From Patescibacteria group bacterium (GTDB lineage: Bacteria > Patescibacteriota > Minisyncoccia > UBA6257 > UBA9933): DNA of 60,058 nucleotides. The notes under the pieces were generated by a model that saw only the letters and a list, made by a program, of their open reading frames with translations, was not told where the DNA came from and did no database searches. Positions 1 to 60,058 of the stretch are shown piece after piece; the first letter of the stretch is position 1; each line of letters opens with the position of its first letter. The position numbers and the translations under genes were made by a program. The stretch is taken from the NCBI GenBank assembly GCA_038062875.1, contig JBBTWF010000007.1, positions 1 to 60,058 on the forward strand, written 5' to 3'.

Positions 1-182
1 CAATAAAGAGGTATTTTTGATTACATGAAATTAATTTGAATATTTATTATTTAATAATAAAATTGTATATCGAAAATTTGAAATATAAAAATAAAAATAG
101 AAAAATATTATTTTCCCTTTTTTTATAAATAACAAGAAGAAATGAATTACGAAAAAAAAGCTTATAATTTTTAAATTATATT

Positions 183-392
183 GTGTTTTATTTTATTTTC
201 CCGAAATTATTACCAAAAGGAGATTCATGGCGATTCGCGATGGATTTACTGGAAAAAGCCCATGTGGCCGTAGTGCCTGGCATTGCATTTGGTCCTTCTG
301 GCGAAAATCATATTAGGATGTCTTTTGGCAGGAGTGAAAAAGATATTAATGAAGCAATGAGGAGGATAAAGAAATTTCTTAAACATGACTGA
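183..392 (+). pseudogene. C-terminal fragment of a class I/II PLP-dependent aminotransferase
   Basis: FYFIFP...VAVVPGIAFG...HIRMSF matches the aminotransferase C-terminus; upstream 1-180 is stop-rich and very AT-rich, with no N-terminal part visible. Confidence 0.6.
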
Positions 393-1152
393 TATTTTTA
401 AACATATTGTTAAATTTAAACTAAAATGGCTTGCCAAGATTTATCTTTGGCGGTTTAAGCCGTATGTGATTTTAATTGCCGGAACAACCGGTCGGCATTG
501 GATTAAAGAAAAAGTTAAAGAGATTTTGGAAGAAAAAAATCTCTTGGTTCGCGCAAATAAGAAAAATTTCAATTCTGAAATAGGTCTGCCACTTTCAATT
601 TTGGACTTGTCTTCTGGCGAAGGAAGTTTTCGGGGTTGGCTCAAAATTTTATGGCAAGGCGTTAAAAAAATCCTCAATCCTCAATCCTTAATTCTAAATT
701 CTCAATATTTAATTCTTGAAATTGCTATTGACCGGCCGGAAAATATAAATTATTTAACGAGCATTATTAGACCTAATATTGTGATTCTAACAACCGTTAC
801 GATGATTTACTCCGAGAATTTTGAAAATCTGGATGAAATCAGCCGCGAATATGGAGAATTGGTAAAAACTTTACCTTGGAACGGCATTTTGATTTTAAAC
901 AATGACGATTTAAGAATAAAAGAATTAAAAGAATACTTTGACGGCAGAATTATAACATTTGGGTTTTCAAACGATTCTCAATATAGGGCGATTAATATTA
1001 ATAAAATTTCCGATGGCCAAATATTTAAAATAGAAATTCAAAGAAAGGAAAAAGAAATTTTAGACGTTAAAATTAATCGCTTTGGTCAACATCATATTTA
1101 CGCGGAATTGGTCGGGGCGGTTATTAGAGACAATTTTTCAGCCATAGGCTGA
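385..1152 (+). CDS. Mur ligase (MurF-like) middle-domain protein, truncated/divergent
   Basis: KKNFNSEIGLPLSIL, LILEIAIDRP and LILNNDD motifs; P-loop is AGTTGRH; no C-terminal domain. Confidence 0.7.
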   Translation: MTDIFKHIVKFKLKWLAKIYLWRFKPYVILIAGTTGRHWIKEKVKEILEEKNLLVRANKKNFNSEIGLPLSILDLSSGEGSFRGWLKILWQGVKKILNPQSLILNSQYLILEIAIDRPENINYLTSIIRPNIVILTTVTMIYSENFENLDEISREYGELVKTLPWNGILILNNDDLRIKELKEYFDGRIITFGFSNDSQYRAININKISDGQIFKIEIQRKEKEILDVKINRFGQHHIYAELVGAVIRDNFSAIG

Positions 1153-1238
1153 TCCGCCTAAGGCGGAAAAGAACCCCAAAAAGATTTTTTTGGAAAAATT
1201 AGAAATTCAGAAGTTTAACTCTTGCCATTTTTTGCCTA

Positions 1239-1285
1239 TTGACACTGTTTGACTGTAGAGTATTATATACCTATGGGGGAGGTAT
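1239..1285 (+). promoter_or_regulatory. sigma70 promoter plus CsoR-type operator
   Basis: TTGACA 1239-1244, TATTAT 1261-1266; ATACC-tatggggga-GGTAT (1267-1285) is a G-tract flanked by an inverted repeat, typical of CsoR operators. Confidence 0.65.
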
Positions 1286-1325
1286 GGTAATAAAATCAAA
1301 TATTAAAAATCAAAAATAAAAAAAC

Positions 1326-1592
1326 ATGAAACAAAACAAAGAAATTATAACGGCGTTGAAAAAAGCCGGGACTCATCTGAATAATGTTATAGAAATGACA
1401 GAGAAAAAGAAATATTGTATAGATATTCTCCAGCAGAATCTTGCGGTTATTGGACTTTTGAAATCTGCCAGTCAAAAACTTCTTGAAAGGCATCTTCACA
1501 GCTGTTTTGCCAAAGCGATGAAGGGAACCAACGAAAAAAGAAAAAAAGAGATGATTAAGGAAATATTAAAAATTAACAAATTATCCCAATAA
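1326..1592 (+). CDS. csoR: CsoR/RcnR family metal-sensing repressor
   Basis: YCIDILQQNLAVIGLL...LLERHLHSC (Cys/His/Cys ligand pattern); first gene of the copper operon. Confidence 0.85.
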   Translation: MKQNKEIITALKKAGTHLNNVIEMTEKKKYCIDILQQNLAVIGLLKSASQKLLERHLHSCFAKAMKGTNEKRKKEMIKEILKINKLSQ

Positions 1593-1595
1593 ATC

Positions 1596-2975
1596 ATGAA
1601 GAAAAAAATAGTTTATATAAAAGGAATGCATTGCGTCGCCTGCGAAAAACTCTTAAAAGACGAATTTGATGCGATTGAAGGCGTGATAGACGCAAAAGTG
1701 GATCGAAAAGCCAATACGGCGGAAATTTTTTATAAAGGAGCCGAGCCGGATTTTTCGGAAATAAAAAAAACCGCGAAAAAATTCGGCTATGACGCGTTTG
1801 AATCAAGGGAAGAGCTTAAGAATTCCAATTTAAGGCATCCGATGTCTCAAAACAGTTGGATGGATTGGGTGAACGCGGTTCTTATTGTCGCGGCGCTGCT
1901 GTTTGTTTATAAGGTCTTCAAAAACCTGGGATTTTTGGATAAAATTAATCTCAATAGCGATGAAGTAACTTTAGGCATCGCTTTTCTGATAGGACTAGTG
2001 GCTTCAATTTCTTCCTGTTTGGCGGTAGTCGGATCAGTCATAATCGCTTTTGGGGAAAAATACAAAAGCAATGGCGGCGGATTTTTTGAAAGCGCGGTAA
2101 AACCCAATTTATTTTTTCATATCGGGCGGCTGGCGACATTTTTCGCGCTCGGCGGAGCATTAGGAATGATCGGCGGAAAAATTAGCATCAGTGGAAACTT
2201 TATTTCAGTTTTTACCATCATCATCGCGGCAGTTATGGGTTGGCTGGGGCTTAATATTTTAGGATTGGCGCCTTCCATATCCAATCTTGGAATCCGGATG
2301 CCGGGAAAACTGACTAATAAATGGAACAAACTCAAGGAATCCGAGCATAAAGTGGCGCCATTTCTTCTGGGTGGCTTAAGTTTTTTTCTTCCCTGCGGAT
2401 TTACCCAGAGCATGCAAATTTTCGCTTTTACTTCCGGAAGTTTTTTGGCGGGAGGAATGACGCTCCTTATTTTCGCCCTGGGCACAATGCCGGCGCTTTT
2501 GATTCTTGGAGTGACCACTTCCTGGACCAAGGGGCAAAAAATGGTCGTTTTCCAAAAAGTGGCCGGAATGCTGATTTTACTTTTCGCCATTTATACTTTT
2601 CAATCCGGCTTGGCGCTTAAGGGAGTAAAAACAGATGTTTTATCGATTGACAACCGACCTACCTCGCCGACAGGCGGGCAACCGACAAATAATAACCAAA
2701 ATCAGCCCGCGCAGGAACAAATAGTGGAGACAAAACTTACCTACAACGGTTATGAACCGGCGGTGATCAAAATTAAAAAAGGAATTCCGGTGAAATTTAT
2801 CATTAAAGGTGAACAGGTCTCCGGCTGCACTAATCGGATTATCATTCCTGCTTTTAACATTACTAAAAATATCAGCTATGGAGAGAATATCATCAAATTC
2901 ACGCCGACCAAGGCCGGAACGATTGACTTTTCCTGCTGGATGGGGATGGTGAGAGGAAAATTTTTAGTAGAATAA
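1596..2975 (+). CDS. Heavy-metal-associated domain + DsbD_2/TauE-like membrane domain + C-terminal cupredoxin-like domain
   Basis: GMHCVAC; SSCLAVVG and LPCGFTQ membrane motifs; C-terminal FSCWMGM. Confidence 0.85.
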
Positions 2976-3004
2976 AAATTTACCGAATAATTTTTAAATT
3001 ATTT

Positions 3005-5164
3005 ATGAACACAAAAAAAATAATATTCAAAATAACCGGTATGACTTGCGCCAGTTGCGCGGCCAGTAATGAGAAAGCGCTTTTGAAAATCGAAGGCGTT
3101 TTGAACGCGAGTGTTAATATTGCGACCAAAAAAGCTCAAGTTGAATATGATGAAAATACTGTTTCAGAAAAAGAAATCAAAAAAACAATTTTGGAAAACG
3201 GTTATGGAGTTGAAGATGATTTAATGAGTGGCCACGGCCATCACGAGACAAATGACATCAAAAAAAATTGGAAAAGTTTTTTAGGCGCGGCAATTTTCAG
3301 CACGCCTTTGCTTTTGCAAATGTTTTTTAGTTTTGAGTCGGGCATAAAAACGGCCGGTTTGGATATTGTCGGCTGGATAAATTTCGTTTTAGCGACAATA
3401 GTTGTTTTATACTTTGGCCGGCGTTTTCATAAAATGGCTGTAAAACAAGCAAAAAAACTAGCCGCCAATATGGACACTTTAATTTCTATAGGAACATTGG
3501 CTGCTTATTTTTTTAGCGTTTGGGCGATTTTTACCGGAAAAGAAGGATATTTTGAAACCGCCGCGATTGTTATTACTCTTATTCTTCTAGGAAAATATTT
3601 TGAAGCCAAAAGCACTGGACAGGCAAGCGAAGCAATGCGAAAACTAATGGAAATGGGAGTAAAAAAAGCGCGGATTGTTATTAATGGAAAAGAAAAAGAA
3701 TTAGATATTAATGAAGTAAAAATCGGAGATATTGTTTCAGTGAGGCCTAGCGAAAAAATTCCCTTGGATGCTGAAGTTATAGAAGGCGAATCAAGCGTTG
3801 ATGAATCAATGTTGACTGGAGAATCATTGCCGGTGGAAAAAAAGAAAGGAATGAAGGTTTTCGGCGCGACAATAAACAAAAACGGAATTCTTAAAATCCG
3901 CGTGACTCAAACCGGCGAAGGCACGGTTTTGGCGCAGATAATAAAGACTGTGGAGGAAGCGCAGAATTCAAAAGCTCCGATTCAAAGATTAGCAGACAAA
4001 ATTTCCGGGATTTTCGTGCCGATTGTGATTATTATTGCTTTGACGACTTTTTTAAGCTGGTATTTTATTAAAAACGATTTTTCCAATGCGCTTATAAACG
4101 CCATGGCTGTCCTAGTAATCGCTTGCCCTTGCGCTTTAGGATTGGCAACTCCGACCGCTATTATGGCCGGAACCGGTAAAGGCGCGAAAAATGGAGTACT
4201 TTTCAAGACCGGAGAAAGCTTTGAAAAAACAAAAAATATTTCAATGATTGTTTTTGACAAAACCGGAACCTTAACCAAAGGAAAGCCGGCAGTGCAAGAG
4301 ATAATTTTTACTCCAGAGGAAAGAATTCTAAAAATCGCTTTTTCTCTGGCAAAGAATTCTGAACATCCGCTTTCTAAAGCAGTAACAGAATACGCAATAA
4401 AGAAAAATATGGAGCCGTTAAAAATTGAAGAGTTTAAGGAACACGAAGGCAAAGGAATCGTCGGGATATCTACGGAAAATAAAACGCGGCTGATAATGGG
4501 CAATAAAAAATTATTTGAAGAAAATGGAATTAGTATCGACAAAGCAGAAAGAATAATTTCTTCTGGAAAATTCGGTTTCGGGACGTGGCTTTTTATCGCT
4601 GAACAAAACGAATGTATCGGCGCTGTTTTAGTAGCTGATGAGATAAGAGATGAAGCCAAAGAAGTGATTACTGATATAAAAAATAGCGGATTGAAAACAG
4701 CGATGATTACTGGCGACAACAAAAAAACCGCTGAAGACATTGCGGAACGGCTTGGGATAGAGAATGTTCTGGCGGAAGTTTTGCCGAGTGAAAAATCAAG
4801 GGAAATAAAAAGATTGCAGGACAGCGGGGAAAAAGTCGTTTTCGTTGGAGACGGCATCAATGACGCGCCGAGCTTGGTGCAGGCAGATTTAGGAATCGCT
4901 ATGGGAAGCGCTACTGATATTGCCAAAGAATCAGGCCAGATAATTCTCATCCAGAATAACCTCCGAAAAGTTCCGGAAGCCATTAAAATCTCAAAAATTA
5001 CTTTCAAAACAATAAAACAAAACCTTTTTTGGGCTTTTTTCTATAATGCGGTTGCCATTCCATTAGCCGCTTTCGGATTTTTGAATCCGGCCATCGCCGC
5101 CGCCGCTATGGCGTTCAGTTCTGTTTCCGTTGTTTTGAACAGTTTGAGGATTGCTAAAAATTGA
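3005..5164 (+). CDS. copA: Copper-translocating P1B-type ATPase
   Basis: [33 protein letters not shown]...MAFSS. Confidence 0.95.
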
Positions 5165-5208
5165 TGGTAAATTTGCTTTAATCTTTTTTGACGACTAAAA
5201 TATAATAG

Positions 5209-6966
5209 ATGTCCACTCCTATTGAACAAATCAAGGAGAAACTTGATATTGTCGATTTTATTCGTTCCTATATACCGTTGCATCCGTCTGGAAAAAACTT
5301 TAAAGCGCTTTGTCCTTTTCATAAGGAAAAAACGCCTTCCTTTATGGTTTCTCCGGAACGTCAGACCTGGCATTGTTTCGGCTCCTGCGCTGAAGGAGGC
5401 GATATTTTTAAATTTATAATGAAGCATGACAATCTGGAATTTTACGAGGCCTTGAAGGTTTTGGCGGAAAAAGCCGGCATTGAGTTGAAACGATTGAGTC
5501 CGGCCGACCAGAAACAATTCGGAATTTTATATGACATTAACAAAGTTGCCAAAGAATTTTTCATCAACCAGCTGGCGGAACCGGCCAATAAAGATGCCTT
5601 GGAATATTTAAAGAGCAGGGGATTAAAAAAAGAAACAATCGACGAATTTGAAATCGGATTCACGCCGAATAAATACGAAACATTGTCTCTTTATTTGATT
5701 AATTTAGGATACAGCGCGCCGGATATTGAACGTTCCGGTTTGGTTTTTAAGAATGAACGTGGCAATTACACCGACAGATTCCGTGGCCGAATAATGTTTC
5801 CGCTTAATAATAGTTTTGGCAAGACAGTCGGGTTTTCCGGCAGGATTCTGCCGCAATACGAAACAACCGAAGTCGGAAAATATATCAACAGTCCTGAAAC
5901 GCCTATTTTTAATAAATCAAAAATAATTTACGGCTTTGACAAAACGAAAAAGAACATTAAAGAAGAAAACAGCGCTTTATTGGTTGAAGGCCAGATGGAT
6001 TTTCTAATGTGTTATCAGGACGGCGTTAAAAACATCATCGCTGTTTCCGGAACAGCACTTACCCCGGAGCATCTTAAAACCTTACAACGGATGACTGACC
6101 AACTAATTTTAAGCTTTGATAATGATGAGGCCGGTTTTAAAGCGGCTGAACGTAGCATTGATTTGGCCGGAGCAATGGATTTAAACGTTAAAATTCTGAC
6201 TTTAAAGGATTATAAAGACCCGGCGGAAGCCGTCCAAAGGAAACCTGGTCTGTTGCTTGGTCTTATTAATAAGACCAAGCCGGCGATGGAGTTTTATTTT
6301 GAACGTTATCTCGGCGAAAGTTCAAAATCCAATCCGCCAACTGGCGGACAAAATTCAAAGTTTGACTTAAGCGAATTTAAAAAGAATCTACGAATTGTTT
6401 TGGGAAAAATTAAAAATTTAGCCAGTTCAATCGAAAAAAGCCATTGGTTGAAAAATCTTTCGTTAAAAACAGGAATTGAAGAAAAAGCATTAACCGAAGA
6501 GATGGAGCAGTTAAAGATAATTCCTAATTCCCAATTTCTAATTTCTAAACAAACCCTAAATTCTAAATCCTATATTCTAAATTCTCGCATAGAACTGATT
6601 GCTCAGCGACTAGTTACTTTGACCGTTGAAAAGAAAAAATTTCAGAAAGAGATAAAAGAATATTTTGAATATTTACCGTTGGATTATCAAATTATTTATA
6701 AATCGCTTATTAATAAGTCCCACATAAACGAAAAAAGATTATCTGATTCGGCAGAATTAATTTCTCTTCATTCTGGATTTGAACCGCAAGACGAAGAAAA
6801 AACAGAAAAAGAATTTTATGAACTTTTAAAACATCTCAAATTTGAATTTATGAAAGAAAAAAAGCAGTCGCTCGCCAAATTAATCAAAGAAGCCGAAATT
6901 GCCGGAGACGAAAACAAACTAAAAAAAGCTCTAAAAGAATTTGACGAAATTTCAAAAATAAGTTAA
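5209..6966 (+). CDS. dnaG: DNA primase
   Basis: CPFH zinc finger, [13 protein letters not shown] and DNDEAG TOPRIM motifs. Confidence 0.97.
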
Positions 6967-6983
6967 TATTGATTAATATTTAT

Positions 6984-8285
6984 ATGTCAAAATCTAAACC
7001 AAAAAGAAAGACAACGAAAAAGCGTAAAAAAACGGCTAAAAAAACGCGACGCTTGATTAAACGTAAGCCAAAACGCAAGCCACGCGTCAAACGAAAAATC
7101 AAAAAAATCGTTAAGAAAAAAAACCGAAGAAAAAAGAAAAAAACTAAAATAAAAAAAAACCGAAAATATCTCAAGAAAAAAGGAAAAAAAGGAAAAAGGT
7201 TCAAGTTTGACGAAAATTTAATACAGGAATTAATAAACAGGGGACGCTCCAAGGGCTTTGTGACTGATACGGAAATTATTAATTATTTTCCGAAAATTGA
7301 AAACGACGTGCCTTTTCTTGAGGAAATTTACGATATTTTGGGAAAATACAACATTAAAATCATTGAAACAGCTCAGCTGATTGAACTGCCTGATGAAAAA
7401 GAAGTAAGCGATAAAGAATTGCGTTCCGCGACCAAAATCGTGTCAGAGAGAACATCTTTACCAGACGCGGTTCAAATGTATCTTAAGGAAATAGGCAAGA
7501 CACCGCTTTTAACTGGTCAAGAAGAACGGGACTTGGCTAAACGAGCGGAAAAAAGCGACGAGCAAGCCAGACAGAAACTTATTCAGGCCAATTTACGATT
7601 GGTTGTCTCAATCGCCAAACGTTACGTTAATCGAACTCCGAATTTAAATATTTTGGATTTAATTCAAGAAGGGAATATCGGTCTTTCGCGGGCGGTTGAT
7701 AAATTTGATTATCGCAAAGGTTTTAAATTTTCCACTTACGCGACTTGGTGGATTAGACAAGCTATTACTCGGGCCTTGGCGGACCAATCGCGAACCGTAA
7801 GAATTCCGGTTCATATGGTGGAAACAATTTCTAAATACACTCAAACTAAACGGCGTTTAGCGCAAGAGCTGGGAAGAGACCCGTTAGCCGAAGAAATAGC
7901 AATTGAAATGGGTTCTAACGTCGATAAAATCCGTTACATTCAAAAAATTTCCCAGGAGGCACTTTCTTTAGAAGCGCCGATTGGCGAAGACGATGAAGAA
8001 TCAACGCTCTCCGAATTTCTTGAAGATGAAAAAACATTAACTCCGTCTCAGCTGACTTCCAGGGTCTTATTGAAAGATAAAATTAAAGAAATTTTGGTTG
8101 ATTTAACTCCAAGAGAGCAGGAGATTTTAAATATGAGATTTGGACTTGATGACAGCGTCACCCATACCCTTGAAGAAGTGGGGAAGAAATTCGGCGTTAC
8201 CAGAGAACGAATCCGTCAGATTGAAGCTAAAGCGCTGGAAAAAATGAAAAATCATATAAAAGCAAAGGATTTGCAGGAATATTGA
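6984..8285 (+). CDS. rpoD: Primary sigma70 factor with Lys/Arg-rich N-terminal extension
   Basis: [38 protein letters not shown]; ATG 6984 preferred over the TTG at 6969. Confidence 0.93.
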
Positions 8286-8353
8286 TAAAAATTTTCAATT
8301 TCTAATTTTTTAATGTGGATAACTTTTTAATAAAATATAGTATAATAATAAAT

Positions 8354-9745
8354 ATGAAAAAATACATCTTAATCTTATCGCTGTTAGTTCTTTGCGTTTG
8401 GTCTGTTTCAGCCGTTTTAACGACAAAAGCCGATACCGTGGACGAAGAAGTAAGTTATCAAGAGATTGGAACCGAAACCCCAAAATTACTACCCAATAAT
8501 CCTTTCCATTTTCTTAAAGAATGGAATTGGAATATAAAACGCGCGTTTACTTTTAACCCGGAAAAAAGAGCGGAATTGGAATTAAAAATTTCCAATGAAC
8601 AAGTAGCGGAAATCAAACGGCTTCAAGAAGTTGACCCAAACAACGTTAAAGCGATTGGAAAAGCCGCTAATAATTATCAAGACAATGTTGAGCGGTTGAA
8701 AAATCGTTTGGAGGCCATTAAAGAAACAAGCGAAAACCCAAATGTAGATAATCTTTTAAATAAATTAACCGACAATTCCCTGAAACATCAAAGAATTTTT
8801 GACAATTTAAAAACAAAACTTGAAGAGAATCCGGAACTAAAAGAAAAGATAGAAAATATTCAAAGCCAAATAGATAATGTTATCGTTAAAATACCGGAAA
8901 AGTTTGAAAATTTCGAAAAGTTTAAAGAAAGAATTCGGGCAGTTATTGAGAAACAGCCACAGCGGGTTTTTAAGGAATTGCAAACCGTTGAGCTTCTTGA
9001 TCGACTTGAAGAAAAATTGCCAGAAGACGAGAGAGAACATCTTCAAAATCTCAAAGAAGAAATGATTTCTAAATTTGAAGATAAAGTGAATAATTGGAAG
9101 GAGACCGATAAAGAAAATTTATTAGCCAGCCAAGAACAAATTTTAAAATTAATCGGAGAAGCTAAAAATTTAATCGCCAAAGTTGAAAATCTTTTATCGG
9201 AAAATGTCGGAGATGAAATCGCTAAATCAGTTAAAGAACTACTGGAAAGAGCTAAAACGCATTTAGCCAACGCGAATAAGGCGTTAGATGAAAATAAGGT
9301 AGGCGAAGCGTTTGGACAAGTAAATTCAGCGATTTCAACTGCCAAAAACGCTCTGCGGAAAATTCAGCAACCGAACGAAAATGAAACCGGAATTGTTTGT
9401 CCGGCAATCGCAATAAGTTGCGCGGAAGGGGAAAACGCGGTTAAAACAGGCGTAGATAATAGGGGTTGCCCAGCATATAAATGCGTAGTGAAATTTTGCG
9501 GCGGCATAGCAGGCATTAAATGCCCAGATGATTACGTTTGTAAACTTGGAGCCAATTATCCGGATGCAGGAGGAAAATGCGTTAAAAAAGAAGAGCCAGA
9601 AAGACCGATTTGCATTCAAGTAATTGCTCCGGCAATTTCTCCGGAAGGCGTTTGTAAAAATTTCCCGACGCCTTGCGATGTGCCGGCTAATTGGAAAAAA
9701 ACGGATAAATGTAAAGAAATTATAGAAACACCGACAAACCAATAA
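8354..9745 (+). CDS. Secreted DUF5667-like helical protein with C-terminal Cys-rich modules
   Basis: Signal peptide MKKYILILSLL; LLPNNPFHFLK motif; CGGIAGIKCP and CIQVIAPA...TPCDVP modules. Confidence 0.7.
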   Translation: MKKYILILSLLVLCVWSVSAVLTTKADTVDEEVSYQEIGTETPKLLPNNPFHFLKEWNWNIKRAFTFNPEKRAELELKISNEQVAEIKRLQEVDPNNVKAIGKAANNYQDNVERLKNRLEAIKETSENPNVDNLLNKLTDNSLKHQRIFDNLKTKLEENPELKEKIENIQSQIDNVIVKIPEKFENFEKFKERIRAVIEKQPQRVFKELQTVELLDRLEEKLPEDEREHLQNLKEEMISKFEDKVNNWKETDKENLLASQEQILKLIGEAKNLIAKVENLLSENVGDEIAKSVKELLERAKTHLANANKALDENKVGEAFGQVNSAISTAKNALRKIQQPNENETGIVCPAIAISCAEGENAVKTGVDNRGCPAYKCVVKFCGGIAGIKCPDDYVCKLGANYPDAGGKCVKKEEPERPICIQVIAPAISPEGVCKNFPTPCDVPANWKKTDKCKEIIETPTNQ

Positions 9746-9748
9746 AAA

Positions 9749-11548
9749 ATGACCTCCGAACAAATCAGGAAATTATTTTTTGATTTTTTTAAGAAGAAGG
9801 GGCATTCAATTGCCCCTTCTTCATCTTTAATTCCCGACGACCCGTCGGTGCTTTTGACAACCGCCGGAATGCAGCAATTCAAAAGATATTTTACAGGAGA
9901 ACTTGACGCTCTTAAAGATTTTAATTCTCAAAGAACGGTTTCCATTCAAAAATGTTTTAGAACCAGCGACATTGACGAGGTTGGCGACAAAACGCATCTG
10001 ACTTTTTTTGAAATGCTTGGAAATTTTTCTTTTGGGAAAAAACCTGACGGTTATTTTAAACAACAAGCTATTTTTTGGGCTTGGGAATTTATTACTGAGA
10101 CCTTAAATATTAACACCGAAAGAATTACCGTTTCCGTCTTTAATGGAGATAAAGAAACGCCTTTTGACGGAGAATCCTATAAAATTTGGCATAAAGAAAT
10201 AGGTCTACCGGAAAATAAAATCATTTCCGGAAACAGAACCGATAATTTCTGGGGACCGACCGGCGATGAAGGCCCATGCGGTCCTACCACGGAACTTTAC
10301 ATTGCCGCCCCCAAAGGGGGCGAGCCTCGCCCTGATGGGCGGGACGGCATAGAAGTATGGAATTTGGTTTTTAACGAATACTATAAAGAGCGTAGCGGAA
10401 AATTCATAAAAGTGGAAAATCCCGGAGTTGACACCGGAATGGGTATGGAACGGCTCGCGGCGATTCTTCAGGGAACAGACGATGTTTTTGAAACCGATAT
10501 TTTTCAACCGTTAATTTCAAAAATAAACGAATTAACGCCTAATTTAGATATTCGGGTAGTTCGCGTTCTGGCAGACCATTTGCGCGCATGCGTATTTTTG
10601 ACAGCTGACGGCATTATGCCGTCAAATAAAGAAGCTGGTTATGTTTTACGCCGACTTTTACGACGAATTTTGTCTTATCAGATTAAATACGATATTCACG
10701 CGGATTTGCTTCCAGAAAGCGTTGAAATTATCAAAGAAAAATTCGCGGAAATTTATCCGGAATTAAAAGAATCGGCAAAAATTTTAAATATTTTAGAAGA
10801 TGAACGCCTCAAATTCCAAGAAGCAATAGGTCAGGGAATAAAAAAAATTGACGAATTAAATCTTGGCAATGTCCAATTAACTGGACAACTCGCTTTTGAT
10901 TTATATCAGACATACGGTTTACCATTGGAAATTTCCCGGGAATTAGCCAAAAATAAAGCAGATGATTTTAAAGATGACTTTGACAAAGAATTTGAAAAAC
11001 ATCAGGAAATTTCCCGCGCTGGAGCTGAAAAAAAATTCGGCGGCCATGGCTTGGCCTTAGACACAGGCGAATTAAAAGCTGGCAGTCAAGAAGAAATTAA
11101 AAAAGTTATTCGGCTTCATACAGCCACTCACTTACTACATTATGCCTTGAGAAAAGTTTTAGGAAAAGAGATTCAGCAAATGGGCTCGGATATTAATCCT
11201 GAACGAACACGTTTTGATTTTTCGTTCAACCGAAAAATGACGGTGGATGAAATTAAAAAAGTTGAGGACTTGGTTAACCAAAAAATCAAAGAAAATCTAC
11301 CGGTTTATTTTAAGGAGATGCCCAAAGAAGAAGCGGAGAAAACCGAAGCGCTTCATTTTTTTAAACAAAAATATCCGGCTCTTGTAAAAGTGTACTTTAT
11401 CGGTTCAGAAGCCAGCGGGGGCGTTATTAGCGCCGAATTCTGCGGCGGTCCGCACGTTGACTATACATCTCAAATAAAAAGTGTTAAGATATTAAAAGAA
11501 GAATCAGTTGGCGCCGGAATCAGGAGAATCCGAGCTAAAATTGAATAA
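9749..11548 (+). CDS. alaS: Alanine--tRNA ligase (short form without C-Ala domain)
   Basis: TTAGMQQFK, HLTFFEMLGNFS, DTGMGMER, HTATHLL, EFCGGPH. Confidence 0.95.
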   Translation: MTSEQIRKLFFDFFKKKGHSIAPSSSLIPDDPSVLLTTAGMQQFKRYFTGELDALKDFNSQRTVSIQKCFRTSDIDEVGDKTHLTFFEMLGNFSFGKKPDGYFKQQAIFWAWEFITETLNINTERITVSVFNGDKETPFDGESYKIWHKEIGLPENKIISGNRTDNFWGPTGDEGPCGPTTELYIAAPKGGEPRPDGRDGIEVWNLVFNEYYKERSGKFIKVENPGVDTGMGMERLAAILQGTDDVFETDIFQPLISKINELTPNLDIRVVRVLADHLRACVFLTADGIMPSNKEAGYVLRRLLRRILSYQIKYDIHADLLPESVEIIKEKFAEIYPELKESAKILNILEDERLKFQEAIGQGIKKIDELNLGNVQLTGQLAFDLYQTYGLPLEISRELAKNKADDFKDDFDKEFEKHQEISRAGAEKKFGGHGLALDTGELKAGSQEEIKKVIRLHTATHLLHYALRKVLGKEIQQMGSDINPERTRFDFSFNRKMTVDEIKKVEDLVNQKIKENLPVYFKEMPKEEAEKTEALHFFKQKYPALVKVYFIGSEASGGVISAEFCGGPHVDYTSQIKSVKILKEESVGAGIRRIRAKIE

Positions 11549-11581
11549 GCTGTTTAAAAATTAAATAAAGGAGGGGAAAAA

Positions 11582-11947
11582 ATGGAAGTATTACTGGCAA
11601 TGCAAAGTATTAATAATTTGGCTGATGTATTTTTTCTGAAAGTCAAAAACATCCTATATGCCTATACTGAAAACCCATTAGGTCCGAAAACCAGAAAGGA
11701 TATAATTGATGTCTTAGAATTTTGTAGTGGTTGTGTAGATTTACATCCTAAGTCGTTACATTGTATAGGGTCTGATGAAGTTTCTGGCTCTAAAAAAATA
11801 TACGATGAGTCGTACCAGAAGAGAAAAATTGTCGAGAATCAAAAAAGAAAAAGTGAATTAGGACAGAAAATAGAAGTTGTCCAAGAAAAAAGTTGTGTTT
11901 TTAAAAACTCTGTCAGGGGGTCTAAAAGAGACCCAGATGGAGACTAG
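11582..11947 (+). CDS. Orphan hypothetical protein
   Basis: ORF with AAGGAGGGG Shine-Dalgarno and a downstream terminator hairpin. Confidence 0.6.
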   Translation: MEVLLAMQSINNLADVFFLKVKNILYAYTENPLGPKTRKDIIDVLEFCSGCVDLHPKSLHCIGSDEVSGSKKIYDESYQKRKIVENQKRKSELGQKIEVVQEKSCVFKNSVRGSKRDPDGD

Positions 11948-11983
11948 CCCGGTTTGATTTCTAATATTGAAAATCAACCGGGC
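11946..11983. terminator. Intrinsic terminator hairpin between convergent genes
   Basis: AGCCCGGTT...AACCGGGCT inverted repeat. Confidence 0.55.
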
Positions 11984-11987
11984 TTAT

Positions 11988-13550
<1,563 letters not shown>

Positions 13551-13564
13551 AAATTTATTTTAAC

Positions 13565-13978
13565 ATGGCAGAATTAAATCCACAAAAATTTGAACAGAGC
13601 GCCTTAGAGGCCGATATTGAAAGATTAAGTAAGGAAATTATTGAGAAACGGAATTTACTTGAGCACAAAGAACTTTCGGAAAGAGAATTAGTGAAACAAG
13701 CGCTTCGGCCACTGGTTAGACAAGTACTAACACAATCGACTACACCAGCGGCGCAGTCAACTGCGCCAGTCGGAGAATCAATTCTACCCGACTACCTTAA
13801 AGATTCGCCGGCGGAAATTAAACTTCAGGTTGAAAAACTCGTTGATTCGGTTTTTCATCAAGGGATTGAGAAAACCGCAAAACAAGCCAGACAAGCCGGC
13901 GCCTTTATTTTAGACGCTTTTCATGACGCCTTAACCGATAAACTATACGAGGAATTAAAGAAAAGAAAGTTAATATAG
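13565..13978 (+). CDS. Conserved hypothetical protein
   Basis: Clean ORF coupled to the downstream ATPase; LDAFHDAL motif. Confidence 0.75.
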   Translation: MAELNPQKFEQSALEADIERLSKEIIEKRNLLEHKELSERELVKQALRPLVRQVLTQSTTPAAQSTAPVGESILPDYLKDSPAEIKLQVEKLVDSVFHQGIEKTAKQARQAGAFILDAFHDALTDKLYEELKKRKLI

Positions 13979-13981
13979 CTT

Positions 13982-16369
13982 ATGTCTATTTATTTTGTAA
14001 TATTTATCATTGTTATTGTCATCATTATTGTTGCTGCCGCTTTATTTTTTATTTCTAAAAATTTGAGGCGGAATCGATTATCACAGGCGCTTGATTTAAA
14101 ACTTCTTTTAATCCGTTTGCCAAAAAAACAGCCAAAGGATTTGTCCGCTGAAGGCAAACAATCCGCTGATTGGAAAAACGAAATTAATCTTTCGGCCCAG
14201 CTTTTCGGAATTTTAGCCGGACTTAAATCGCCGTTTTGTCTGGAAGCCGCTGTTCATCATATCGGCGAAGAAATACATTTTTACGTTGCCGCGCCAAGAA
14301 AATCACTTGAATCGGTCAGCCGACAGATTGAGGGGTTATGGAAAGACGCTCAAGTGGAACAGGTTGAGGATTATAATATTTTCAATTCCAGCGGAATTTC
14401 ACAAGGCGTTTACTTAAAACAAAAAATTTCTTACGCTTTGTCTTTCAGAACTTACAGCGAAGCGGAACTGGACACTTTCGCCCCGATTCTCAACGGTCTT
14501 TCAAAAATTAACGAAATAGGGGAGGGCGCGGCGATTCAAATCCTCGCCAAACCGGCGCCTGAATCCGCCAAAAAAACCATATTCGGAATGATAACCTCTC
14601 TTAAAAAAGGCGCCAAACTGAACGAAACGCTTAATGGAAAATTCATCAGCGTTAAAGATATTCATGAAGCCATTAACCCGAAAAACCAGAAAGAAAAAGA
14701 TAAAATTAAAGAAGAAAAAATCATTGACGAAGAAGCGGTAAAATCCTTAGAAAATAAAATCAGCAAGCCGCTCTTGGCGGTTAACGCGAGAATCATTGTT
14801 TCCGCTTTTAATTCGGCGCAAGCTGAATCAATTTTAGAAGGCCTCACCGCCGTTTTTTCGCAATTCAGCGCTCCTCTCCGCAATGAAATTAAAATTATTA
14901 AGCCAGTCGATAGTAAAAAAATTGCTTATCAATTTTCCTTCATGGAATTTGATGATTCGCAGACAATGGTTCTTAATACTGAAGAATTGGCGAGTTTTTT
15001 CCATTTGCCGGCTTCCACAACCGATATTCCGAGAATAAAATGGCTGAAATCAAAAGAAGCGGCTCCGCCGACAAATCTGCCTGACAAAGGCATAATAATC
15101 GGCGAAAGCGTCTTTCGCAACGAGCGAAAACCGATTTATATTACCGATGACGACCGCCGCCGGCATATTTATATCATCGGCCAAACAGGAACCGGTAAAT
15201 CAACCTTAATAACCAATATGGCGGTTAGCGATATTAATCAAGGCAAAGGAGTCGCGGTTATCGATCCTCACGGCGATTTAATAGAAAAAATTTTAGCGCG
15301 GATTCCCAAAGAGCGGCTTGATGATGTAATTTATTTTGACCCCTCGGATATGCAAAGACCGCTGGGTTTAAATATGCTTGAATATGATTTTAACCGGCCC
15401 GAAGAAAAAACTTTCATTGTCAATGAGATGCAAAGTATTTTAAACAAGCTTTTTATTGCCGAAACAATGGGACCGATGTTTGAGCAATATATGAGAAACG
15501 CCCTGCTTTTACTTATGGAAGACGCGCCGAACGAACCCGCGACCATAATGGAAATTGCCAGAGTTTTTACCGATGTCGATTTTCGCCAAAGGAAATTGTC
15601 TCGAATCAAGAATCCGGCGGTTATTGATTTTTGGGAAAAAGAGGCGATTAAAGCCGGCGGAGAAGCGTCTTTGGCGAATATGACGCCATATATCACCTCT
15701 AAATTCAATAATTTCACGTCTAATGATTATATGAGACCCATTATCGGTCAGCCGAAATCAGCTTTTAATTTTCGCCAAGTAATGGACCAAGGGAAAATTC
15801 TATTGGTTAATTTGTCAAAAGGCAAAATAGGGGAGATTAACGCCGGTTTGCTTGGAATGGTTATCGCCGGTAAAATTTTAATGGCGGCTTTGTCGCGGGT
15901 TGACGAGCCGGAAAGCAAACGCCGGGATTTTAATCTTTATATTGACGAATTTCAAAATTTCACCACTGATTCAATTTCAACGATTCTATCCGAAGCGCGG
16001 AAATATCGGCTCAATCTGATTATTGCCCATCAATTTGTCGCTCAGCTTGAAGAAAAAATCCGGGACGCGGTTTTCGGCAATGTTGGTTCAATTATCGCTT
16101 TTCGCGTCGGAGTTCAAGACACGGAATTATTGGTTAAACAATTCGAACCGGTATTTAACGAGAACGACTTGCTTAATATTGATAATTTTAACGCCTACGC
16201 GAAGCTTTTAATTAACGGCCAGACATCAAAGCCGTTTAACATAAAAACCTTGCCTTCGGAAATCGGCCAGGAAGAAACAGCTGATAAATTAAAAGAATTA
16301 TCCTGTCTCAAATACGGCCGCGACCGGCAAGAAGTAGAGGAAGAAATTTTGAAAAGATTAAGAGAGTAA
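13982..16369 (+). CDS. VirD4/TraG-HerA-like DNA-translocating ATPase with N-terminal membrane anchor
   Basis: DRRRHIYIIGQTGTGKS, IDPHGD, YIDEFQNF, SEARKYRL..AHQ. Confidence 0.88.
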   Translation: MSIYFVIFIIVIVIIIVAAALFFISKNLRRNRLSQALDLKLLLIRLPKKQPKDLSAEGKQSADWKNEINLSAQLFGILAGLKSPFCLEAAVHHIGEEIHFYVAAPRKSLESVSRQIEGLWKDAQVEQVEDYNIFNSSGISQGVYLKQKISYALSFRTYSEAELDTFAPILNGLSKINEIGEGAAIQILAKPAPESAKKTIFGMITSLKKGAKLNETLNGKFISVKDIHEAINPKNQKEKDKIKEEKIIDEEAVKSLENKISKPLLAVNARIIVSAFNSAQAESILEGLTAVFSQFSAPLRNEIKIIKPVDSKKIAYQFSFMEFDDSQTMVLNTEELASFFHLPASTTDIPRIKWLKSKEAAPPTNLPDKGIIIGESVFRNERKPIYITDDDRRRHIYIIGQTGTGKSTLITNMAVSDINQGKGVAVIDPHGDLIEKILARIPKERLDDVIYFDPSDMQRPLGLNMLEYDFNRPEEKTFIVNEMQSILNKLFIAETMGPMFEQYMRNALLLLMEDAPNEPATIMEIARVFTDVDFRQRKLSRIKNPAVIDFWEKEAIKAGGEASLANMTPYITSKFNNFTSNDYMRPIIGQPKSAFNFRQVMDQGKILLVNLSKGKIGEINAGLLGMVIAGKILMAALSRVDEPESKRRDFNLYIDEFQNFTTDSISTILSEARKYRLNLIIAHQFVAQLEEKIRDAVFGNVGSIIAFRVGVQDTELLVKQFEPVFNENDLLNIDNFNAYAKLLINGQTSKPFNIKTLPSEIGQEETADKLKELSCLKYGRDRQEVEEEILKRLRE

Positions 16370-16405
16370 ATTGACTTTTCTATTGTGAGTATTATCATAT
16401 ATAAT

Positions 16406-17326
16406 ATGAAATTTGAAAGTTTAGACAATTTAAAACCCAAAGAAATAACGGAAAAAGAGGCCCAAGATTCAGAAAATATGGAAGAAATAGCGGAAGAATT
16501 AGAAGAAGATAAATTAAAAGATAAAACTGAATCTGTAAAAATAGCGGAAGAATTATCTGAAGTATCTGAGCAAGAACTTATAAATCCGGAGCTTAGAAAA
16601 ATAGAGGACGAAAGAAATGCCATAAGAAAAGAAATGGATCTTTTATTAAATGAGTCGGTTGATTTTAGAATCGGACTTAATAGGATAAGAACTCCTGAGT
16701 TATTTATAAAAAGAGATAAAGAAGGGAAAATTATTTATCTGAAATCTAATCTTGAGCAACCTGAAGGTCTGTTGGGAGAAAAATTAAACAATAAAAATCC
16801 TGAATATAATACTAAAAAATATTATGATAATGTTGAATTTCAAAAAATTGTAGATAAGTTTTTAGATTTAAAAAAGTCCAAAGAGGAGTTAGGTATTGAA
16901 TCTGAAAAAATAATGGAAGCCAAGAGACTTTTATATAAAAAAGGCGAGAATATCAATTCATTTCTTGAAAAAGCTGGTTTAAGCGTTAGAGTTGATGAAG
17001 ATTTTAATATCGAAGGTCTTTTGCATAAAGCAAATCTGACAGAAAATTTGCAAGGATTTAAAAAAATTATTAAAAAAATTTACGAAACTGCTGACATATT
17101 CGCTGATATAGAAATATCAAAAGATCAAGAGAAAGATTTTGGTAAGGATTTAACGATAATTGAGAGAATATTATTACGAGCAAGTGTGGATGTAGGAAAT
17201 ATAGCAAATAAAAAGGTAAAATTCCCTCAGGATATCAAAGAAAGTATTGCAGAAGAAACTAGATTTGCGTATAAATGGTTTGAACAGTTCAGATCGCAAC
17301 GTGAGCCATATACGATTAAGAAATAA
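16406..17326 (+). CDS. Hypothetical acidic helical protein
   Basis: Long ORF; TTGACT 16371-16376 upstream; terminator after it. Confidence 0.7.
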   Translation: MKFESLDNLKPKEITEKEAQDSENMEEIAEELEEDKLKDKTESVKIAEELSEVSEQELINPELRKIEDERNAIRKEMDLLLNESVDFRIGLNRIRTPELFIKRDKEGKIIYLKSNLEQPEGLLGEKLNNKNPEYNTKKYYDNVEFQKIVDKFLDLKKSKEELGIESEKIMEAKRLLYKKGENINSFLEKAGLSVRVDEDFNIEGLLHKANLTENLQGFKKIIKKIYETADIFADIEISKDQEKDFGKDLTIIERILLRASVDVGNIANKKVKFPQDIKESIAEETRFAYKWFEQFRSQREPYTIKK

Positions 17327-17354
17327 ATAAGTAAAATAGTTTATATCACTGTAT

Positions 17355-17395
17355 TAAACGCCTCAATCATACTATTTTAGGCGTTTATTTTTATT
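17355..17395 (+). terminator. Intrinsic terminator
   Basis: TAAACGCCT...AGGCGTTTA followed by a T-run. Confidence 0.55.
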
Positions 17396-17432
17396 GTTTT
17401 TTATGATAAACTTTTTGTATAATATAATTTAC

Positions 17433-17504
17433 GCCGAAGTAGCTCAGTGGCAGAGCAGAGCTTTCGTAAAGCTAAGGTCGTGGGTTCAAGTCCCACCTTC
17501 GGCT
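17433..17504 (+). tRNA. tRNA-Thr(CGT)
   Basis: GCCGAAG/CTTCGGC acceptor stem, AGCTCAGTGG D-arm, anticodon loop TTCGTAA, GGTTCAAGTCC T-arm; CCA not encoded. Confidence 0.93.
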
Positions 17505-17508
17505 TAAT

Positions 17509-18529
17509 ATGAACGAAAATCTACCGCAGCAAATTAATGAACTAAAAGAGCTGGCCCGGCGCTTAGCCGGGCGGCTTTGACGTTGAAACCAAAAAAATCC
17601 GTCTTAAGGAACTTGGATTTGAATTAAACGATCCGGATCTGTGGAAGAATCGGGAATTTGCCGACGCCAAAATAAAAGAAATGGGCGAATTGAAAAATTT
17701 AATTGACCGTTTTGATGAAATTAACAAAGGATTGGCGGAATTGGAAACGATTCAAGACGAAGATAAATTTTATAAAATTAAGAAAAAGATTTCGCAGATT
17801 GAAATTGAACGATTATTTTTAGGAAAATACGACAAAGGACCTGCGATACTTTCAATTTATTCTGGAGCCGGCGGACAAGACGCTGAGGACTGGGCAACAA
17901 TGCTTTACGAAATGTATTCAAAATACGCCGAAAAGAAAAAATGGGAAGTAAAAGAAATTGACGAAAAGACATTGGAAATTAAAGGAGATTACGTTTACGG
18001 TTATCTCAAAAAAGAAGCCGGAGTGCACCGTTTAGTAAGAATTTCTCCTTTTTCGCCGGAAAAGAAAAGACACACTTCTTTCGCTTTAGTTGAAGTTCTG
18101 CCGGAATTGCCGGAAATAGAAGGAAAGAAAATTGAAATTCCAGCCGAGGACTTAAGAATAGAACTTTCCCGGGCAGGTGGCCCAGGCGGCCAAAATGTCA
18201 ATAAAGTTGAAACCGCGGTAAGGATCGTTCATTTGCCGACAGGAGTTGTCGCCGCTTCAAGAGCCGAACGTTCTCAAAACCAAAATCGCGAAAAAGCCCT
18301 TAAACTTCTTAAAACAAAACTATTTAAATTGATGGAAGAAAAACAAGCAAAAGAATTGAGCCAGCTTCGAACTAAAGTAAAACCGGAGTGGGGGAGTCAA
18401 ATGCGTTCTTACGTGTTAAATCCGTATAAATTAGTCAAAGACCACAGAACCGACATTGAAACAACGCAGGTTGAAAAAGTGCTGGAAGGGGAGTTGGATT
18501 TATTTGTGGAGAATGATATAATAAAATAA
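17509..18529 (+). CDS. prfB: Peptide chain release factor 2 with programmed +1 frameshift
   Basis: ATG 17509 runs to CTT-TGA-C (17575-17581); the +1 frame GAC GTT GAA... is continuous with the ORF containing SPF and GGQ. Confidence 0.95.
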
Positions 18530-18531
18530 TA

Positions 18532-19215
18532 ATGATTACTTTTCAAAACATTTCCAAAATTTATAATCATAATTCAACGGCATTGGAAGACGTAAGTTTT
18601 AAAATTGAACCGAAAGAATTTATTTCTTTAGTAGGAAGGTCTGGAGCCGGCAAATCAACTATTATCAAACTGTTAATCGGCGAAGAAAAACCGAGTAAAG
18701 GGAGAGTGATTTTTGATTCTTACGATGTTAATAAATTAAAAAATAAAGAACTGCCTAAATTAAGAAGGCGCATCGGCGTTATTTTCCAGGACTTTCGTCT
18801 TTTGCCGAATAAAACCGCTTATGAAAATATAGCTTTTGCCTTGGAAGTTGCCGGACGACCCAATCGCGATATTGTTGAATTTGTTCCTCAAGCCCTGGAA
18901 ATGGTTGGTTTAAAAAACAAAGCCAATAATTTTCCAAAAGAGCTTTCCGGCGGAGAAAAACAAAGAATAGCCATTGCCAGAGCAATGATTAATCATCCAG
19001 ACGTTATTGTCGCTGACGAACCAACCGGAAATTTAGACCCGCTTAACACCAGAGAAATCATCAGGTTGCTGTTAAAAATCAATGAACTGGGCACCACTAT
19101 GATTTTAGCCACTCACAACAAAGAAATCATAAACCAGCTCGATAGGCGCGTAATCAGTTTGGAAGACGGTAAAGTTATTAGAGACGAGAAAAACGGGAAA
19201 TATATATTAACGTAA
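18532..19215 (+). CDS. ftsE: Cell division ATP-binding protein
   Basis: GRSGAGKS, FQDFRLL, LSGGEKQR, ADEPTGNLD; adjacent to ftsX. Confidence 0.93.
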   Translation: MITFQNISKIYNHNSTALEDVSFKIEPKEFISLVGRSGAGKSTIIKLLIGEEKPSKGRVIFDSYDVNKLKNKELPKLRRRIGVIFQDFRLLPNKTAYENIAFALEVAGRPNRDIVEFVPQALEMVGLKNKANNFPKELSGGEKQRIAIARAMINHPDVIVADEPTGNLDPLNTREIIRLLLKINELGTTMILATHNKEIINQLDRRVISLEDGKVIRDEKNGKYILT

Positions 19216-19218
19216 CGA

Positions 19219-19288
19219 GAATATAGAATATAGAATTTAGGGATAAAAATTCCCTAAATCCTAAATCCTAAATCCTAAATTCTAAATT
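19219..19288. repeat. Inverted arrays of heptamer tandem repeats
   Basis: (GAATATA/GAATTTA)n followed by (CCTAAAT)n between ftsE and ftsX. Confidence 0.8.
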
Positions 19289-20195
19289 GTTCACAGCTTT
19301 ATCAAGAATAATTAAATATGGACTTCAAGGATTTTGGCGCAATGGCTGGCTTTCAACTACAACTATTCTTATTATGGTTTTGGCTTTAATTGTTTTTGAA
19401 GGATTGATAATTTTCAATATCTTAGCCGAAACAGCGCGTCAATCCGTTCAAGATAAAATCGATATCAGCGTTTATTTCAAACTTGATACTTCAGAAGACG
19501 ATATTCTTAAAATTAAAAATTCCTTGGAGACATTATCTGAAGTAAAAACCGTTGAATATATTTCTCGAGACAAAGCGATGGCTATTTTCCAAGAACGCCA
19601 CAAAGACGAAGAACTGATTTCTCAAGCTCTTAATGAATTAGAGGAGAATCCTTTAGCCGCCTCGCTTAATATTAAAGCTCATAATCCCGAAGAATATGCC
19701 GCTATCGCCGGATATCTTGACAATGATTCCCTAAAAAATTCCATCAGCAAAGTCACTTACGCTCAAAACGCCGTAGTTATTAACCGTTTGACGAAAATTA
19801 TTAATGTCTCGAAAAAAGTAGTGTTAATTTTAACGATTTTCTTGGCTTTTATCGCCGCGGTGGTGACTTTTAACACTATTCGGCTGGCTATTTATTCAAA
19901 CCGCGAGGAAATCGGAATTATGCGTTTTGTTGGAGCTTCCAACGCTTTTGTCAGAGGACCCTATATGGTGGAGGGAATAATTTACGGTCTTATTGCTTCC
20001 TTGTTAAGTATTTTAATCTTGACGCCAATTGTTTATTTCGCCGCTCCTTATATTGAAATTTTCGTATCAGGAACGAATCTTTGGGATTACTTTATTTCTA
20101 ATTTGGCAAAACTTTTTGGCTATCAAATGATTTTTGGCGTTGCTTTAGGCGCAGTCTCCAGTTTTATAGCGATAAGAAAATATCTTAAGATATAA
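19287..20195 (+). CDS. ftsX: Cell division permease
   Basis: FNTIRLAIY..REEIGIMRFVGAS..FVRGP; four transmembrane helices. Confidence 0.92.
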   Translation: MFTALSRIIKYGLQGFWRNGWLSTTTILIMVLALIVFEGLIIFNILAETARQSVQDKIDISVYFKLDTSEDDILKIKNSLETLSEVKTVEYISRDKAMAIFQERHKDEELISQALNELEENPLAASLNIKAHNPEEYAAIAGYLDNDSLKNSISKVTYAQNAVVINRLTKIINVSKKVVLILTIFLAFIAAVVTFNTIRLAIYSNREEIGIMRFVGASNAFVRGPYMVEGIIYGLIASLLSILILTPIVYFAAPYIEIFVSGTNLWDYFISNLAKLFGYQMIFGVALGAVSSFIAIRKYLKI

Positions 20196-20202
20196 ATTTT
20201 CA

Positions 20203-20388
20203 ATGTCCATTAAGGAAAAATACTATCTCCTTAGATACCATACTCAAGAATGGACAAAGGAATATAAAAAAGATATTTTTCTTTTTCTTTTAATTTTTTT
20301 AATCAGCTCTTTAAGCTTTGGTTTGGGCTATTTAGTCAACCGTGAATTCAACCATAGTCCGATTATGATTGAAAAGTGCGCCGATTAA
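20203..20388 (+). CDS. Small single-pass membrane protein
   Basis: One transmembrane helix; follows ftsX. Confidence 0.6.
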   Translation: MSIKEKYYLLRYHTQEWTKEYKKDIFLFLLIFLISSLSFGLGYLVNREFNHSPIMIEKCAD

Positions 20389-21158
20389 AGATACCCCACC
20401 TGTTTTAACCAGTAGTCGTTTTCCCATTCCCAAAGTTTTTTCGCGCCCAAAAACGCCTTAAAATCCTCTTGCCAGTAAGGGAATTCCTGCAATTCAACTT
20501 CTCCTTTAAGAGCAGACCATTCATGTTCGCAATTTTTCGCGCCGTTTGGATAGCCGTTTTTTTTCCACGGCAATTTCACTTTTTTCCGACCGCCTTTTTC
20601 ACGAAGAATGGAACCGCATTTAATGCAAGTTTTATTTTGGTCGATTCTTAAAATCCAGCGCGTTTGAAGATTATCAAAATCCTTTTGAAGCGCCCCCATA
20701 TAAGCCGATGTTTGAAGATTATAATCCCGATAAATCGCCTGCGAGGTTTTAATATCCAAAACCCCGAATTTGCCGTCAATTAGAGCCAATGCGTCTAATG
20801 TGCCGGCATAACGTTCATCGTGGTTAACAACTTGTTTTTCAATACATTCCGAATCAACTTGAATATTTTTTTCATTAATAAAATTTAAAAAAGCGTTAAA
20901 CGCAGGCATAATTTTTTCTTCGACTTGCGGTATTTCGCCCCTAAATACTTTTTCAACCGCTTCATGGATAGCGGTGCCTTCGCTGGCTGATTGTTTTTTA
21001 ACAGCTTCGCCTTCGGCAAAATTACTCATTTCCGCGTAGAAATAATAAAGAGCCGGCTTGGATTTAATATCAACTATTTTAGTTACTCGCGGGAACCAAA
21101 CGCCGTCAATTTCATATCCGGACATTTCTTTGAAGCGGTCAAGGTTGGAGTAAAACAT
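20385..21158 (-). CDS. PD-(D/E)XK nuclease family protein
   Basis: PRVTKI, GTAIHE, YAGTLD...LDIKTS, LQTSAY. Confidence 0.8.
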   Translation of the reverse strand: MFYSNLDRFKEMSGYEIDGVWFPRVTKIVDIKSKPALYYFYAEMSNFAEGEAVKKQSASEGTAIHEAVEKVFRGEIPQVEEKIMPAFNAFLNFINEKNIQVDSECIEKQVVNHDERYAGTLDALALIDGKFGVLDIKTSQAIYRDYNLQTSAYMGALQKDFDNLQTRWILRIDQNKTCIKCGSILREKGGRKKVKLPWKKNGYPNGAKNCEHEWSALKGEVELQEFPYWQEDFKAFLGAKKLWEWENDYWLKQVGYL

Positions 21159-21162
21159 TGGT

Positions 21163-22560
21163 TTATTTTATCAGTTTATCGGTTAATTTGTAAATGTCGC
21201 CAGCGCCCATCATCACTACAACAACAGGATTTAGAATATAGGATTTAGAATTGAGGATATTTTTAATGATTTTTGGAAGATTTTTAGGATTTTTAAGATA
21301 AAAAACAGAAGGAGATGTTTTTCTTTTTTCAATAACTTCGGCTAATTTTTGAGAGCTATAATTTGAGGTCGAAGGAACCAGCCCTGAGTTTATCGAAGGG
21401 TCGCGACCCGCCACCTTAAAAATATCCAAAAGAATTAAATCGTCCGCTGAGTCAAATGCCTTGGTAAATTCTTTAAATAACGCCTTTAACCGCTTGACTT
21501 GGTGTGGTTGAAAAACACAGATAATCTTTGATTTTGGATATTTTTGACGCACTCCCGATAAAGTAGCTTTAATTTCTGTCGGATGATGGGCGTAGTCGTC
21601 GTATACATCAGCTTTTAGTTTACAGCTTTTAGTTTTTAGTTGACCGCGAAATTCCATACGGCGCCACGCGCCGCGATACTTACCGATGGCGTTAAAAATC
21701 TTTTTCTGATTAATTCCTAAAACCTTAGTCAAGGTATAAACCGCTAAAGCGTTGGACAAATTGTGTTCGCCCGTCACTTTTAGAGTCGCTGACATTCGCC
21801 GACTTAACGCGGACTGACGCGGAAAAATACTATACCAAAATACTCTAAGATTATTTTTCTTGATGATTTTTTGGATTTTATCCCGCAAGCCGAATAAATT
21901 TTTATCATCTTTATTTACAACCAAAATTCCGCCGAACCGAATGTTCCCGATAAATTTCAAAAAAACTTTCTTAATCTCGTTTAAATTTTTATAAACATCC
22001 AGATGCTCACGGTCGATGTTGGTGATAATCGCCGCGACAGGGGAGTAGTTTAAAAAAGATTTTTGATATTCATCAGCTTCTAAAACTAAATAATCGCTTT
22101 TGCCTTTTTTGAAATTACTATTACCGAATTCTTTCAACTTTGTGCCGATAATTACAGTCGGGTCAAAACTGGTATTTTTAAGAACTAACGAGAGTAGAGC
22201 AGTAGTGGTGCTTTTGCCGTGGCTGCCGGATATGGCAATGGTCTTATATTTTTTAGTTAATCCGCCGATTACTTCTGAATACGACTTTATTAGTACGCCT
22301 AAGTCCCGGGCTTTTTGAATTTCAGTATTATCAGAAGCAATAGCCGCGCTATGAATAATAAGACCTATTTTTGAGGTTATATTACCTGTTTTATGGCCTA
22401 TTTTGACCTCTACGCCCTCTTTTTTCAACGACTCGGTAATTTCACTGCTAAACGCGTCTGAACCGCTTATTTTGGCTCCCAAAGCCAAAAAATAGCGCGC
22501 TAAGGCGCTAACTCCAATTCCACCAATACCGATAAAATGAACTATTGACTTTTTATTCAT
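21163..22560 (-). CDS. murC: UDP-N-acetylmuramate--L-alanine ligase
   Basis: HFIGIGGIGVS, GSHGKSTT, EADE, DDYAHHPTE, FQPH. Confidence 0.95.
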   Translation of the reverse strand: MNKKSIVHFIGIGGIGVSALARYFLALGAKISGSDAFSSEITESLKKEGVEVKIGHKTGNITSKIGLIIHSAAIASDNTEIQKARDLGVLIKSYSEVIGGLTKKYKTIAISGSHGKSTTTALLSLVLKNTSFDPTVIIGTKLKEFGNSNFKKGKSDYLVLEADEYQKSFLNYSPVAAIITNIDREHLDVYKNLNEIKKVFLKFIGNIRFGGILVVNKDDKNLFGLRDKIQKIIKKNNLRVFWYSIFPRQSALSRRMSATLKVTGEHNLSNALAVYTLTKVLGINQKKIFNAIGKYRGAWRRMEFRGQLKTKSCKLKADVYDDYAHHPTEIKATLSGVRQKYPKSKIICVFQPHQVKRLKALFKEFTKAFDSADDLILLDIFKVAGRDPSINSGLVPSTSNYSSQKLAEVIEKRKTSPSVFYLKNPKNLPKIIKNILNSKSYILNPVVVVMMGAGDIYKLTDKLIK

Positions 22561-22660
22561 AATGTGCTAAGATTTTAAAAGTAAATAATTGGTGAGATTT
22601 ATCAAGCCATTTATATAGAAATATTAACAAAAAAATAAAGGCAAAGAAAGGAGAAAGGAT

Positions 22661-22852
22661 ATGATGGCAACTATAAAAAATTACTTAACATTCTTGGGTC
22701 TGTTGATATTGATAGTAGGAGTAATAATTTTTATGGTCGTGTCAGTAATAGCTTTGATTTTCGTCTTAAAAAACTTTTTTGTGTTGTTCGTAATAGGGCT
22801 TGCTCTTATGATTCTGGGTACTGAATTTATTAGATGTGGAGTTGGTTATTAA
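22661..22852 (+). CDS. Small two-helix membrane protein (orphan)
   Basis: AAGGAG Shine-Dalgarno; terminator CAGCCAGTA...TACTGGCTG plus T-run at about 22877-22912. Confidence 0.6.
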   Translation: MMATIKNYLTFLGLLILIVGVIIFMVVSVIALIFVLKNFFVLFVIGLALMILGTEFIRCGVGY

Positions 22853-22958
22853 GAGTAAGAGATAGATGTAATAAACAGCCAGTATGTAATTATTCTTACT
22901 GGCTGTCTTTTTGTTTATACAAGTGTCGCACAAGGTTGCTTTTGCGACATTACTATCT

Positions 22959-23138
22959 CTACGATACAAACGATTGTATCAAGTCCGCTATAAACCTTAA
23001 AATATCAATAAAAAGCGTACCAATTGATTTTAATAAGCTTACAATATTATCAGCGACGTGTCCTTCAAACCAATTACTGGTAGCATCCACGAATAATTTA
23101 AATTTTTGAAAAATTTCTTGATAGTTAATATTATTCAT
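22959..23138 (-). CDS. 59-aa hypothetical protein, below the ORF-track cutoff
   Basis: Manual translation MNNINYQEIFQKFKLFVDATSNWFEGHVADNIVSLLKSIGTLFIDILRFIADLIQSFVS*; follows gltX; hairpin TGTCGCA/TGCGACA after the stop. Confidence 0.55.
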   Translation of the reverse strand: MNNINYQEIFQKFKLFVDATSNWFEGHVADNIVSLLKSIGTLFIDILRFIADLIQSFVS

Positions 23139-23169
23139 AATTTAAGTATCAAGCGTCAAATATCAAGTG

Positions 23170-24612
23170 TCAAGTAGTTGACGTTAGTTTTTTGATCGCC
23201 AACTTGATTCTTTTAAACGACTCTTCCTTGCCTAAAATTTCCATAATTTCAAAGGGCCCGGGAGACGCTTGTTTGCCCGAAAGAGACACCCGAAGAGGCC
23301 AAAGCAACTCGCCCTTGCCCCATATTTCGGTCAAAGGCATAATTTTATTCTCCAATTCCGCTTTGGAAAAATTTTCTTCCGGCATTTCTTTTAACGCGCC
23401 GAGTAAAAGTTCTAAATTCGTGATTATTTTTTCATTCGCCATTTCTTGCCATTTTAAAAGTTGCGCGTCATAATTAGGAATCTTAAAAAAGAAATCTGCT
23501 AATTCTTTTAAGTCGCTGAGTTTCCTCATCCGTTCTTTTTCAATGGAAATTATTTTTAGAAGCAGTTTTTTATTTTCATTCCATTCTGGAGGAATCAATT
23601 CCTTAATGGCTTTTATTAAATCATCGGGTTCGGATTTGCTGATATATTGGCCGTTCAACCATTCTAATTTTTCGATGTTAAAAACAGCGCCGGCTTTTTG
23701 AACCCGCTTCAAATTGAATTCTTTAATTAAATCGTCACGGCTCAAAATTTCACGTTCATCTTCCGGATGCCAACCCAAAAGCGCCAAAAAATTAACCAGA
23801 GCGTCGGATAAATAACCTTCGTTTTTATAATCCAATAAAGAGCTCTCAATGTATCGTTTTGACATTTTACTTCTGTCCGGAGAAAGAATCAGAGGCAAAT
23901 GAGCGTATTTTGGCTCTTCAAAATCAAACGCTTTTTGAATTAAAATTTGCTTTGGCGTGTTTGAAATGTGGTCTTCGCCGCGAATCACGTGGCTGATTTT
24001 CATTTCAAAATCGTCAATTACAACAGCAAAATTAAAAAGCGGCGTCCTTAAATCCTTGGCAATTACAAAATCGCCGATTAAAGCGGAATTAAATTTAACT
24101 TTCCCCCTGATAATGTCGTTAAATTCAACTTCGGTTTCGGGCGTTTTAAAACGGATAACCGACGGCTCCCCTGTTCCATCTTTGGATAAATTTCGGCATT
24201 TGCCGCTGTATTTCGGAGGAAATCCTTGCGCGAGCATCGCCTGTCTGTCGCTTTCCAATTCTTCCTTTGAACAAAAACAATAATACGCTTTATTCTCATC
24301 AAGAAGTTTTTTAAGATATTTTTCGTAAATATCCCCTCTTTCGCTTTGACGATATGGTCCATATTCTCCTCCGCAATCCGGACCCTCGTCCCAATCCAAA
24401 CCAAGCCATTTCAAACCCGTTATAATATCTTTTTCGTATTTTTTTTCGGAACGCTCAACGTCGGTATCTTCAATGCGTAAAATAAATTTCCCTTCGTTTT
24501 TCTTGGCAAAAAGCCAATTAAAAAGCGCTGTCCGAGCGGTTCCAATATGAAGCAAACCCGTTGGCGACGGCGCCAACCTCACCCGTACTGGTTTTTTAGG
24601 GCTGTCGATCAT
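23170..24612 (-). CDS. gltX: Glutamate--tRNA ligase
   Basis: RLAPSPTG, HIG, RIEDTD, RGEDH, KMSKR. Confidence 0.96.
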   Translation of the reverse strand: MIDSPKKPVRVRLAPSPTGLLHIGTARTALFNWLFAKKNEGKFILRIEDTDVERSEKKYEKDIITGLKWLGLDWDEGPDCGGEYGPYRQSERGDIYEKYLKKLLDENKAYYCFCSKEELESDRQAMLAQGFPPKYSGKCRNLSKDGTGEPSVIRFKTPETEVEFNDIIRGKVKFNSALIGDFVIAKDLRTPLFNFAVVIDDFEMKISHVIRGEDHISNTPKQILIQKAFDFEEPKYAHLPLILSPDRSKMSKRYIESSLLDYKNEGYLSDALVNFLALLGWHPEDEREILSRDDLIKEFNLKRVQKAGAVFNIEKLEWLNGQYISKSEPDDLIKAIKELIPPEWNENKKLLLKIISIEKERMRKLSDLKELADFFFKIPNYDAQLLKWQEMANEKIITNLELLLGALKEMPEENFSKAELENKIMPLTEIWGKGELLWPLRVSLSGKQASPGPFEIMEILGKEESFKRIKLAIKKLTSTT

Positions 24613-24635
24613 TTAGATATTATAACACATCTTTC

Positions 24636-24805
24636 GTAGAAAATCTTTTCTCGTTCGTAGGCCTCCAATCGTCAAAATTCAAGCTCGCTCCTAACGAAAA
24701 TTTGCCACCCTGGTCGCTTCGCTCCCGTGTCCCCGGCAAATTTTCTACTCGCTCGCGAATTTTAAGACGCTCTCCGGCAATACTCTCTACGAAAAGATTT
24801 TCTAC
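24636..24805. mobile_element. MITE-like palindromic element, copy 1
   Basis: Perfect 15-bp terminal inverted repeat GTAGAAAATCTTTTC; reverse complement aligns with the copies at 30492 and 54552. Confidence 0.75.
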
Positions 24806-24867
24806 TCAATTCAGATAAAAAAGCCCGCGCAAGGTTTTTATCCTTGGGCGGGTTAAACATTCTTTTA

Positions 24868-25146
24868 TTATTTCTCAAGAGGCTTTATACTTTCTGGGAA
24901 GAAAACAGAAAGTGGATTCTTATCTGTAACGCCAAATTTTTCCCATTCATCACGATGTAGTACCTCCACTTCATCGTATGGGCTAATAATACTCTTGTCT
25001 GAAGTTTTACAAATTTTACCATTCACGACTGGAAAATGGAAAGTCCAATTTCCATGTGGTAAAGCGAAATATAATCTTTCGTTGACAGGATGCCGAAAAA
25101 ATCCACATTCTAAATTCTGGAATTTCATTATAGTGGGCATAATCAC
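24868..25146 (-). CDS. Orphan hypothetical protein
   Basis: GGAGGTG Shine-Dalgarno (ATG likely 25140), own TTGACA promoter at 25283-25288, terminator at about 24820-24853. Confidence 0.65.
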   Translation of the reverse strand: MIMPTIMKFQNLECGFFRHPVNERLYFALPHGNWTFHFPVVNGKICKTSDKSIISPYDEVEVLHRDEWEKFGVTDKNPLSVFFPESIKPLEK

Positions 25147-25284
25147 CTCCGTTAAAATTTAAAGAACAAGTATCTCATTATCCCGAATGGATATCTTCTA
25201 CATGAGATGCTTATTCTAGTTTATATTTTAAAATCAGCATCTCACTACGAGATACAAAAAACATAGCATACTTTTCTTTATTTG

Positions 25285-26397
25285 TCAATCCCCCAACCTC
25301 AATATCTCTTCCGCAATCACTTTTGCCGCGTCCGGTTTGGCGAATTTCAGGGCCGCTTCGGACATTGATTTGAACCGTTCCGGCTCGCTGAAAATCTTTT
25401 TAAGCTGGGTGAGAAAAATACTCGGTTTTAAGTTATCTTCCTCAATCACTATCGCCGCTCCTGTCTTGGCGTATTCATAAGCGTTAACTGTCTGATGATT
25501 GCCGGCTGACTCTGGTAAAGGAATAAGAATAGCCGGTTTGCCGAAAGCCGCCAATTCAAAAATAGTTCCGCTACCAGCCCGACCCACAACTAAATCGGCG
25601 GCCGTTAAAACGTCTTTTAAATCCTTATCAAGATAAGCTGTTAATTTATAGCGGCTTTTTTCTTCGTCGCTGAAATTTGCGGAAGCAAGAGTTAATTCAT
25701 TTTTGACTTCCTGATAATTGTTATGACCGGTCTGGTGAAAAATCTGAAAATCCTTAATTATTTCCTCAAAAATCTCCATAAAAAAATCATTGAGTCGGAC
25801 TGCTCCTTGAGAACCACCGACAACTAAAATCAACGGCATTTGGGAATTAAAACCTAAAATTCTTTTAGCCGCGTCTTTTTCCGTTGTTTCTTTTAATAAC
25901 GATGTTCTGATGGGATTTCCAACTAAAGCAATCTGGCCATTAAGAATTCCGGCCGCCGAGGCGAAAGAAATGCCGATTCTTTTAGCGAAACGAGATGAAA
26001 TTTGATTGGTGAATCCCGGAACGCTGTCGGATTCATGGATAATGATTGGAACTTGATAAAATCTACAAGCCAAAACAATCGCCAAAGCGCCAGGTCCGCC
26101 TTTTGAAAATAAAACATCCGGCATAGACCAAAAGACTTTCCAGAGCGCCTGAAATAAACTTAAAATGAATTTTGGAGCGTCCAAAAAATTTCTGACGTCA
26201 AAATAACGCCGCAATTTGCTGGAAATAATTTTTGACGTTTTTATCCCATTGGCTTCCAATAAATTTTGATACACGCCGGGGACGCCCAAATAACGCAAAT
26301 CCAAATCAGGCCGCTTTTTTTTAAGCTCTTCGACAATCGCCAAAATCGGATAAATATGTCCTCCGGTCCCGCCACCGGTAAATAGAATACGCAACAT
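25285..26397 (-). CDS. murG: Lipid II N-acetylglucosamine transferase
   Basis: GGGTGGHIYP, HESD, GNPIR, GGSQGA, HQTVNA. Confidence 0.95.
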   Translation of the reverse strand: MLRILFTGGGTGGHIYPILAIVEELKKKRPDLDLRYLGVPGVYQNLLEANGIKTSKIISSKLRRYFDVRNFLDAPKFILSLFQALWKVFWSMPDVLFSKGGPGALAIVLACRFYQVPIIIHESDSVPGFTNQISSRFAKRIGISFASAAGILNGQIALVGNPIRTSLLKETTEKDAAKRILGFNSQMPLILVVGGSQGAVRLNDFFMEIFEEIIKDFQIFHQTGHNNYQEVKNELTLASANFSDEEKSRYKLTAYLDKDLKDVLTAADLVVGRAGSGTIFELAAFGKPAILIPLPESAGNHQTVNAYEYAKTGAAIVIEEDNLKPSIFLTQLKKIFSEPERFKSMSEAALKFAKPDAAKVIAEEILRLGD

Positions 26398-26490
26398 TGG
26401 GATTTAGGATTTAGGATTTAGGATTTAGGATTTTATTTACTGCTTAGAGTTTTATTCCCCTAAATTCTATATTCTAAATCCTATATTCTT
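26398..26490. repeat. Inverted arrays of heptamer tandem repeats
   Basis: (GGATTTA)x4-5 followed by (TCTAAAT/CCTATAT)n between murG and ftsW. Confidence 0.8.
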
Positions 26491-26491
26491 T

Positions 26492-27598
26492 TTAAGTATA
26501 CTTAGATATATTAACAATAACTCCACTCATCGTCAAAAAAATCGCCAAAGCGGTGCCGCCATAACTGATAAACGGCAAAGGCACGCCGGTTAAAGGAGTT
26601 AATCCGGAAATCGCCGCTATATGAACAAAAATCTGAATGGCAATTACCGAAGTCAGTCCGACCGCGGTTAATTTCGCGAATTGGTCTTGAGAATTTTTGG
26701 CGATAAAAAATCCTCTTACTAAAAGTGTGGCAAAAGCGACAATAAGCGCCACAGCTCCGACAAAACCTAATTCTTCGGCGATTACCGCGAAAATTGAATC
26801 TCCTATCGGCTCCGGAAGATGTTTAAATTTCGTGGTTGATTGTCCGAGACCGACTCCCCAAAACCCTCCTGAACCGATAGCCATCAACGCTTGATTGCGA
26901 TGAAATCCTTCAACTTGGACATCGGCATTTTCCGGATTAAAAAAATTCATAACTCGTTTATAACGGTAAGAATCAGTGGAAGTAAAAATAAGCGCTGTTA
27001 AAACCAAAACCCCCAAGAGTATCGTTCCGACGATAAAAGAAAGCCGAGCGCCGCTGATAAAATAAATTAGCAAAGCGGAAGCCAGCACTATCAAAACGGT
27101 AGTGGTTGCCGGCTGTTTAAATACTAAAAAAGCAACAGCGCCACAAATAATTAAAAAAGGCAACAATCCTCCCAAAAAACTTGTCTGGCGATTATTTTTT
27201 TTATTGCTTAACCAAGCCGCCAAATAAATAATAAAAGTGAATTTTAAAAATTCAGCCGGTTGAAAAGAAAAAAATCCTAGATCAAGCCAACGAGCCGCGT
27301 TGCTGTGCGAGAAACCAAGCGGAGTAAAAACCAAAATTAAAGCGACAATATTTAAAATTAAAAGCAATAGAGCGATTCGTTCGAATTTTCGGTAATAAAA
27401 ATAACTAGTGATTAAAAAACCTATAATGCCGAAACTCAAGCCATAAATCAATTGATGTTTAAGATAATAAAAAGTGTCGTTAAATTTTTGCTTTCCCAAA
27501 TCCGAAGATGCGCTGGAAAGCATCACCAAACCGAAAACCGTCAATAAAATGACGCAAAGAATAAAAATATAATCCGGACTATGACCTCTTATTTTCAT
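26492..27598 (-). CDS. ftsW: SEDS peptidoglycan polymerase
   Basis: FQPAEFLK, LPEPIGDSIFAVIAEELG, PLTGVPLPFISYGG; adjacent to murG. Confidence 0.9.
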   Translation of the reverse strand: MKIRGHSPDYIFILCVILLTVFGLVMLSSASSDLGKQKFNDTFYYLKHQLIYGLSFGIIGFLITSYFYYRKFERIALLLLILNIVALILVFTPLGFSHSNAARWLDLGFFSFQPAEFLKFTFIIYLAAWLSNKKNNRQTSFLGGLLPFLIICGAVAFLVFKQPATTTVLIVLASALLIYFISGARLSFIVGTILLGVLVLTALIFTSTDSYRYKRVMNFFNPENADVQVEGFHRNQALMAIGSGGFWGVGLGQSTTKFKHLPEPIGDSIFAVIAEELGFVGAVALIVAFATLLVRGFFIAKNSQDQFAKLTAVGLTSVIAIQIFVHIAAISGLTPLTGVPLPFISYGGTALAIFLTMSGVIVNISKYT

Positions 27599-29055
27599 TT
27601 TTTCCTTAATATTTTCCCAGCCAATACATTTTGGAATTCTCCATCCTTGACAACAATTTTTCCGTTCAAAATCACGTTTCTTATTTCAGCGTCCCTGAAA
27701 ACAACCAAATCGGCGAAATTTCCGTCCTTAATCGTCCCTCTATCCTCTAAACCAAGTCGTTGAGCCGGCAAACCGGTAATTTTATATATTGCTTTTTCAA
27801 TCGGAAAAATTTTTTCTTTTTCGGAAAGTTTTAAAAATTTAGAAAAAGCGGTAGAACGTCCCGCGCTATTTGAAGCAATTATCGCCCGTTTATGGAACAA
27901 TGCCTTTTTAACTATTTTAATATCAATATTGCCGTAAAAAACAACTGCTTGAAAATTAGTAATTTCCATCAGGGTTAAAAGGCCGTTTTTGACATCCAAA
28001 TTCCTATTGGCGGAAAACTCTTCCAATGATTTTCCCTCTAAATATTCATTTCCGGGCGCTGAAGTAATGATAATTTTTCTCCCGTTCAACTTTGGCAATT
28101 CTTTTAAAATTTTTTCCCTGATATTCGGGGTCTGAAAATTTTTCAACATAATTTTTTTATCGCTGTTTTGAATCCAAGAAGGTAACAGGATGACAACAGG
28201 GACATCGCTGGAATCAGAAGGAGAAACATCAAAACAAATATCCGCTTTGGCGATATTTTTATTAATTAATTCCAAAGACGTCTCATAGTCATTTTGAAAA
28301 CCGTTAATCGGCCTAAAATGGCTTACTAAAGTTCTTACGCCAGTTTCTTTGGCAATCTTAATTGTTTCATTAATGGAATCCAAAAGCCCTTCTCTTTCAT
28401 TCCGAAGATGGGTGGCGTAAAGACACTTAAATTTAGACACTGTTTCGACTAATAATTTAATTTCTCCGTAAGGAACTTGTTGGGATTGGGAATATCCCAA
28501 ACCGGTTGAAAAACCAAAAGCTCCCTCTTTTAAAGACCGCGCCAATAAAAATTTAAAAACAGCTATTTCGTTTCTGGTAAGTTTTCTGAAAGCGTTGCCG
28601 ATTAAACTCTGGCGAATAGTGTAATGTCCGACTAAAGTGCCGAAATTCACTCCTAAAGGTCTTTGCTCCATTGTTTTTAAGAATTCCGCTATGGTTTGCC
28701 AGTTTATATTAGTTCTGTCAGGAGAAGCCCATGGTCGGATTGATTCTAAAGAACCGTAAAGCAAGGGCGCCAGCGAAGCGCCGCAATGACCGCCGATAAT
28801 AGTGGTAACGCCCTGAAGTAAAAAATCTTTCTGGGAAGGATTGGAAAAAAGAGTTAAATAATGGTCGGAATCGGTATTGATATCGATAAAACCTGGCGAC
28901 AAATAAGCTCCCATTCCATCTATTATCTCATCGGCTTTATATTTCGGAAAACTGCCGATGGCGTAAATCTTTTCTTTTTTAACCAAAACATCAGCCTTAA
29001 CCGCGGGCCTTCCGGTACCATCAAGAAGCTGGATGTTTTTGATTAAGATGGTCAT
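27595..29055 (-). CDS. N-acyl-D-amino-acid deacylase-like amidohydrolase
   Basis: PGFIDIN, QGVTT..GHCGAS, GFSTGLGY, THLRNE, ADLVVF; HxH metal motif degenerate. Confidence 0.8.
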   Translation of the reverse strand: MTILIKNIQLLDGTGRPAVKADVLVKKEKIYAIGSFPKYKADEIIDGMGAYLSPGFIDINTDSDHYLTLFSNPSQKDFLLQGVTTIIGGHCGASLAPLLYGSLESIRPWASPDRTNINWQTIAEFLKTMEQRPLGVNFGTLVGHYTIRQSLIGNAFRKLTRNEIAVFKFLLARSLKEGAFGFSTGLGYSQSQQVPYGEIKLLVETVSKFKCLYATHLRNEREGLLDSINETIKIAKETGVRTLVSHFRPINGFQNDYETSLELINKNIAKADICFDVSPSDSSDVPVVILLPSWIQNSDKKIMLKNFQTPNIREKILKELPKLNGRKIIITSAPGNEYLEGKSLEEFSANRNLDVKNGLLTLMEITNFQAVVFYGNIDIKIVKKALFHKRAIIASNSAGRSTAFSKFLKLSEKEKIFPIEKAIYKITGLPAQRLGLEDRGTIKDGNFADLVVFRDAEIRNVILNGKIVVKDGEFQNVLAGKILRKK

Positions 29056-29094
29056 GCCGTAATTATAACAAAAATTACAAAAATAAAAAATAAA

Positions 29095-29140
29095 AAAAGC
29101 GGGAGACAAGTTGATAATTAAACCTATGTCGCTCCCGCTT
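29095..29140 (-). terminator. Intrinsic terminator of the RT gene
   Basis: AAAGCGGGAG...CTCCCGCTTT with a T-run on the minus strand. Confidence 0.65.
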
Positions 29141-30039
29141 TAATAAATCACGAATGGGCAATCTTTTACGTCTTTTGTTTTTAAGTAGTGAAGCAACGGC
29201 CTCAATAATTGGTTTGGAATTTTTCTCTCTATCCCGATCACAAAAGCAATGATTCCGAATACCTGCGTTTTTGAAACCGAACCGTCAATAGTCGCTCTAC
29301 CTATCATCCCTCTGAATCTTTTAATCATTTTTGGCGGCACTTTTGGTTTTCCGCCAATAATGTTAACACCAGTTACCCGAAGCGCCCTATTTTTTATTGA
29401 ATAACGGCGCGTCTTTTTGGGATTGATGGAAAATCCATATTCCTTCAAGAGGACAACTACTTCCTTTTTAAGATTTTTCGGTATGCGCCTTTTAGAGGTA
29501 AAAACCAAATCATCAACATATCGGGTATATTTTATTCCCCTGATTCTTGAAGCGGCCTTATCAATTCCTGTATTGCTTAAAAGGAAATTAAATAAAGCCA
29601 GAGAAGTTGGAGCGCCTTGAGGCAAATGTCCGCGAAAAGTAGTTAATTTTGTTATTATCCTTGCTTCTTCCGCCGGTGCTCCAAATTTCCTGAAAAGAAC
29701 ATATACTTGTTTTTTAGTGGATGAAGGATAGGCGTCTTTTATATCCATGCGGAGCAAATATTTGCCATTTTTATGCTCTAAGGCGTTTGTTCTGATTGAC
29801 CTTCCTATTATTCCTCCTTGAACGCATTTCGGGAATTTAAGATTAAACTTATCTAATATTACTCTTTGTACTGTTTTTAAATCCTCTAACGGCTCCTCAA
29901 CGCAACGTTTTTTACCGCCGCTATTTTTTCTGTACCAAACTTTATAAAGATTAGCCCTCCTTTTAACTAAATCGGAAAAGAGGGTTGGATCAATGCCTAA
30001 TCTATTGGCAAGATCATCAATTGTTTTTTGACTATACAT
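29140..30039 (-). CDS. Retron-type reverse transcriptase (stand-alone)
   Basis: LKTVQR, NALEH (retron region X NAxxH), MDIKDAYPS, LPQGAPTS, YTRYVDDL, RVTG (region Y VTG). Confidence 0.9.
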   Translation of the reverse strand: MYSQKTIDDLANRLGIDPTLFSDLVKRRANLYKVWYRKNSGGKKRCVEEPLEDLKTVQRVILDKFNLKFPKCVQGGIIGRSIRTNALEHKNGKYLLRMDIKDAYPSSTKKQVYVLFRKFGAPAEEARIITKLTTFRGHLPQGAPTSLALFNFLLSNTGIDKAASRIRGIKYTRYVDDLVFTSKRRIPKNLKKEVVVLLKEYGFSINPKKTRRYSIKNRALRVTGVNIIGGKPKVPPKMIKRFRGMIGRATIDGSVSKTQVFGIIAFVIGIERKIPNQLLRPLLHYLKTKDVKDCPFVIY

Positions 30040-30078
30040 AATCCCCCCCCTTCTTTTTTAATTGTTGTCATATTAAAA

Positions 30079-30333
30079 TGTCCTGACAGGCTTTCAAGAG
30101 ACAGTTAAAAATAACTGCTCGTAAAAAAAGATTCGAGAAAATAAATTCATTTTGGCCTTGGTAGCGGAGTTTACGATGCGAGAAAGGACAAAATGAATTT
30201 TAATTTCGCAAAGCGAGTTGTACGTGCCTGCGAATTGACACTCAAATCTCAACCCCGCCAGTTACTGGCAAGGCAATAATCTGAAACCTACGCACTCTTC
30301 CTTCAGATTATATAGATTAAGCCTGTCAGGACA
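30079..30333 (-). ncRNA. Putative retron-like msr-msd ncRNA
   Basis: Perfect 15-bp IR TGTCCTGACAGGCTT (30079-30093 / 30319-30333) enclosing about six hairpins, between the promoter and the RT start. Confidence 0.75.
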
Positions 30334-30383
30334 ATATTATTTTTAAAGACCAAACATCTTATTTCCTTAAAATAAGATATTTA

Positions 30384-30413
30384 AATATAACATATTTTCT
30401 TATAATTTGTCAA
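30384..30413 (-). promoter_or_regulatory. sigma70 promoter for the ncRNA-RT transcript
   Basis: Minus-strand TTGACA (30408-30413) and TGnTATATT (-10 at 30384-30389). Confidence 0.6.
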
Positions 30414-30427
30414 TCATAATATGCCAA

Positions 30428-30689
30428 GCGGAAAATCTTTCCGCAGTGAGTAAAAATACGAATAAATCTTTTCGCAGCCAGCATGTTTAATCAACAAAGG
30501 AAAAATCTTTTCGCAGTGAGTATTGCGGAGCCGAATAGAAAATCTCTGAGCGAATAGAGAAAATACAGGGTACCCGCGTAGCAGGGTGGTATTTTCTCGT
30601 TATGAGCGAAGTTTGATTTTCATTCGGCGGAGCACCTACGAACGAGAAAAGATTTTTCCTTTGTTGGCTGGCGAGAAAAGATTTTCCGC
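30428..30689. mobile_element. Nested MITE-like palindromic element, copy 2
   Basis: Outer IR GCGGAAAATCTTT/AAAGATTTTCCGC; inner perfect 21-bp IR at 30492-30512 / 30646-30666; shares GTGAGTATTGC and CCTACGAACGAG with the other copies. Confidence 0.75.
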
Positions 30690-30695
30690 AAAACA

Positions 30696-31739
30696 TTACA
30701 AAAACTTGCTCAAAAAGAACAATATTAATCCCAAGCCGGCGGAAACGGCCGAAATAATCCAAAATCTCATTGTGACTTTTGTTTCCGGCCAGCCCAAGGC
30801 CTCAAAATGATGATGAATGGGAGTGGAAAGAAAAATTTTTCTTTTAAAAAGTTTTTTACTGGTAAGCTGGATAATAACCGAAAGCGATTCAACCACCGGA
30901 ATAATCATAAAAAATGGCAGAAACAAAGCGGTGTTAGTAAGCATCGCCGTTACTCCAAGCGTAATTCCCAAAGCCATTGAACCGGTATCCCCCATAAAAA
31001 AACGGGCTGGATAAACATTGAACCATAAAAAAGCTAACAGCGCGCCGATAACAACTCCATTGAAAACCGCTAAATCATATCTTCCCAAAAAGAAAGCCAC
31101 TGCCATTAAAGCCGCGAAAGCGAAAAGCGAAACACCGCCCAGCAAACCATCCAAACCGTCTGTTTCATTGGCTGAAAAAGCGCTGGCAATAATAACAAAC
31201 ATAAAAATAAAGAAATACCAGCCGTGAATTTCAATGTTGCCGAAAAATGGAATGTAAAATACGCTCCAGTCCAATATAAAGTAAAACCACCAAGCGCCAA
31301 GAGTAGCAATAATAGTATAAATAATTAATTTATGCCGCACTTTCAACCCTCCGCCATTGGGACCTATTTTCAAAACCCCGAATAAATCATCAGCCAGTCC
31401 CACTATGGCGGCAATCAGCATAGCCGCTATGGGCAAATAAGTTTGAGCTCGGTCGGTAAAATTAAAATAATCCCAGACGCCGTCAAAAAAAGAACTTAAA
31501 ACAAAAAACAGAAAAGCCAAACCAAGCACCGTCAGCCAGATGATGATTCCACCCATTGTCGGAGTACCGGCTTTGGCCTGATGAAGTTTAGAAAAAATCG
31601 GCGCTTGCTCGCTGACGCGAATTTGTTTACCTAACTGATATTTTGACAAAAATCTGACCAAAAAAGGAGTAAACGACAAAGCTATTAAAAAAGATAAACC
31701 GCTTAATATTAAAATGCGAACTGCTTGTAAAATTAACAT
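30696..31739 (-). CDS. mraY: Phospho-N-acetylmuramoyl-pentapeptide transferase
   Basis: KAGTPTMGG, NETDGLDGL, FMGDTGS, PIHHHFE. Confidence 0.95.
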   Translation of the reverse strand: MLILQAVRILILSGLSFLIALSFTPFLVRFLSKYQLGKQIRVSEQAPIFSKLHQAKAGTPTMGGIIIWLTVLGLAFLFFVLSSFFDGVWDYFNFTDRAQTYLPIAAMLIAAIVGLADDLFGVLKIGPNGGGLKVRHKLIIYTIIATLGAWWFYFILDWSVFYIPFFGNIEIHGWYFFIFMFVIIASAFSANETDGLDGLLGGVSLFAFAALMAVAFFLGRYDLAVFNGVVIGALLAFLWFNVYPARFFMGDTGSMALGITLGVTAMLTNTALFLPFFMIIPVVESLSVIIQLTSKKLFKRKIFLSTPIHHHFEALGWPETKVTMRFWIISAVSAGLGLILFFLSKFL

Positions 31740-31745
31740 TGTTTT

Positions 31746-32735
31746 TTATTTTATTAATTCCAATAATTTTTCCGTGTCGCCGAACCTATCCTTACTGCCA
31801 AGCACGGTTATTAAAATAAGCCGTCCTTGTTTATTGAAAAGCGACATTAAATTCTCGTCAGCCGCTTCGGTGTATCCCGTCTTTCCGCCGATAAAATCCG
31901 ATTGGCCGGCGAATTGATTGATATTAATTAATTTTCTTTTTACTCCGCTGTTCAACTCCGATATAACCGCTTCTTTTTGCCGAGTAATTTCAAAAATTTG
32001 CGGATGATTATAATAAATATAATTCATTAATTTCGCTAAATCATTAACCGTTGACTGATTAAGAAAAGAAAGTCCAGTCGGGTCGTCAAAATTTGTCTCG
32101 GTCATATTCAATTCAACTGCTTTTTGGTTCATTAATTTAACAAATTCAGGACTTATTGATTCAGCCAAAGCAACTGCCGCGTCATTGCTGGAAACAACCA
32201 ACATCGCGTTGATTAAATCCTCGGCTGTAAAAATTTCTCCGGAAGCGAATCCGCCGGCTAAACCGTTTGTTTTAAATTTGAAAGTGTCTTTATCTATTAT
32301 TATTTGTCTGTTTAACTCGCTTTTCTCAACAACTATTACGGCAGTCATCAATTTAGTCAAAGAAGCGATTGGCCAGCGCTTATTTATATTTAACTCAAAA
32401 AAATTCAAATTGCTGTCTAAATATTTTGCCGAAGCAATATGAGAATGAATAACTGGCTGAGAAGTATTTATTGATGGAATATCTTCATCTTGATTATAAT
32501 CTCCTTCTTGCTGTTGCGTTCCGGATTCTTTTTGAACAGCTGGCTTAATAGATTCGGGAACTGATTCTTGCTCTTGGTTAATCCCCTGATTAATTTCTGA
32601 ATTGGCGACAACAGCGCTGATATTCGCATAAAAATTTCCGGTTTGCGCCATTTCAACTTTTTGGTCGGATATCCTGAATATTAAAACGGAAATTAAAATT
32701 ACCAGAATTAAAATTAAAGATTGAAATTTAATCAT
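31746..32735 (-). CDS. D-alanyl-D-alanine carboxypeptidase (peptidase S11)
   Basis: ASLTK (SxxK), SSN, KTG. Confidence 0.9.
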   Translation of the reverse strand: MIKFQSLILILVILISVLIFRISDQKVEMAQTGNFYANISAVVANSEINQGINQEQESVPESIKPAVQKESGTQQQEGDYNQDEDIPSINTSQPVIHSHIASAKYLDSNLNFFELNINKRWPIASLTKLMTAVIVVEKSELNRQIIIDKDTFKFKTNGLAGGFASGEIFTAEDLINAMLVVSSNDAAVALAESISPEFVKLMNQKAVELNMTETNFDDPTGLSFLNQSTVNDLAKLMNYIYYNHPQIFEITRQKEAVISELNSGVKRKLININQFAGQSDFIGGKTGYTEAADENLMSLFNKQGRLILITVLGSKDRFGDTEKLLELIK

Positions 32736-33307
32736 ATTTTATCATTGTTATTATTATTTGTCATTGTTTTATACTTTTCATATTCCGGTAAATCTTCCAC
32801 TTTTGAAACGCCTAAATATTTTAACAAATCAAAGCTCGGTTGATAAAGATACATATTGGCTCTTTCGGAGTCAAGAAAACGCTCAACCAATCCCCTTATT
32901 AAAAGAGCGCGCAATATAAAAGAAGAATTCACTCCGCGATAAAAATCAATCTGCGCCCGTGAAACAGGCCCAAGATAAGATATCAATGAAAGAGTTTCCA
33001 AAGAAGCAGGAGTAAGATTTTCTTTCGATTCTTCTTTGATAATATTTTCTATTATTGAAGAAAATTCCGGCTTGGTTGCCAATTGGACAAATTCGCCTGC
33101 TGGCGAATTGGAAAAAATCAATTTAAATCCCCTGTTTTCAGCTGAAGATTCTTGCTCAATTTGTTGAAGAGTATTTTTCACATTTAATTCGCTAGTTTTT
33201 AAAATTTTGGAAATTCGTTTTGTCTCCAACGGCTCCCCATAAACAAAAAGAAGCGCTTCGATTGCTCCGGTGATATTCTGATTTTCTGGATTTTTAACTT
33301 CGGTCAT
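32732..33307 (-). CDS. scpB: SMC-Scp complex subunit ScpB
   Basis: IEALLF, LETLSLISY..PVSRAQID.YRGVNS. Confidence 0.92.
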   Translation of the reverse strand: MTEVKNPENQNITGAIEALLFVYGEPLETKRISKILKTSELNVKNTLQQIEQESSAENRGFKLIFSNSPAGEFVQLATKPEFSSIIENIIKEESKENLTPASLETLSLISYLGPVSRAQIDFYRGVNSSFILRALLIRGLVERFLDSERANMYLYQPSFDLLKYLGVSKVEDLPEYEKYKTMTNNNNNDKI

Positions 33308-33342
33308 ATTTCTTTAGTATTTATTATATTAAATTAAAAACA

Positions 33343-34056
33343 TTAAAACAAACTTCTTTCGTGTTTCGTAATAGCTATTTCCGAAAATCCTTCCTTTTGT
33401 TCAACTTTAATAATTTGGTCTCGCAATAAATGAAGCAAAGCCAAAAAAAGAATAATCACTTCGGAGCGGGATTTTTCTTTAGTGAGTTCTCCAAATTGCT
33501 GAAGACCTTTTTCCAAACGATTAATAACTTCTTTGATTTTTTCTTCCAAACTTATCATTGACGATTCAATTATTTGGACTTCCGGCTCTAATTGTTTCAG
33601 CGCCTCAAAAATGGACTCTACGGATTTTCGAAGAATTTCAACGTTTAAATCTTTGGGCGGATAAAAAACCGGCGGCCGTCCGTGGAAAAGCGGCCGCGAC
33701 ACTGAATAACCTTTCCGCTCCCAGGCCTTTTTAAATAAATTAATTGCCGGCTTGAATTCTTGATAGCGCCGCAATCGTTCTTCCAAGTCATTTATGCCAA
33801 TTTCTTCTTCTTCGGTTAATTCAAGGCCAGGCAACAAGGACTTGGATTTAATTAAAAGTAACCTTGAAGCGACGACGATGAAATCCGCCAAAAGACGCGG
33901 TTCAATCGTTTCAATCGTTTTAAGATAATTCAAAAAGTCGGCCGTCACTTCGGCCAAGCTCAAATCGGTAATAGACATTTTCTTTTCTTCAATAAATTCT
34001 AAAAGTTTTTCAATCGGCCCGGTGAATTGTTCTGTTTTCAACTCATAATTCTTCAT
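33343..34056 (-). CDS. scpA: Segregation/condensation protein A
   Basis: FTGP..LL, LLIKSKSLLP, FLALLHL; start MKNYELK overlaps the upstream stop. Confidence 0.92.
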   Translation of the reverse strand: MKNYELKTEQFTGPIEKLLEFIEEKKMSITDLSLAEVTADFLNYLKTIETIEPRLLADFIVVASRLLLIKSKSLLPGLELTEEEEIGINDLEERLRRYQEFKPAINLFKKAWERKGYSVSRPLFHGRPPVFYPPKDLNVEILRKSVESIFEALKQLEPEVQIIESSMISLEEKIKEVINRLEKGLQQFGELTKEKSRSEVIILFLALLHLLRDQIIKVEQKEGFSEIAITKHERSLF

Positions 34057-35270
34057 TGTGTTAACGCTTCTTTTGTATAAACATTCCTTGGGTCCCAAAG
34101 CATATATCCGTTAATAAATTCCGGAGTGCTGGAAGCCGCGTCATAAACCGCTTTTATCTGCGCTTTTACTTTTTCCGCGTCATAATCAGCGCCCAAATCA
34201 AAATCCTGAAGCCAGGGACGTAGTTTAGCTTCTGTAATAGTTGAAGTTGCTATTCGTTTAAGAGCAGATTCAATAGAATATTTAACTACCTCGTATGGAT
34301 GCTCGGCTGGATTTTTATATCCGTTAAAACCAGTGGCGTAATGCGACGGATAAACCATCGGAGCCACGAAATCAAAATATTGATAAGCGTCTTCAATAAT
34401 TTGACCAATGCCTAAATCATCTTTTTGAACTGTTGTTAAACCGAAAAGGTCGGCAGAAATTTTAATTCCAACTAACTGCTCGCGCAGATATTTAAAAAAA
34501 ATCTTTATAGTCCTACTTTTTAAAGTTTTTTCGTCCCAAAAAGGAAAAACCATATCGTCTAAATTGCCGTCAGAAGCAAAACGAATGTAGTCAAAATTTA
34601 ATTCGTCAAAACCGCGGTTGGCGGCGTCTTTGGCAATGGCGATATTATAATCCCAGACATCTTTACTAGCCGGATCCATCCAAGCGAGTTTTTTATGGTC
34701 AAGCCATAGAGTTTCAGGTGTTAGGTTTTGGGTGTTAGGTGTTAGTTTTGAACGGCTGTGAATAGCCAAATCCGGTCTGGCTTTTGCTAAAATCGGGTCT
34801 TGAAAAATCGTGATTCTGGCAATGACATAAATTCCTTCATCATGAAAACGTTTTATTAATTTATTGATTTGCGGAATTCTAATTTCTTTGGCTCCATATT
34901 TTTCAACATCGGCGTTTTCAATTTTATAAGCGACGTTGCCGGAATAATCTTTAATATCAATAATGATGGCGTTAAGTCCGGTGGTTTTGATAAGATTGAT
35001 AAAATAATCCACTTTGCTTTGCGAACCTGCTGACCAACCGGTGCTGTAAATCGCTTTAATTTCTTTCGGCGGATTTTCCAATGGCTTTTGAGGTTCAATA
35101 TCGGCGTTAATTGGAATCGGGTCAATTTTTTCCGTTGGCTCGGCTTCAGGAACAATCAAAGAGGCCAGCTCTTTCTTAATGTCGATTTCCACTAAGTTAT
35201 TTTTCTGAAAAAATAAAAAAACTCCGCTGACCGCGACTATTAAAATGACTATTTTGATGAATAATTTCAT
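34053..35270 (-). CDS. Putative glycoside hydrolase (DUF4015-like), membrane-anchored
   Basis: IDIKDYSG, GFDELNFDYIRF, PMVYPSHY, RPWLQDF. Confidence 0.8.
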   Translation of the reverse strand: MKLFIKIVILIVAVSGVFLFFQKNNLVEIDIKKELASLIVPEAEPTEKIDPIPINADIEPQKPLENPPKEIKAIYSTGWSAGSQSKVDYFINLIKTTGLNAIIIDIKDYSGNVAYKIENADVEKYGAKEIRIPQINKLIKRFHDEGIYVIARITIFQDPILAKARPDLAIHSRSKLTPNTQNLTPETLWLDHKKLAWMDPASKDVWDYNIAIAKDAANRGFDELNFDYIRFASDGNLDDMVFPFWDEKTLKSRTIKIFFKYLREQLVGIKISADLFGLTTVQKDDLGIGQIIEDAYQYFDFVAPMVYPSHYATGFNGYKNPAEHPYEVVKYSIESALKRIATSTITEAKLRPWLQDFDLGADYDAEKVKAQIKAVYDAASSTPEFINGYMLWDPRNVYTKEALTQ

Positions 35271-35376
35271 TATCAAATGAGCTTTTAATATCGGCATTTT
35301 AACACATTAAAATTCAAAAATTAAGCCCAAAGCTTGGAAAAGTTGAAAAAACGAAAAATTAATATACAATGGAACT

Positions 35377-36531
35377 ATGTTGGCAATTTACCGAAAATAT
35401 CGGCCTAAAACTTTATCCGACGTCTTGGGACAAGAAGCGGTTGTTGAAATTCTTCAAAACGCCGCTCAACAAGACCGTTTGGCTCACGCTTATTTATTTT
35501 ACGGACCGCGTGGCTCAGGCAAAACTACAGTTGCTCGCTTAATCGCCAAAATCGCCAACTGCGAAACCAGACAGAAACAATTAAAAGAAGCTCCGACGCC
35601 CGAAAGGGGTCGGAGTCCCGACTTTAACGTCGGGAGCGAGCCGTGTAATAAGTGCCGGCCTTGCCAAGAAATAGACAAAGGACTGGCGCTTGATGTGGTT
35701 GAAATTGACGCGGCGTCAAACCGCGGCATTGATGAAATCAGGGACTTAAAAGAAGGCATCCGACTCTCCCCTTCTTCTTACAAATTTAAAATTTTCATCG
35801 TTGACGAAGCTCATCAATTAACTTCAGCCGCTTTCAACGCTCTTCTAAAAACATTGGAAGAGCCGCCTAGCCACGCGATTTTTATTTTAGCCACAACCGA
35901 TTACGAAAAACTGCCGGCAACAATCACTTCCCGAACCCAAAAATTCCATTTCAAAAAATTGCCGCTGGTAAAAATTTTAGAAAAATTAAAATCTATCAGC
36001 AAAGCGGAAAAATTCAAAATCAATGATGACGCTCTGGAATTAATCGCTTCGGCCAGCGAAGGCAGTTTTCGGGACGCTGAATCATTGCTTGACCAAATAA
36101 TTTCCCTGGAAGACGGCTCTGTTGGATCGCAAGTCAAAGCCGAGAACGTTGAAAAAATTCTCGGCCGTATTGGTTTTTCACGAACCGCGGAAATGGCAGA
36201 ATTGCTGATTAAGCGGGACTTAAACGCCGCTCTTGATTATCTTTCCAAAATAAACGAAGGCGGATATAATTTACTGCAATTCAATAAGGATTTAATCCAA
36301 TATCTCCGACGGACTTTGGCTTTGAAAGTCAGTCCTGATTTGGAAAAAGAATTTAAACGGGAATTGATTGAACAAGAAATTGCCCTTCTTAAAAAACACA
36401 GCCAAATTGTTGACGAAAATAAAATGATTAATTTACTAAAATCATTGATTCGGGCTTATACGGAGATGAGATATAGTCCGTTTCCGATTGTGCCGTTGGA
36501 GGTGGCCATCATTGAAAATCTGAAAGAATAA
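35377..36531 (+). CDS. dnaX: DNA polymerase III subunit gamma/tau
   Basis: YRKYRP, GPRGSGKT, EIDAASNRG, DEAH, NALLKTLEEPP. Confidence 0.96.
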   Translation: MLAIYRKYRPKTLSDVLGQEAVVEILQNAAQQDRLAHAYLFYGPRGSGKTTVARLIAKIANCETRQKQLKEAPTPERGRSPDFNVGSEPCNKCRPCQEIDKGLALDVVEIDAASNRGIDEIRDLKEGIRLSPSSYKFKIFIVDEAHQLTSAAFNALLKTLEEPPSHAIFILATTDYEKLPATITSRTQKFHFKKLPLVKILEKLKSISKAEKFKINDDALELIASASEGSFRDAESLLDQIISLEDGSVGSQVKAENVEKILGRIGFSRTAEMAELLIKRDLNAALDYLSKINEGGYNLLQFNKDLIQYLRRTLALKVSPDLEKEFKRELIEQEIALLKKHSQIVDENKMINLLKSLIRAYTEMRYSPFPIVPLEVAIIENLKE

Positions 36532-36535
36532 TTAT

Positions 36536-36606
36536 TCCGGGGTCGGCTAATGGTAGGCCCGTAGCCTTTGAAGCTATTAATCTACGTTCGAATCGTAGCC
36601 CCGGAG
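36536..36606 (+). tRNA. tRNA-Gln(TTG)
   Basis: TCCGGGG/CCCCGGA acceptor stem, anticodon loop CTTTGAA, GTTCGAATC T-loop. Confidence 0.92.
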
Positions 36607-36667
36607 CATAAGGTTCTCAGCTAGGGGCTGATCCGCCTTTGGCGGAGAATCCCTGCCCGGCAGCAAT

Positions 36668-36699
36668 AAAAATCACTCTAACGCGTTAGAGTGATTTTT
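36668..36699. terminator. Bidirectional-type terminator
   Basis: Perfect palindrome AAAAATCACTCTAAC-GC-GTTAGAGTGATTTTT. Confidence 0.7.
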
Positions 36700-36787
36700 A
36701 TTTGACAATTACCTCAATATCCCTTATCATTTTTTTAGCACTAAATTAACTTAATAACTGATAACAAAACAGAAAGGGGTAAATGTA

Positions 36788-37159
36788 ATGAATTTAAAAC
36801 GAGTATCGCCGGGCGTCTGGGTTGAAAAAAGCAACAAAATAAACATAGTCCCCCATCCCGACCCATGCTGGTTAATTAAAGTAGAAGAAAGCGGCGGGAT
36901 TTTAGGATGTTCCGCCAAAGGTCTTTTAAGAGGCAAAGAAAAAGAACTTATGATTGCTTTCTACAACAAAGAGACGACAGACAAATACATTGAGCGGATC
37001 GGGCTAAAAAACGGCGCGTCAATATGTATGCGTTGGAATGACATAATCGACCGCTTCGGTAAATTTTTTGACGGAGTCATCGTCAACCCGCCAATCGAAT
37101 TTGATTTCTGTTGTGTCGCCCCACTGAAAAAAGACGAATATTATACATATTGTATGTAG
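36788..37159 (+). CDS. Orphan hypothetical protein
   Basis: TTGACA 36702 and TATCAT 36725 promoter, AAAGGGGT Shine-Dalgarno, hairpin after the stop. Confidence 0.65.
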   Translation: MNLKRVSPGVWVEKSNKINIVPHPDPCWLIKVEESGGILGCSAKGLLRGKEKELMIAFYNKETTDKYIERIGLKNGASICMRWNDIIDRFGKFFDGVIVNPPIEFDFCCVAPLKKDEYYTYCM

Positions 37160-37198
37160 AGGAATTAAAGAGGGTGTCTTTCATAGATGTCCTCTTTT

Positions 37199-37675
37199 TT
37201 ATTTATACACTATATTATACACTACAAGTATTCTCCTTATAATTAAATCATTTTTTGAACGCAAAAATGGGCCCGGAAAATCAAACCAAACCCTTTTAAA
37301 ATCAGCCAACTTTATTATTCTTAAATGTCCCAATTCCGGGTCCTGCAAATAAATATTTTTATTATCAATGCCGACAACCACTGAATAATGCCCGTCATCC
37401 CCTGAAAACCAATCAACTATTACGGGAATTTTTTTATCAATAACAAATTTCTTAATATCTTCTATGTTTGAAAAATCTTTAATAAAACCCTTAAAACCAA
37501 GTTTTTTAGCGGCTTTTAACAGGCCTTCTGCCTCAACGCCTTTTTCTTTCTTACAGCCAGAGAGTTTTGCCAGTTCCATTTCGCTTTTTTAAATTCCGAA
37601 ATAAGATAGAACCATCTTTAACGAAGCAGGACCGCAATATCCGGGTTTTTGCCTAAACGGCTTTATATTAAGCAT
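37199..37675 (-). pseudogene. C39-family cysteine peptidase interrupted by an in-frame TAA
   Basis: MLNIKPFRQKPGYCGPASLKMVLSYFGI*KSEMELAK...GHYSVVVG...QDP; stop at 37589-37591. Confidence 0.8.
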
Positions 37676-37735
37676 GTTTTCATTATAAACAGGATTATTG
37701 ATGACAACAAGATAGAAATTTACTATAATTTAAGT

Positions 37736-39448
37736 ATGGGTTCTGGAATTTTTGAATTAGCCATTGTTATTTTAATAGCAGCCGGTTTGGGAATCGCCGC
37801 CAAACTTTTTAAACAACCGATTGTCCTGGCTTATATTATCACTGGCATTGTTATCGGTTATTTCGGATTTTTTCATTTAGACAATAGAGAGGTTTTCAAG
37901 GTTTTTTCAGACCTTGGAATAATGTTCCTGCTTTTCTTGGTGGGCTTGGAAATAAACTTTACTTCTTTGCGATTGGTCGGCAAAACCTCTTTGATTGTCG
38001 GGTTGGCTCAAATTGTTTTCACTTTTATTATAGGATTTTTAATAGCTTTATTATTTAATTTTAACTACCTTCACTCGGCTTATATTGCCATCGCCCTTAC
38101 TTTTTCCAGCACCATTATTATCGTCAAACTGCTTTCCGAGAAAAAAGACCTTAACAGTTTATACGGAAAAATCAGCATCGGATTTTTATTGGTTCAGGAC
38201 TTCGTCGCTATTTTACTTTTAATTTTCTTGGCTGGAATTGAAAGCGGAGAAGGTTTGGCCCTTGATAATATTGTCTTAACAATTATCAAAGGCGCGGTTT
38301 TGTTCGGTTTAATGCTATGGCTGGGCAGAAAAATTTTTCCTTTGATTTTTGACAAAATCGCCCAATCCCAAGAACTTCTGTTTTTAACCAGTTTGGCATG
38401 GTGTTTTATATTGGCGACCATTGTCAGCCATCCAAAAATCGGGTTTTCCATTGAAATCGGCGGTTTCTTGGCCGGTTTGGCTTTGGCAAATTCTTCCGAA
38501 CATTTTCAAATATCCAGCCGCATCAGGTCGTTGCGGGATTTCTTTATTTTGATTTTTTTCGTTATTCTCGGCTCTTCAATGGTTTTTACGAATTTTTCAG
38601 GCATAACTTTGGCGATTATCGTTTTCTCGCTTTTTGTTTTAATCGGCAATCCGCTGATTGTTTTGATTATTATGGGATTAATGGGCCACCGGAAAAGAAC
38701 GAGTTTCCTTACCGGCGTAACAGTAGCTCAAATATCGGAATTCAGTTTGATTTTAGCGGCTTTCGGCTTAAAACTGGGGCATATTGACGAACGGACGGTC
38801 TCATTAATTACGGCTGTCGGCATTATCACTATCACTCTTTCAACTTATTTAATTATTTACGCTGACAAAATTTTTAGATACTTATCGAACTATCTTTCAA
38901 TTTTTGAACGCCGTTTCCCTAATAAAAACCACCGCTTAAAAAGTGGTTTTCATAAACCGATAATTTTAATCGGTTCTCACAGAATCGGTCAAGGAATCGC
39001 TTACCATATCCCAAAAGAAAAACTTTTAATAATTGATTTTGACCCGAATGTAATCGGCGAATTAAGGAGGGCAAAATACGATTATCTTTTCGGAGACATT
39101 TCGGACGAAGAAATTTTTGAACAAGCCGACATTCAAAACGCTCAATTGCTCATTTCCACAAGCCCTAATTTTGAGGATAATTTGATGCTTCTAAACGCAA
39201 TCAATCAATTAAAGAAAAAGAATCCGCCAGCTGGCGGAAATATTAAATTAAAAGTCATCTTACGGGCTCAAGACGAAAAAGAAGCTGAAATTCTTTATCA
39301 ACAAGGAGTTGATTACGCTTTATTGCCACATTTCACTTCAGGCCAATATTTGGGCAGAATCATCAAACTCGACCCGGAGTTGGCTCAACTTGAAAAATTA
39401 AAACAGCGTGATTTAAATTTGATTAGAAAAATAAACCACGCGCAATAA
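37736..39448 (+). CDS. CPA2 cation:proton antiporter with C-terminal TrkA-N/KTN domain (Kef-like)
   Basis: FLLFLVGLE, FSSTIIIVKLL, QDF, QISEFS; C-terminal Rossmann-like domain. Confidence 0.9.
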   Translation: MGSGIFELAIVILIAAGLGIAAKLFKQPIVLAYIITGIVIGYFGFFHLDNREVFKVFSDLGIMFLLFLVGLEINFTSLRLVGKTSLIVGLAQIVFTFIIGFLIALLFNFNYLHSAYIAIALTFSSTIIIVKLLSEKKDLNSLYGKISIGFLLVQDFVAILLLIFLAGIESGEGLALDNIVLTIIKGAVLFGLMLWLGRKIFPLIFDKIAQSQELLFLTSLAWCFILATIVSHPKIGFSIEIGGFLAGLALANSSEHFQISSRIRSLRDFFILIFFVILGSSMVFTNFSGITLAIIVFSLFVLIGNPLIVLIIMGLMGHRKRTSFLTGVTVAQISEFSLILAAFGLKLGHIDERTVSLITAVGIITITLSTYLIIYADKIFRYLSNYLSIFERRFPNKNHRLKSGFHKPIILIGSHRIGQGIAYHIPKEKLLIIDFDPNVIGELRRAKYDYLFGDISDEEIFEQADIQNAQLLISTSPNFEDNLMLLNAINQLKKKNPPAGGNIKLKVILRAQDEKEAEILYQQGVDYALLPHFTSGQYLGRIIKLDPELAQLEKLKQRDLNLIRKINHAQ

Positions 39449-39458
39449 ATAATAAAAA

Positions 39459-41123
39459 ATGAACGCTTTTGCCATATCTTCCATTTTAATCGTTGTTACC
39501 AATATCTTTTTAGGTATTTTTGTTCTTTGGAAAAGCAGAGATAAAAACATTAAATTTATCTGGTCGGCTTTTTGTTTTTTAATAGCCATATGGGGAATAG
39601 GCGGGTATAAAATTTCTATTTCGGTTTCTGAAGAAGAAACGCTGTTTTGGTTTAGCATTGGTTTTATCGGATCGATTTTAGTCCCTGTTCTTTATTACCA
39701 CTTTTTATATGCCGTTCTCCAATTAAACAAAAAACGCCACAAATTCATTCTTGGCGCGTCATATTTACTTGGCTTTGTTTTTTTATTCTTAAACGTCTTT
39801 TTTCCGTAGATTTTCTTCGGTCATTTAAAACTCAATTTCGTCAACCTATATTGGTTTTTGTTTAGTTCAGGAAAACTATCTTTTATTCACTACATAATTT
39901 TTTATTGGATTCTGCTTTCTTACGCTTTCTGGCAATTAATCGCGGCATACAAAAAATCGCAGGGCGTTTTTAGAAATCAGTTGAAATATTTTTTATTAAG
40001 CTCAATCATCGGCTGGCTTGGTCCTCACGGAGTATATCTTTTAGGTTTTGGTTTTTCTATTTATCCCTATTCTAATTTCCTCATCGCTATATATCCGATT
40101 ATCTTCGCCTACGCCATCCTCAAATACCAGCTCATGGACATCAAACTCATCATCAAAAAGGCCTTTTTCTATTCCGTCGGCGTTGGTCTTGTCGGCGGTT
40201 TCATCACAACAATCACATTTTTGAGTTATTGGTTCGTGGCAAACGTTCCCGGCTTCAAATTCTGGACAATTCCGTTAATCGCGTCTGTTCTCACCTTTTG
40301 GCTGGGCAATCTGTTCTGGCGCAAATCCAAACAAGTGGAAAAGGCGTATATCATAGAAAAACAGGCTCACAGCGAACTTCAACATCTATCCGAAGTCAAA
40401 GACCAGTTTATCTTGGCAACCCAGCATCATTTGCGAACGCCTCTAACTATTATGAAAGGTTATTTGTCAGCCATTCTAGATAAAGATAAAACATTACAAA
40501 CACAGACCAAAGACCGCCTTTCCAGAGTCTCCGTTTCTACCGACCGTCTCATCAAACTAGTCAACGAACTTCTGGACATTTCTCAGCTTCAGGTTGGCAA
40601 ACAGCCGTTGAATATACATCCAATCAATATCAGAGATATTATTGATGAAATCCTCAACGAATTTCAACAGGAAATCCAAACCAAGAACCTCAATATCAAG
40701 CTCATTCCAACAAACAAACAGGACTGGCCTCTTATCCCCGCTGACCTTGAAAAACTCAAAATCGCCTTGTCTAATTTGATTGATAATGCTGTCAAATACA
40801 CCCCGCACCAGAGCAAGCTCGGTGCGGGGCAAGCCCCCAAAGGAGAAATCATAATTCAAGGCAAAACCATCAATTCCTCCTTCCAAGTCGCCATCAAAGA
40901 CAACGGCATTGGCGTCAATCCGGAAGAAATCCCTACATTATTTACCAAGTATTTTGAACGAGGCGAGCAAGCGCAAAAACTCTACACCACAGGCAGAGGC
41001 ATTGGTTTGTTTATCGCCGCCTCAATCATAAAAGCGCACAACGGAAGAGTGTGGGCAGAGAGCGAAGGGATTGGGAAGGGGTCTGTGTTTTATGTGGAAA
41101 TGCCGATGGGAGAAAAATTATAG
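39459..41123 (+). pseudogene. Membrane sensor histidine kinase interrupted by an in-frame TAG
   Basis: ORFs 39459-39809 and 39858-41123 share one frame with a single TAG at 39807-39809; HHLRTPL, NLIDNAVKY, DNGIG, GRGIGL. Confidence 0.8.
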
Positions 41124-41843
41124 ATTAAAATATTTTTCCCACTTTTCGTAAAGTTCTTTTGTCGCCTTTAAATCCCCAGCGTTGTATCTGGCGATTTCCA
41201 AAAATTTCTTTTCTTTAAATAATCTTCCGACATCGTCTCCTGTCACGCCTTCCGACTTTGGACTTTTAATGCCGAATGCTCGGCTCCATAAATGAAGATT
41301 GCCTTTTTTACGAACAGCTCCGTAAAAAGTAAGCTGGTCTTGTAAATCTATATGTTTGCAATCCCTTTGTTGGTATAAATACCTCCCCTCCATCAAGTTT
41401 CTGGTTGGTTTGATGCCGTGAATAGCCGACCTTACCATAAGAAATGGAACGTCAAATCCTCTGCTGTTAAAACCAATAAATTCGTCGTATTCTTTCACGC
41501 CCTGCCAAAACTTTTCCAGCATTTCTTTTTCCGGCATTTGCTTGAATTTAATACCATCTTCACTGAATTCTTTTCCGCCAGCTGGTGGATTTTCTCCGGG
41601 CGCTTGAAAATAAACCGCTCCCTGGTTATTCCCGCAATCCAAAACTCCGATTGCGACAATTTCGCCGGTTAAAGGAGAAAAGCCCAAGCCAGATTTTAAT
41701 TCTTTAAGCGCCTCTTCGTACTCAATTTCCGACGATGATTCTTTTTCTATCCAGCGCGTTAAAACTCCTTGGGTGGTTTCGTCAAGCGAATCAAAATCTT
41801 CTCCAACTGTTTCAATATCAAAAACGAGTTTTCTGTTTGACAT
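41118..41843 (-). CDS. Predicted 3'-5' exonuclease (PolB-like/RNase H fold)
   Basis: VFDIET, GFNSRGFDVPFL, HIDL, YNAGD. Confidence 0.8.
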   Translation of the reverse strand: MSNRKLVFDIETVGEDFDSLDETTQGVLTRWIEKESSSEIEYEEALKELKSGLGFSPLTGEIVAIGVLDCGNNQGAVYFQAPGENPPAGGKEFSEDGIKFKQMPEKEMLEKFWQGVKEYDEFIGFNSRGFDVPFLMVRSAIHGIKPTRNLMEGRYLYQQRDCKHIDLQDQLTFYGAVRKKGNLHLWSRAFGIKSPKSEGVTGDDVGRLFKEKKFLEIARYNAGDLKATKELYEKWEKYFNL

Positions 41844-41872
41844 AAATATAATTATAGATTAAAATCGTTATT

Positions 41873-42145
41873 ATGGCACATACAAAATCTGGCGGTTCAA
41901 CTAAATTAGGGAGGGACTCAATCGGCAGGCGGCTTGGCGTGAAAAGACAAAACGGACAAACGGTGAAAGCCGGCGAAGTTTTGATTCGACAAAGAGGAAC
42001 AAAGTATTTACCGGGTTTAAACGTTAAACAAGGAAGAGACGACACTTTATACGCTCTTAAAAGTGGTGTTGTAAAATTCGCCTCCAAAAACAAAATTCGT
42101 TTTGACGGCAATAAACGTCATATTAAAGTTGTGAATGTAGGATAA
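41873..42145 (+). CDS. rpmA: 50S ribosomal protein L27
   Basis: [27 protein letters not shown]. Confidence 0.97.
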
Positions 42146-42560
42146 CTTTAATTTTTGTTTTAACTCCGCTACCCAAATCAATCTCCACTTGATGCTCGCC
42201 GAGCGTTTTAAGAGACCTCTCCAATAATATTTCAGATTCAATCCCCTTCTCGGTAAGGGATTTTTTAATATCTTCTTTATTGATTGAGCCGAAAATTTCT
42301 CCTTTTTTTCCGGTTTTAACCTCAAATTTAAACTCACGGCCTTCTAAGCCCTTGGCCGATCTTTCCAATTTTGCTTTAATTTCTTTTTCCTTCTGTTCAA
42401 ATTTGGTTTTTTGAATTTCCAGTTCTTTAATTGCTTGGCTGGTGGCGATTTTCGCCAAATTTCTGGGAATCAAAAAATTTCTGGCATAACCGTCAGATAC
42501 ATTCTTGATATCGTATTTATTTCCTAAAGTTTTTATATCTTGGAGGAGAATTATTTTCAT
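42123..42560 (-). CDS. rplI: 50S ribosomal protein L9
   Basis: [11 protein letters not shown]...[17 protein letters not shown]. Confidence 0.95.
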
Positions 42561-42643
42561 TAGTATCAAGAATTTAGAAGTTAGGATTTAGAATTTAGGA
42601 ACTTTAATTAATAATTTTTAAAATAAGCCCTAAATCCTATATT

Positions 42644-43957
42644 CTATATACTAAATTCTCGTTTTAGTATTTCCATCGCTTTATCCATCTGCGGGTCTTT
42701 TTCAGCTTTTATATCCTCATCGGTTAAATCAACTTCATAATCCGGCGCCAAGCCGTTTTTTTCAATTACTTGACCCTTCGGCAACAGCCAATGAGCAACT
42801 GTGATTTTGACTATTGAACCGTCGTTTAAATTTTGAACCTCCTGAACCGTTCCTTTGCCGAAACTATGCTTGCCGATTAGTTTTATCCCGCGATTGTCGC
42901 GCAAAGCGCCGGCCAAAATCTCCGAAGCCGAAGCCGAACCTTGATTCATTAAAACCACAATCGGAGTATTTTTAAAGAAACCGTTTCCGCTGGACTTAAA
43001 TACTTGAGTGCTTTCCGTGCCGGCGCGAAATTCTTCGCTAACCACGATTTCGCCGGGCTCAAAAAACCATCCGGCGATATTAACCGCTCCGTTCAGATAA
43101 CCGCCTGGATTGTCTCTTAAGTCAAGAATAATCCCTTTAATTTCTTTATTAAGAGCGACTTCCACTGCCGCTTTATAAAAAAGAAAAGGCGCGTTTTCAT
43201 AAAAATTGTAAAGATGGATATAAGCGATATTGCCTTCCTTTGTCTCCAAGTCAAGCGTCGGGATTTGAATAACATCTCTGACAATGGGAATATCTTTTGA
43301 TTTGTCCCAGCCGTTGCGGAGAATCGTCAAAACCACCGTTTTCCCTTTTTCTCCCCTGATTAATTTAACCGCTTCTTCAACAGTTAAATTATTCGTTGTT
43401 TTATCGTCAATTTTTAAGATTTTATCGCCACTACGCAAACCGGCTTGTTCGGCCGGCGTGTCCTTTAACGGCGCGATAACCACTAATTGCTCATTGCGAA
43501 TCCCGATTTCAGCACCAATACCGCCAAATTCACCGCTGATATCTTCTCCGAATCTTTTTGCGTCGCTAGGCGGCATAAAAGTTGAATTAGGGTCGTCAAG
43601 CGCCTTAAATAATCCGGAAATCGCTCCGTAAACTAAATCCTGATTATTAGTTTTTCCGGCATCCACGTATTTTGATTTGATTATGTTCCAGGTTTTCCAA
43701 AAATTATTAAAATCAACTTTTTCTCCGATTCCCCCTTCAATATTGGAAACTCCTTGGACAAGAACCATTTCCGGCTGTTTTTTGCCGTAATTCAAACCAA
43801 AATAAAAAGCCCCGACAGTTAAAGTCGTTACAACGGTTATGGAAGCGCTGATTATAAAAATCCTGCGCCAGGAGCGAGGTTGTCTCCCTGCGGGAGATGT
43901 CCCGAAGGGACAAAGTTTGATATTTTTGAAAAATTTCATCAATGCTGTAATTTTCAT
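42644..43957 (-). CDS. S41 carboxy-terminal processing protease
   Basis: PDZ GIGAEI, LDLRDNPGG, SASASEILAGAL, FGKGTVQ; start codon uncertain. Confidence 0.92.
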   Translation of the reverse strand: MKITALMKFFKNIKLCPFGTSPAGRQPRSWRRIFIISASITVVTTLTVGAFYFGLNYGKKQPEMVLVQGVSNIEGGIGEKVDFNNFWKTWNIIKSKYVDAGKTNNQDLVYGAISGLFKALDDPNSTFMPPSDAKRFGEDISGEFGGIGAEIGIRNEQLVVIAPLKDTPAEQAGLRSGDKILKIDDKTTNNLTVEEAVKLIRGEKGKTVVLTILRNGWDKSKDIPIVRDVIQIPTLDLETKEGNIAYIHLYNFYENAPFLFYKAAVEVALNKEIKGIILDLRDNPGGYLNGAVNIAGWFFEPGEIVVSEEFRAGTESTQVFKSSGNGFFKNTPIVVLMNQGSASASEILAGALRDNRGIKLIGKHSFGKGTVQEVQNLNDGSIVKITVAHWLLPKGQVIEKNGLAPDYEVDLTDEDIKAEKDPQMDKAMEILKREFSI

Positions 43958-44037
43958 TAATTTTAATTTTACATTTATAAATATAAAATTGCAAGTAAAA
44001 TAAAAAGCATAGAAGATTTTTAAAGATACTTTATCTT

Positions 44038-44244
44038 CTATGCTTTTTTAACTTTTTTTGGAGGCACCAAAGCTATTCCATGCGGTCCTTCGCTGTCCTC
44101 ATACCATCTTAACTCCCATCCATTGTCAAATACAATCGCCGATGTAAATCTTTCTACGCAATATACCGATACTATTTTCGCGCCGAGCATTTTCTCCGCG
44201 AAAAGTTCAGAAACATAAAAATATTTCTTACTGTATCCTGCCAT
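44038..44244 (-). CDS. Orphan hypothetical protein
   Basis: GGAGGT Shine-Dalgarno, minus-strand TTGACA at 44312-44317. Confidence 0.6.
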   Translation of the reverse strand: MAGYSKKYFYVSELFAEKMLGAKIVSVYCVERFTSAIVFDNGWELRWYEDSEGPHGIALVPPKKVKKA

Positions 44245-44377
44245 AATTTTTACCTCCAGTGAAATTTTTAAGGTTCAAATTCTAAAAATAGATTAGCAAT
44301 TTCAATAAAAATGTCAACCCCACAAATAAAAAGCCGCTTATTGATATTATCTCAAAGCGGCTATTAAATATACAAAG

Positions 44378-45268
44378 TCAACAACCCTGACTTTTTTCTT
44401 TAAAATATCTTTTCGCGATTTTTATCGGCCAAGTCGGATGTTTTCGGAAAAGCGAACCGAATGAAACCGCGTCTGACCATTTCAGAGCATCTAAAACTTC
44501 TTTATACGCTTCATCAATATTCTTCTGCCAACCGATACTGGAAGAAATTATCGGCGTTTTTGTTCCCACGTCTTGTATCTTTAGCGCCATTCTTCTATTT
44601 ATTTCTTTGATGACTTTTCCTGAAACAGCGCCTGAAACATCGTATTTTTCTATTAGCGGAGATTCTTTCCCCGGGAAAACCATTTCCCATGGCACGGAAT
44701 TAAAACTTATCCATTCCGCGAATGGGGAAACCGCCAAAGCTATATCAAGATAATTTTTCTGGTGATAACCGATTTTAATTCCCACCGGCAATCTCGTTTG
44801 ACCTTTTAAAATCTCCATCGCTTTAGCGACTTCTTGTATGTCCCATTTTTTATCCACATTGGGACAGGATGAATTAAACTCAATCCCTTTAATAAAAGTA
44901 TTATTGAGTTTTAATTTCGCCAACTGAACAGAAAGATATTTTATTTCTATCAGCGAGTTTCCGCTAATAGAAATAATCACATCACGATTTATTTTTGGAA
45001 GATACTTATCTTTCCAAATATTAAAACCTGGATTGTCCAGCCCGACTGCGTTTACAACATAATTATCGCCATCGTAAATCGCTTTTAAATCCCCTTTTTG
45101 CGCTGATAGAGTCAAGGTTTTTATAACCGGAACTATAAGATTAAGATGTTTTTTTGAAATCATCCGTAAAAACCAATATTTTGGATGTGGCCATCCTCGT
45201 CCATCAAATCCGAGTGAACCGCTTGCCGCCAAAAACGTAAACTCAAATCCGTTGCTTAATTTTATCAT
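44378..45268 (-). CDS. Divergent dihydroorotate dehydrogenase-like flavoprotein
   Basis: AASG, KTLT, NAVGLDNPG, EFNSSCPN, GAVSG. Confidence 0.75.
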   Translation of the reverse strand: MIKLSNGFEFTFLAASGSLGFDGRGWPHPKYWFLRMISKKHLNLIVPVIKTLTLSAQKGDLKAIYDGDNYVVNAVGLDNPGFNIWKDKYLPKINRDVIISISGNSLIEIKYLSVQLAKLKLNNTFIKGIEFNSSCPNVDKKWDIQEVAKAMEILKGQTRLPVGIKIGYHQKNYLDIALAVSPFAEWISFNSVPWEMVFPGKESPLIEKYDVSGAVSGKVIKEINRRMALKIQDVGTKTPIISSSIGWQKNIDEAYKEVLDALKWSDAVSFGSLFRKHPTWPIKIAKRYFKEKSQGC

Positions 45269-45416
45269 AGCCGTTCTCTCCTTTTTTAATTGTTTTCATT
45301 TTAAGGTGCGTTTATATAAAAGATAATAAAATAAACAAAACAAATAGTCAATAAAAAAACTCCTCATATTGTTTATGGATATTTTAGGGTATAATTTAAA
45401 AATAATCTAATTGATT

Positions 45417-45686
45417 ATGTTAAATAACGACTACCTGAAAACAATTAAAGAGCGAGGTAAAACAAGCCATGTTTATAAAAAATTTCAGCTAACCGGCTTG
45501 CTTATCGCCCAATTGTTAAACGATGAAAAACACAAGTCGCTTTATATTAAGCTGGCGAAAAAGCATAACAACGAACACTTATTAAGCATCGCAAAAGACG
45601 TTTCCGAAAGAAAAAAAATAGAAAACAAAGGAGGATATTTTATGAGAGTATTACAAAAAACACACCCGAATATTTTAAAAAAATAA
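45417..45686 (+). CDS. Hypothetical protein
   Basis: LNDEKHKSLYIKLAK...GYFM; TATAAT upstream; terminator GCGGAAGGT...ACCTTCCGC downstream. Confidence 0.7.
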   Translation: MLNNDYLKTIKERGKTSHVYKKFQLTGLLIAQLLNDEKHKSLYIKLAKKHNNEHLLSIAKDVSERKKIENKGGYFMRVLQKTHPNILKK

Positions 45687-45736
45687 AAAAGCGGAAGGTT
45701 GAGCGACCTTCCGCAAAGTTTATTGCGATTATTCAT

Positions 45737-45931
45737 CTATTCATCGACTATGTCATCATGCAAGATGTCATCATATTCATCTACGATGGGACCGATCATC
45801 TTTGAATGATACAATTTTCTACTTCCTTCTTTCTCTTGTACTTTTTGATCGCTCGCTTTACGTGAGTTTCCACGAACTGCAACCAATCTACGTATCCTGC
45901 CACTAACTATATTATCGCCATCAGTGCTCAT
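45737..45931 (-). CDS. Orphan small hypothetical protein
   Basis: AGGAGGTG Shine-Dalgarno 6 nt before ATG 45931. Confidence 0.5.
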   Translation of the reverse strand: MSTDGDNIVSGRIRRLVAVRGNSRKASDQKVQEKEGSRKLYHSKMIGPIVDEYDDILHDDIVDE

Positions 45932-46027
45932 GCTTAGCACCTCCTTTCTTTTATTTTTTTATATTAGCCCAATTCTAATTTTTTATTTTAAGTTTTAAAA
46001 GGACAAAAACAAATTTATTTCAACGCA

Positions 46028-46291
46028 TTATATCGCCTCGTATATTTTTCCAAGATTGACGCTTTCTCCGATATAAACTTTCGCCAATTCGTCGCGCAGA
46101 ACCAATAAAAGCAATGGATTCTCCCGCCATTTTTCGTCATTCAGCGAAATGCCAACCAAGTCAATCGCCCGCTCAAGCATTTGGGAAAACGCGGTTTTAT
46201 CTTTTATTGAATTGGCGCGCAAAATTTCAGAAGCAATATGCCCTAATTGGTCACGTTTTGAAAATGTTTTCCAACGTTCAAGCGTTATCAT
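46028..46291 (-). CDS. Hypothetical protein
   Basis: ATGA-coupled to the upstream gene. Confidence 0.7.
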   Translation of the reverse strand: MITLERWKTFSKRDQLGHIASEILRANSIKDKTAFSQMLERAIDLVGISLNDEKWRENPLLLLVLRDELAKVYIGESVNLGKIYEAI

Positions 46292-46587
46292 AAATACTTT
46301 TTGACAATTTCCTCTATTTTTTCCCTGATTGCCTGATTTTGAATATCCATTGAACGATTGCCAACCACAGGCCGTATATTGATTAGAGAAATAAAATCCA
46401 ATTTAGCGTCCGGATAAATATTAAAACCCCACAAGTCATCGCTGTTTGAACCGTTTTTTATTAATTCTTCGGCGCAATCAATGTGAAGCTCGCAATCAAT
46501 GGAAACAACTCCCTTTTCTATGTCTGCCACTGCTTTAATAAACGGCTCTTTTAATATTTCTTTGTTAATTTTATCTTTAATAATCAT
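46288..46587 (-). CDS. DUF5674-like protein
   Basis: KAVAD...ELHIDC...LWGFN...SLINIRP..GNRS pattern recalled from DUF5674. Confidence 0.65.
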   Translation of the reverse strand: MIIKDKINKEILKEPFIKAVADIEKGVVSIDCELHIDCAEELIKNGSNSDDLWGFNIYPDAKLDFISLINIRPVVGNRSMDIQNQAIREKIEEIVKKYL

Positions 46588-46688
46588 TTTTTATATTATA
46601 ACAAATAAATAGATAAAAGAAAGCCTGTCTGCCGTAGGCAGACGCGGCGTAGCTTGAGTTTCAAAAAAACAAACTTACCTTATTAAAA

Positions 46689-47264
46689 GAGCCCTTTTAG
46701 AATTTTTTGTCCCTGGCCTTGACATTTTACCATTTTGGTTATAAAATACGATGTTGGCTTATTATACTGAAAACACTCAAAAGGAGGATATCATGGAAAA
46801 GGAAAAGGCCAAAAATCAGAGCTTTAAAAACTGGGAAGGTTACTGGACATCTGTCGGTATCATGTTGGGTTGCATTGAATTCCTGATCCGTAATACGCGA
46901 GAGAAAAAGATCTCATGGACTACGGATGGTTTTGTCGGCGATCTGAATGGAGCCATAACATTCAGAGGCACACTTCCAGGCGGTGGCCATGCAGTCATCG
47001 AGCAAACTATCGTTTGCACGCATTTCTGGAATTCAATCAATATTTATGATTCTTCCGGAGAAATTGAAAGCATGTGCATGCCGGATTGGGAGCATGGCAA
47101 GGATTTTTGGCTCCTCATTAGCATGGCCAGACAACAGGTTCTTGACCAACAACTCAGAGAGGCTTGCAAAAAACAATTAGCCAAAATGAGTTAAGCCAAC
47201 TCAAGCGCACCTTGGAAAATCCAAGCTCTGCGCTTTTTCTTTTTAAAAAATTTCAAAAGGGCTC
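46689..47264. mobile_element. Inverted-repeat-bounded single-gene unit
   Basis: GAGCCCTTTTAGAATTTTTT (46689-46708) versus reverse complement of 47245-47264, 18/20 match; encloses promoter, ORF and terminator. Confidence 0.5.
46793..47194 (+). CDS. Orphan hypothetical protein
   Basis: AAGGAGG Shine-Dalgarno before ATG 46793; TTGACA at 46719. Confidence 0.7.
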   Translation: MEKEKAKNQSFKNWEGYWTSVGIMLGCIEFLIRNTREKKISWTTDGFVGDLNGAITFRGTLPGGGHAVIEQTIVCTHFWNSINIYDSSGEIESMCMPDWEHGKDFWLLISMARQQVLDQQLREACKKQLAKMS

Positions 47265-47294
47265 AAATATATAAAGTTTTGTTTTTGCTATTTC

Positions 47295-47422
47295 CGATAA
47301 TGTATCCGAGTATGCGAAGTTTTCGCGACTAAAAGGAGCAAAAATTTTGGCGAAGATAAAATTCAACTCATTAATGTAATGTAAAAATGAATTTTATCGT
47401 AGCCGTATATTCGGTGTTAGGC
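47295..47422 (-). repeat. attC-like site (distal; R' degenerate, ATTATCG)
   Basis: Minus-strand R'' GCCTAAC just after the cassette stop; imperfect palindrome sharing the CGAAGTT...AATTT-GG core with the other sites. Confidence 0.7.
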
Positions 47423-47440
47423 GTTGTAAGGATCGGCGAT

Positions 47441-47788
47441 TTATGCTTTTTTAAACTTTGTATTATATATACTAACAAGTAAGTATGCAACAATAATGTT
47501 AAAATAAAAAGTGTTAAAGTCAATGCTCTCACATGAATTTTTATCGGAAATTAATGCTGGTATAGGATATAGTAAATCTAGAATATAATCCAAAAAGTTA
47601 GAGCACGCCCCTGATGGGTTTAAGATTTTTACTATTGGAACATGGACAGAATATGATCCAGGGCACCCTCCAATGGCATCGCAAAAAGGACTCCCATAGT
47701 TTATCCAAAATACTGGTAAAACCAGAAGCAGTAATAAAGTTAAGTATATTTTTGATTTATTCGGTTTAAAAAATTCTTTCCAATTCAT
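47441..47788 (-). CDS. Cassette 5: small membrane protein
   Basis: Two transmembrane helices with a Cys-containing loop; lies between attC-like sites. Confidence 0.75.
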   Translation of the reverse strand: MNWKEFFKPNKSKIYLTLLLLLVLPVFWINYGSPFCDAIGGCPGSYSVHVPIVKILNPSGACSNFLDYILDLLYPIPALISDKNSCESIDFNTFYFNIIVAYLLVSIYNTKFKKA

Positions 47789-47848
47789 AAACTTAATAAT
47801 TTATTAACTAAATATAACTTCTCTACTTATTAAGCCGAGCCTTATTTC

Positions 47849-47948
47849 GCCTAACGTTAGGGATATACGAAGTTTTTCTGGAACGAAGTGGAAGAAAAAT
47901 TTGGGTGAAGCCCGAGCCGAGGGCTGAACCGTATATCCCTTGTTATAC
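47849..47948 (-). repeat. attC-like site
   Basis: GCCTAAC-gtt-AGGGATATACG...CGTATATCCCT-t-GTTATAC. Confidence 0.85.
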
Positions 47949-48046
47949 GCCCCGACGACTGAAAGGAGGAGAGCGCAGCGTGGTTCGAGCGATAGCGAGA
48001 AAGTCCGCCTCCGCCCGCCGATTATTTTAATTTTATAAACTCTTTA

Positions 48047-48895
48047 CTATTTGTTCAATAATTTCTTTTGTTCTTCTTGAAAATAATTACAATTACCGCC
48101 TGGACGATATTCTTGTGTTTTGCTTAATTTTACAGCTCCCAAGCAATTGTCCTTTAAAGATAAATTAAATTCATCAATAATTTTTCCACAGAGATTTTCA
48201 TCGCAAAGCTGACTCGCAGCCGAAGAGTAGCATTCGTTTTTAGCAGTTTGACCGATAATTTTTTCACAAATATTTGGATTTTTCCATGTATCTAAATGTG
48301 CATAGCACCAATCTCTATTTTCCTGCTCACCCAATTGGTCGCAATAATTTGAATTTAGTGCTCCTGCAGTTGATTGAGATTTTCTTACTGCAACCAGACC
48401 TAAACATTTGCTCGCTTCATCATTGTCTAGGATTTTATTACAAATCTGTGGGTCAACATTATATTCTGCTAAATTATAGTAGCAGGAATCAGCTGTTTCT
48501 GAATTAACAACTTTTTCACAAAGAAGATGTTTGGAATAACACATATCCTTTAGGCGAGCATCGCCTTTTGTTTCTAAATTACATTCATATGTCGTAGTAA
48601 AACTGAAAGCATAAAAACTTATAGAAACAGTTAGAATTAATATTAAAAATATCCAAAATATATTTGAAGAGCTTTGGACAGAAACACTTTCCTTTTTAAA
48701 GACTAAAGTTATCCAACCTATTGTTCCACCCAATATTGTGGAAAAGGTCATTATTAGCGTTTTAAGTATATATGAATCAAAAGCAAGAAAAAATCTAAAA
48801 ATGCGAAGAATGTCATAGTACAAAAAAGTGCTCAAAAACACTCCGAGGGCAAAGCCGATGACAGAACCTAAAAGGATTGTTTTAAATTTGTTCAT
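48047..48895 (-). CDS. Cassette 4: membrane protein with Cys-rich helical repeats
   Basis: Three transmembrane helices, then repeated C..I......D.CY units. Confidence 0.8.
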   Translation of the reverse strand: MNKFKTILLGSVIGFALGVFLSTFLYYDILRIFRFFLAFDSYILKTLIMTFSTILGGTIGWITLVFKKESVSVQSSSNIFWIFLILILTVSISFYAFSFTTTYECNLETKGDARLKDMCYSKHLLCEKVVNSETADSCYYNLAEYNVDPQICNKILDNDEASKCLGLVAVRKSQSTAGALNSNYCDQLGEQENRDWCYAHLDTWKNPNICEKIIGQTAKNECYSSAASQLCDENLCGKIIDEFNLSLKDNCLGAVKLSKTQEYRPGGNCNYFQEEQKKLLNK

Positions 48896-48957
48896 AAATC
48901 TGATTAATTATTAAAGTTTATAAAATTTTCTTTTTAAGGCGAGCGGAGGCGGATTGC

Positions 48958-48977
48958 GTTTAACTCGTTATTAAGTG
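48958..48977 (-). repeat. Truncated att site (attI-like fragment replacing attC)
   Basis: TAACTCGTTATTA is identical to the attI-like core at 52174-52186. Confidence 0.7.
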
Positions 48978-49058
48978 ACCCGAACGAAGCGTAGCGGAGT
49001 GAGAGCGCAGCGTGGCAAGGATTTTTTGAAGAAAAATCCGCAGAGTTCCGAACGCCGC

Positions 49059-49619
49059 CTATTTCATAGGTTGTATTTTCAGAATTGCACTATCAATTAT
49101 CTTTTGTGGTATCTCTGGTATAATTTTATTGGTCACATAATATTCTGATGATTGATCTGGTTTTTCATAATAATCTAACCCCCAAAAATAATTGCCATAT
49201 TGGACTATATGACTAAATTTTAATTTTTCATCTTCTGTTTTATATACACTAACTAATACATTTTTGTCAGATATTTGAGTTTCAAAAAAATTTATATTTG
49301 TTTTTGACCAAGCTTTTTTTAGGTCGTCATAACCCGTTTTCTTATATCCCTGTATATCCGTAGGAGTAGTATCTTGAATATTTAGATATGTAATTCGTAT
49401 AACCTCTTCACCTTCGTTATTTGTTCCTTGAAGGAAATTATTTGGCATCTTCTGAATGGAATAATCCTTCGGGTACTGAAATGCAATTACATTATCTTCA
49501 TATTGCTTCCATGTCTCTTTTGATTCTCGGTTTTGGGTATAGTTTATTAGGACAATTCCAATTAACAATATGCAAAATAGGAAGATTATTATAAATTTTT
49601 TTGAAATTAAGGTTCCCAT
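49059..49619 (-). CDS. Cassette 3: membrane-anchored PsbP-like protein
   Basis: N-terminal transmembrane helix, WKQY......FQYP.D motif. Confidence 0.7.
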   Translation of the reverse strand: MGTLISKKFIIIFLFCILLIGIVLINYTQNRESKETWKQYEDNVIAFQYPKDYSIQKMPNNFLQGTNNEGEEVIRITYLNIQDTTPTDIQGYKKTGYDDLKKAWSKTNINFFETQISDKNVLVSVYKTEDEKLKFSHIVQYGNYFWGLDYYEKPDQSSEYYVTNKIIPEIPQKIIDSAILKIQPMK

Positions 49620-49681
49620 ATATTTGATTTGTTAATAGTAATATATAAACTTTACTTTTTAAAGGCGGGGTTTGGAATTTC

Positions 49682-49810
49682 ACTTAACGTTAGGCATATC
49701 CGAAGTTTTTGCGTAATGAAATGAAGCAAAAATTTGGGTGAAAGAATTTTTTACTCCTTATCGAAATATATTTGATGAAAAATTCTTGAACCGGATATGC
49801 CTTGTTATGT
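49682..49810 (-). repeat. attC-like site
   Basis: ACTTAAC-gtt-AGGCATATCCG...CGGATATGCCT-t-GTTATGT. Confidence 0.85.
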
Positions 49811-49994
49811 GATGTAAATTTTTTTCTTTTTTTATTTTTTTCAATTTGCTTTTATTCTAAAATAATAAATAAGTTTTTCGTTTTTGATTTTGGGCAGAGG
49901 GGTTAAGGGTGAATGCCCAAAATCAAAAACTCCTTATTATTTCTAAACTGCAAATTCTTTTTGTTCTTCGGCAATTTCACGGATTATTTAAGTT

Positions 49995-50261
49995 TTACGT
50001 AACAATTTCCATAGAAAGCACGGAACTTAAAAAATAATATACATAACACAAGATTGAAAGCAATAAATATAAAAAAAGAATTTTTTTGCTTTTAACATAA
50101 TGACGAATTACAAAAAACAAAACAATTATTACTATTAAAGGGATAAAAGTAAAGAGTATCCCATGATAATTTACAGATTGTAGACGTTCATTCCAGAAAT
50201 TTCTTTGAATTAAATCAGTAAAAGAGTTCGGAGGATAATTAGTATCGTATGGACTTGTCAT
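49995..50261 (-). CDS. Cassette 2, second ORF: small two-helix membrane protein
   Basis: Hydrophobic C-terminal half. Confidence 0.6.
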   Translation of the reverse strand: MTSPYDTNYPPNSFTDLIQRNFWNERLQSVNYHGILFTFIPLIVIIVLFFVIRHYVKSKKILFLYLLLSILCYVYYFLSSVLSMEIVT

Positions 50262-50311
50262 GTGTTTAATTTAAACAATGATTTTTTAAAATAAAAAAGA
50301 TTGAAATCATT

Positions 50312-51751
50312 TTATTTATTTATACAATCGTCGGGACAGCTATCTTTATTTTCACCTTGATACTTATTGCATATATTATCTCCGCAAACTTCATTAATTC
50401 TTCCCATTAAGTAAATTTTATGCGAGTCGCCAACATCGCAGTTATATGTAGCCCCATAATGTATATTAACTGGATATTCTCCAAAATATTCTTTTTCACA
50501 GCTTTTGCAGTCATCAGGGCAAGAGCCTGTTTCAAATTCTTTATCACCGCATATGGTATTTCCGCACTCTTCATTAAGAATTAAATCATTCGGAATAATA
50601 TAATTCTCCATTATCCAGCTAACGCTTTTTCTTTTTAATCCTTTGGGGTCTTTTTCAAAATAGTAATCCCATACTTTTTTTGCTGTTTCAAATCGGTCAG
50701 CTGCATAATCTTCAAGATGCGCAATAAAACCGCAAACCTCATCAGATGATGCTTTGTCACATTCTTCCACATTTATTTTCCAATCATCATTTAAATAACC
50801 AGAACGGACATTAATTCTGTATATTTTATGATTATTAAAAGTGTCAACTGCAACTTTTGAAGTTCTACCGTCAGCCCATGGATCAACCTTAAGGGAATCA
50901 AGTTCATATATATGTCCTGTTGGCATTTCACTTTTAAGCGCCATTACTCCGGATTTTACTGTGTGCGGATAGGCGAGTTTATTAAATCTCACATACGCTT
51001 CATCAAATGTTCCTAAATAAGGGTCTGTTTGATTTAGATAAAAAGGAAATCTATTTCCAAAAAATTTTTTATACACTTCAATTGCTATTTCTTCAGGAAG
51101 ATTAGAATAACCATCCCATCCCGCATGATTAGCGCTGTGGTGTTCTATTGCTATTTCATGTCCATTTTCTTGCCATTCTCTGACTTTGTTAGTTTTAATT
51201 GGATCTGCCAAAATCATATCAATCCACTGGATATGAAATCCTAATGTAAGTTTTGTGTTGTAAGAGTCAGCAAGATTAATTAATTTTTCAAGTACACCAA
51301 ACATTCCATTATTTGCCGATTCTGGATGTATATGAAGGTTAAAGAAAAGATAAGGGGTGCCTGACAATTCTTCTTTGCATTCTCCAGAATAATCTTGTGA
51401 AGTTTTTGCACTCTGCCTCAAACAATCATTATTATAAGTTTTTCCATCACAGCCACAAACAGGCTTAGAATCTAAAGGGCAATCTGTTGGAGCTATTATG
51501 CATTTACCTTCTGCATCACCACACGATTTGAAATTACAATAGCTATTAGTTTTACAATCTTTATCAGATTTGCAGGATCTTAGTAATAAATTTTGGAAAA
51601 AATTATCTTTTTTTCCTGAGGCAGCTGATTGTTGATATGTGTCAAGCCGTAAGGATATTGAACCTGACCAAATAAAAGTCGCGGATATTCCCAAAATAAA
51701 AGCTGTGATGAAAATAACGTACCATTTATTGTTTTTGATTTTGTTTATCAT
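50312..51751 (-). CDS. Cassette 2: membrane-anchored protein with Kazal-like domain and polysaccharide-deacetylase-like domain
   Basis: PVCGCDGKTYNNDC (Kazal-like); WQENGHEIAIEHH; C-terminal CG...C...E...CP.DC repeats. Confidence 0.75.
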   Translation of the reverse strand: MINKIKNNKWYVIFITAFILGISATFIWSGSISLRLDTYQQSAASGKKDNFFQNLLLRSCKSDKDCKTNSYCNFKSCGDAEGKCIIAPTDCPLDSKPVCGCDGKTYNNDCLRQSAKTSQDYSGECKEELSGTPYLFFNLHIHPESANNGMFGVLEKLINLADSYNTKLTLGFHIQWIDMILADPIKTNKVREWQENGHEIAIEHHSANHAGWDGYSNLPEEIAIEVYKKFFGNRFPFYLNQTDPYLGTFDEAYVRFNKLAYPHTVKSGVMALKSEMPTGHIYELDSLKVDPWADGRTSKVAVDTFNNHKIYRINVRSGYLNDDWKINVEECDKASSDEVCGFIAHLEDYAADRFETAKKVWDYYFEKDPKGLKRKSVSWIMENYIIPNDLILNEECGNTICGDKEFETGSCPDDCKSCEKEYFGEYPVNIHYGATYNCDVGDSHKIYLMGRINEVCGDNICNKYQGENKDSCPDDCINK

Positions 51752-51802
51752 AGGTTTTTGTTATGTAAATTTAAAAAATAAAATTAATAAAAAAGTTATT
51801 TC

Positions 51803-51880
51803 ACATAACGTTTCGGCATCATCCGAAGTTGCGTAGCAATTTGGGTGGAGCGAAGCGGAACTGGATATGCCGTGTTATCG
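51803..51880 (-). repeat. attC-like site (proximal)
   Basis: ACATAAC-gttt-CGGCATcATCC...GGATATGCCG-t-GTTATCG. Confidence 0.85.
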
Positions 51881-51898
51881 GATGTAAAAATTTGAAAT

Positions 51899-52144
51899 CT
51901 ATTTTTTCCGCAAAGAAACAATAATGCTTGACAGCACAAATCCACTGAAAATTGATATGACCAAAAAAATTATATTGCCAGAAAACGATAAAGGACTGCA
52001 AACCTCCGGACAACGACTATATAGAAATGAATACGAAAATGTTGATAAAAGTATGTGGCTGGGTAGTAAATAAAGGGTTAGAAATATAAAAGACAGAGAA
52101 ACGAATATTATCGTAAATATAATTTTTTGTTTTAAATGGTTCAT
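51899..52144 (-). CDS. Cassette 1: small two-helix membrane protein
   Basis: Two transmembrane helices with a CxxxC loop; first cassette after attI. Confidence 0.7.
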   Translation of the reverse strand: MNHLKQKIIFTIIFVSLSFIFLTLYLLPSHILLSTFSYSFLYSRCPEVCSPLSFSGNIIFLVISIFSGFVLSSIIVSLRKK

Positions 52145-52170
52145 AAAAATAGATTTTAAATTTTTATTTC

Positions 52171-52235
52171 CGATAACTCGTTATTATGCGAAGTGTTTGC
52201 GCAAAAACGACCTTTATTTGTATGTTATGCGAAGT
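52171..52235 (-). other. attI-like recombination site
   Basis: Minus-strand core GTTATCG with adjacent inverted half-site (ATAAC-GA-GTTAT); direct repeats TTATGCGAAGT at 52184-52194 and 52225-52235; no long hairpin; next to the integrase 5' end. Confidence 0.75.
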
Positions 52236-52292
52236 ATGGTATAATTCGCTTATTGACTTAACTGATTTTATTTTATAATAAAACATCAAATT

Positions 52293-53120
52293 ATGCAACC
52301 ATTATTAGAAAGAACAAGGCAAGAATTAAAATTAAGGAATTACAGCCCAAAAACGATTAAAAGTTATCTTTATTACATTAAAGAGTATTTATTATTTGCA
52401 AAACGCGCTAAAGAGCAAAATAAATCAAAAGAAGAAGCGATTAGAGAATTTTTGTTAAATAAACAAGACAAGGGATTTTCCAGCCAAACCACTAATTTAT
52501 GCCTTAACGCCATAAAATTTTTTTATCGGGAAATTATAAAATCGCAAGATAAAATAGACATTAAATTCGCCAAAAGATCGCAAAAATTGCCAGTAGTCCT
52601 ATCGCGAGAAGAAATCAGAAAAATAATAGAAACGCTATCTAATGATAAGCATAAATTATTAATTGCTTTGGCTTACGGCGCTGGTTTACGAGTAAGCGAA
52701 GCGACAAACTTAAAAGTAAAAGATATTAATATTGAAGAACTGACTATTCATCTTAAAGACGCAAAAGGTAAAAAAGATAGAATTACGATTTTTCCTGAAA
52801 AGATAAAATCTGATATTATAAATATAGTATCTGGCAGAGATAAAAACAGCTATGTTTTTGAAAGCGAACGAGGTGGGAAACTAACTGAACGTACCGCGCA
52901 GAAAGTTTTTGAAAACGCGCTTAAAAAATCAAACATCCAAAAAGATGCGACCTTCCATTCGCTCCGTCATAGTTTTGCTACGCATTTACTGGAAAACGGA
53001 GTTGATGTTAGATATGTTCAAGAATTATTAGGACATCAAAATATCAGAACCACACAATTATATACTCAGGTAACAAACCCGAGTATTAAAAAAATAAAAA
53101 GCCCGTTAGATAATTTATGA
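52293..53120 (+). CDS. Integron-associated tyrosine recombinase (short, lacks the IntI-specific insertion)
   Basis: LRNYSPKTIKSY N-terminal SAM-like domain, KLPVVLSREE, YGAGLRVSE, KGKKDR, HSLRHSFATHLLE, LLGH...TTQLY. Confidence 0.88.
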   Translation: MQPLLERTRQELKLRNYSPKTIKSYLYYIKEYLLFAKRAKEQNKSKEEAIREFLLNKQDKGFSSQTTNLCLNAIKFFYREIIKSQDKIDIKFAKRSQKLPVVLSREEIRKIIETLSNDKHKLLIALAYGAGLRVSEATNLKVKDINIEELTIHLKDAKGKKDRITIFPEKIKSDIINIVSGRDKNSYVFESERGGKLTERTAQKVFENALKKSNIQKDATFHSLRHSFATHLLENGVDVRYVQELLGHQNIRTTQLYTQVTNPSIKKIKSPLDNL

Positions 53121-53656
53121 AAATTTTGACAATAGCTAATAAAAAAGAGGAAAAATTTTTGCGGACAAAAACCGCTGATTTTGATTTCAGTAAAGTTAAT
53201 AAAACGCGTTTAAATCAAGTCATTAAAGAAATGCGAAAAACGATGACATTGGCGCGGGGTATTGGCTTAAGCGCCAATCAAGTTGGATTGAATTTAAAAT
53301 TTTTCGTCGTTCAGATTTCCGACGAACTGCTGAAACGAAACGAAAATAATAAAATAATTTTACCGCCGTCGGAAAAAATGAAATTTTACGCTATTTTCAA
53401 TCCAAAAATTAAAACTCCCCTGCTTCGCAACAAAAAAATCGAGATGGAAGAAGGGTGCTTAAGCGTTCCAGGGGTTTATGGAATGGTTAAAAGATATGGA
53501 AAAATCACTTTAATCGGTCAAGATATTAACTCCAAAAAAATCAAAATCAAAGCGGAGGGATTGTTAGCAAGAGTTTTTCAGCACGAAACAGACCATCTCA
53601 ACGGGATTTTATTTATTGATAAATGCAAAAAGATATATAAAATAACTAATATATGA
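53117..53656 (+). CDS. def: Peptide deformylase
   Basis: GIGLSANQVG, EGCLS, QHETDHL. Confidence 0.96.
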   Translation: MKILTIANKKEEKFLRTKTADFDFSKVNKTRLNQVIKEMRKTMTLARGIGLSANQVGLNLKFFVVQISDELLKRNENNKIILPPSEKMKFYAIFNPKIKTPLLRNKKIEMEEGCLSVPGVYGMVKRYGKITLIGQDINSKKIKIKAEGLLARVFQHETDHLNGILFIDKCKKIYKITNI

Positions 53657-54555
53657 AATATATTTTTTTTGGAACACCAGAATTCTCCACAATTATTTTA
53701 GAAAAATTGATCAACGCCGGCTTTATCCCCGAGGCGGTTGTTTGTAATCCCGATAAACCGGTTGGGAGAAAAAAGATTATTACTCCGCCAGCAATAAAAC
53801 TTCTGGCGCAAAAATATAATATTCTTGTCCTCCAGCCCGAAAAATTAGAAATTGGAAATTGGAAATTAGAAATTAATAAACTTGGCGGCGCAGATTTCGC
53901 AATTGTCGCGGCATACAGTAAAATAATTCCTAAAACTATTCTGGATTCTCTGCCCGCCAAGTTTATTGGGGTCCACCCTTCGCTTTTGCCGAAATACCGC
54001 GGTCCCTCCCCTATTCAAACGGCGATTTTGAACGGAGACGAAGAAACCGGCGTTAGTTTATATTTGATGGATGAAAAAGTTGACCACGGAGCGATTTTGG
54101 CAAATCGCAAATCGCAAATCGCAAATCGTGATACTTACGAATCGCTTCATAATAAACTGGCGGAATTAGGGGCGGATTTGTTGATTGATTTCTTACGAAA
54201 AATTAAACAAATTAACAATCAACAATTAGCAATTAGCAATCTTGCTGTGCCTCAAAACGAATCGCAAACCACTTATACGAAGAAATTCAAAACCCAAAAC
54301 GCTTTTATTGAGCCGCAAGATTTGGAAAAAGCCCAAAATGGTTCGGCTTCGCTCACCACAAGTGGTTCGGCAGGTTCATCACAAGTCGCGGCGGAAATTG
54401 ACCGTAAAATCCGCGCTTTAAATCCCGAACCCGGAGTATGGACTATTAAAAACAATAAACGGATAAAACTTTTAGAAGCGAAAATTACGAGTGAAAAACT
54501 TGAGTTATTAACAATTCAACCCGAAGGAAAAAAACCAACGAAATGGGTCAAGTAA
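53653..54555 (+). CDS. fmt: Methionyl-tRNA formyltransferase
   Basis: FFGTPEF, HPSLLPKYRGPSPIQ, IRALNP.PG. Confidence 0.95.
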   Translation: MKYIFFGTPEFSTIILEKLINAGFIPEAVVCNPDKPVGRKKIITPPAIKLLAQKYNILVLQPEKLEIGNWKLEINKLGGADFAIVAAYSKIIPKTILDSLPAKFIGVHPSLLPKYRGPSPIQTAILNGDEETGVSLYLMDEKVDHGAILANRKSQIANRDTYESLHNKLAELGADLLIDFLRKIKQINNQQLAISNLAVPQNESQTTYTKKFKTQNAFIEPQDLEKAQNGSASLTTSGSAGSSQVAAEIDRKIRALNPEPGVWTIKNNKRIKLLEAKITSEKLELLTIQPEGKKPTKWVK

Positions 54556-54754
54556 AAAATCTTTTCGCAGTGAGTATTGCCGGAGAACGTCTTAAAATTC
54601 GCGAGCGAGTAGGAAAAATGCGGGGTACCCGCGTAGCAGGGTCGCATTTTTACGTTATGAGCGAGCCGCCACTCAATTTTATTGAGCGAGCCTCGCCCCT
54701 TCGGGGCGGGAATTTTGACGCTCGGAGGCCTACGAACGAGGAAAGATTTTTTAC
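54552..54754. mobile_element. MITE-like palindromic element, copy 3
   Basis: IR GTAAAAAATCTTT/AAAGATTTTTTAC; interior similar to copy 1. Confidence 0.75.
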
Positions 54755-54759
54755 GAGGT

Positions 54760-55134
54760 CTAAAAACTCTGAACTTCTTCAAGAGAAATAGTTTCTAAAT
54801 TATAACTGTCAACCACTAATTTTAAGTTGGTGGTTTTGTTATTGATTATGGCTTGAGATTTAACGGTTATTTCCGAGGGCGCGGTTTCAATCGGCAAAAT
54901 TTCACATTGATAATCCCCTACCGCGATTATTTCATCTCCCGCATAAGACCCGGCGGATAATTTCAAAAGAGCGGTTTCCAAACAACTATTGGATAAAAAA
55001 TAGCTTATTTTTTTTGATTCAAAATTTTCCGTGTCAAAACGCGCCAATAAAACTCTGACTCCTAAAGCCAAAGCGACTAAAATAACTATTAAAGTTAAAA
55101 TAATTGAAGTTGTGATAGCTAAATATCCTTTCAT
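54760..55134 (-). CDS. PilX-like minor pilin
   Basis: KG|Y leader plus hydrophobic helix; SCLETALLKL. Confidence 0.7.
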   Translation of the reverse strand: MKGYLAITTSIILTLIVILVALALGVRVLLARFDTENFESKKISYFLSNSCLETALLKLSAGSYAGDEIIAVGDYQCEILPIETAPSEITVKSQAIINNKTTNLKLVVDSYNLETISLEEVQSF

Positions 55135-55139
55135 ATTGT

Positions 55140-55682
55140 TTACTCAACGACAAAAAACATTTTTAATGTCGTGGAAGCGATTCCGCTTAACCGACCTCCT
55201 GATTTATTTTCTAAAGATAATGTGATTTTTAAAGTTGAAGGATTTTCAGCTGTGGAAAAATGTTCCGCTAAAAATTTACCGACCCGAACATTATCATTTG
55301 TTAAATTAATCGCAGTCCCGCCTGATTTTGACAATGTGATTTTATCGCCGCTTAAAGCGAAAACTATAGGATTAGAGCTGGAATCAAATTTATTGATTGA
55401 AAATTGAGTTGAAAAAGAATTAGCTGCCGGAAAATTGACGGTTTCCGCTCCGTTCATCGCCCATTCTATTTTCCGCGCCACAAACTCCACGTTAGCCGAT
55501 GTTTCAGTTTTTATTCTTGTCCTTTCGGCGTTTTCCAAAGACCTACTAACCAACAAGAAAGCGGAGCTGATAAAAACCGCCATAATCGCCAAATAAATTA
55601 CCACTTCAATCAGTGTCAACCCCACTTCATTCTTATTGCGATGTAATAATTCTAAGGGCGTCATTGCTTTTGACTGAAACAA
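55140..55682 (-). CDS. Type IV prepilin-like protein
   Basis: G|LTLIEVVI motif. Confidence 0.8.
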   Translation of the reverse strand: MFQSKAMTPLELLHRNKNEVGLTLIEVVIYLAIMAVFISSAFLLVSRSLENAERTRIKTETSANVEFVARKIEWAMNGAETVNFPAANSFSTQFSINKFDSSSNPIVFALSGDKITLSKSGGTAINLTNDNVRVGKFLAEHFSTAENPSTLKITLSLENKSGGRLSGIASTTLKMFFVVE

Positions 55683-57093
55683 AAATTAAATTATTCTCGT
55701 AATCAATGCCTGTGGCCTGCTGTGGAAAATTGAACGAACTAATCTGTTTGATATTGGCGGGGTCAGCGACATTTAAAGCGATAAATTCTTTATTGGCGTT
55801 GCCGGTTGCCAGAAAAGCGAAATTACCAACTGCTACGATATCATTAACCGAATCATAAATATTTATTGACCCCCTTGACGTTATGCTTGAAACATCAGCC
55901 GCGTCCAGCGCGTAAAATTTATTTTCCGTCCCCAGAAAAACTCTTGAGTCGGTTTGAACAAAAACGCTTTTCCCTTCTTGCCCAGATACGTTCCAAGAAC
56001 CGATATTCTGAAGAGACGAGGGATTAGAGACATTAATAACAATCATAGTTTTACCGATGTTATCCTCAACCGCTAAATAAGCGCGTTCAGCCAAAACAAA
56101 AATATCTTTGACATCAGCCATAATCGGAATAGTTGATAAAATTTGAGGATTAAGAGGATTACTTGCGTTTATCGCCATTAATTCGTTTCTTCCGATGTAA
56201 ACTATATTGTTGTCATAAAAAACGCTCAAAGCGTCAACGGTTCCGTCAAGGTCAAGCTGGGCGACTTTTACCGGCGAACTCGGGTTGCTGACGTCAATCA
56301 CCATAAATTCCCTGTCATCGTCCGAAGAAACGGCATAGAGATAATTTCCGTTCATCGCCAAAGAATTAATGCCATTGCCACCTGTTTCAAATTCTCCAAG
56401 TAAAGTAGGAACCGAGGGATTACTGACATTAAAAATTGATAAATCTTTTTTAGACTGACTTGAAGCAATACTGGAAACATAAACTTTATTATTTTCAATT
56501 ATTACATCCGTGCCTTCTCGACCGGCTCCCAAATCAATACTGGATAATGTCTGAGGATTAGCCCAGTTGCCGCTTAAACCAGAATCACCAGAGCCCGGAC
56601 CGCCGCCGCTGTCCAAAACCGATTCCCAATCAGTTAAAAGTAGAGGTAATTCAACTTTCCCGGAATTCCATTCTGCGCGGCTCGTTATTTGTTTTGTTTT
56701 AAAATCAACATCGGAAATAATAATTTTTCTGGTAAAAATATCGTTTGTGTCCCCGCTTCCGGAGAATTGCCATTCTCCATTGGAAAAAACCAGCCCATGT
56801 TCACCGACCGTTAAAGAACTCCAATTTTTTTGAGCAATCGCTTTAACCGCTTCCAATCCTTCCGAAGATAAAGATTGCGCTCTGATATTTTTTTCTTTGT
56901 CCACTGCCAAAAACTGATGTTGAGAAATCAAAATTAAACCGCTGCTTACGCCTATGGCAAACACCGTCAAACCGATTAAAATTTCCACCAAACTAAACCC
57001 CGCACCTTTAGAAGATAATAACGCTTGAACGCTTTTTTTTGTTTTGCGTTGATTTTCTTTAGGATTAGGACAAGATTTTTTGAAAAAAAACAT
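55633..57093 (-). CDS. Prepilin-like protein with C-terminal LVIVD-repeat beta-propeller (putative adhesin)
   Basis: G|FSLVEIL; repeated VIDVSNPSSP-type units. Confidence 0.82.
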   Translation of the reverse strand: MFFFKKSCPNPKENQRKTKKSVQALLSSKGAGFSLVEILIGLTVFAIGVSSGLILISQHQFLAVDKEKNIRAQSLSSEGLEAVKAIAQKNWSSLTVGEHGLVFSNGEWQFSGSGDTNDIFTRKIIISDVDFKTKQITSRAEWNSGKVELPLLLTDWESVLDSGGGPGSGDSGLSGNWANPQTLSSIDLGAGREGTDVIIENNKVYVSSIASSQSKKDLSIFNVSNPSVPTLLGEFETGGNGINSLAMNGNYLYAVSSDDDREFMVIDVSNPSSPVKVAQLDLDGTVDALSVFYDNNIVYIGRNELMAINASNPLNPQILSTIPIMADVKDIFVLAERAYLAVEDNIGKTMIVINVSNPSSLQNIGSWNVSGQEGKSVFVQTDSRVFLGTENKFYALDAADVSSITSRGSINIYDSVNDIVAVGNFAFLATGNANKEFIALNVADPANIKQISSFNFPQQATGIDYENNLIFVSVKSNDALRIITSQ

Positions 57094-57141
57094 ATTTTTA
57101 ATAGAAGCGTTGTAAAAACAAAATCTTCAAAAGGTGCGGGG
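56998..57141. mobile_element. 144-bp CCCCGCACC-type inserted element in a prepilin leader
   Basis: 12-bp perfect IR CCCCGCACCTTT/AAAGGTGCGGGG flanked by TAAA direct repeats. Confidence 0.7.
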
Positions 57142-57155
57142 TAAACCCCTTATTA

Positions 57156-57578
57156 TTAATTAATAACACCTTCTTCATTGATTTGAATTGATAAATTCTG
57201 ACGACCGTTGCTTAAATTGAAAGTTCCGGTCGCGTTGGGTGTTCCGCTTAACGGAGTAAAAATAATTTCTGAAAGTCCGCTAATCGTAATGCCCGATGGT
57301 TTTGCGAATTTCTCGTCAAAAACTGAATCGCGTTCTGTATAAGAATTACCCTTGAATACTACATATTGATTTTCCAAAAGTTCAACTCCGTAAGAACTTT
57401 GACCTTGATTAGTAAACGCCAATGATTGGGCTTTTCTTAAAACCCCGATTAAATTGTCGCGTTCGGAAGTGAGCTGAAAATCCGAATATAAATTATTAAT
57501 TACCGGAAAGCTTACTGCTGATATCGTCCCTAAAATTCCAATAGTGATAATTATTTCAAATAAAGTGAAACCTTTCAT
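57156..57578 (-). CDS. Type IV prepilin-like protein (FimT/GspH-like)
   Basis: MKG|FTLFEIII. Confidence 0.85.
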   Translation of the reverse strand: MKGFTLFEIIITIGILGTISAVSFPVINNLYSDFQLTSERDNLIGVLRKAQSLAFTNQGQSSYGVELLENQYVVFKGNSYTERDSVFDEKFAKPSGITISGLSEIIFTPLSGTPNATGTFNLSNGRQNLSIQINEEGVIN

Positions 57579-57579
57579 T

Positions 57580-58656
57580 TTAGAATCCCTGGCTGCTTTG
57601 GTATATCGGAGTGATAACCGAAAGAGCGATAAACCCAACCATTACTCCGATAAAAATCAAAAGAATCGGTTCAATGATTACGCCTAAATTTTTAACCGTT
57701 TCATCAACTTCGGCTTCATAGTATTCCGACAAATAAAAAAGATTATCTATTAAATTGCCTGTGTTCTCGCCTATTTCTATCATATTGGCCATCATAAAAG
57801 GAAATAAATTTTGATGGGCTTTCAAATATCGCGAAATTTGCTCTCCTTTTTTGACGGTTTCGGACATCATTCGCAATTCTTCTTGATAAACCAAATTCGT
57901 GAAGCTGTTTGAAGTAATTGACAACGTGTCAACAATTTTAACTCCGCTTTTTAAAAGCAAACCGACATTGCGTGTAAAATTAAATAAATTAATATTGCGA
58001 TTAAGTTTTCCGAAAAAAGGAATTTTCAAAAAAAACCATTGAATGAAAAAACGAACTTTTTTCATTTTCATTAATAACCAAACAACTACCGAGATTATTA
58101 AAAATCCTCCAATAATTATCAACCAATATTGAGAGACAAAATTCACCGTGCCAATTAAAATTCTGGTAGTTAAAGGCAATTTCATATTAAGGGACTGAAA
58201 AATCGGGAGTATTTTTGGAAAAACGAAAATAATCAGAAGAAGAATAAGCCCCAAGGTGGCTGTTAAAATTACAGCCGGATAAATTAAAGCTGACCTGACC
58301 TTACTTTTAAATTCTTGTTTTTTCTTTAATTCTTGGGCCAAATAAAGAAGATTCTCGGCCAATGTTCCGCTGGTTTCTCCGATTTTTATTATATTAAGAA
58401 AAAGGTCTCCGAAAAGATAGCGGTAATTTTCCATTGATTGAGAAAGAAATTGTCCGTTGCCGACTTCAATAATCGCTTCATCAAGAATTTTTAAAAGAAT
58501 TTTCGATTTAATCTGCCCTTTAAGAAATTTCAAAGCGTCTAAAATCGGCATTCCCGCTTTAATCGCCATTGAAAGATGGCGGCTGAAAAGAATTTTTTCC
58601 TCTAAAGGAATTGATAAAAAAGGATTATTCATGAATAACTCTGAGAATTTCTTCAA
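57580..58656 (-). CDS. pilC: Type IV pilus/T2SS inner-membrane platform protein
   Basis: GETSGTL, SALIYP, GENTGNL, IEP. Confidence 0.9.
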   Translation of the reverse strand: MKKFSELFMNNPFLSIPLEEKILFSRHLSMAIKAGMPILDALKFLKGQIKSKILLKILDEAIIEVGNGQFLSQSMENYRYLFGDLFLNIIKIGETSGTLAENLLYLAQELKKKQEFKSKVRSALIYPAVILTATLGLILLLIIFVFPKILPIFQSLNMKLPLTTRILIGTVNFVSQYWLIIIGGFLIISVVVWLLMKMKKVRFFIQWFFLKIPFFGKLNRNINLFNFTRNVGLLLKSGVKIVDTLSITSNSFTNLVYQEELRMMSETVKKGEQISRYLKAHQNLFPFMMANMIEIGENTGNLIDNLFYLSEYYEAEVDETVKNLGVIIEPILLIFIGVMVGFIALSVITPIYQSSQGF

Positions 58657-59857
58657 TAGTGGTTACGCCTTTGATAGCTTTATTGAACCCATCCTCAAGC
58701 ATAGTAGTCATCCCCATTTTAATAGCAGCTGCTTTAATCTCGCTGGCGTTTGCGCGTTGCATAATCATAGAACGAATTTCATCGTTAATCTCCAAAACCT
58801 CATGAATGCCGATCCGGCTGTAATATCCGCTCTGGAAACATTTCTTGCACCCCCTGCCAACAAAAAACTTTTTATAAAGTTTCCCTTTGGTAACTTGAGG
58901 CAAAATTTCAGCTAAACTTTTTGCTTCGGCTTCATTTAGAGTTTTTTCAGTACGACAATCTTCACAAATCATTCTTACTAATCGCTGGGCGATTATCGCG
59001 TTAACCGTGGAAGTGATTAAAAATGGCTGAGCGCCCAAATCAATCAAACGCGGCAGAGTCGTAGCCGCGTCATTGGTATGCAAAGTTGAAAGAAGAAGAT
59101 GGCCTGTTAAAGCGGCGTTAACCGCAATGCCGGCGGTTTCCTGGTCTCTGATTTCTCCGACCATTAAAACATTCGGGTCTTGGCGAAGAATTGAACGTAA
59201 ACCGTCGGCAAAAGTCAAACCTGTTTTAATATTGATCTGAATCTGACTAATTCCTTCAAGAGAATATTCAATCGGGTCTTCAATTGTAATAATGGAAACA
59301 TCGCGGGAATTAAGGGTTTTAAGAATAGTGTAAAGAGTTGTAGTTTTCCCGCAACCGGTCGGTCCTGTGGCTAAAATCATTCCGTAGGGTTTTTTAGCCG
59401 CTTGCTCAACTTTAATTAAGTCCTTTGACGTAAATCCTAAACCCTTAAGGTCAAAAATCTGGGATTGTTCCGCTAAAATTCTCAAAACAGCGTTTTCCCC
59501 ATAATAAGTTGGAATAATAGAAACCCTGACGTCAAAATCGGTTTTCGGATTTTTTAAAGTCGCTTTAAAACGACCATCTTGGGCCGCCTGATGTTCATCG
59601 GTTCGTAAATTAGCCAAAACTTTAATTCTGGTGATTATCTCTGATTGAACTTTTTTAGACAAAACGAATATGTCCTGTAAAATTCCGTCAATTCTCAATC
59701 GCACTTTTATTTGGTCCTCAAACGGCTGAATATGAACATCGGAAGCCCGCGACTGGTAAGCGTATTCAATTAAAGCGTCAACCAAGCCGATAATTGACAT
59801 TTCCTCAATCGGTTTAGCTAATTCTTTTTGAATAATTAAAAGTTTATCCTCTGCCAT
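58625..59857 (-). CDS. pilB: Type IV pilus assembly ATPase (GspE/PilB family, short N-terminus)
   Basis: ASDVH, GPTGCGKTT, EDPIE, LRQDP..LMVGEIRD, TGHL..STLH, tetracysteine motif. Confidence 0.92.
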   Translation of the reverse strand: MAEDKLLIIQKELAKPIEEMSIIGLVDALIEYAYQSRASDVHIQPFEDQIKVRLRIDGILQDIFVLSKKVQSEIITRIKVLANLRTDEHQAAQDGRFKATLKNPKTDFDVRVSIIPTYYGENAVLRILAEQSQIFDLKGLGFTSKDLIKVEQAAKKPYGMILATGPTGCGKTTTLYTILKTLNSRDVSIITIEDPIEYSLEGISQIQINIKTGLTFADGLRSILRQDPNVLMVGEIRDQETAGIAVNAALTGHLLLSTLHTNDAATTLPRLIDLGAQPFLITSTVNAIIAQRLVRMICEDCRTEKTLNEAEAKSLAEILPQVTKGKLYKKFFVGRGCKKCFQSGYYSRIGIHEVLEINDEIRSMIMQRANASEIKAAAIKMGMTTMLEDGFNKAIKGVTTIEEILRVIHE

Positions 59858-59935
59858 TTTTTTATTATATCATACTTTTAATAAAATACAAAAATGTTGA
59901 TAATTAAAGGCGGAATTTGATATAATAAAATCAAT

Positions 59936-60006
59936 TGCCGGATCATCTAATGGTAGGATAGCGGACTCTGAATCCGTTCATCTTGGTTCGAATCCAAGTC
60001 CGGCAG
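59936..60006 (+). tRNA. tRNA-Gln(CTG)
   Basis: TGCCGGA/TCCGGCA acceptor stem, anticodon loop CTCTGAA, GGTTCGAATCC. Confidence 0.95.
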
Positions 60007-60058
60007 CAAAAAAATAGAATCGCCGTTTTCGCCAAAATTCGGAGCGTCGCAAAGCGAC

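Follow-up and report, generated by a model that had tools for sequence, protein, structure and literature searches.

How to Read a Retron-Like Cassette Without an Apparent Toxin Gene

A retron, consisting of a reverse transcriptase (RT) and its template RNA, normally travels with a toxin gene. The question raised here is how to explain a retron cassette that sits among cell-wall genes of an ultra-small groundwater bacterium with no such gene in evidence. The window analysed is the whole 60,058-nucleotide stretch of patescibacterial DNA (contig JBBTWF010000007.1), and the position of the cassette within it, between mraY (30696-31739) and an amidohydrolase-family gene, was borne out by gene calls on both flanks. 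The cassette is self-contained and occupies window positions 29085-30413 on the reverse strand; the promoter, boxA-like motif, inverted repeat, Shine-Dalgarno (SD) sequence, RT and terminator of the original prediction were all present where it had placed them.

29056..30695, reverse strand: insertion of approximately 1.64 kb (palindromic repeat and retron cassette)
30384..30413, reverse strand: sigma-70-type promoter, TTGACA-18-TATATT, TG-extended (11/12 matches)
30339..30348, reverse strand: boxA-like leader motif CTTTAAAAAT, 15 nt before the a1 arm of the RNA (pattern conserved; putative function)
29140-30039, reverse strand: retron-type RT of 299 aa, preceded by a G-rich SD (motifs, Pfam, PADLOC and PDB profile match)
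29085..29141, reverse strand: intrinsic terminator with a U-run after two stacked helices of 18 pairs in total (-19.5 kcal/mol)

The mraY gene directly adjoins the amidohydrolase-like gene in five relatives without the RT (G003, G004, G010, G011 and G015), and because the two genes are contiguous there, the approximately 1.64 kb that separates them in the window represents an insertion. The retron cassette is an accessory insertion and not a core gene.

Transcription signals of the cassette

A TTGAC[AT] hexamer was found 53-93 nt upstream of a1 in all 12 family loci, while the promoter scan, taken together, gave 5 sites versus 5.4 in shuffles and so no excess. The boxA-like pattern C[CT]TT[AG]A[AC]AAT occurred 11-21 nt upstream of a1 in 9/12 loci and was degenerate in L008, L089 and L093. 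A single copy of the motif is uninformative, since the narrower form CTTT[AG]A[AC]AAT has 32 copies in the 434-kb genome; the boxA comparison with 16S leaders was made by eye and used those of relatives, the window's genome having no assembled 16S gene. Downstream of the RT, a GC-rich hairpin and T-run were seen by eye in 12 of the 13 aligned loci, with L008 ambiguous. The terminator in the window was missed by a simple scan.

The RT forms a distinct lineage near retron types VI and II-A

The RT motifs read from the DNA as NAxxH, YVDD and VTG were confirmed as RTNALEH, YVDD and RVTGVN, so that the protein carries the NAxxH, VTG and YxDD combination by which retron RTs are recognised. It matched the Pfam domain RVT_1 (7.5e-18) and, at E<=1, 85 PADLOC RT models; all of the 25 listed were retron RTs, headed by RT_VI (1.3e-53) and RT_II-A (8.9e-51). 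The top 12 matches of a PDB search were likewise all retron RTs, and the best of them, the Ec86 RT (1.1e-35), was aligned over nearly its full length (profile 8-294 on chain 22-308). Neither Pfam nor the PDB profile match revealed a fused or extra domain on the 299-aa protein.

The RT belongs to a tight family of 24 clusters with 44-100% identity (E<=8e-75), beyond which there is a gap to the next match at 36% identity (1.6e-33); the named records of the family are Patescibacteria. Residues H89, T223, G224, V175 and D176 are invariant across the 24 family RTs, and A86 and D177 are conserved in at least 90% of them, P0024 having FVDN. Placement of the RT in a phylogeny had been proposed as a check, and in a tree of 86 RTs, which are the query's nearest matches labelled by PADLOC scores and not a balanced reference set, the family was monophyletic and formed one clade of its own (SH-aLRT 98). 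Beyond the unlabelled P0026, P0027 and P0031, the next branch held five RT_VI-labelled RTs together with the unlabelled P0034, P0053 and P0056. We read this RT, on its sequence, as a new lineage near types VI and II-A.

The lineage is rare. Among 24 other genomes of the same taxonomic family, G009 was the sole carrier, with the RT at a different site, and no RT-family member was found in 400 other genomes sampled across the phylum. Carriage by phage was considered and rejected, as IMG/VR contained no member of the RT family (best match 37% identical).

A covarying msr-msd-type RNA precedes the RT

30079..30333, reverse strand: msr-msd-type ncRNA, 255 nt, between the a1 and a2 arms (conserved in 12 distinct sequences)
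30319..30333, reverse strand: a1 arm, 5′ arm of the closing stem, TGTCCTGACAGGCTT (inner end GGCTT invariant)
30276..30311, reverse strand: SL1, msr hairpin 1 (8 pairs, 7 changed on both sides)
30252..30274, reverse strand: SL2, msr hairpin 2, CUGCCAG-UAU-CUGGCGG conserved (7 pairs: 4 invariant, 2 compensatory)
30143..30200, reverse strand: SL4, a long hairpin that would lie in the msd, the template part (17-nt arms, 94% complementary)
30095..30250, reverse strand: presumed reverse-transcribed region with SL3, SL4 and a 3′ hairpin within a closing stem (from folds; putative extent)
30079..30093, reverse strand: a2 arm, 3′ arm of the closing stem, AAGCCTGTCAGGACA (inner end AAGCC invariant)

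The predicted 255-nt region closed by a perfect 15-bp inverted repeat was confirmed, its 3′ end lying 39 nt upstream of the RT ATG. Folding of the 381 nt that precede the RT gives -116.8 kcal/mol (z = -7.1), a value equalled by 0/100 shuffles. Four of the six hairpins originally drawn inside the repeat (30276-30311, 30257-30269, 30205-30234 and 30143-30200) correspond to SL1, the SL2 core, SL3 and SL4 of the minimum free energy fold, while the two 3′ ones (30102-30117 and 30118-30137) fit that fold only roughly.

Comparison of the 12 sequences showed that 9 of the 15 pairs of the a1/a2 stem and 9 of the 10 pairs of SL4 had changed on both sides, the innermost four pairs of the closing stem being constant and the fifth deviating in L096. 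Over the 40 pairs of the consensus, 93.9% of cells were paired versus 79.7% in shuffles (0/500 reached the observed value), and compensatory changes were present in 27/40 pairs versus 7-9 with slid partners; the 12 sequences are related, so the shuffles overstate significance and the slid controls are the fairer test. Rfam gave no match at E<=1 across 28000-32000 and, at gathering score in 10 family loci, only two ordinary tRNAs.

A covariance model of the homologous upstream regions, another check put forward with the original prediction, was built from the 5′ 84 positions of the ncRNA (R1) and recovered the ncRNA in 13 of the 16 loci that extend upstream of the RT; elsewhere in the 308 kb of loci searched, and in the window's own genome, it had no further match. 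In L009, L091 and L092 the ncRNA was undetectable in the 4.8 kb before the RT and the 6 kb after it, the best match in L009 with filters off being 12.4 bits (E = 0.17). The RT of this sub-lineage is under purifying selection, and because these loci keep a selected RT where the ncRNA is undetected, the RT may be less than strictly dependent on the 255-nt ncRNA.

The RNA had been described as atypical for its many hairpins. Its plan is in fact canonical for a retron, with a1/a2-paired ends around two msr hairpins followed by template hairpins, and what stands of the description is that the template part branches into 2-3 hairpins. This is only mildly unusual, because the retron RNAs described by Mestre et al. 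2020 (PMC7736814) have between 1 and 3 hairpins in the msr and a single or double one in the msd.

These data bear on whether the cassette might be a decaying remnant, i.e. a retron past effector loss that no longer functions. The rare and patchy distribution of the RT family, the split RT in L092 and the L009-type loci without ncRNA would fit decay, but the RT is intact in 13 of the 14 loci spanning the whole ORF, dN/dS is 0.06-0.17 in the 18 computable pairs among the 25 most similar pairs listed, four ncRNA helices are kept paired by compensatory changes, and promoter and terminator are conserved. We consider decay very improbable.

Two further readings would place the effector in the RNA itself. 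In DRT2 systems, rolling-circle cDNA of the RNA yields an endless ORF (Neo), and a stand-alone RT with a structured ncRNA and no effector gene could be a system of this type, with an effector written by the RT. None of the frames stays free of stops through all 12 template regions, however, template lengths are multiples of 3 in only 6/12, and the RT scores 32.5 bits on Drt2 against a cut-off of 390, which makes a DRT2-like system extremely improbable. The other reading is a type VI-style hybrid RNA, in which the RNA bounded by the inverted repeat would encode, hidden within it, a small toxic protein that becomes translatable through cDNA synthesis. Type VI hyRNAs are described in a preprint as holding the SP coding sequence within inverted repeats (Zhang et al. 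2025, 10.1101/2025.10.22.683967). With type VI (Retron-Vpa2, Retron-Sen3) the window system shares an RNA bounded by inverted repeats, proximity in the tree and RT_VI as best PADLOC model, both for P0001 and by E-value across all 24 family members, and the window RNA contains a 52-codon TTG ORF at 30094-30252. Across the 12 RNAs, by contrast, no small ORF keeps its frame, start or peptide and indels fall in hairpins; no HTH gene is adjacent; the RNA, at 255 nt, is about half the length of a type VI hyRNA (about 470 nt); and the RT reaches 180 bits on RT_VI where genuine type VI RTs score 210-255. Such a hidden protein is thus hardly to be expected here.

No linked effector accompanies the RT family

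The original prediction had noted neither an effector gene nor a fused domain, and this held across the RT family. No gene cluster was common to the RT neighbourhoods of the 18 loci compared, and of six neighbours of family RTs tested with PADLOC five had no match, the exception being an NYN protein specific to the L093 locus. The nearest non-family RTs, scanned alongside as positive controls, had NDT_II-A (L011, L106 and L015) or HTH_VI (L103) adjacent. The window system therefore lacks the effector that belongs to the tripartite types I-XIII of Mestre et al. 2020. Because the whole RT family is without an adjacent or fused effector, a single loss confined to this genome, the simple explanation that had been raised beforehand, does not account for its absence.

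Individual neighbours were also rejected as effectors. The amidohydrolase-like gene is a resident of the dcw cluster, present in 21/26 relatives, and the HAD-like gene that adjoins the RT in both L009 and L093 had no PADLOC match and lay on a different side of the RT in each.

The cassette could still belong to an ordinary three-part retron with an unlinked effector, either a gene at another place in the genome or a core host protein used in trans. This was raised for orphan retrons by Mestre et al. 2020 (PMC7736814), and since the window genome is 82.5% complete there is room for such a gene. Two effector families were sought genome-wide: NDT_II-A had no match in either of the two carrier genomes searched (G000 and G009), and the HTH_VI matches were generic XRE-type HTH proteins on other contigs, of a kind also matched in 13/14 control genomes. 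In G009 a PD-(D/E)XK nuclease gene adjoins the RT; present in 37/41 relatives, it belongs to the core genes. An unlinked effector is possible but, in our view, unlikely.

On the sequence evidence, the cassette is probably a true retron, albeit an orphan of only two parts, from a rare and separate patescibacterial RT lineage.

Relation to published retrons

Orphan retrons are already in print, and the window cassette is a further RT lineage among them. Mestre et al. 2020 (PMC7736814) describe orphan branches, one in RT clade 2 (that of Retron-Eco5, or Ec107) and others in clade 11, which have the same (msr-msd)-RT cassette and no specifically associated protein, and flag the function of orphan retrons as open. 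The window RT differs in lineage from the Ec107 branch (122 bits on RT_Ec107-like versus 180 on RT_VI), and the window system differs from both groups of orphans in its patescibacterial hosts and in an ncRNA family of its own, without Rfam match and found by R1 in this family only. Type II-A (St85/Sen2; Ec86/Eco1 RT structure 7v9x) provides the second-best PADLOC model and the best solved relative, but the RT scores 158 bits on NCBIfam retron_St85_RT, below the cut-off of 235, and the NDT-like effector of that type is absent next to the family RTs. A full-text literature search for retrons in Patescibacteria/CPR or for effector-less retrons returned only Mestre et al. 2020 as relevant, and Patescibacteria/CPR go unmentioned in the main text of a retron survey of metagenomes from 2026.

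To the question of what orphan retrons do, posed in 2020, the cassette contributes a minimal form of about 1.35 kb that brings its own promoter and terminator and that purifying selection maintains in genomes of about 0.5 Mb. Genomes of that size discard almost everything dispensable. That a minimal cassette is kept under selection in them argues for a function that RT and RNA perform by themselves; the retron, which is kept in relatives, may work without a linked partner protein. Its compactness makes it a convenient construct for testing orphan retron function.

A proposed mode of action

We propose that the promoter drives one transcript, in which the msr-msd RNA of 255 nt follows a leader of approximately 45 nt and is itself followed by the RT mRNA, and that the conserved boxA-like motif may recruit Nus factors so that polymerase reads through the hairpins into the RT. 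The RNA folds, as covariation indicates, into the 15-bp a1/a2 stem, the variable SL1, the sequence-conserved SL2 and the branched template. SL2 is likely the RT recognition hairpin, and the RT would recognise it together with the invariant inner stem GGCUU/AAGCC. Priming from a 2′-OH at the inner end of a1 and copying of approximately 150 nt would then give a branched multicopy single-stranded DNA. With no cis-encoded effector, the RT-msDNA may itself be active, for example as a decoy or sensor for phage proteins, or may act via an unlinked host protein.

The candidate priming position differs between subclades

30318, reverse strand: candidate branch/priming nucleotide, A (G in the sister subclade; A in 4/12 and G in 8/12 sequences)
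30094..30095, reverse strand: 30094, A (G in the sister subclade), faces the candidate branch base; 30095 is an invariant G (from the alignment)

The base following the 5′ arm had been given as A, and is A at 30318. An A in place of G at the canonical priming position of the window's subclade is an observation that counts against a retron. Published retrons prime from G according to Simon et al. 2019 (PMC6868368), the priming guanosine being located at the inner end of a1 or immediately beyond it, most often within TAGC/xAGC; the surroundings in the window family are CUU(G/A)A instead of the usual (U/C)AGC. The same source describes the Retron-Sen1 (Se72) msr as having no apparent priming guanosine; in the window family, by contrast, the sister subclade does carry G at the position.

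The base after a1 and the base facing it co-vary by subclade, A..A versus G..G, the 3′ side of the template reading GA before AAGCC in 4 sequences and GG before AAGCC in 8. The a1-G...G-a2 geometry of the G subclade presumably resembles that of Ec86, and by this analogy we propose the G at 30095 as the first template base. The polymorphism at the expected branch point, with its co-varying facing base, amounts to a natural experiment on primer choice by retron RTs, which bears on ncRNA engineering for genome editing. That all three features hold jointly, namely a retron lineage free of effector proteins, a switch of branch base from G to A together with the facing base (G..G to A..A) and boxA antitermination, we regard as distinctly doubtful. 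Priming would use A30318 here and G in the sister subclade, or alternatively the invariant GG inside the a1 arm, which lies 4-5 nt upstream of the candidate base (RGGCUU; L096 has GAGC).

Insertion of a probable orphan retron among cell-wall genes

The reading that fits best is that of a genuine orphan retron, from a new and rare RT lineage of ultra-small bacteria, which forms a self-contained insertion in the cell-division and cell-wall (dcw) gene cluster; the features behind the original prediction are confirmed, and its interpretation is partly supported. Since orphan retrons already appear in the relevant passages of Mestre et al. (2020, PMC7736814), the category itself is not new. New here are the RT lineage with its RNA, the finding that the whole family lacks an effector although its genomes are minimal, an A/G polymorphism at the candidate branch position and a boxA-like leader.

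Features of the locus
29056-30695: insertion of ~1.64 kb, comprising a 286-nt palindromic repeat and the retron cassette
30413-30384, minus strand: promoter TTGACA-18-TATATT
30319-30333 and 30079-30093, minus strand: perfect 15-bp inverted repeat, span 255 nt, ending 39 nt before the ATG
29140-30039, minus strand: retron-type RT, 299 aa, with motifs RTNALEH (NAxxH), YVDD and RVTGVN (VTG)
After the RT stop codon, minus strand: terminator, 18 pairs in two stacked helices
Flanking cell-division and cell-wall genes: mraY upstream; amidohydrolase-family gene, ftsW and murG downstream

The genome to which the window belongs, as contig 7, comes to 434 kb in 15 contigs (82.5% complete); the genomes of relatives measure 0.5-1.3 Mb, and groundwater metagenome is the label of the sequencing runs that contain the window DNA. 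Five relatives that lack the RT (G003, G004, G010, G011 and G015) have mraY directly adjoining the amidohydrolase-like gene, and the window therefore carries an insertion of ~1.64 kb. Homologue alignments to the amidohydrolase-family ORF (27595-29109) start at residue 19, so that its true start is probably ATG 29055 and not TTG 29109. This gene occupies the expected place of murD in the dcw cluster and is present in 21 of the 26 relatives searched. Between mraY and the retron promoter lies a giant hairpin of 286 nt (30415-30700; -107.6 kcal/mol, z = -10.8), the ~155 nt core of which has four further copies of 72-83% identity in the 434-kb genome (window 24640-24801 and 54555-54664; C1:67204-67365 and C8:16029-16187 of the same assembly); together the copies resemble a dispersed palindromic (MITE/REP-like) repeat family.

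The RT and its family

The predicted 299-aa RT with NAxxH, YVDD and VTG motifs was found intact at 29140-30039. It matches Pfam RVT_1 (7.5e-18) and 85 PADLOC RT models at E<=1, the best 25 of which are all retron RTs, led by RT_VI (1.3e-53), RT_II-A (8.9e-51) and RT_III-A (1.8e-47); the NCBIfam model retron_St85_RT gave 158 bits, below its cut-off of 235. When the family profile was compared with solved structures the best 12 matches were retron RTs, the first being the Ec86 RT (1.1e-35) aligned over profile positions 8-294, which makes the protein a complete retron RT without an extra domain.

A search of 5.8 billion proteins returned 251 matches, of which the first 24 (query included) show 44-100% identity at E<=8e-75, while the 25th drops to 36% and E = 1.6e-33. 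These 24 formed a single clade (SH-aLRT 98) when 86 RTs, the family plus 62 of its nearest hits with labels from PADLOC scores, were placed in a quick maximum-likelihood tree that is not a balanced reference phylogeny. The partner of the clade was a group of unlabelled RTs (P0026, P0027 and P0031; SH-aLRT 97), and the next branch outward held five RT_VI-labelled and three unlabelled RTs. Across all 24 members RT_VI (best 6.8e-58) and RT_II-A (best 1.9e-57) scored about equally, and the window RT reaches 180 bits on RT_VI against 210-255 for genuine type VI RTs. The family thus stands as a separate lineage close to types VI and II-A.

The RT genes are under purifying selection, with dN/dS of 0.06-0.17 in the 18 computable pairs among the 25 most similar pairs listed. 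One member (P0024) reads FVDN in place of YVDD in the alignment, perhaps because the copy is inactive, perhaps through a sequencing error. The family is rare: of 24 further genomes from the same taxonomic family, G009 alone is a carrier (RT 67% identical); a phylum-wide sample of 400 other genomes contained no member; 185,579 species genomes yielded three loci and a metagenome collection 14; and no member was found in IMG/VR. Candidatus Saccharibacteria and Candidatus Portnoybacteria are named in the records of family loci.

A conserved upstream RNA

The perfect 15-bp inverted repeat closing a 255-nt region is present as predicted, and the 381 nt preceding the RT have a predicted fold of -116.8 kcal/mol (z = -7.1); Rfam gave no match here at E<=1. 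By exact-repeat search, alignment and a covariance model of the 5' 84 positions (R1), the RNA was found at the same place in 13 of the 16 loci with upstream DNA, representing 12 distinct sequences. The 5' and 3' arms of the closing stem (a1 and a2) vary in sequence yet remain complementary, around an invariant inner end GGCTT/AAGCC. RNAalifold placed 40 consensus pairs in four helices across the 12 sequences, with 93.9% of cells paired against 79.7% in shuffles (0/500 reached the observed value), changes on both sides in 27 pairs against 14.6 in shuffles and 7-9 with partners slid by 1-3 columns, and a covariation score of 0.50 against 0.09-0.18 in the slid versions. The RNA is thus real and conserved, and its pairs covary.

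Individual folds of every sequence give a common plan of a1/a2 stem, six unpaired bases, SL1 (variable, compensatory in 7 of 8 pairs), SL2 (conserved, CUGCCAG-UAU-CUGGCGG), one or two variable hairpins, a long SL4 and a 3' hairpin; four of the six hairpins originally located match the fold and the other two do so roughly. In the passages of Mestre et al. (2020, PMC7736814) on retron RNAs, the msr has 1-3 hairpins and the msd a single or double one. Measured against that description the plan is canonical and less atypical than had been proposed, with a template part that is somewhat more branched. R1 has no second match in the window's own genome and none beside more distant RTs. Nor was the RNA detected, even with filters off, in a sub-lineage of three near-identical loci (L009 4852-5790; L091; L092 5956-6891) whose RTs are 50-51% identical to the query and have a membrane-protein gene directly upstream; the L092 RT is broken into two ORFs of 72 aa and 234 aa.

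Two other outputs of the RNA were weighed. A DRT2/Neo-type output is ruled out, because the template regions of the 12 sequences share no stop-free frame and their length is a multiple of three in only 6. A hybrid RNA with a small toxin, the type VI arrangement in the part of the preprint by Zhang et al. (2025, 10.1101/2025.10.22.683967) that bears on it, is likewise ruled out, as no ORF within the RNA is conserved.

Candidate priming position

Directly after GGCUU, 8 of the 12 sequences have G and 4 have A. The A noted after the 5' arm in the window recurs in L008, L088 and L089, and these four make up a single RT subclade. The base immediately preceding a2 changes in step (GG-AAGCC in the G subclade, GA-AAGCC in the A subclade), and the G ahead of it is invariant. 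In the Ec86 RNA the branch G faces an uncopied G, and copying of the template begins at the base next to that uncopied G; exactly this geometry is seen in the G subclade, whereas both facing purines are A in the window's subclade. As a single evolutionary event, this A..A/G..G switch is suggestive only. Priming in the A subclade may proceed from the adenosine, from the invariant GG that lies 4-5 bases earlier in the arm (RGGC; GAGC in L096) or by another mode. According to the relevant passages of Simon et al. (2019, PMC6868368), the priming G, usually part of TAGC, lies within the inner end of the msr arm or immediately 3' of it, and Retron-Sen1 lacks an apparent priming G.

Promoter and leader

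A TTGAC[AT] hexamer precedes a1 by 53-93 nt in 12/12 loci, so the leader spans tens of bases; by eye, a -10-like hexamer follows after ~17 nt. Nine of the 12 loci carry the 10-mer C[CT]TT[AG]A[AC]AAT 11-21 nt before a1 and the other three have degenerate copies, in leaders whose flanking sequence does not align among loci. This 10-mer resembles the boxA consensus and, by eye, a YTTGAMAAYT element in five of nine rRNA leaders of relatives. Since a narrower form, CTTT[AG]A[AC]AAT, occurs 32 times in the AT-rich window genome, only the fixed family-wide position carries weight. Such a motif could allow antitermination through the hairpin-rich RNA. In 16S leaders of relatives (L192-L200), inspected by eye, a motif around TTTTTAGTTGTCCCAAT with 1-2 mismatches lies ~20-190 nt before 16S in seven of nine, and is not clearly present in L198 and L199.

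Search for an effector

ORFs around the RT were called and clustered for 18 family loci, and no neighbour cluster was common across the family. The neighbours are dcw genes in the window, a convergent Mur-ligase-like gene in L010, L094-L097, L099 and L101, with FemAB-, RuvA- and UvrB-like genes (assigned by eye from sequence) also in L010, L095, L096 and L099, and, in L008, an exonuclease-like gene, a 60-aa membrane ORF and a convergent PD-(D/E)XK gene. The last was rejected as an effector: it is 72% identical to window 20385-21158 and, being present in 37 of 41 relatives, is a core gene. PADLOC detected the effector models NDT_II-A (L011, L106, L015) or HTH_VI (L103) beside the nearest non-family RTs, and in the same search five of the six family-RT neighbours tested had no match. 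The sixth, seen at L093 only, is a 198-aa NYN-domain protein (2202-2798) ~290 nt upstream of the retron RNA, which matches the PADLOC candidate system HEC-09 at 1e-10. The absence of an effector, noted for the window, therefore holds there and family-wide (18 loci clustered; PADLOC on six neighbours).

NDT_II-A was not found genome-wide in the window's genome or in G009. The HTH_VI matches were discarded as generic XRE proteins on other contigs, the model also matching 13 of 14 control genomes. One of these genes (L201, on C43 of G009; HTH_VI 2.2e-16) stands beside a 214-aa gene and a methyltransferase-like gene, read by eye as a DNA methyltransferase from its DPPY motif; its product resembles the control protein of a restriction-modification system, and there is no link to the retron.

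A tRNA-like gene convergent with the RT was noted in seven loci of sister subclades. Neither ARAGORN on default settings nor Rfam called it, and when introns were allowed the ARAGORN calls were inconsistent. It has a T-arm, acceptor ends, a CUCAUAA anticodon loop and a 60-100-nt insertion before the T-arm.

Positions of the tRNA-like gene
L010 6934-7245
L094 1468-1725
L095 1406-1720
L096 6934-7230
L097 2347-2695
L099 6931-7155
L101 693-900

What the first reader, a model, noticed from the sequence alone, without database searches (positions are those of the whole stretch)
47295..53120. Integron-like cassette system run by a short integrase lacking the IntI signature insertion
Seen: divergent recombinase gene, attI-like site with direct repeats, and five co-oriented cassettes separated by RYYYAAC...GTTRRRY-type hairpins. 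Each cassette's starting core matches its own ending core (GTTATCG/CGATAAC, GTTATGT/ACATAAC, GTTAAGT/ACTTAAT, GTTAAAC/GTATAAC, GTTAGGC/GCCTAAC), the footprint of integration of circular cassettes. The 275-aa enzyme runs KGKKDR...SYVFESERGGKL with no room for the IntI-specific insertion (I2 helix region). Established: that insertion defines integron integrases, supports recombination of folded attC, and is what standard detection HMMs require. Inference: a distinct integron class that annotation would call XerD and miss. Best candidate for an undescribed system in this window.
Basis: partly seen in the sequence, partly recalled or inferred. Interest (0 to 1): 0.9.

Follow-up and report, generated by a model that had tools for sequence, protein, structure and literature searches.

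The report
Integron-like cassette array, short integrase
A tiny groundwater bacterium carries a gene-capture array built like an integron, but run by a shorter recombinase that lacks the segment thought to define integron integrases, and the same system recurs in many related bacteria.

Summary
At 47290-53120 a 275-aa tyrosine recombinase is transcribed away from a dif-like attI and five co-oriented cassettes. Four cassettes end in a conserved 91-142 nt imperfect hairpin site.

The enzyme is most like integron integrases by profile and predicted fold, but it is about 43 residues shorter at the IntI-specific insertion. It falls below the IntI and XerA family cut-offs.

A covariance model built from 11 sites finds matches only in this array within the 434-kb genome. 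In other genomes:
- Sites occur in 36 of 44 Patescibacteria genomes that carry this short recombinase, against 2 of 36 that lack it.
- In at least 23 of those genomes the sites lie beside the recombinase gene on the opposite strand.
- None of 401 phylum genomes has a recombinase over the IntI cut-off.

The hairpin stem covaries: 7 of 11 pairs show compensatory changes. The first bases of a cassette pair with its own downstream site in 53 of 98 cases, against 9 of 114 for the same physical site. That is the footprint of circular cassettes crossing over at G|TT. Related genomes share both flanks but hold unrelated cassettes.

Activity, and whether the substrate is single-stranded, are inferred. 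Seven literature searches found no description.

The parts
52293..53120 (+). Short integrase: a 275-aa tyrosine recombinase. Catalytic residues read from the sequence are R133, K158-161, H222, R225, H248 and Y257. It lacks the IntI insertion.
   Evidence: Predicted fold has pLDDT 89.5, with only helix 169-179 between the beta-hairpin 151-166 and helix 199-212. The best structural match is 2a3v, E 7.5e-19.
52166..52194 (-). attI core: ACTTCGCATAA-TAACGAG-TTATCGGAAAT, two dif-like arms around a 7-nt centre. The inferred crossover lies between G52177 and T52176.
   Evidence: In an alignment of 20 loci, conservation ends exactly after AACGAG. A pattern taken from this site hits one place in 40 kb of the E. 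coli terminus region.
52225..52235 (-). Second copy of the arm motif ACTTCGCATAA (upstream direct repeat of attI).
   Evidence: It is conserved as TTCG(C/T)ATAAy-ATACA in 20 loci.
51809..52176 (-). Cassette 1. ORF 51899-52144, 81 aa, predicted membrane protein. Ends in attC1.
   Evidence: The arms 51871-51906 and 52145-52180 are 36 nt and 89% complementary.
51798..51888 (-). attC-like site 1.
   Evidence: R1 83.3 bits.
49688..51808 (-). Cassette 2. Two ORFs: 50312-51751 (479 aa, weak Kazal-like stretch) and 49995-50261 (88 aa).
   Evidence: The arms are 37 nt and 81% complementary.
49677..49818 (-). attC-like site 2.
   Evidence: R1 94.9 bits. The DNA fold has z-scores of -5.3 and -7.0 on the two strands.
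48964..49687 (-). Cassette 3. ORF 49059-49619, 186 aa. It ends in an atypical GC-rich junction without an L stem.
48953..48984 (-). Atypical junction: an attI-like core (..CACTTAAT-AACGAG-TTAAACGCAAT) inside the array.
   Evidence: R1 gives only 12.9 bits, E 0.17.
47855..48963 (-). Cassette 4. ORF 48047-48895, 282 aa, membrane-anchored and Cys-rich.
47844..47956 (-). attC-like site 4.
   Evidence: R1 93.8 bits. Its 5' flank is shared with L010.
47301..47854 (-). Cassette 5. ORF 47441-47788, 115 aa.
   Evidence: The arms 47416-47437 and 47834-47855 are 82% complementary.
47290..47430 (-). attC-like site 5, the last of the array. Its outer arm TTATCGGAAAT repeats the attI right arm.
   Evidence: R1 90.4 bits. 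The 12-nt direct repeat TATTTCCGATAA lies at 47289-47300 and 52165-52176.

Best explanation
This is a working gene-cassette capture platform of the integron type, run by a dedicated recombinase from the XerA/IntI branch that has no IntI-specific insertion.

Proposed mechanism:
- The recombinase binds a dif-like attI core: two 11-nt arms around a 6-7-nt centre, plus one further arm copy upstream.
- It also binds the attC-like site that ends each cassette. That site is an imperfect hairpin. It has an R stem (..ACATCnnATAAC paired with GTTAnnnGAAAT..), a 1x3 internal loop, an 11-bp L stem whose sequence is free but whose pairing is kept, and a variable centre holding the motif CACCCAAAT.
- Strand exchange occurs between G and TT of the 3' R box.
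- Circular cassettes therefore insert at attI and leave by recombination between two attC sites. In an array, the first bases of each cassette then pair with that cassette's own downstream R'' box.

Shown here: the anatomy, the position of the crossover, the covariation of the stem, the link between gene and arrays across the phylum, and cassette turnover between relatives.

Inferred: that the adjacent enzyme is the catalyst; that the site acts as a folded single strand (probably the bottom strand), which I put at about 0.55; and that the array is active today.
For: Enzyme:
- TIGR02249 (integron integrase) is the best family at 227.7 bits but matches in two pieces. XerA_Arch scores 218.3, XerC 185 and XerD 178.
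- By sequence the best PDB match is VchIntIA (161 bits), with 43 fewer residues between the two aligned blocks.
- By predicted fold the best match is also VchIntIA: E 7.5e-19, TMq 0.78.
- The distance from KDR to HxLRH is 58 aa here. It is 100 aa in IntI1 and 62 and 66 aa in E. coli XerC and XerD (plus a hand count for the window protein).

Sites:
- On a MAFFT alignment of 11 sites, 92.6% of cells are paired, against 25-44% when the 3' partners are slid by 1-3 columns.
- 7 of 11 L-stem pairs show changes on both sides, and 0 of 500 shuffles reach the observed covariation score.

Specificity: 4 of 4 genome matches lie in this array.

Association with the gene:
- 8 of 9 judgeable genome loci have a site.
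- 23 of 23 metagenome matches lie upstream on the opposite strand.
- 36 of 44 recombinase-positive genomes have sites, against 2 of 36 negatives. In at least 23 genomes the sites lie on the recombinase contig in divergent orientation, for example 13 sites over about 31 kb in G016.

Crossover:
- The variable triplet beside GTTA/TAAC is fully complementary in 53 of 98 own-cassette pairs. The figure is 9 of 114 for same-site pairs and 9.5% for random pairs.
- Pairing continues to about position 30. At positions 13-20 it is 0.55 against 0.28 for random pairs.
- attI conservation across 20 loci stops exactly at GAG|TTA.

Turnover:
- L065 and L069 share both flanks, but the arrays between them are unrelated.
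- L067 and L068 are 85% identical over the recombinase gene and syntenic downstream, but unrelated on the array side.
- L067 and L072 share a site plus 116 nt at 93% identity, while their recombinase genes are 68% identical.

Cassettes:
- There are 102 intervals with a median length of 836 nt. The longest ORF is on the cassette strand in 82, on the opposite strand in 15, and absent in 5.
- Sampled contents are accessory and defence genes, including MmeI, GmrSD, DNA methylases, Fic and an AbiEii-like ATPase.

Strand asymmetry: the strand complementary to the ORFs folds more stably in 101 of 119 sites.
Against: - No direct sign of recombination was obtained. All runs holding this DNA are kept only as contigs.
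- The double-stranded 3' half of each site already has both arm motifs with an 8-nt centre, so ordinary duplex recombination cannot be excluded.
- 8 of 44 recombinase-positive genomes had no detected site, and 2 of 36 negatives had sites.
- Own-cassette pairing is 54%, not 100%. Missed or decayed sites are the likely reason, but that was not shown.
- One junction in the window lacks the hairpin.
- In L006 two sites lie downstream of the gene.
- The model was trained on this family, its E-values are rough, and related genomes are not independent samples.
- Almost all the data come from metagenome assemblies.
- The tree is poorly resolved. It holds only class-1-like IntI sequences and no XerA.
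Confidence: 0.8

Rival explanations
1. A Xer/dif-type module system working on duplex DNA. Each cassette would be a small integrative element (like an IMEX or a pdif module) bounded by inverted dif-like duplex sites. It would be exchanged by ordinary two-strand recombination, with no folded single strand involved.
For: - The attI core fits a dif pattern. The pattern taken from it hits once in the 40-kb E. coli terminus region, beside hipA.
- The enzyme scores nearly as well on the XerA family as on IntI and has Xer-like loop lengths.
- Each half of a site carries an arm-centre-arm layout.
- No conserved extrahelical base is seen in the L stem. An extra G occurs in 2 of 11 sites.
Against: - Duplex binding sites would be conserved in sequence. 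Here the L arms vary freely but stay complementary, with 7 of 11 pairs compensatory.
- The two halves differ in centre length, so they are not equivalent duplex sites.
- The centres of attI and attC differ in length and sequence, which disfavours classical exchange that depends on homology.
- A strand bias in folding energy is seen in 101 of 119 sites.
- The enzyme is accessory rather than the housekeeping Xer: it is present in 45 of 401 genomes.
Confidence: 0.15
2. The arrays are made by a canonical IntI that is missing from the assemblies. The short recombinase would then be a bystander or a chromosome-dimer resolvase.
For: - The genome is only 82.5% complete.
- Arrays without a neighbouring integrase exist: G013, G008, and G188 contig C21.
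Against: - 0 of 401 phylum genomes score over the IntI cut-off, including the single-contig genome G308 that has arrays.
- Gene and sites co-occur in 36 of 44 genomes against 2 of 36.
- The divergent, adjacent layout is fixed, and a conserved attI abuts the gene.
- A separate XerC/D-like gene exists in this genome and across the phylum.
Confidence: 0.03
3. The repeats are intergenic palindromic elements (REP- or MITE-like), terminators or small-RNA genes. They would have no role in recombination.
For: They are intergenic hairpins downstream of ORFs. Some fold no better than shuffled sequence, for example attC1 with z -0.6 and -1.3.
Against: - They are confined to one locus in this genome.
- They are tied to one recombinase gene and to one orientation.
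- The outer arms pair with the far end of the cassette rather than within the site: 53 of 98 against 9 of 114. Only a crossover at that point explains this.
- Array content differs between syntenic relatives.
Confidence: 0.02

Closest known systems
Classical integrons (IntI1; VchIntIA with VCR sites; sedentary chromosomal integrons)
   Same: - The recombinase gene is divergent from attI, followed by co-oriented cassettes that are mostly promoterless in appearance, each ending in an imperfect hairpin with AAC...GTT boxes.
- The crossover is at G|TT.
- Stem pairing is conserved while the sequence is not.
- The chromosomal position is conserved while cassettes vary.
- The cargo is accessory and defence genes.
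- The enzyme's best profile and fold matches are IntI.
   Different: - There is no IntI additional domain or I2 helix: about 43 residues fewer.
- It scores below the IntI cut-offs.
- attI is dif-like.
- The R stem of a free cassette would be about 20-30 bp with a conserved 2-nt mismatch, rather than 7 bp.
- There is no conserved extrahelical base.
- The centre of the site holds a conserved CACCCAAAT motif.
- The host phylum is Patescibacteria.
Archaeal XerA acting on dif (Pyrococcus and Thermoplasma structures 4a8e and 5hxy)
   Same: - Similar length and loop sizes, and a single-protein recombinase.
- The family score is 218.3 against a cut-off of 220.
- These are the second-best sequence and fold matches.
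- The attI arms resemble dif.
   Different: - XerA is a housekeeping enzyme with one dif site per chromosome (recalled knowledge).
- Here the gene is present in about 11% of sampled genomes and always sits with arrays.
Integrons of Archaea (Ghaly et al. 2022, PMC9668308; passages read)
   Same: Cassette arrays found outside the usual bacterial phyla, in small-genome uncultured lineages.
   Different: That paper states that archaeal IntIs carry the IntI-specific additional domain. These enzymes do not.
pdif modules of Acinetobacter plasmids, and IMEX elements such as CTX phage at dif (recalled, not tested here)
   Same: - Gene modules are bounded by Xer-type sites.
- CTX phage uses a folded single-stranded hairpin as its Xer substrate.
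   Different: Those systems borrow the host's XerC/D and have no dedicated neighbouring recombinase, no attI platform and no covarying hairpin at each module.
'Cand' and 'integron-like' subgroups of simple tyrosine recombinases (Smyshlyaev et al. 2021, PMC8138268; passages read)
   Same: - The paper notes Xer-related enzymes specific to candidate phyla.
- It also notes that the IntI insertion is 'not fully conserved' in its integron-like subgroup.
   Different: - No arrays, attI or attC are described for these enzymes in the passages I saw.
- The paper's datasets are supplements that I could not open, so I cannot say where it places this protein.

Membership tests
Integron (IntI-type) | Tyrosine recombinase gene next to, and divergent from, a cassette array | tested here: met
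   Seen in the window, in 23 of 23 metagenome matches and in at least 23 genomes.
Integron (IntI-type) | IntI-specific additional domain (I2 helix region) in the catalytic domain | tested here: not met
   - TIGR02249 model positions 179-235 are unmatched.
- There are 26 residues where IntI4 has 69.
- The predicted fold has one helix (169-179) in that interval.
Integron (IntI-type) | Score over the curated IntI family cut-offs | tested here: not met
   TIGR02249 scores 227.7 against 265, and NF011946 scores 144.6 against 435. IntegronFinder's intI_Cterm model was not available.
Integron (IntI-type) | attC: an imperfect hairpin with R''/R' and L''/L' boxes, where structure is conserved more than sequence | tested here: met
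   92.6% of cells are paired and 7 of 11 L pairs are compensatory. There are 110 matches in 20 array regions.
Integron (IntI-type) | Crossover at G|TT of R', so that a cassette's first bases belong to its own attC | tested here: met
   53 of 98 own-cassette pairs against 9 of 114 same-site pairs. attI conservation ends at GAG|TTA.
Integron (IntI-type) | Conserved extrahelical bases in the L box that set strand choice | tested here: not met
   An extra G occurs in only 2 of 11 aligned sites. What is conserved instead is a 1x3 internal loop and a 2-nt mismatch in the R stem.
Integron (IntI-type) | Recombination of attC as a folded bottom single strand | not testable with these tools
   The only evidence is indirect: the bottom strand is more stable in 101 of 119 sites.
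Integron (IntI-type) | Pc promoter driving the cassettes | tested here: inconclusive
   The consensus scan found 35 promoter-like sites against 25.8 +/- 5.1 expected, which is not informative in AT-rich DNA.
Xer/dif chromosome-dimer resolution (XerA, XerC/D) | Recombination site with two 11-nt arms around a short centre | tested here: met
   The attI core fits, and the pattern taken from it hits once in the 40-kb E. coli terminus region, beside hipA.
Xer/dif chromosome-dimer resolution (XerA, XerC/D) | Near-universal housekeeping gene with a single site per replicon | tested here: not met
   The short type is in 45 of 401 genomes, sites occur in arrays of up to 20, and a separate XerC/D-like gene is widespread.
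Xer/dif chromosome-dimer resolution (XerA, XerC/D) | Score over the family cut-off | tested here: not met
   XerA_Arch scores 218.3 against 220, XerC 185 against 335 and XerD 178 against 330.
pdif-module / IMEX elements | Modules bounded by duplex Xer sites and moved by the host's own XerC/D | tested here: inconclusive
   Arm-like motifs flank the cassettes, but a dedicated accessory recombinase and a covarying hairpin are present.

The most novel reading that the evidence does not exclude
These elements may be a living lineage of integrons that never acquired the I2 insertion. They would be either the ancestral Xer/dif-to-integron intermediate or an independent invention from a XerA-like enzyme. 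In either case, hairpin-cassette capture would not need the domain now used to define and detect integrons. A whole class of integrons, the main gene-capture platform of roughly a tenth of Patescibacteria, would have been invisible to standard tools.
Probability: 0.3. Interest if true: 0.95.

Novelty: new variant of a known kind. Interest (0 to 1): 0.88.

Why it matters
Integrons are defined and detected by the IntI-specific insertion. Work listed (abstracts only: PMC7790495, PMC4792948) presents gain of the I2 helix as the step that turned a duplex recombinase into a single-strand one.

A widespread natural system has integron anatomy and the crossover footprint, with a dif-like attI, but no I2. 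It offers three things:
- a direct test of whether I2 is needed for hairpin recombination;
- a candidate intermediate between Xer/dif and integrons;
- an explanation of how ultra-small symbiotic bacteria acquire defence and surface genes.

It also means surveys that require intI_Cterm undercount integrons. Cassette arrays reported without an integrase in other lineages deserve a second look.

Tried and rejected
- Simple hairpin scan (AAC + 10-bp stem + GTT) over the window: too noisy in AT-rich DNA, so I dropped it for profile and covariance models.
- Strict regular expression for sites: it found only 8 and was too narrow.
- Synteny of def and fmt downstream of the gene: none in 38 related loci. 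The gene's neighbourhood is therefore not conserved at that distance.
- None of the window's cassette proteins has a homologue in those 38 loci.
- Bacteroidota relatives (35-46% identity, also short): no convincing sites. L025 gave E 0.11 and 0.56, and L081-L086, L088 and L098 gave none. The link to arrays is not shown for them.
- Viral contigs: no relative of the enzyme.
- Promoter and terminator scan: not above chance.
- Attempt to sample diverse IntI sequences for a tree: the IntI1 query returned only relatives at 72% identity or more. The 'Proteobacteria'-labelled MAGs holding L009, L011 and L016 are small genomes (0.9-1.4 Mb) with the same short gene, so no proteobacterial centre was available. 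The tree is therefore weak on where IntI attaches.
- Weak model hit at 45482-45529 (17.4 bits): it lies inside an ORF and I judged it to be chance.
- Sequencing runs: 8 runs in 2 groundwater studies hold the stretch, and 7 of them may be the source. This is no independent evidence of anything.
- Supplementary files of papers were closed. The classification tables of PMC8138268 may already place this family.
- Seven literature searches found no description of integrons with such an integrase in Patescibacteria. Subscription journals are not covered.
- Correction to my notes: my note says 6 of 20 sampled cassette ORFs had no Pfam hit. The outputs show 5.

Full report
THE LOCUS. The window is contig C7 of a 434-kb, 15-contig genome of 37-39% G+C, estimated 82.5% complete. 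Close relatives of its proteins come from Patescibacteria (CPR) MAGs.

ORF 52293..53120 (+) encodes a 275-aa tyrosine recombinase. The def and fmt genes follow it on the same strand. To its left, all on the minus strand, lie six ORFs in five units. They encode small membrane or secreted proteins with no significant Pfam family, apart from a weak Kazal-like stretch. The units are separated by conserved repeats.

THE ENZYME. Among NCBIfam models the integron-integrase family TIGR02249 scores best, at 227.7 bits against a cut-off of 265. The match comes in two pieces. In the genome scan these cover model positions 2-178 and 236-315, so 57 positions are unmatched. Archaeal XerA follows at 218.3 bits (cut-off 220), then XerC at 185 and XerD at 178.

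Against solved structures the best sequence match is VchIntIA (2a3v, 161 bits). Query residues 7-169 align to 8-171 and 196-274 align to 241-319. The query therefore has 26 residues where IntI4 has 69. Pyrococcus XerA (4a8e, 159 bits) aligns in one piece.

The distance from the KDR motif to HxLRH is 58 residues here by hand count. The scripted count gave 58 for 94 of the 114 close relatives it could score. For the other 20, including the window protein, its pattern caught a later motif. The same count gives 100 for IntI1 and for 61 of 84 IntI1-like proteins scored, and 62 and 66 for E. coli XerC and XerD.

An AlphaFold model built on 38 homologues has mean pLDDT 89.5. Between the beta-hairpin (151-166) and helix 199-212 it shows only one helix, 169-179. 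Foldseek ranks 2a3v first (E 7.5e-19, TMq 0.78, 325 alignment columns for 275 query residues), then XerA.

The catalytic residues R133, H222, R225, H248 and Y257 and the lysines at 158-161 are present. I read these from the sequence; most are invariant or nearly invariant among the 38 homologues.

THE SITES. Four repeats fold as imperfect hairpins: 51798-51888, 49677-49818, 47844-47956 and 47290-47430. Read on the cassette strand, the common plan is:
- ..ACATCnnATAAC, then a single A;
- an 11-nt L'' arm, then GGYT;
- a variable sub-hairpin, the motif CACCCAAAT, and a second sub-hairpin;
- ACTTC overlapping the L' arm, then AAC;
- GTTAnnnGAAAT.

The fifth junction (48953-48984) has no L arms and looks like a copy of the attI core.

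The conserved 3' motif occurs three times in the genome, all in this array. A covariance model, R1, was built from 11 sites: 4 from the window and 7 from five related loci. It finds four matches in the whole genome, all here.

On the MAFFT alignment, which was not fitted to any structure, 92.6% of cells form pairs. When the 3' partners are slid by 1-3 columns the figure is 25-44%. Seven of the 11 L-stem pairs show changes on both sides, and 0 of 500 shuffles reach the observed covariation score. The shuffle control ignores relatedness, but the slid controls do not.

attI. Reading away from the gene, the window has ACTTCGCATAAC, about 20 nt, then ACTTCGCATAA-TAACGAG-TTATCGGAAAT.

In an alignment of the 230 nt upstream of the gene in 20 loci, both arm copies and AACGAG are conserved. 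Similarity ends exactly after GAG, and what follows is TTAnnnGAAAT and then unrelated sequence. That places the crossover between G and TT.

A pattern taken from the window's attI (CGCATAA, 5-8 nt, TTATNNNAAAT) hits once in 40 kb of the E. coli K-12 terminus region, beside hipA. From memory, that is where dif lies. The attI core is therefore dif-like.

THE LINK BETWEEN GENE AND ARRAYS.
- Genome collection. The scan returned 38 loci, of which 15 are CPR-type at 53-77% identity. Nine of those have at least 600 nt upstream of the gene, and 8 of the 9 hold an R1 match at E below 0.01. The ninth has only a cut-off match at its contig end (E 0.96). All 15 non-window matches at E below 0.01 are on the strand opposite the gene. 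Thirteen are upstream and two, both in L006, are downstream.
- Metagenome loci. I searched 28 of the 46 loci, leaving out short, partial and very distant ones. There were 23 matches in 15 loci, and all 23 lie upstream on the opposite strand. L076 and L077 are the same contigs as L014 and L015.
- Phylum sample. Across 401 Patescibacteria genomes drawn evenly from the phylum, none reaches the TIGR02249 cut-off. The two-piece short type is listed in 45 of them, including this genome. Most of the others show only a XerC/D-like C-terminal match.
- Positives against controls. I ran R1 on the 44 other positive genomes and on the first 36 non-positive genomes of the table. Sites at E of 0.001 or better occur in 36 of the 44 and in 2 of the 36.
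- Adjacency. In at least 23 genomes the sites lie on the recombinase contig, on the opposite strand and on the upstream side. G016 has 13 sites over about 31 kb, G139 has 7, and G250 has at least 6. Several recombinase genes lie within 1 kb of a contig end, and many contigs end at a site, as expected if arrays break assemblies.
- Caveats. Related genomes are not independent, and the model favours this family of sites.

THE CROSSOVER FOOTPRINT. I fetched 20 array regions and R1 found 110 matches in them. I added the matches and compared two things: the 12 nt that start at the G of each site's 3' box, and the 12 nt that end at the AAC of a site's 5' box.

The three variable bases next to GTTA/TAAC are fully complementary as follows:
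- in 53 of 98 pairs made of one site's 3' box and the next site's 5' box, which are the two ends of one cassette;
- in 9 of 114 pairs taken within one physical site;
- in 9.5% of random pairs.

Own-cassette pairing continues outward. At positions 13-20 it is 0.55 against 0.28 for random pairs. At positions 21-30 it is 0.40 against 0.30. In the window it reaches 36 and 37 nt.

A conserved 2-nt mismatch (GAAAT facing ACATC) interrupts this stem. This pattern is what insertion of circular cassettes by exchange at G|TT leaves behind. A fixed palindromic repeat would give the opposite result.

TURNOVER.
- L065 and L069 are 67-74% identical on both flanks of the locus, but the 3-4 kb between the flanks is unrelated.
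- L067 and L068 are 85% identical over the recombinase gene and syntenic downstream, but unrelated on the array side.
- L067 and L072, whose recombinase genes are 68% identical, share one site plus 116 nt at 93%.
- A 40-nt flank of the window's site 4 recurs in L010.

CASSETTES. There are 102 intervals between sites, with a median length of 836 nt. The longest ORF is on the cassette strand in 82, on the other strand in 15, and absent in 5.

Of 20 larger ORFs sampled, 15 have Pfam families. These include MmeI, GmrSD, an EcoRI-type methylase, an N6/N4 methylase, an AbiEii-like ATPase, Fic, NUDIX, a 2'-5' RNA ligase, a racemase, D-Ala-D-Ala ligase, oxidoreductases, an APH-like kinase and a 1415-aa FN3/peptidoglycan-binding protein.

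MECHANISM AND WHAT REMAINS OPEN. The covarying stem argues for a folded substrate. So does the strand bias in folding energy: the strand complementary to the ORFs is more stable in 101 of 119 sites, by a mean of 2.3 kcal/mol. The unequal centres of attI and attC point the same way.

The absence of a conserved extrahelical base fits the absence of the I2 region, which in VchIntIA contacts such bases (recalled from the 2a3v paper).

However, each 3' half-site also looks like a complete duplex core, so a duplex pathway is not excluded. No read-level evidence could be obtained.

PHYLOGENY. In a quick maximum-likelihood tree of 41 rows, XerC, XerD and this genome's 311-aa Xer separate from all short relatives plus IntI1-like proteins with SH-aLRT support of 100. 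The IntI1 clade sits on a long branch among the short relatives with weak support. The tree holds only class-1-like IntI sequences and no XerA, so it cannot order the events.

LITERATURE. Seven searches found no description of this system.
- Passages of PMC9668308 state that archaeal IntIs carry the additional domain.
- Passages of PMC8138268 mention a 'Cand' subgroup of Xer-related enzymes. [quoted passage not shown] They do not mention arrays.
- Public names for close relatives are generic recombinase, XerC, XerD or 'tyrosine recombinase/integron integrase'.

VERDICT. The finding is real and general within Patescibacteria, and it was not found in the literature searched. It works like an integron, but it fails the defining IntI-domain test. 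I file it as a new variant of the integron kind, with high interest.

Noticed in passing
L047 (G334:C5) 1426-2403 (+); weak site at 223-439 (-): A relative of the short enzyme, open only if two TGA codons are read as Gly (code 25). It carries about 32 extra residues exactly at the IntI-insertion position and gives a contiguous TIGR02249 match (model positions 2-314, 235 bits). It has a weak R1 hit upstream (E 0.0013). It could be an intermediate form, or an artefact of the code I chose.
   Followed up: partly
window 48928-49062 and 47947-48022; L010 6580-6640: GC-rich segments sharing CCACGCTGCGCTCTC.. precede some sites in place of the usual TTTACATC flank. One 40-nt version is identical in the window and in a Moraniibacteria MAG. 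Their role is unknown.
   Followed up: partly
window 47289-47300 and 52165-52176: The same 12 nt (TATTTCCGATAA) bound the whole array. This is expected if the original attI right arm was pushed to the far end, but cassette 1 then starts with the same arm.
   Followed up: no
all sites, e.g. window 49730-49738: CACCCAAAT is nearly invariant in the otherwise variable centre of the sites. No function is proposed. It may be a binding site for a host factor or a further integrase contact.
   Followed up: no
L006 1-5029: Here sites lie on both sides of the recombinase gene (1-88 and 663-767 upstream; 3602-3704 and 4891-5002 downstream), unlike every other locus.
   Followed up: no
L008 1088-1513 (-): A peptide deformylase homologue (33% identical to the window's def) sits as a cassette between a site and the recombinase gene.
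   Followed up: no
window 44378-45268 (-); L108 6297-7214 (+): A dihydroorotate-dehydrogenase-like ORF just beyond the window's array has a 33% identical homologue inside the array of G016. The window's array may once have reached further left.
   Followed up: partly
G013 C6 73548-75547 and C10 8173-9656; G008 C1 494916-497010; G188 C21 29401-42715: These are arrays of sites with no short recombinase gene detected nearby. They may be orphan arrays or gaps in the assemblies.
   Followed up: partly
window 54760-57093 (-): A run of genes with type IV pilin-like N-termini (e.g. GFSLVEILIGL, LTLIEVVIYLAI) lies downstream of fmt. It is not connected with the finding.
   Followed up: no
L009, L011, L016 (G403, G402, G401): MAGs labelled Bdellovibrionales, Gammaproteobacteria and Deltaproteobacteria in their records are 0.9-1.4 Mb genomes carrying the CPR-type short recombinase. 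Their labels look doubtful.
   Followed up: partly

Follow-up and report, generated by a model that had tools for sequence, protein, structure and literature searches.

Sites of the Xer/dif type have a core of two arms of about 11 bp around a central region of 6–8 bp, and pdif modules carry short double-stranded sites of alternating orientation; we know of no hairpin attC, no array beside a dedicated integrase, and no module-specific extension in such modules. In Acinetobacter plasmids, pdif modules are described as genes lying between inverted sites bound by Xer-type recombinases (PMC7399989). The attC sites of classical integrons are given a total length of 57–141 bp (PMC5027507). In elements of the CTX-phi type, an Xer-type recombinase that lacks the integron-specific insert acts on folded single-stranded DNA and a double-stranded site; one pair of strands is exchanged between the two, and the product is resolved by replication (PMC3442271). 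Moreover, cassettes of the Delta-attI type have been described in mobile integrons, where a remnant of attI replaces attC within the array (PMC12901181).

The locus considered here is an integron-like array in a tiny groundwater Patescibacteria group bacterium, located in a 60-kb stretch of DNA (the window, analyzed as a whole), and comprises five cassettes with attC hairpins between them, the genes of all five being directed away from the integrase. As in classical integrons, the integrase is divergent from a one-way array, attI has repeated binding arms, the attC hairpins display AAC/GTT cores, R and L boxes, an unpaired spacer, and a variable tip, and are conserved in structure and not in sequence, and each cassette begins with a sequence complementary to its own attC and not to that of its neighbor. 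However, the IntI-specific insert is missing from the integrase, whose score falls short of the family cut-off, the conserved R arm spans about 12 nt instead of 7, the stem runs a further 10–70 bp and has a constant mismatch of 2 nt beyond the R box, and the extra unpaired bases appear to be on the opposite arm. The array is probably integron-like in the sense that a clamp-extended attC palindrome is split by the crossover and its halves are read as terminal inverted repeats. The best reading of these repeats is that they make up the outer part of the stem in the attC palindrome belonging to the same cassette, so that the attC of each cassette is an imperfect palindrome far longer than the hairpin between ORFs. 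Since the cassette ends would carry the two halves of an unusually long hairpin, the recombination site would be several times the textbook integron length.

The integrase and the recombination sites of the array

The array-linked tyrosine recombinase (52293..53120, + strand, 275 aa) is IntI/Xer-like and matches the domains PF00589 and PF13495. Its match to the integron integrase model TIGR02249 reaches 227.7 bits, below the cut-off of 265, in two stretches (model positions 2–178 and 236–315) that leave positions 179–235 unmatched; it thus shows neither the additional IntI-specific domain (the I2 helix) nor a TIGR02249 score above the cut-off. The scores with the Xer models are also below their cut-offs (XerA_Arch, 218.3 bits against 220; XerC, 185; XerD, 177.9), and the family-level resemblance suggests a tyrosine recombinase of the XerC/D/A type. 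It constitutes a dedicated paralogue of the XerC/D-like protein that the genome also encodes, with an identity of 29%.

Beside the integrase, an attI-like site (52166..52235, + strand) contains an R arm (52166–52176), a 7-nt spacer (52177–52183), and an L arm (52184–52194), followed by a second direct copy of the L arm (52225–52235), as read from the sequence. This 11-7-11 layout is also present upstream of most homologous integrases, and the attC model matches the site weakly and only in part (12.6 bits). The succession of arm, 7-nt spacer, and arm is reminiscent of CTX-phi-type Xer recombination, from which the locus differs in its dedicated paralogue and in an array of gene cassettes instead of phages. 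The sites of the array may resemble dif.

The attC covariance model found 80 sites in 32 sources, with pairing in 95% and changes on both sides in 9 of 11 L-box pairs. Covariation in the hairpins is directly established: doubly changed cells numbered 235 in the alignment, whereas the shuffles gave 71.7 ± 6.2 and none of 500 came up to 235. The sites are imperfect R/L-box hairpins with AAC/GTT cores, conserved more in structure than in sequence, and no Rfam family matches them. When loci are oriented by the integrase, every attC match with E < 0.001 is found on the strand of the integrase; with all sites in one orientation and folded as hairpins of 70–200 nt, an identity as pdif modules was rejected.

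In the window, attC hairpins occupy, on the + strand, the boundary of cassettes 2 and 1 (51798..51885, 81.1 bits with model R1, folding as an R/L-box hairpin), that of cassettes 3 and 2 (49677..49815, R1 score of 101.1 bits on the + strand versus 20.4 on the − strand, fold z = −7.4 on the + strand), and that of cassettes 5 and 4 (47844..47953, R1 score of 99.3 bits, fold computed). At the end of the array, a distal, partly degenerate attC (47290..47427, + strand, R1 score of 67.7 bits) has AAT instead of AAC as its left core. Cassettes 4 and 3 are joined by a simple attI-like junction (48953..48981, + strand), which has 13 nt in common with attI and scores only 9.1 bits with R1; as read from the sequence, it consists of an arm, the 7-nt spacer of attI, and an arm, has no L boxes, and is not an attC hairpin. 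The Delta-attI type of cassette matches this junction only, and not the long arms.

Inverted repeats at the cassette ends

The five pairs of inverted repeats that an earlier note had placed at the cassette ends were all recovered in position, often in a longer form. In cassette 1, the left arm (51871–51906) and the right arm (52145–52180) form a repeat of 36 nt (89%), with 30/33 matches over 51874–51906 versus 52145–52177; the left arm, on the 3' side of the ORF at 51899..52144, overlaps it by 8 nt at the stop codon, and the right arm (52145..52177) directly abuts the ATG at 52144. The arms of cassette 2 extend from the 21 nt of the earlier note to 37 nt without gaps (49804–49840 and 51773–51809, 81%), or to 35/44 matches with one gap (left, 49804..49847; right, 51767..51809). 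In cassette 3, the left arm is divided into a proximal segment of 9 nt (48970–48978), an insertion of 66 nt (48979–49044), and a distal segment (49045..49060), and the right arm lies at 49663..49688, with 13/16 matches between 49045–49060 and 49663–49678. The left arm of cassette 4 is divided likewise (proximal 9 nt, 47942–47950; insertion of 53 nt, 47951–48003; distal segment, 48004..48052) and faces a right arm at 48906..48964, with 15/16 matches over the GC-rich core and a gapped local alignment of 49 nt (48004–48052 with 48906–48953). Thus, for cassettes 3 and 4 the complementarity proposed earlier holds, but its contiguity with the core does not, since both left arms are interrupted after position 9. 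Cassette 5 carries arms of 22 nt (left, 47416..47437; right, 47834..47855; 18/22, 82%), whose score of 7.5 beyond nt 12 is equaled by 0.74% of non-cognate pairs.

When the 120-nt cassette ends were subjected to 300 dinucleotide shuffles and the best ungapped repeat was scored, none of the shuffles equaled the observed repeat of cassettes 1, 2, and 4, whereas 9/300 did so with cassette 3 and 8/300 with cassette 5. Moreover, among the 78,470 GTT...AAC pairs spaced 150–4500 nt apart in the 60 kb, an anchored score of at least 12 was attained by six, of which three are cassettes 5, 2, and 1 (12.0, 19.5, and 25.5, respectively) and the remaining three score 12–12.5.

Complementarity beyond nt 12 exceeded the 99th percentile of 1482 non-cognate pairs in 17/39 intervals and, in an independent set from 12 other genomes, that of 1806 non-cognate pairs in 16/43. 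The proposal that complementarity extends well beyond the 7-bp core is borne out, and this complementarity is specific to each cassette. In about half of the intervals (22/39 and 27/43) the extension beyond nt 12 was not significant; insertions, sites missed by the model, or wrong attI calls account for some of these intervals and not for all. When the best partner of each left arm was searched for blindly, it turned up at the next attC or at attI. Contiguous repeats of 33–83 nt (median 59) occur in 14 of 81 distinct cassettes, and in a further 7 complementarity resumes after an insertion of 47–67 nt. The repeats and their cassette specificity are directly established, and the long split hairpins are real and general in related Patescibacteria arrays, arrays beside homologous integrases having extended repeats too.

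In five cassettes of class 1 integrons, used as a control, complementarity spans 8–16 nt, shorter than the long repeats found here, although the earlier statement that only the cores are complementary in classical cassettes was too strong. A second control is provided by arrays of Bacteroidota with I2-less integrases (L017, L019, L021, and L026). These integrases are 35–46% identical, the two tested (L019 and L021) display the same match to TIGR02249 in two stretches, and the arrays have attC-like hairpins and cognate arms in which one mismatch, at position 11, is fixed. However, cognate complementarity in their attC-border pairs ends at 9–16 nt, and some of these arrays lie downstream of the integrase. 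Since this length suffices in relatives whose integrase equally lacks the insert, a long clamp is not required merely by the missing insert.

Arm anatomy, folding, and the proposed crossover

The stem is composed of a 9-bp R box, an obligatory 2-nt mismatch at positions 10–11, and a variable clamp helix that often reaches up to the stop codon; in some cassettes an insertion of 47–67 nt, belonging to a family found at this same place, replaces the 2-nt mismatch. The mismatch is present at position 10 in 26/32 cassettes and at position 11 in 31/32. The small mismatch previously noticed to be shared among cassettes is real, positions 9–12 being ATGT in 36/82 left arms and AAAT in 53/82 right arms read as reverse complements. 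Coding sequence sets a bound to the repeats, whose length correlates with that of the 3' non-coding spacer (Spearman 0.72, n = 18) and which end at most 10 nt from the stop codon in 9/18 cassettes. Only nt 1–4 and 8–12 are common to the arms, the remainder varying between cassettes, and by their sequence these conserved positions are apparently a longer R arm of about 12 nt. An identity as a TIR transposon or MITE was rejected on the basis of this cassette specificity, and no direct duplications at the cassette ends were found in the window sequence. The suggestion of a second integrase-binding arm is not sustained either, given that the arms have no conserved sequence beyond nt 12.

Moving outward from the L box, the palindrome would consist of an asymmetric unpaired spacer, the 9-bp R box, the 2-nt mismatch or the 47–67-nt insertion, and a clamp of about 10–70 bp. 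On the integrase strand, the crossover would take place at AA|C, where the R arm meets the spacer, and thus on one side of the palindrome. This side is supported by the right arm of cassette 1, which adjoins the attI spacer, and by the interior of attC on the left of the arms, which remains joined to them in three different neighborhoods. With the crossover inside the palindrome, integration would split it and leave one half at each end of the cassette, giving rise to apparent terminal inverted repeats. This would follow the classical logic of core and inverse core, stretched from 7 bp to 20–85 bp.

The full stem would then be formed only by the excised circle. In agreement with the earlier idea that the circle folds a stem across the crossover, the circularized junction was predicted in silico to be more stable than the array junction in 12/12 cassettes, by 9.9–38.6 kcal/mol. 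The clamp could keep the AT-rich R arm in duplex form for an Xer-type enzyme and favor capture of the free circle over refolding of array sites; it may stabilize the hairpin or may reflect neutral growth of the palindrome.

The strand that folds may be that of the integrase. G·T mismatches outnumber A·C mismatches in the arms (22 vs. 6) and in the core helices (83 vs. 37, from an alignment that had been fitted to whichever strand scored higher), and both counts favor this strand. About 7 of the 22 G·T mismatches in the arms are at position 1, according to a reading of the printed arm starts, and without this position the bias is about 15 vs. 6 (two-sided p of about 0.08 by our own arithmetic). 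In the strand favored by these counts, the additional unpaired bases belong to the 5' arm. In classical attC, the extrahelical bases are located near L'', in the 3' arm of the bottom strand that recombines (PMC5027507), and thus the strand assignment is not secure.

Alternative explanations and the origin of cassettes

The arms may also be a neutral footprint, that is, a by-product of cassette origin or replication with no selected role. They could come, for example, from a quasi-palindrome that grew outward when the template switched within one strand, from gene conversion acting on the two arms of a circle of single-stranded DNA, or from a pre-existing palindromic chassis that took up cargo between its tips. 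This explanation is possible, though unlikely. Repeats mostly take up the non-coding stretch as far as the stop codon and intrude at most 14 nt into the ORF, except for one case derived from a spurious ORF call. In one arm family, the repeat even includes, at the 3' end, a copy of a stretch resembling a ribosome-binding site, with no obvious use there. Moreover, the earlier observation that arms differ between cassettes holds in general, with the exception of one module of arms plus attC that surrounds non-homologous cargo in three cassettes from three genomes; the differences of the window copy from those of L045 and L050 are present in both arms, which also favors a neutral origin, as does the short complementarity that suffices in relatives with the same kind of integrase. 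However, the 2-nt mismatch kept in otherwise near-perfect arms points to selection on structure near the crossover, and template switching would be expected to erase it. Furthermore, the shared module is the only shared arm family found, so the chassis idea comes down to three cassettes.

A function at the RNA level is improbable. Arms occupy the 5' leader and the 3' trailer of every cassette, and a long transcript is plausible because the cassettes share one direction, so these untranslated regions could pair into a processing or stabilizing stem like those flanking rRNA. Nevertheless, the crossover base is precisely where complementarity begins, and there is no break between it and the R box, neither of which an RNA stem would need; moreover, the mismatches counted above are wobble-compatible on the gene-antisense strand, whereas on the mRNA they would read as A·C.

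Even less credible, and in our opinion very improbable, is an inversion switch, in which the integrase would recombine the inverted R arms at both ends and flip the cassette, as also contemplated in the earlier note. The arms do start with the R arm that the recombinase binds, in inverted orientation to each other, as the two ends of an invertible segment would, but the longest ORF is opposite to the integrase strand in 31 of 32 listed cassettes (one of them a duplicate record), the 32nd having no ORF of at least 50 aa, and the single strand of all attC matches with E < 0.001 speaks against inversion as well; no flipped copy was found among the shared cassettes compared. Finally, chance matches in AT-rich, low-complexity spacers, suggested by several arms that are T-rich runs and by the marginal shuffle results of cassettes 3 and 5 taken alone, are already refuted for the whole set by the shuffles of cassettes 1, 2, and 4, by the excess of cognate over non-cognate pairs in two independent sets, and by best partners located exactly at the next site.

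Returning to the clamp-extended attC palindrome split by the crossover, a more far-reaching version can be proposed, although we regard it as decidedly doubtful. Within Patescibacteria integrons of the insert-less Xer type, the mobile unit would be a cargo-independent, rod-like palindromic chassis of 100–300 nt, made of attC and the clamp arms, with an obligatory kink 10–11 nt from the crossover. Whether as the mismatch or as a large bulge, this kink would serve to mark the strand, as the extrahelical bases and the I2 helix do in classical integrons, and new cassettes would arise from foreign DNA captured between the tips of the arms. If this were true, the way in which integron cassettes originate, still an unsolved question, would become directly testable.

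The integrase and its attachment sites

The source genome, that of a groundwater organism, comprises 434 kb in 15 contigs (82.5% complete by marker genes) and encodes beside the array a tyrosine recombinase of 275 aa (52293-53120, plus strand), whose close relatives are all Patescibacteria/CPR records. Among NCBIfam models it fits the integron-integrase subfamily TIGR02249 best, with 227.7 bits in two stretches, under the cut-off of 265; the alignment covers model positions 2-178 and 236-315, and the protein lacks the portion containing the IntI-specific insert. The same genome has its own distinct XerC/D-like protein, which shares 29% identity with the array-linked integrase, and thus the latter is a dedicated paralogue. 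The tyrosine recombinases of three Acinetobacter plasmid hits (H2, H4, and H40) are 41-43% identical to residues 67-275 of the window integrase, from which IntI1 is more distant (30%).

Upstream of the integrase lies an attI-like site (52166-52235), in which two 11-nt arms enclose a 7-nt spacer and the second arm is repeated once more in direct orientation; this layout is kept at most homologous loci. Five cassettes, numbered away from the integrase, extend leftward of attI with every ORF on the minus strand; a Pfam search of their cargo gave weak Kazal-like hits in a 479-aa protein and otherwise nothing useful. Hairpin folds resembling attC occur in three inter-cassette regions and at the distal end of the array. 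A covariance model seeded with nine sites from the window and five related loci finds four sites in the window, scoring 67.7-101.1 bits on the integrase (plus) strand and 10-20 bits on the opposite one, and 80 sites in 32 sources altogether. In the attC alignment, which was itself fitted to the model, 95% of cells are paired, both sides change in 9 of 11 L-box pairs, and doubly changed cells number 235 versus 71.7 +/- 6.2 in shuffles, none of 500 shuffles reaching 235. The inter-cassette sites are conserved in structure, like the attC sites of integrons. Among the sampled genomes of the phylum, 25 of 151 contain matches to the model, as do 24 of 131 genera. The window stretch itself is contained in eight sequencing runs from two studies, seven of which are possible sources; they provide no independent support and carry no information on circles.

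The variable tip of the attC hairpins contains an unpaired motif, AATTTGGG (columns 127-135 of alignment A1; for example, window 47901-47909), the G run of which is invariant in 9/9 seed sites. In classical attC sites the variable tip is an unconserved region, and a conserved motif there is unusual. Short GC-rich attC variants are found at two related loci (L043 6344-6422 and L124 5894-5987). The junction between cassettes 4 and 3 (48953-48981) consists of two arms round the 7-nt spacer of attI, has no L boxes, and has 13 nt in common with attI. It is not an attC site but has the look of a remnant of attI within the array, and therefore cassette 3 lacks an attC interior of its own. Elsewhere in the window, a 170-nt element (30495-30663) with a 17-nt perfect inverted repeat at its ends and AAC...GTT flanks contains a stretch resembling the attI spacer plus L arm, with no match to the attC model.

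Extended cognate repeats and their anatomy

The earlier note had proposed that every cassette is bracketed by its own extended terminal inverted repeats, and all five pairs are real, three of them never equalled in 300 shuffles and two marginal. The first bases of the repeats are the G of the right-hand core and, in the next left-hand core, the C; the repeats are, therefore, continuous with the R box. Their generality was assessed as ungapped complementarity beyond nt 12, comparing cognate ends (both from one interval, site to site or site to attI) with every non-cognate combination. Of 39 cognate intervals at loci identified by their integrase, 17 lie above the 99th percentile of 1482 non-cognate pairs, and 12 arrays of other genomes of the phylum, found by the attC model, give 16 of 43 intervals above that of 1806 such pairs; many of the intervals without signal involve insertions, sites missed by the model (such as that between window cassettes 4 and 3), or false attI calls. 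Moreover, a blind search for the sequence that best matches the reverse complement of each left arm leads to the next attC or attI, the longest repeats reaching 86, 77, 76, 75, 71, 63, and 60 nt; cheap-gap alignment, which over-extends in AT-rich DNA, served only for locating partners and never for lengths. Under a stricter Smith-Waterman (SW) criterion, contiguous repeats of 33-83 nt (median 59) are present in 14 of 81 distinct cassettes, and in 7 further ones the repeat resumes past an insertion of 47-67 nt; this criterion is conservative and blind to extensions of 10-14 nt, so that the remaining 60 of 81 include short extensions and are not a count of armless cassettes.

Mismatches within the repeats are not evenly spread. 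Counting outward from the core in the 32 cassettes with significant extension, they fall at position 10 in 26 and at position 11 in 31, versus 8 at position 1 and at most five at any other position; positions 9-12 read ATGT in the left arm and AAAT in the right arm taken as reverse complement. A second class of cassettes, which includes window cassettes 3 and 4, carries in the left arm a conserved insertion of 47-67 nt, after which the repeat resumes at position 12. Copies of this insertion family (window 47951-48003 and 48979-49044; related loci L002 762-830, L046 4639-4700, L054 8618-8670, and L006 8574-8627) are always situated at left-arm positions 10-11, and related forms are common in the 11-site array of another genome (L123). 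Since mismatches and insertion all fall at positions 10-11, the stem is composed of 9 bp, an obligatory discontinuity, and a variable helix, referred to here as the clamp. The insertion family has no Rfam match at gathering score, and its cassette 4 copy, the one copy folded, lacks a stable fold (z = +0.79). The longer the 3' non-coding spacer, the longer the repeat tends to be (Spearman 0.72, p = 0.0007, n = 18); in 9 of 18 cases the repeat reaches to 10 nt or less from the stop codon, and it never intrudes more than 14 nt into an ORF, with one exception that is a spurious ORF call. The long arms of three related loci, L047 (2556-2572 and 4588-4604), L050 (3103-3119 and 5162-5177), and L048 (266-283), contain small local hairpins that differ between the two arms and occupy the same position in each, those of L047 having a GAA loop in both on the plus strand; such hairpins would produce a four-way junction in the long stem.

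In class 1 integrons (five cassettes on two plasmids), complementarity extends over 8, 10, 11, 12, and 13-16 nt, and in the arrays of Bacteroidota relatives attC-border pairs are complementary over 9-16 nt, and position 11 is their one fixed mismatch. Homologous arrays thus have the extension and classical ones lack it, so that the observation passes the refutation test proposed in the earlier note. The earlier statement that in classical cassettes the cores alone are complementary needs softening, the class 1 relation being slightly longer than 7 bp (8-16 nt). The Bacteroidota loci (L017, L019, L021, and L026) are integron-like arrays with adjoining integrases 35-46% identical to that of the window; their fixed mismatch is G/A, and the array lies downstream of the integrase in L019, L017, and L026.

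Crossover, folding, and the possible role of the arms

The attC-plus-arms module of cassette 2 recurs in two related loci, L045 and L050, with left arms 91-93% identical over 76-88 nt, and the differences of the window copy from the other two are present in both its arms. The cargo proteins inside the three copies show no similarity by blastp (1e-5) or tblastx (1e-6), and carriage of unrelated cargo by an arm module, seen in one family with three members, can be taken only as a hint. In all three contexts the arms keep company with the attC interior that lies left of the left arm, and the right-hand neighbour of the module varies (attC, attI, or another site). Because the interior stays with the arms and, in addition, the right arm of cassette 1 adjoins the attI spacer, these arrangements fit the layout of classical integrons, an ORF followed by its own attC, with the crossover (AA|C on the integrase strand) at the more distant core. 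In its 3' untranslated region, cassette 2 has a hairpin of 19 bp (49879-49931) that is conserved in L045 and L050 and whose loop resembles the ribosome-binding-like stretch of the opposite arm. The outermost arm at the distal array end (47290-47301) is identical over 12 nt to the arm beside attI (52165-52176), as would be expected if it were the original attI arm, but in that case the arms of cassette 1 would have to match it as well.

Folded in silico with DNA parameters, the junction of the excised circle exceeds that of the native array in stability by 9.9-38.6 kcal/mol in 12/12 cassettes, and in 11/12 the fold of the integrase strand is slightly better than that of its complement. Non-Watson-Crick positions favour G.T over A.C on the integrase strand, by 22 versus 6 in the arms (about 7 of the 22 at position 1, and about 15 versus 6 without them, two-sided p about 0.08) and by 83 versus 37 in the core, where the alignment was fitted to the higher-scoring strand.

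The safest statement is that a cassette attC is a long palindrome split by the crossover. That the arms of this split palindrome also have a structural role seems reasonably probable: the clamp would hold the R arm, which is AT-rich, in duplex form for an enzyme of Xer type, an idea consistent with the stability gained in the circle, with the conserved kink, and with the action of other Xer enzymes on folded single-stranded DNA (PMC3442271). Against the need for a long clamp, the insert-less Bacteroidota relatives manage with 9-16 nt. The IntI insert is likewise absent from the two Bacteroidota integrases tested (L019 and L021), and the proposal that the clamp compensates for the missing insert is weakened, because these relatives have short arms. 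It is rather unlikely that the palindrome grew outward neutrally until bounded by coding sequence, the arms being its footprint, a course that would fit both the stop-codon boundary of the repeats and the duplicate of the ribosome-binding-like stretch. The odds are small for an RNA stem, for inversion, and for chance, a chance origin of the repeats being rejected by shuffles, a whole-window scan, and non-cognate controls.

Promoters and terminators were also considered as the source of the arms and were rejected, since neither is enriched (35 promoter-like sites versus 25.8 +/- 5.1 in shuffles, and 3 terminator-like sites versus 2.7 +/- 1.7). Tiny "cassettes" of 84-300 nt with no ORF of at least 40 aa occur at L124 5976-6059, L126 4885-4973 (reverse strand), L043 6411-6529 and 9768-9887, and L042 420-719, and that of L042 folds as a single rod (-68.5 kcal/mol).

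Implications for integron biology

In the integron paradigm, attC is a short folded site, and the integrase that reads it has a special helix for this task. The arrays described here belong to a widespread lineage that dispenses with this helix, and in them the folded site is several-fold longer and is cut asymmetrically by the crossover. These arrays will go unrecognised as integrons by tools that demand the IntI insert, and tools that take attC as 57-141 bp, the classical range (PMC5027507), will place cassette borders correctly and miss most of the site. In the main texts covered by full-text searches, neither integrons or attC arrays in Patescibacteria/CPR nor extended cassette-specific stems are described, and the consulted portion of an integron distribution survey (PMC9024848) does not mention Patescibacteria. 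The arrays are a natural experiment that bears on the requirements of a Xer-like enzyme for using a hairpin, and they may represent an intermediate step from Xer/dif systems to integrons or the reverse. Moreover, since one attC-plus-arms module has unrelated cargo in three genomes, they offer a rare hint on the origin of cassettes.
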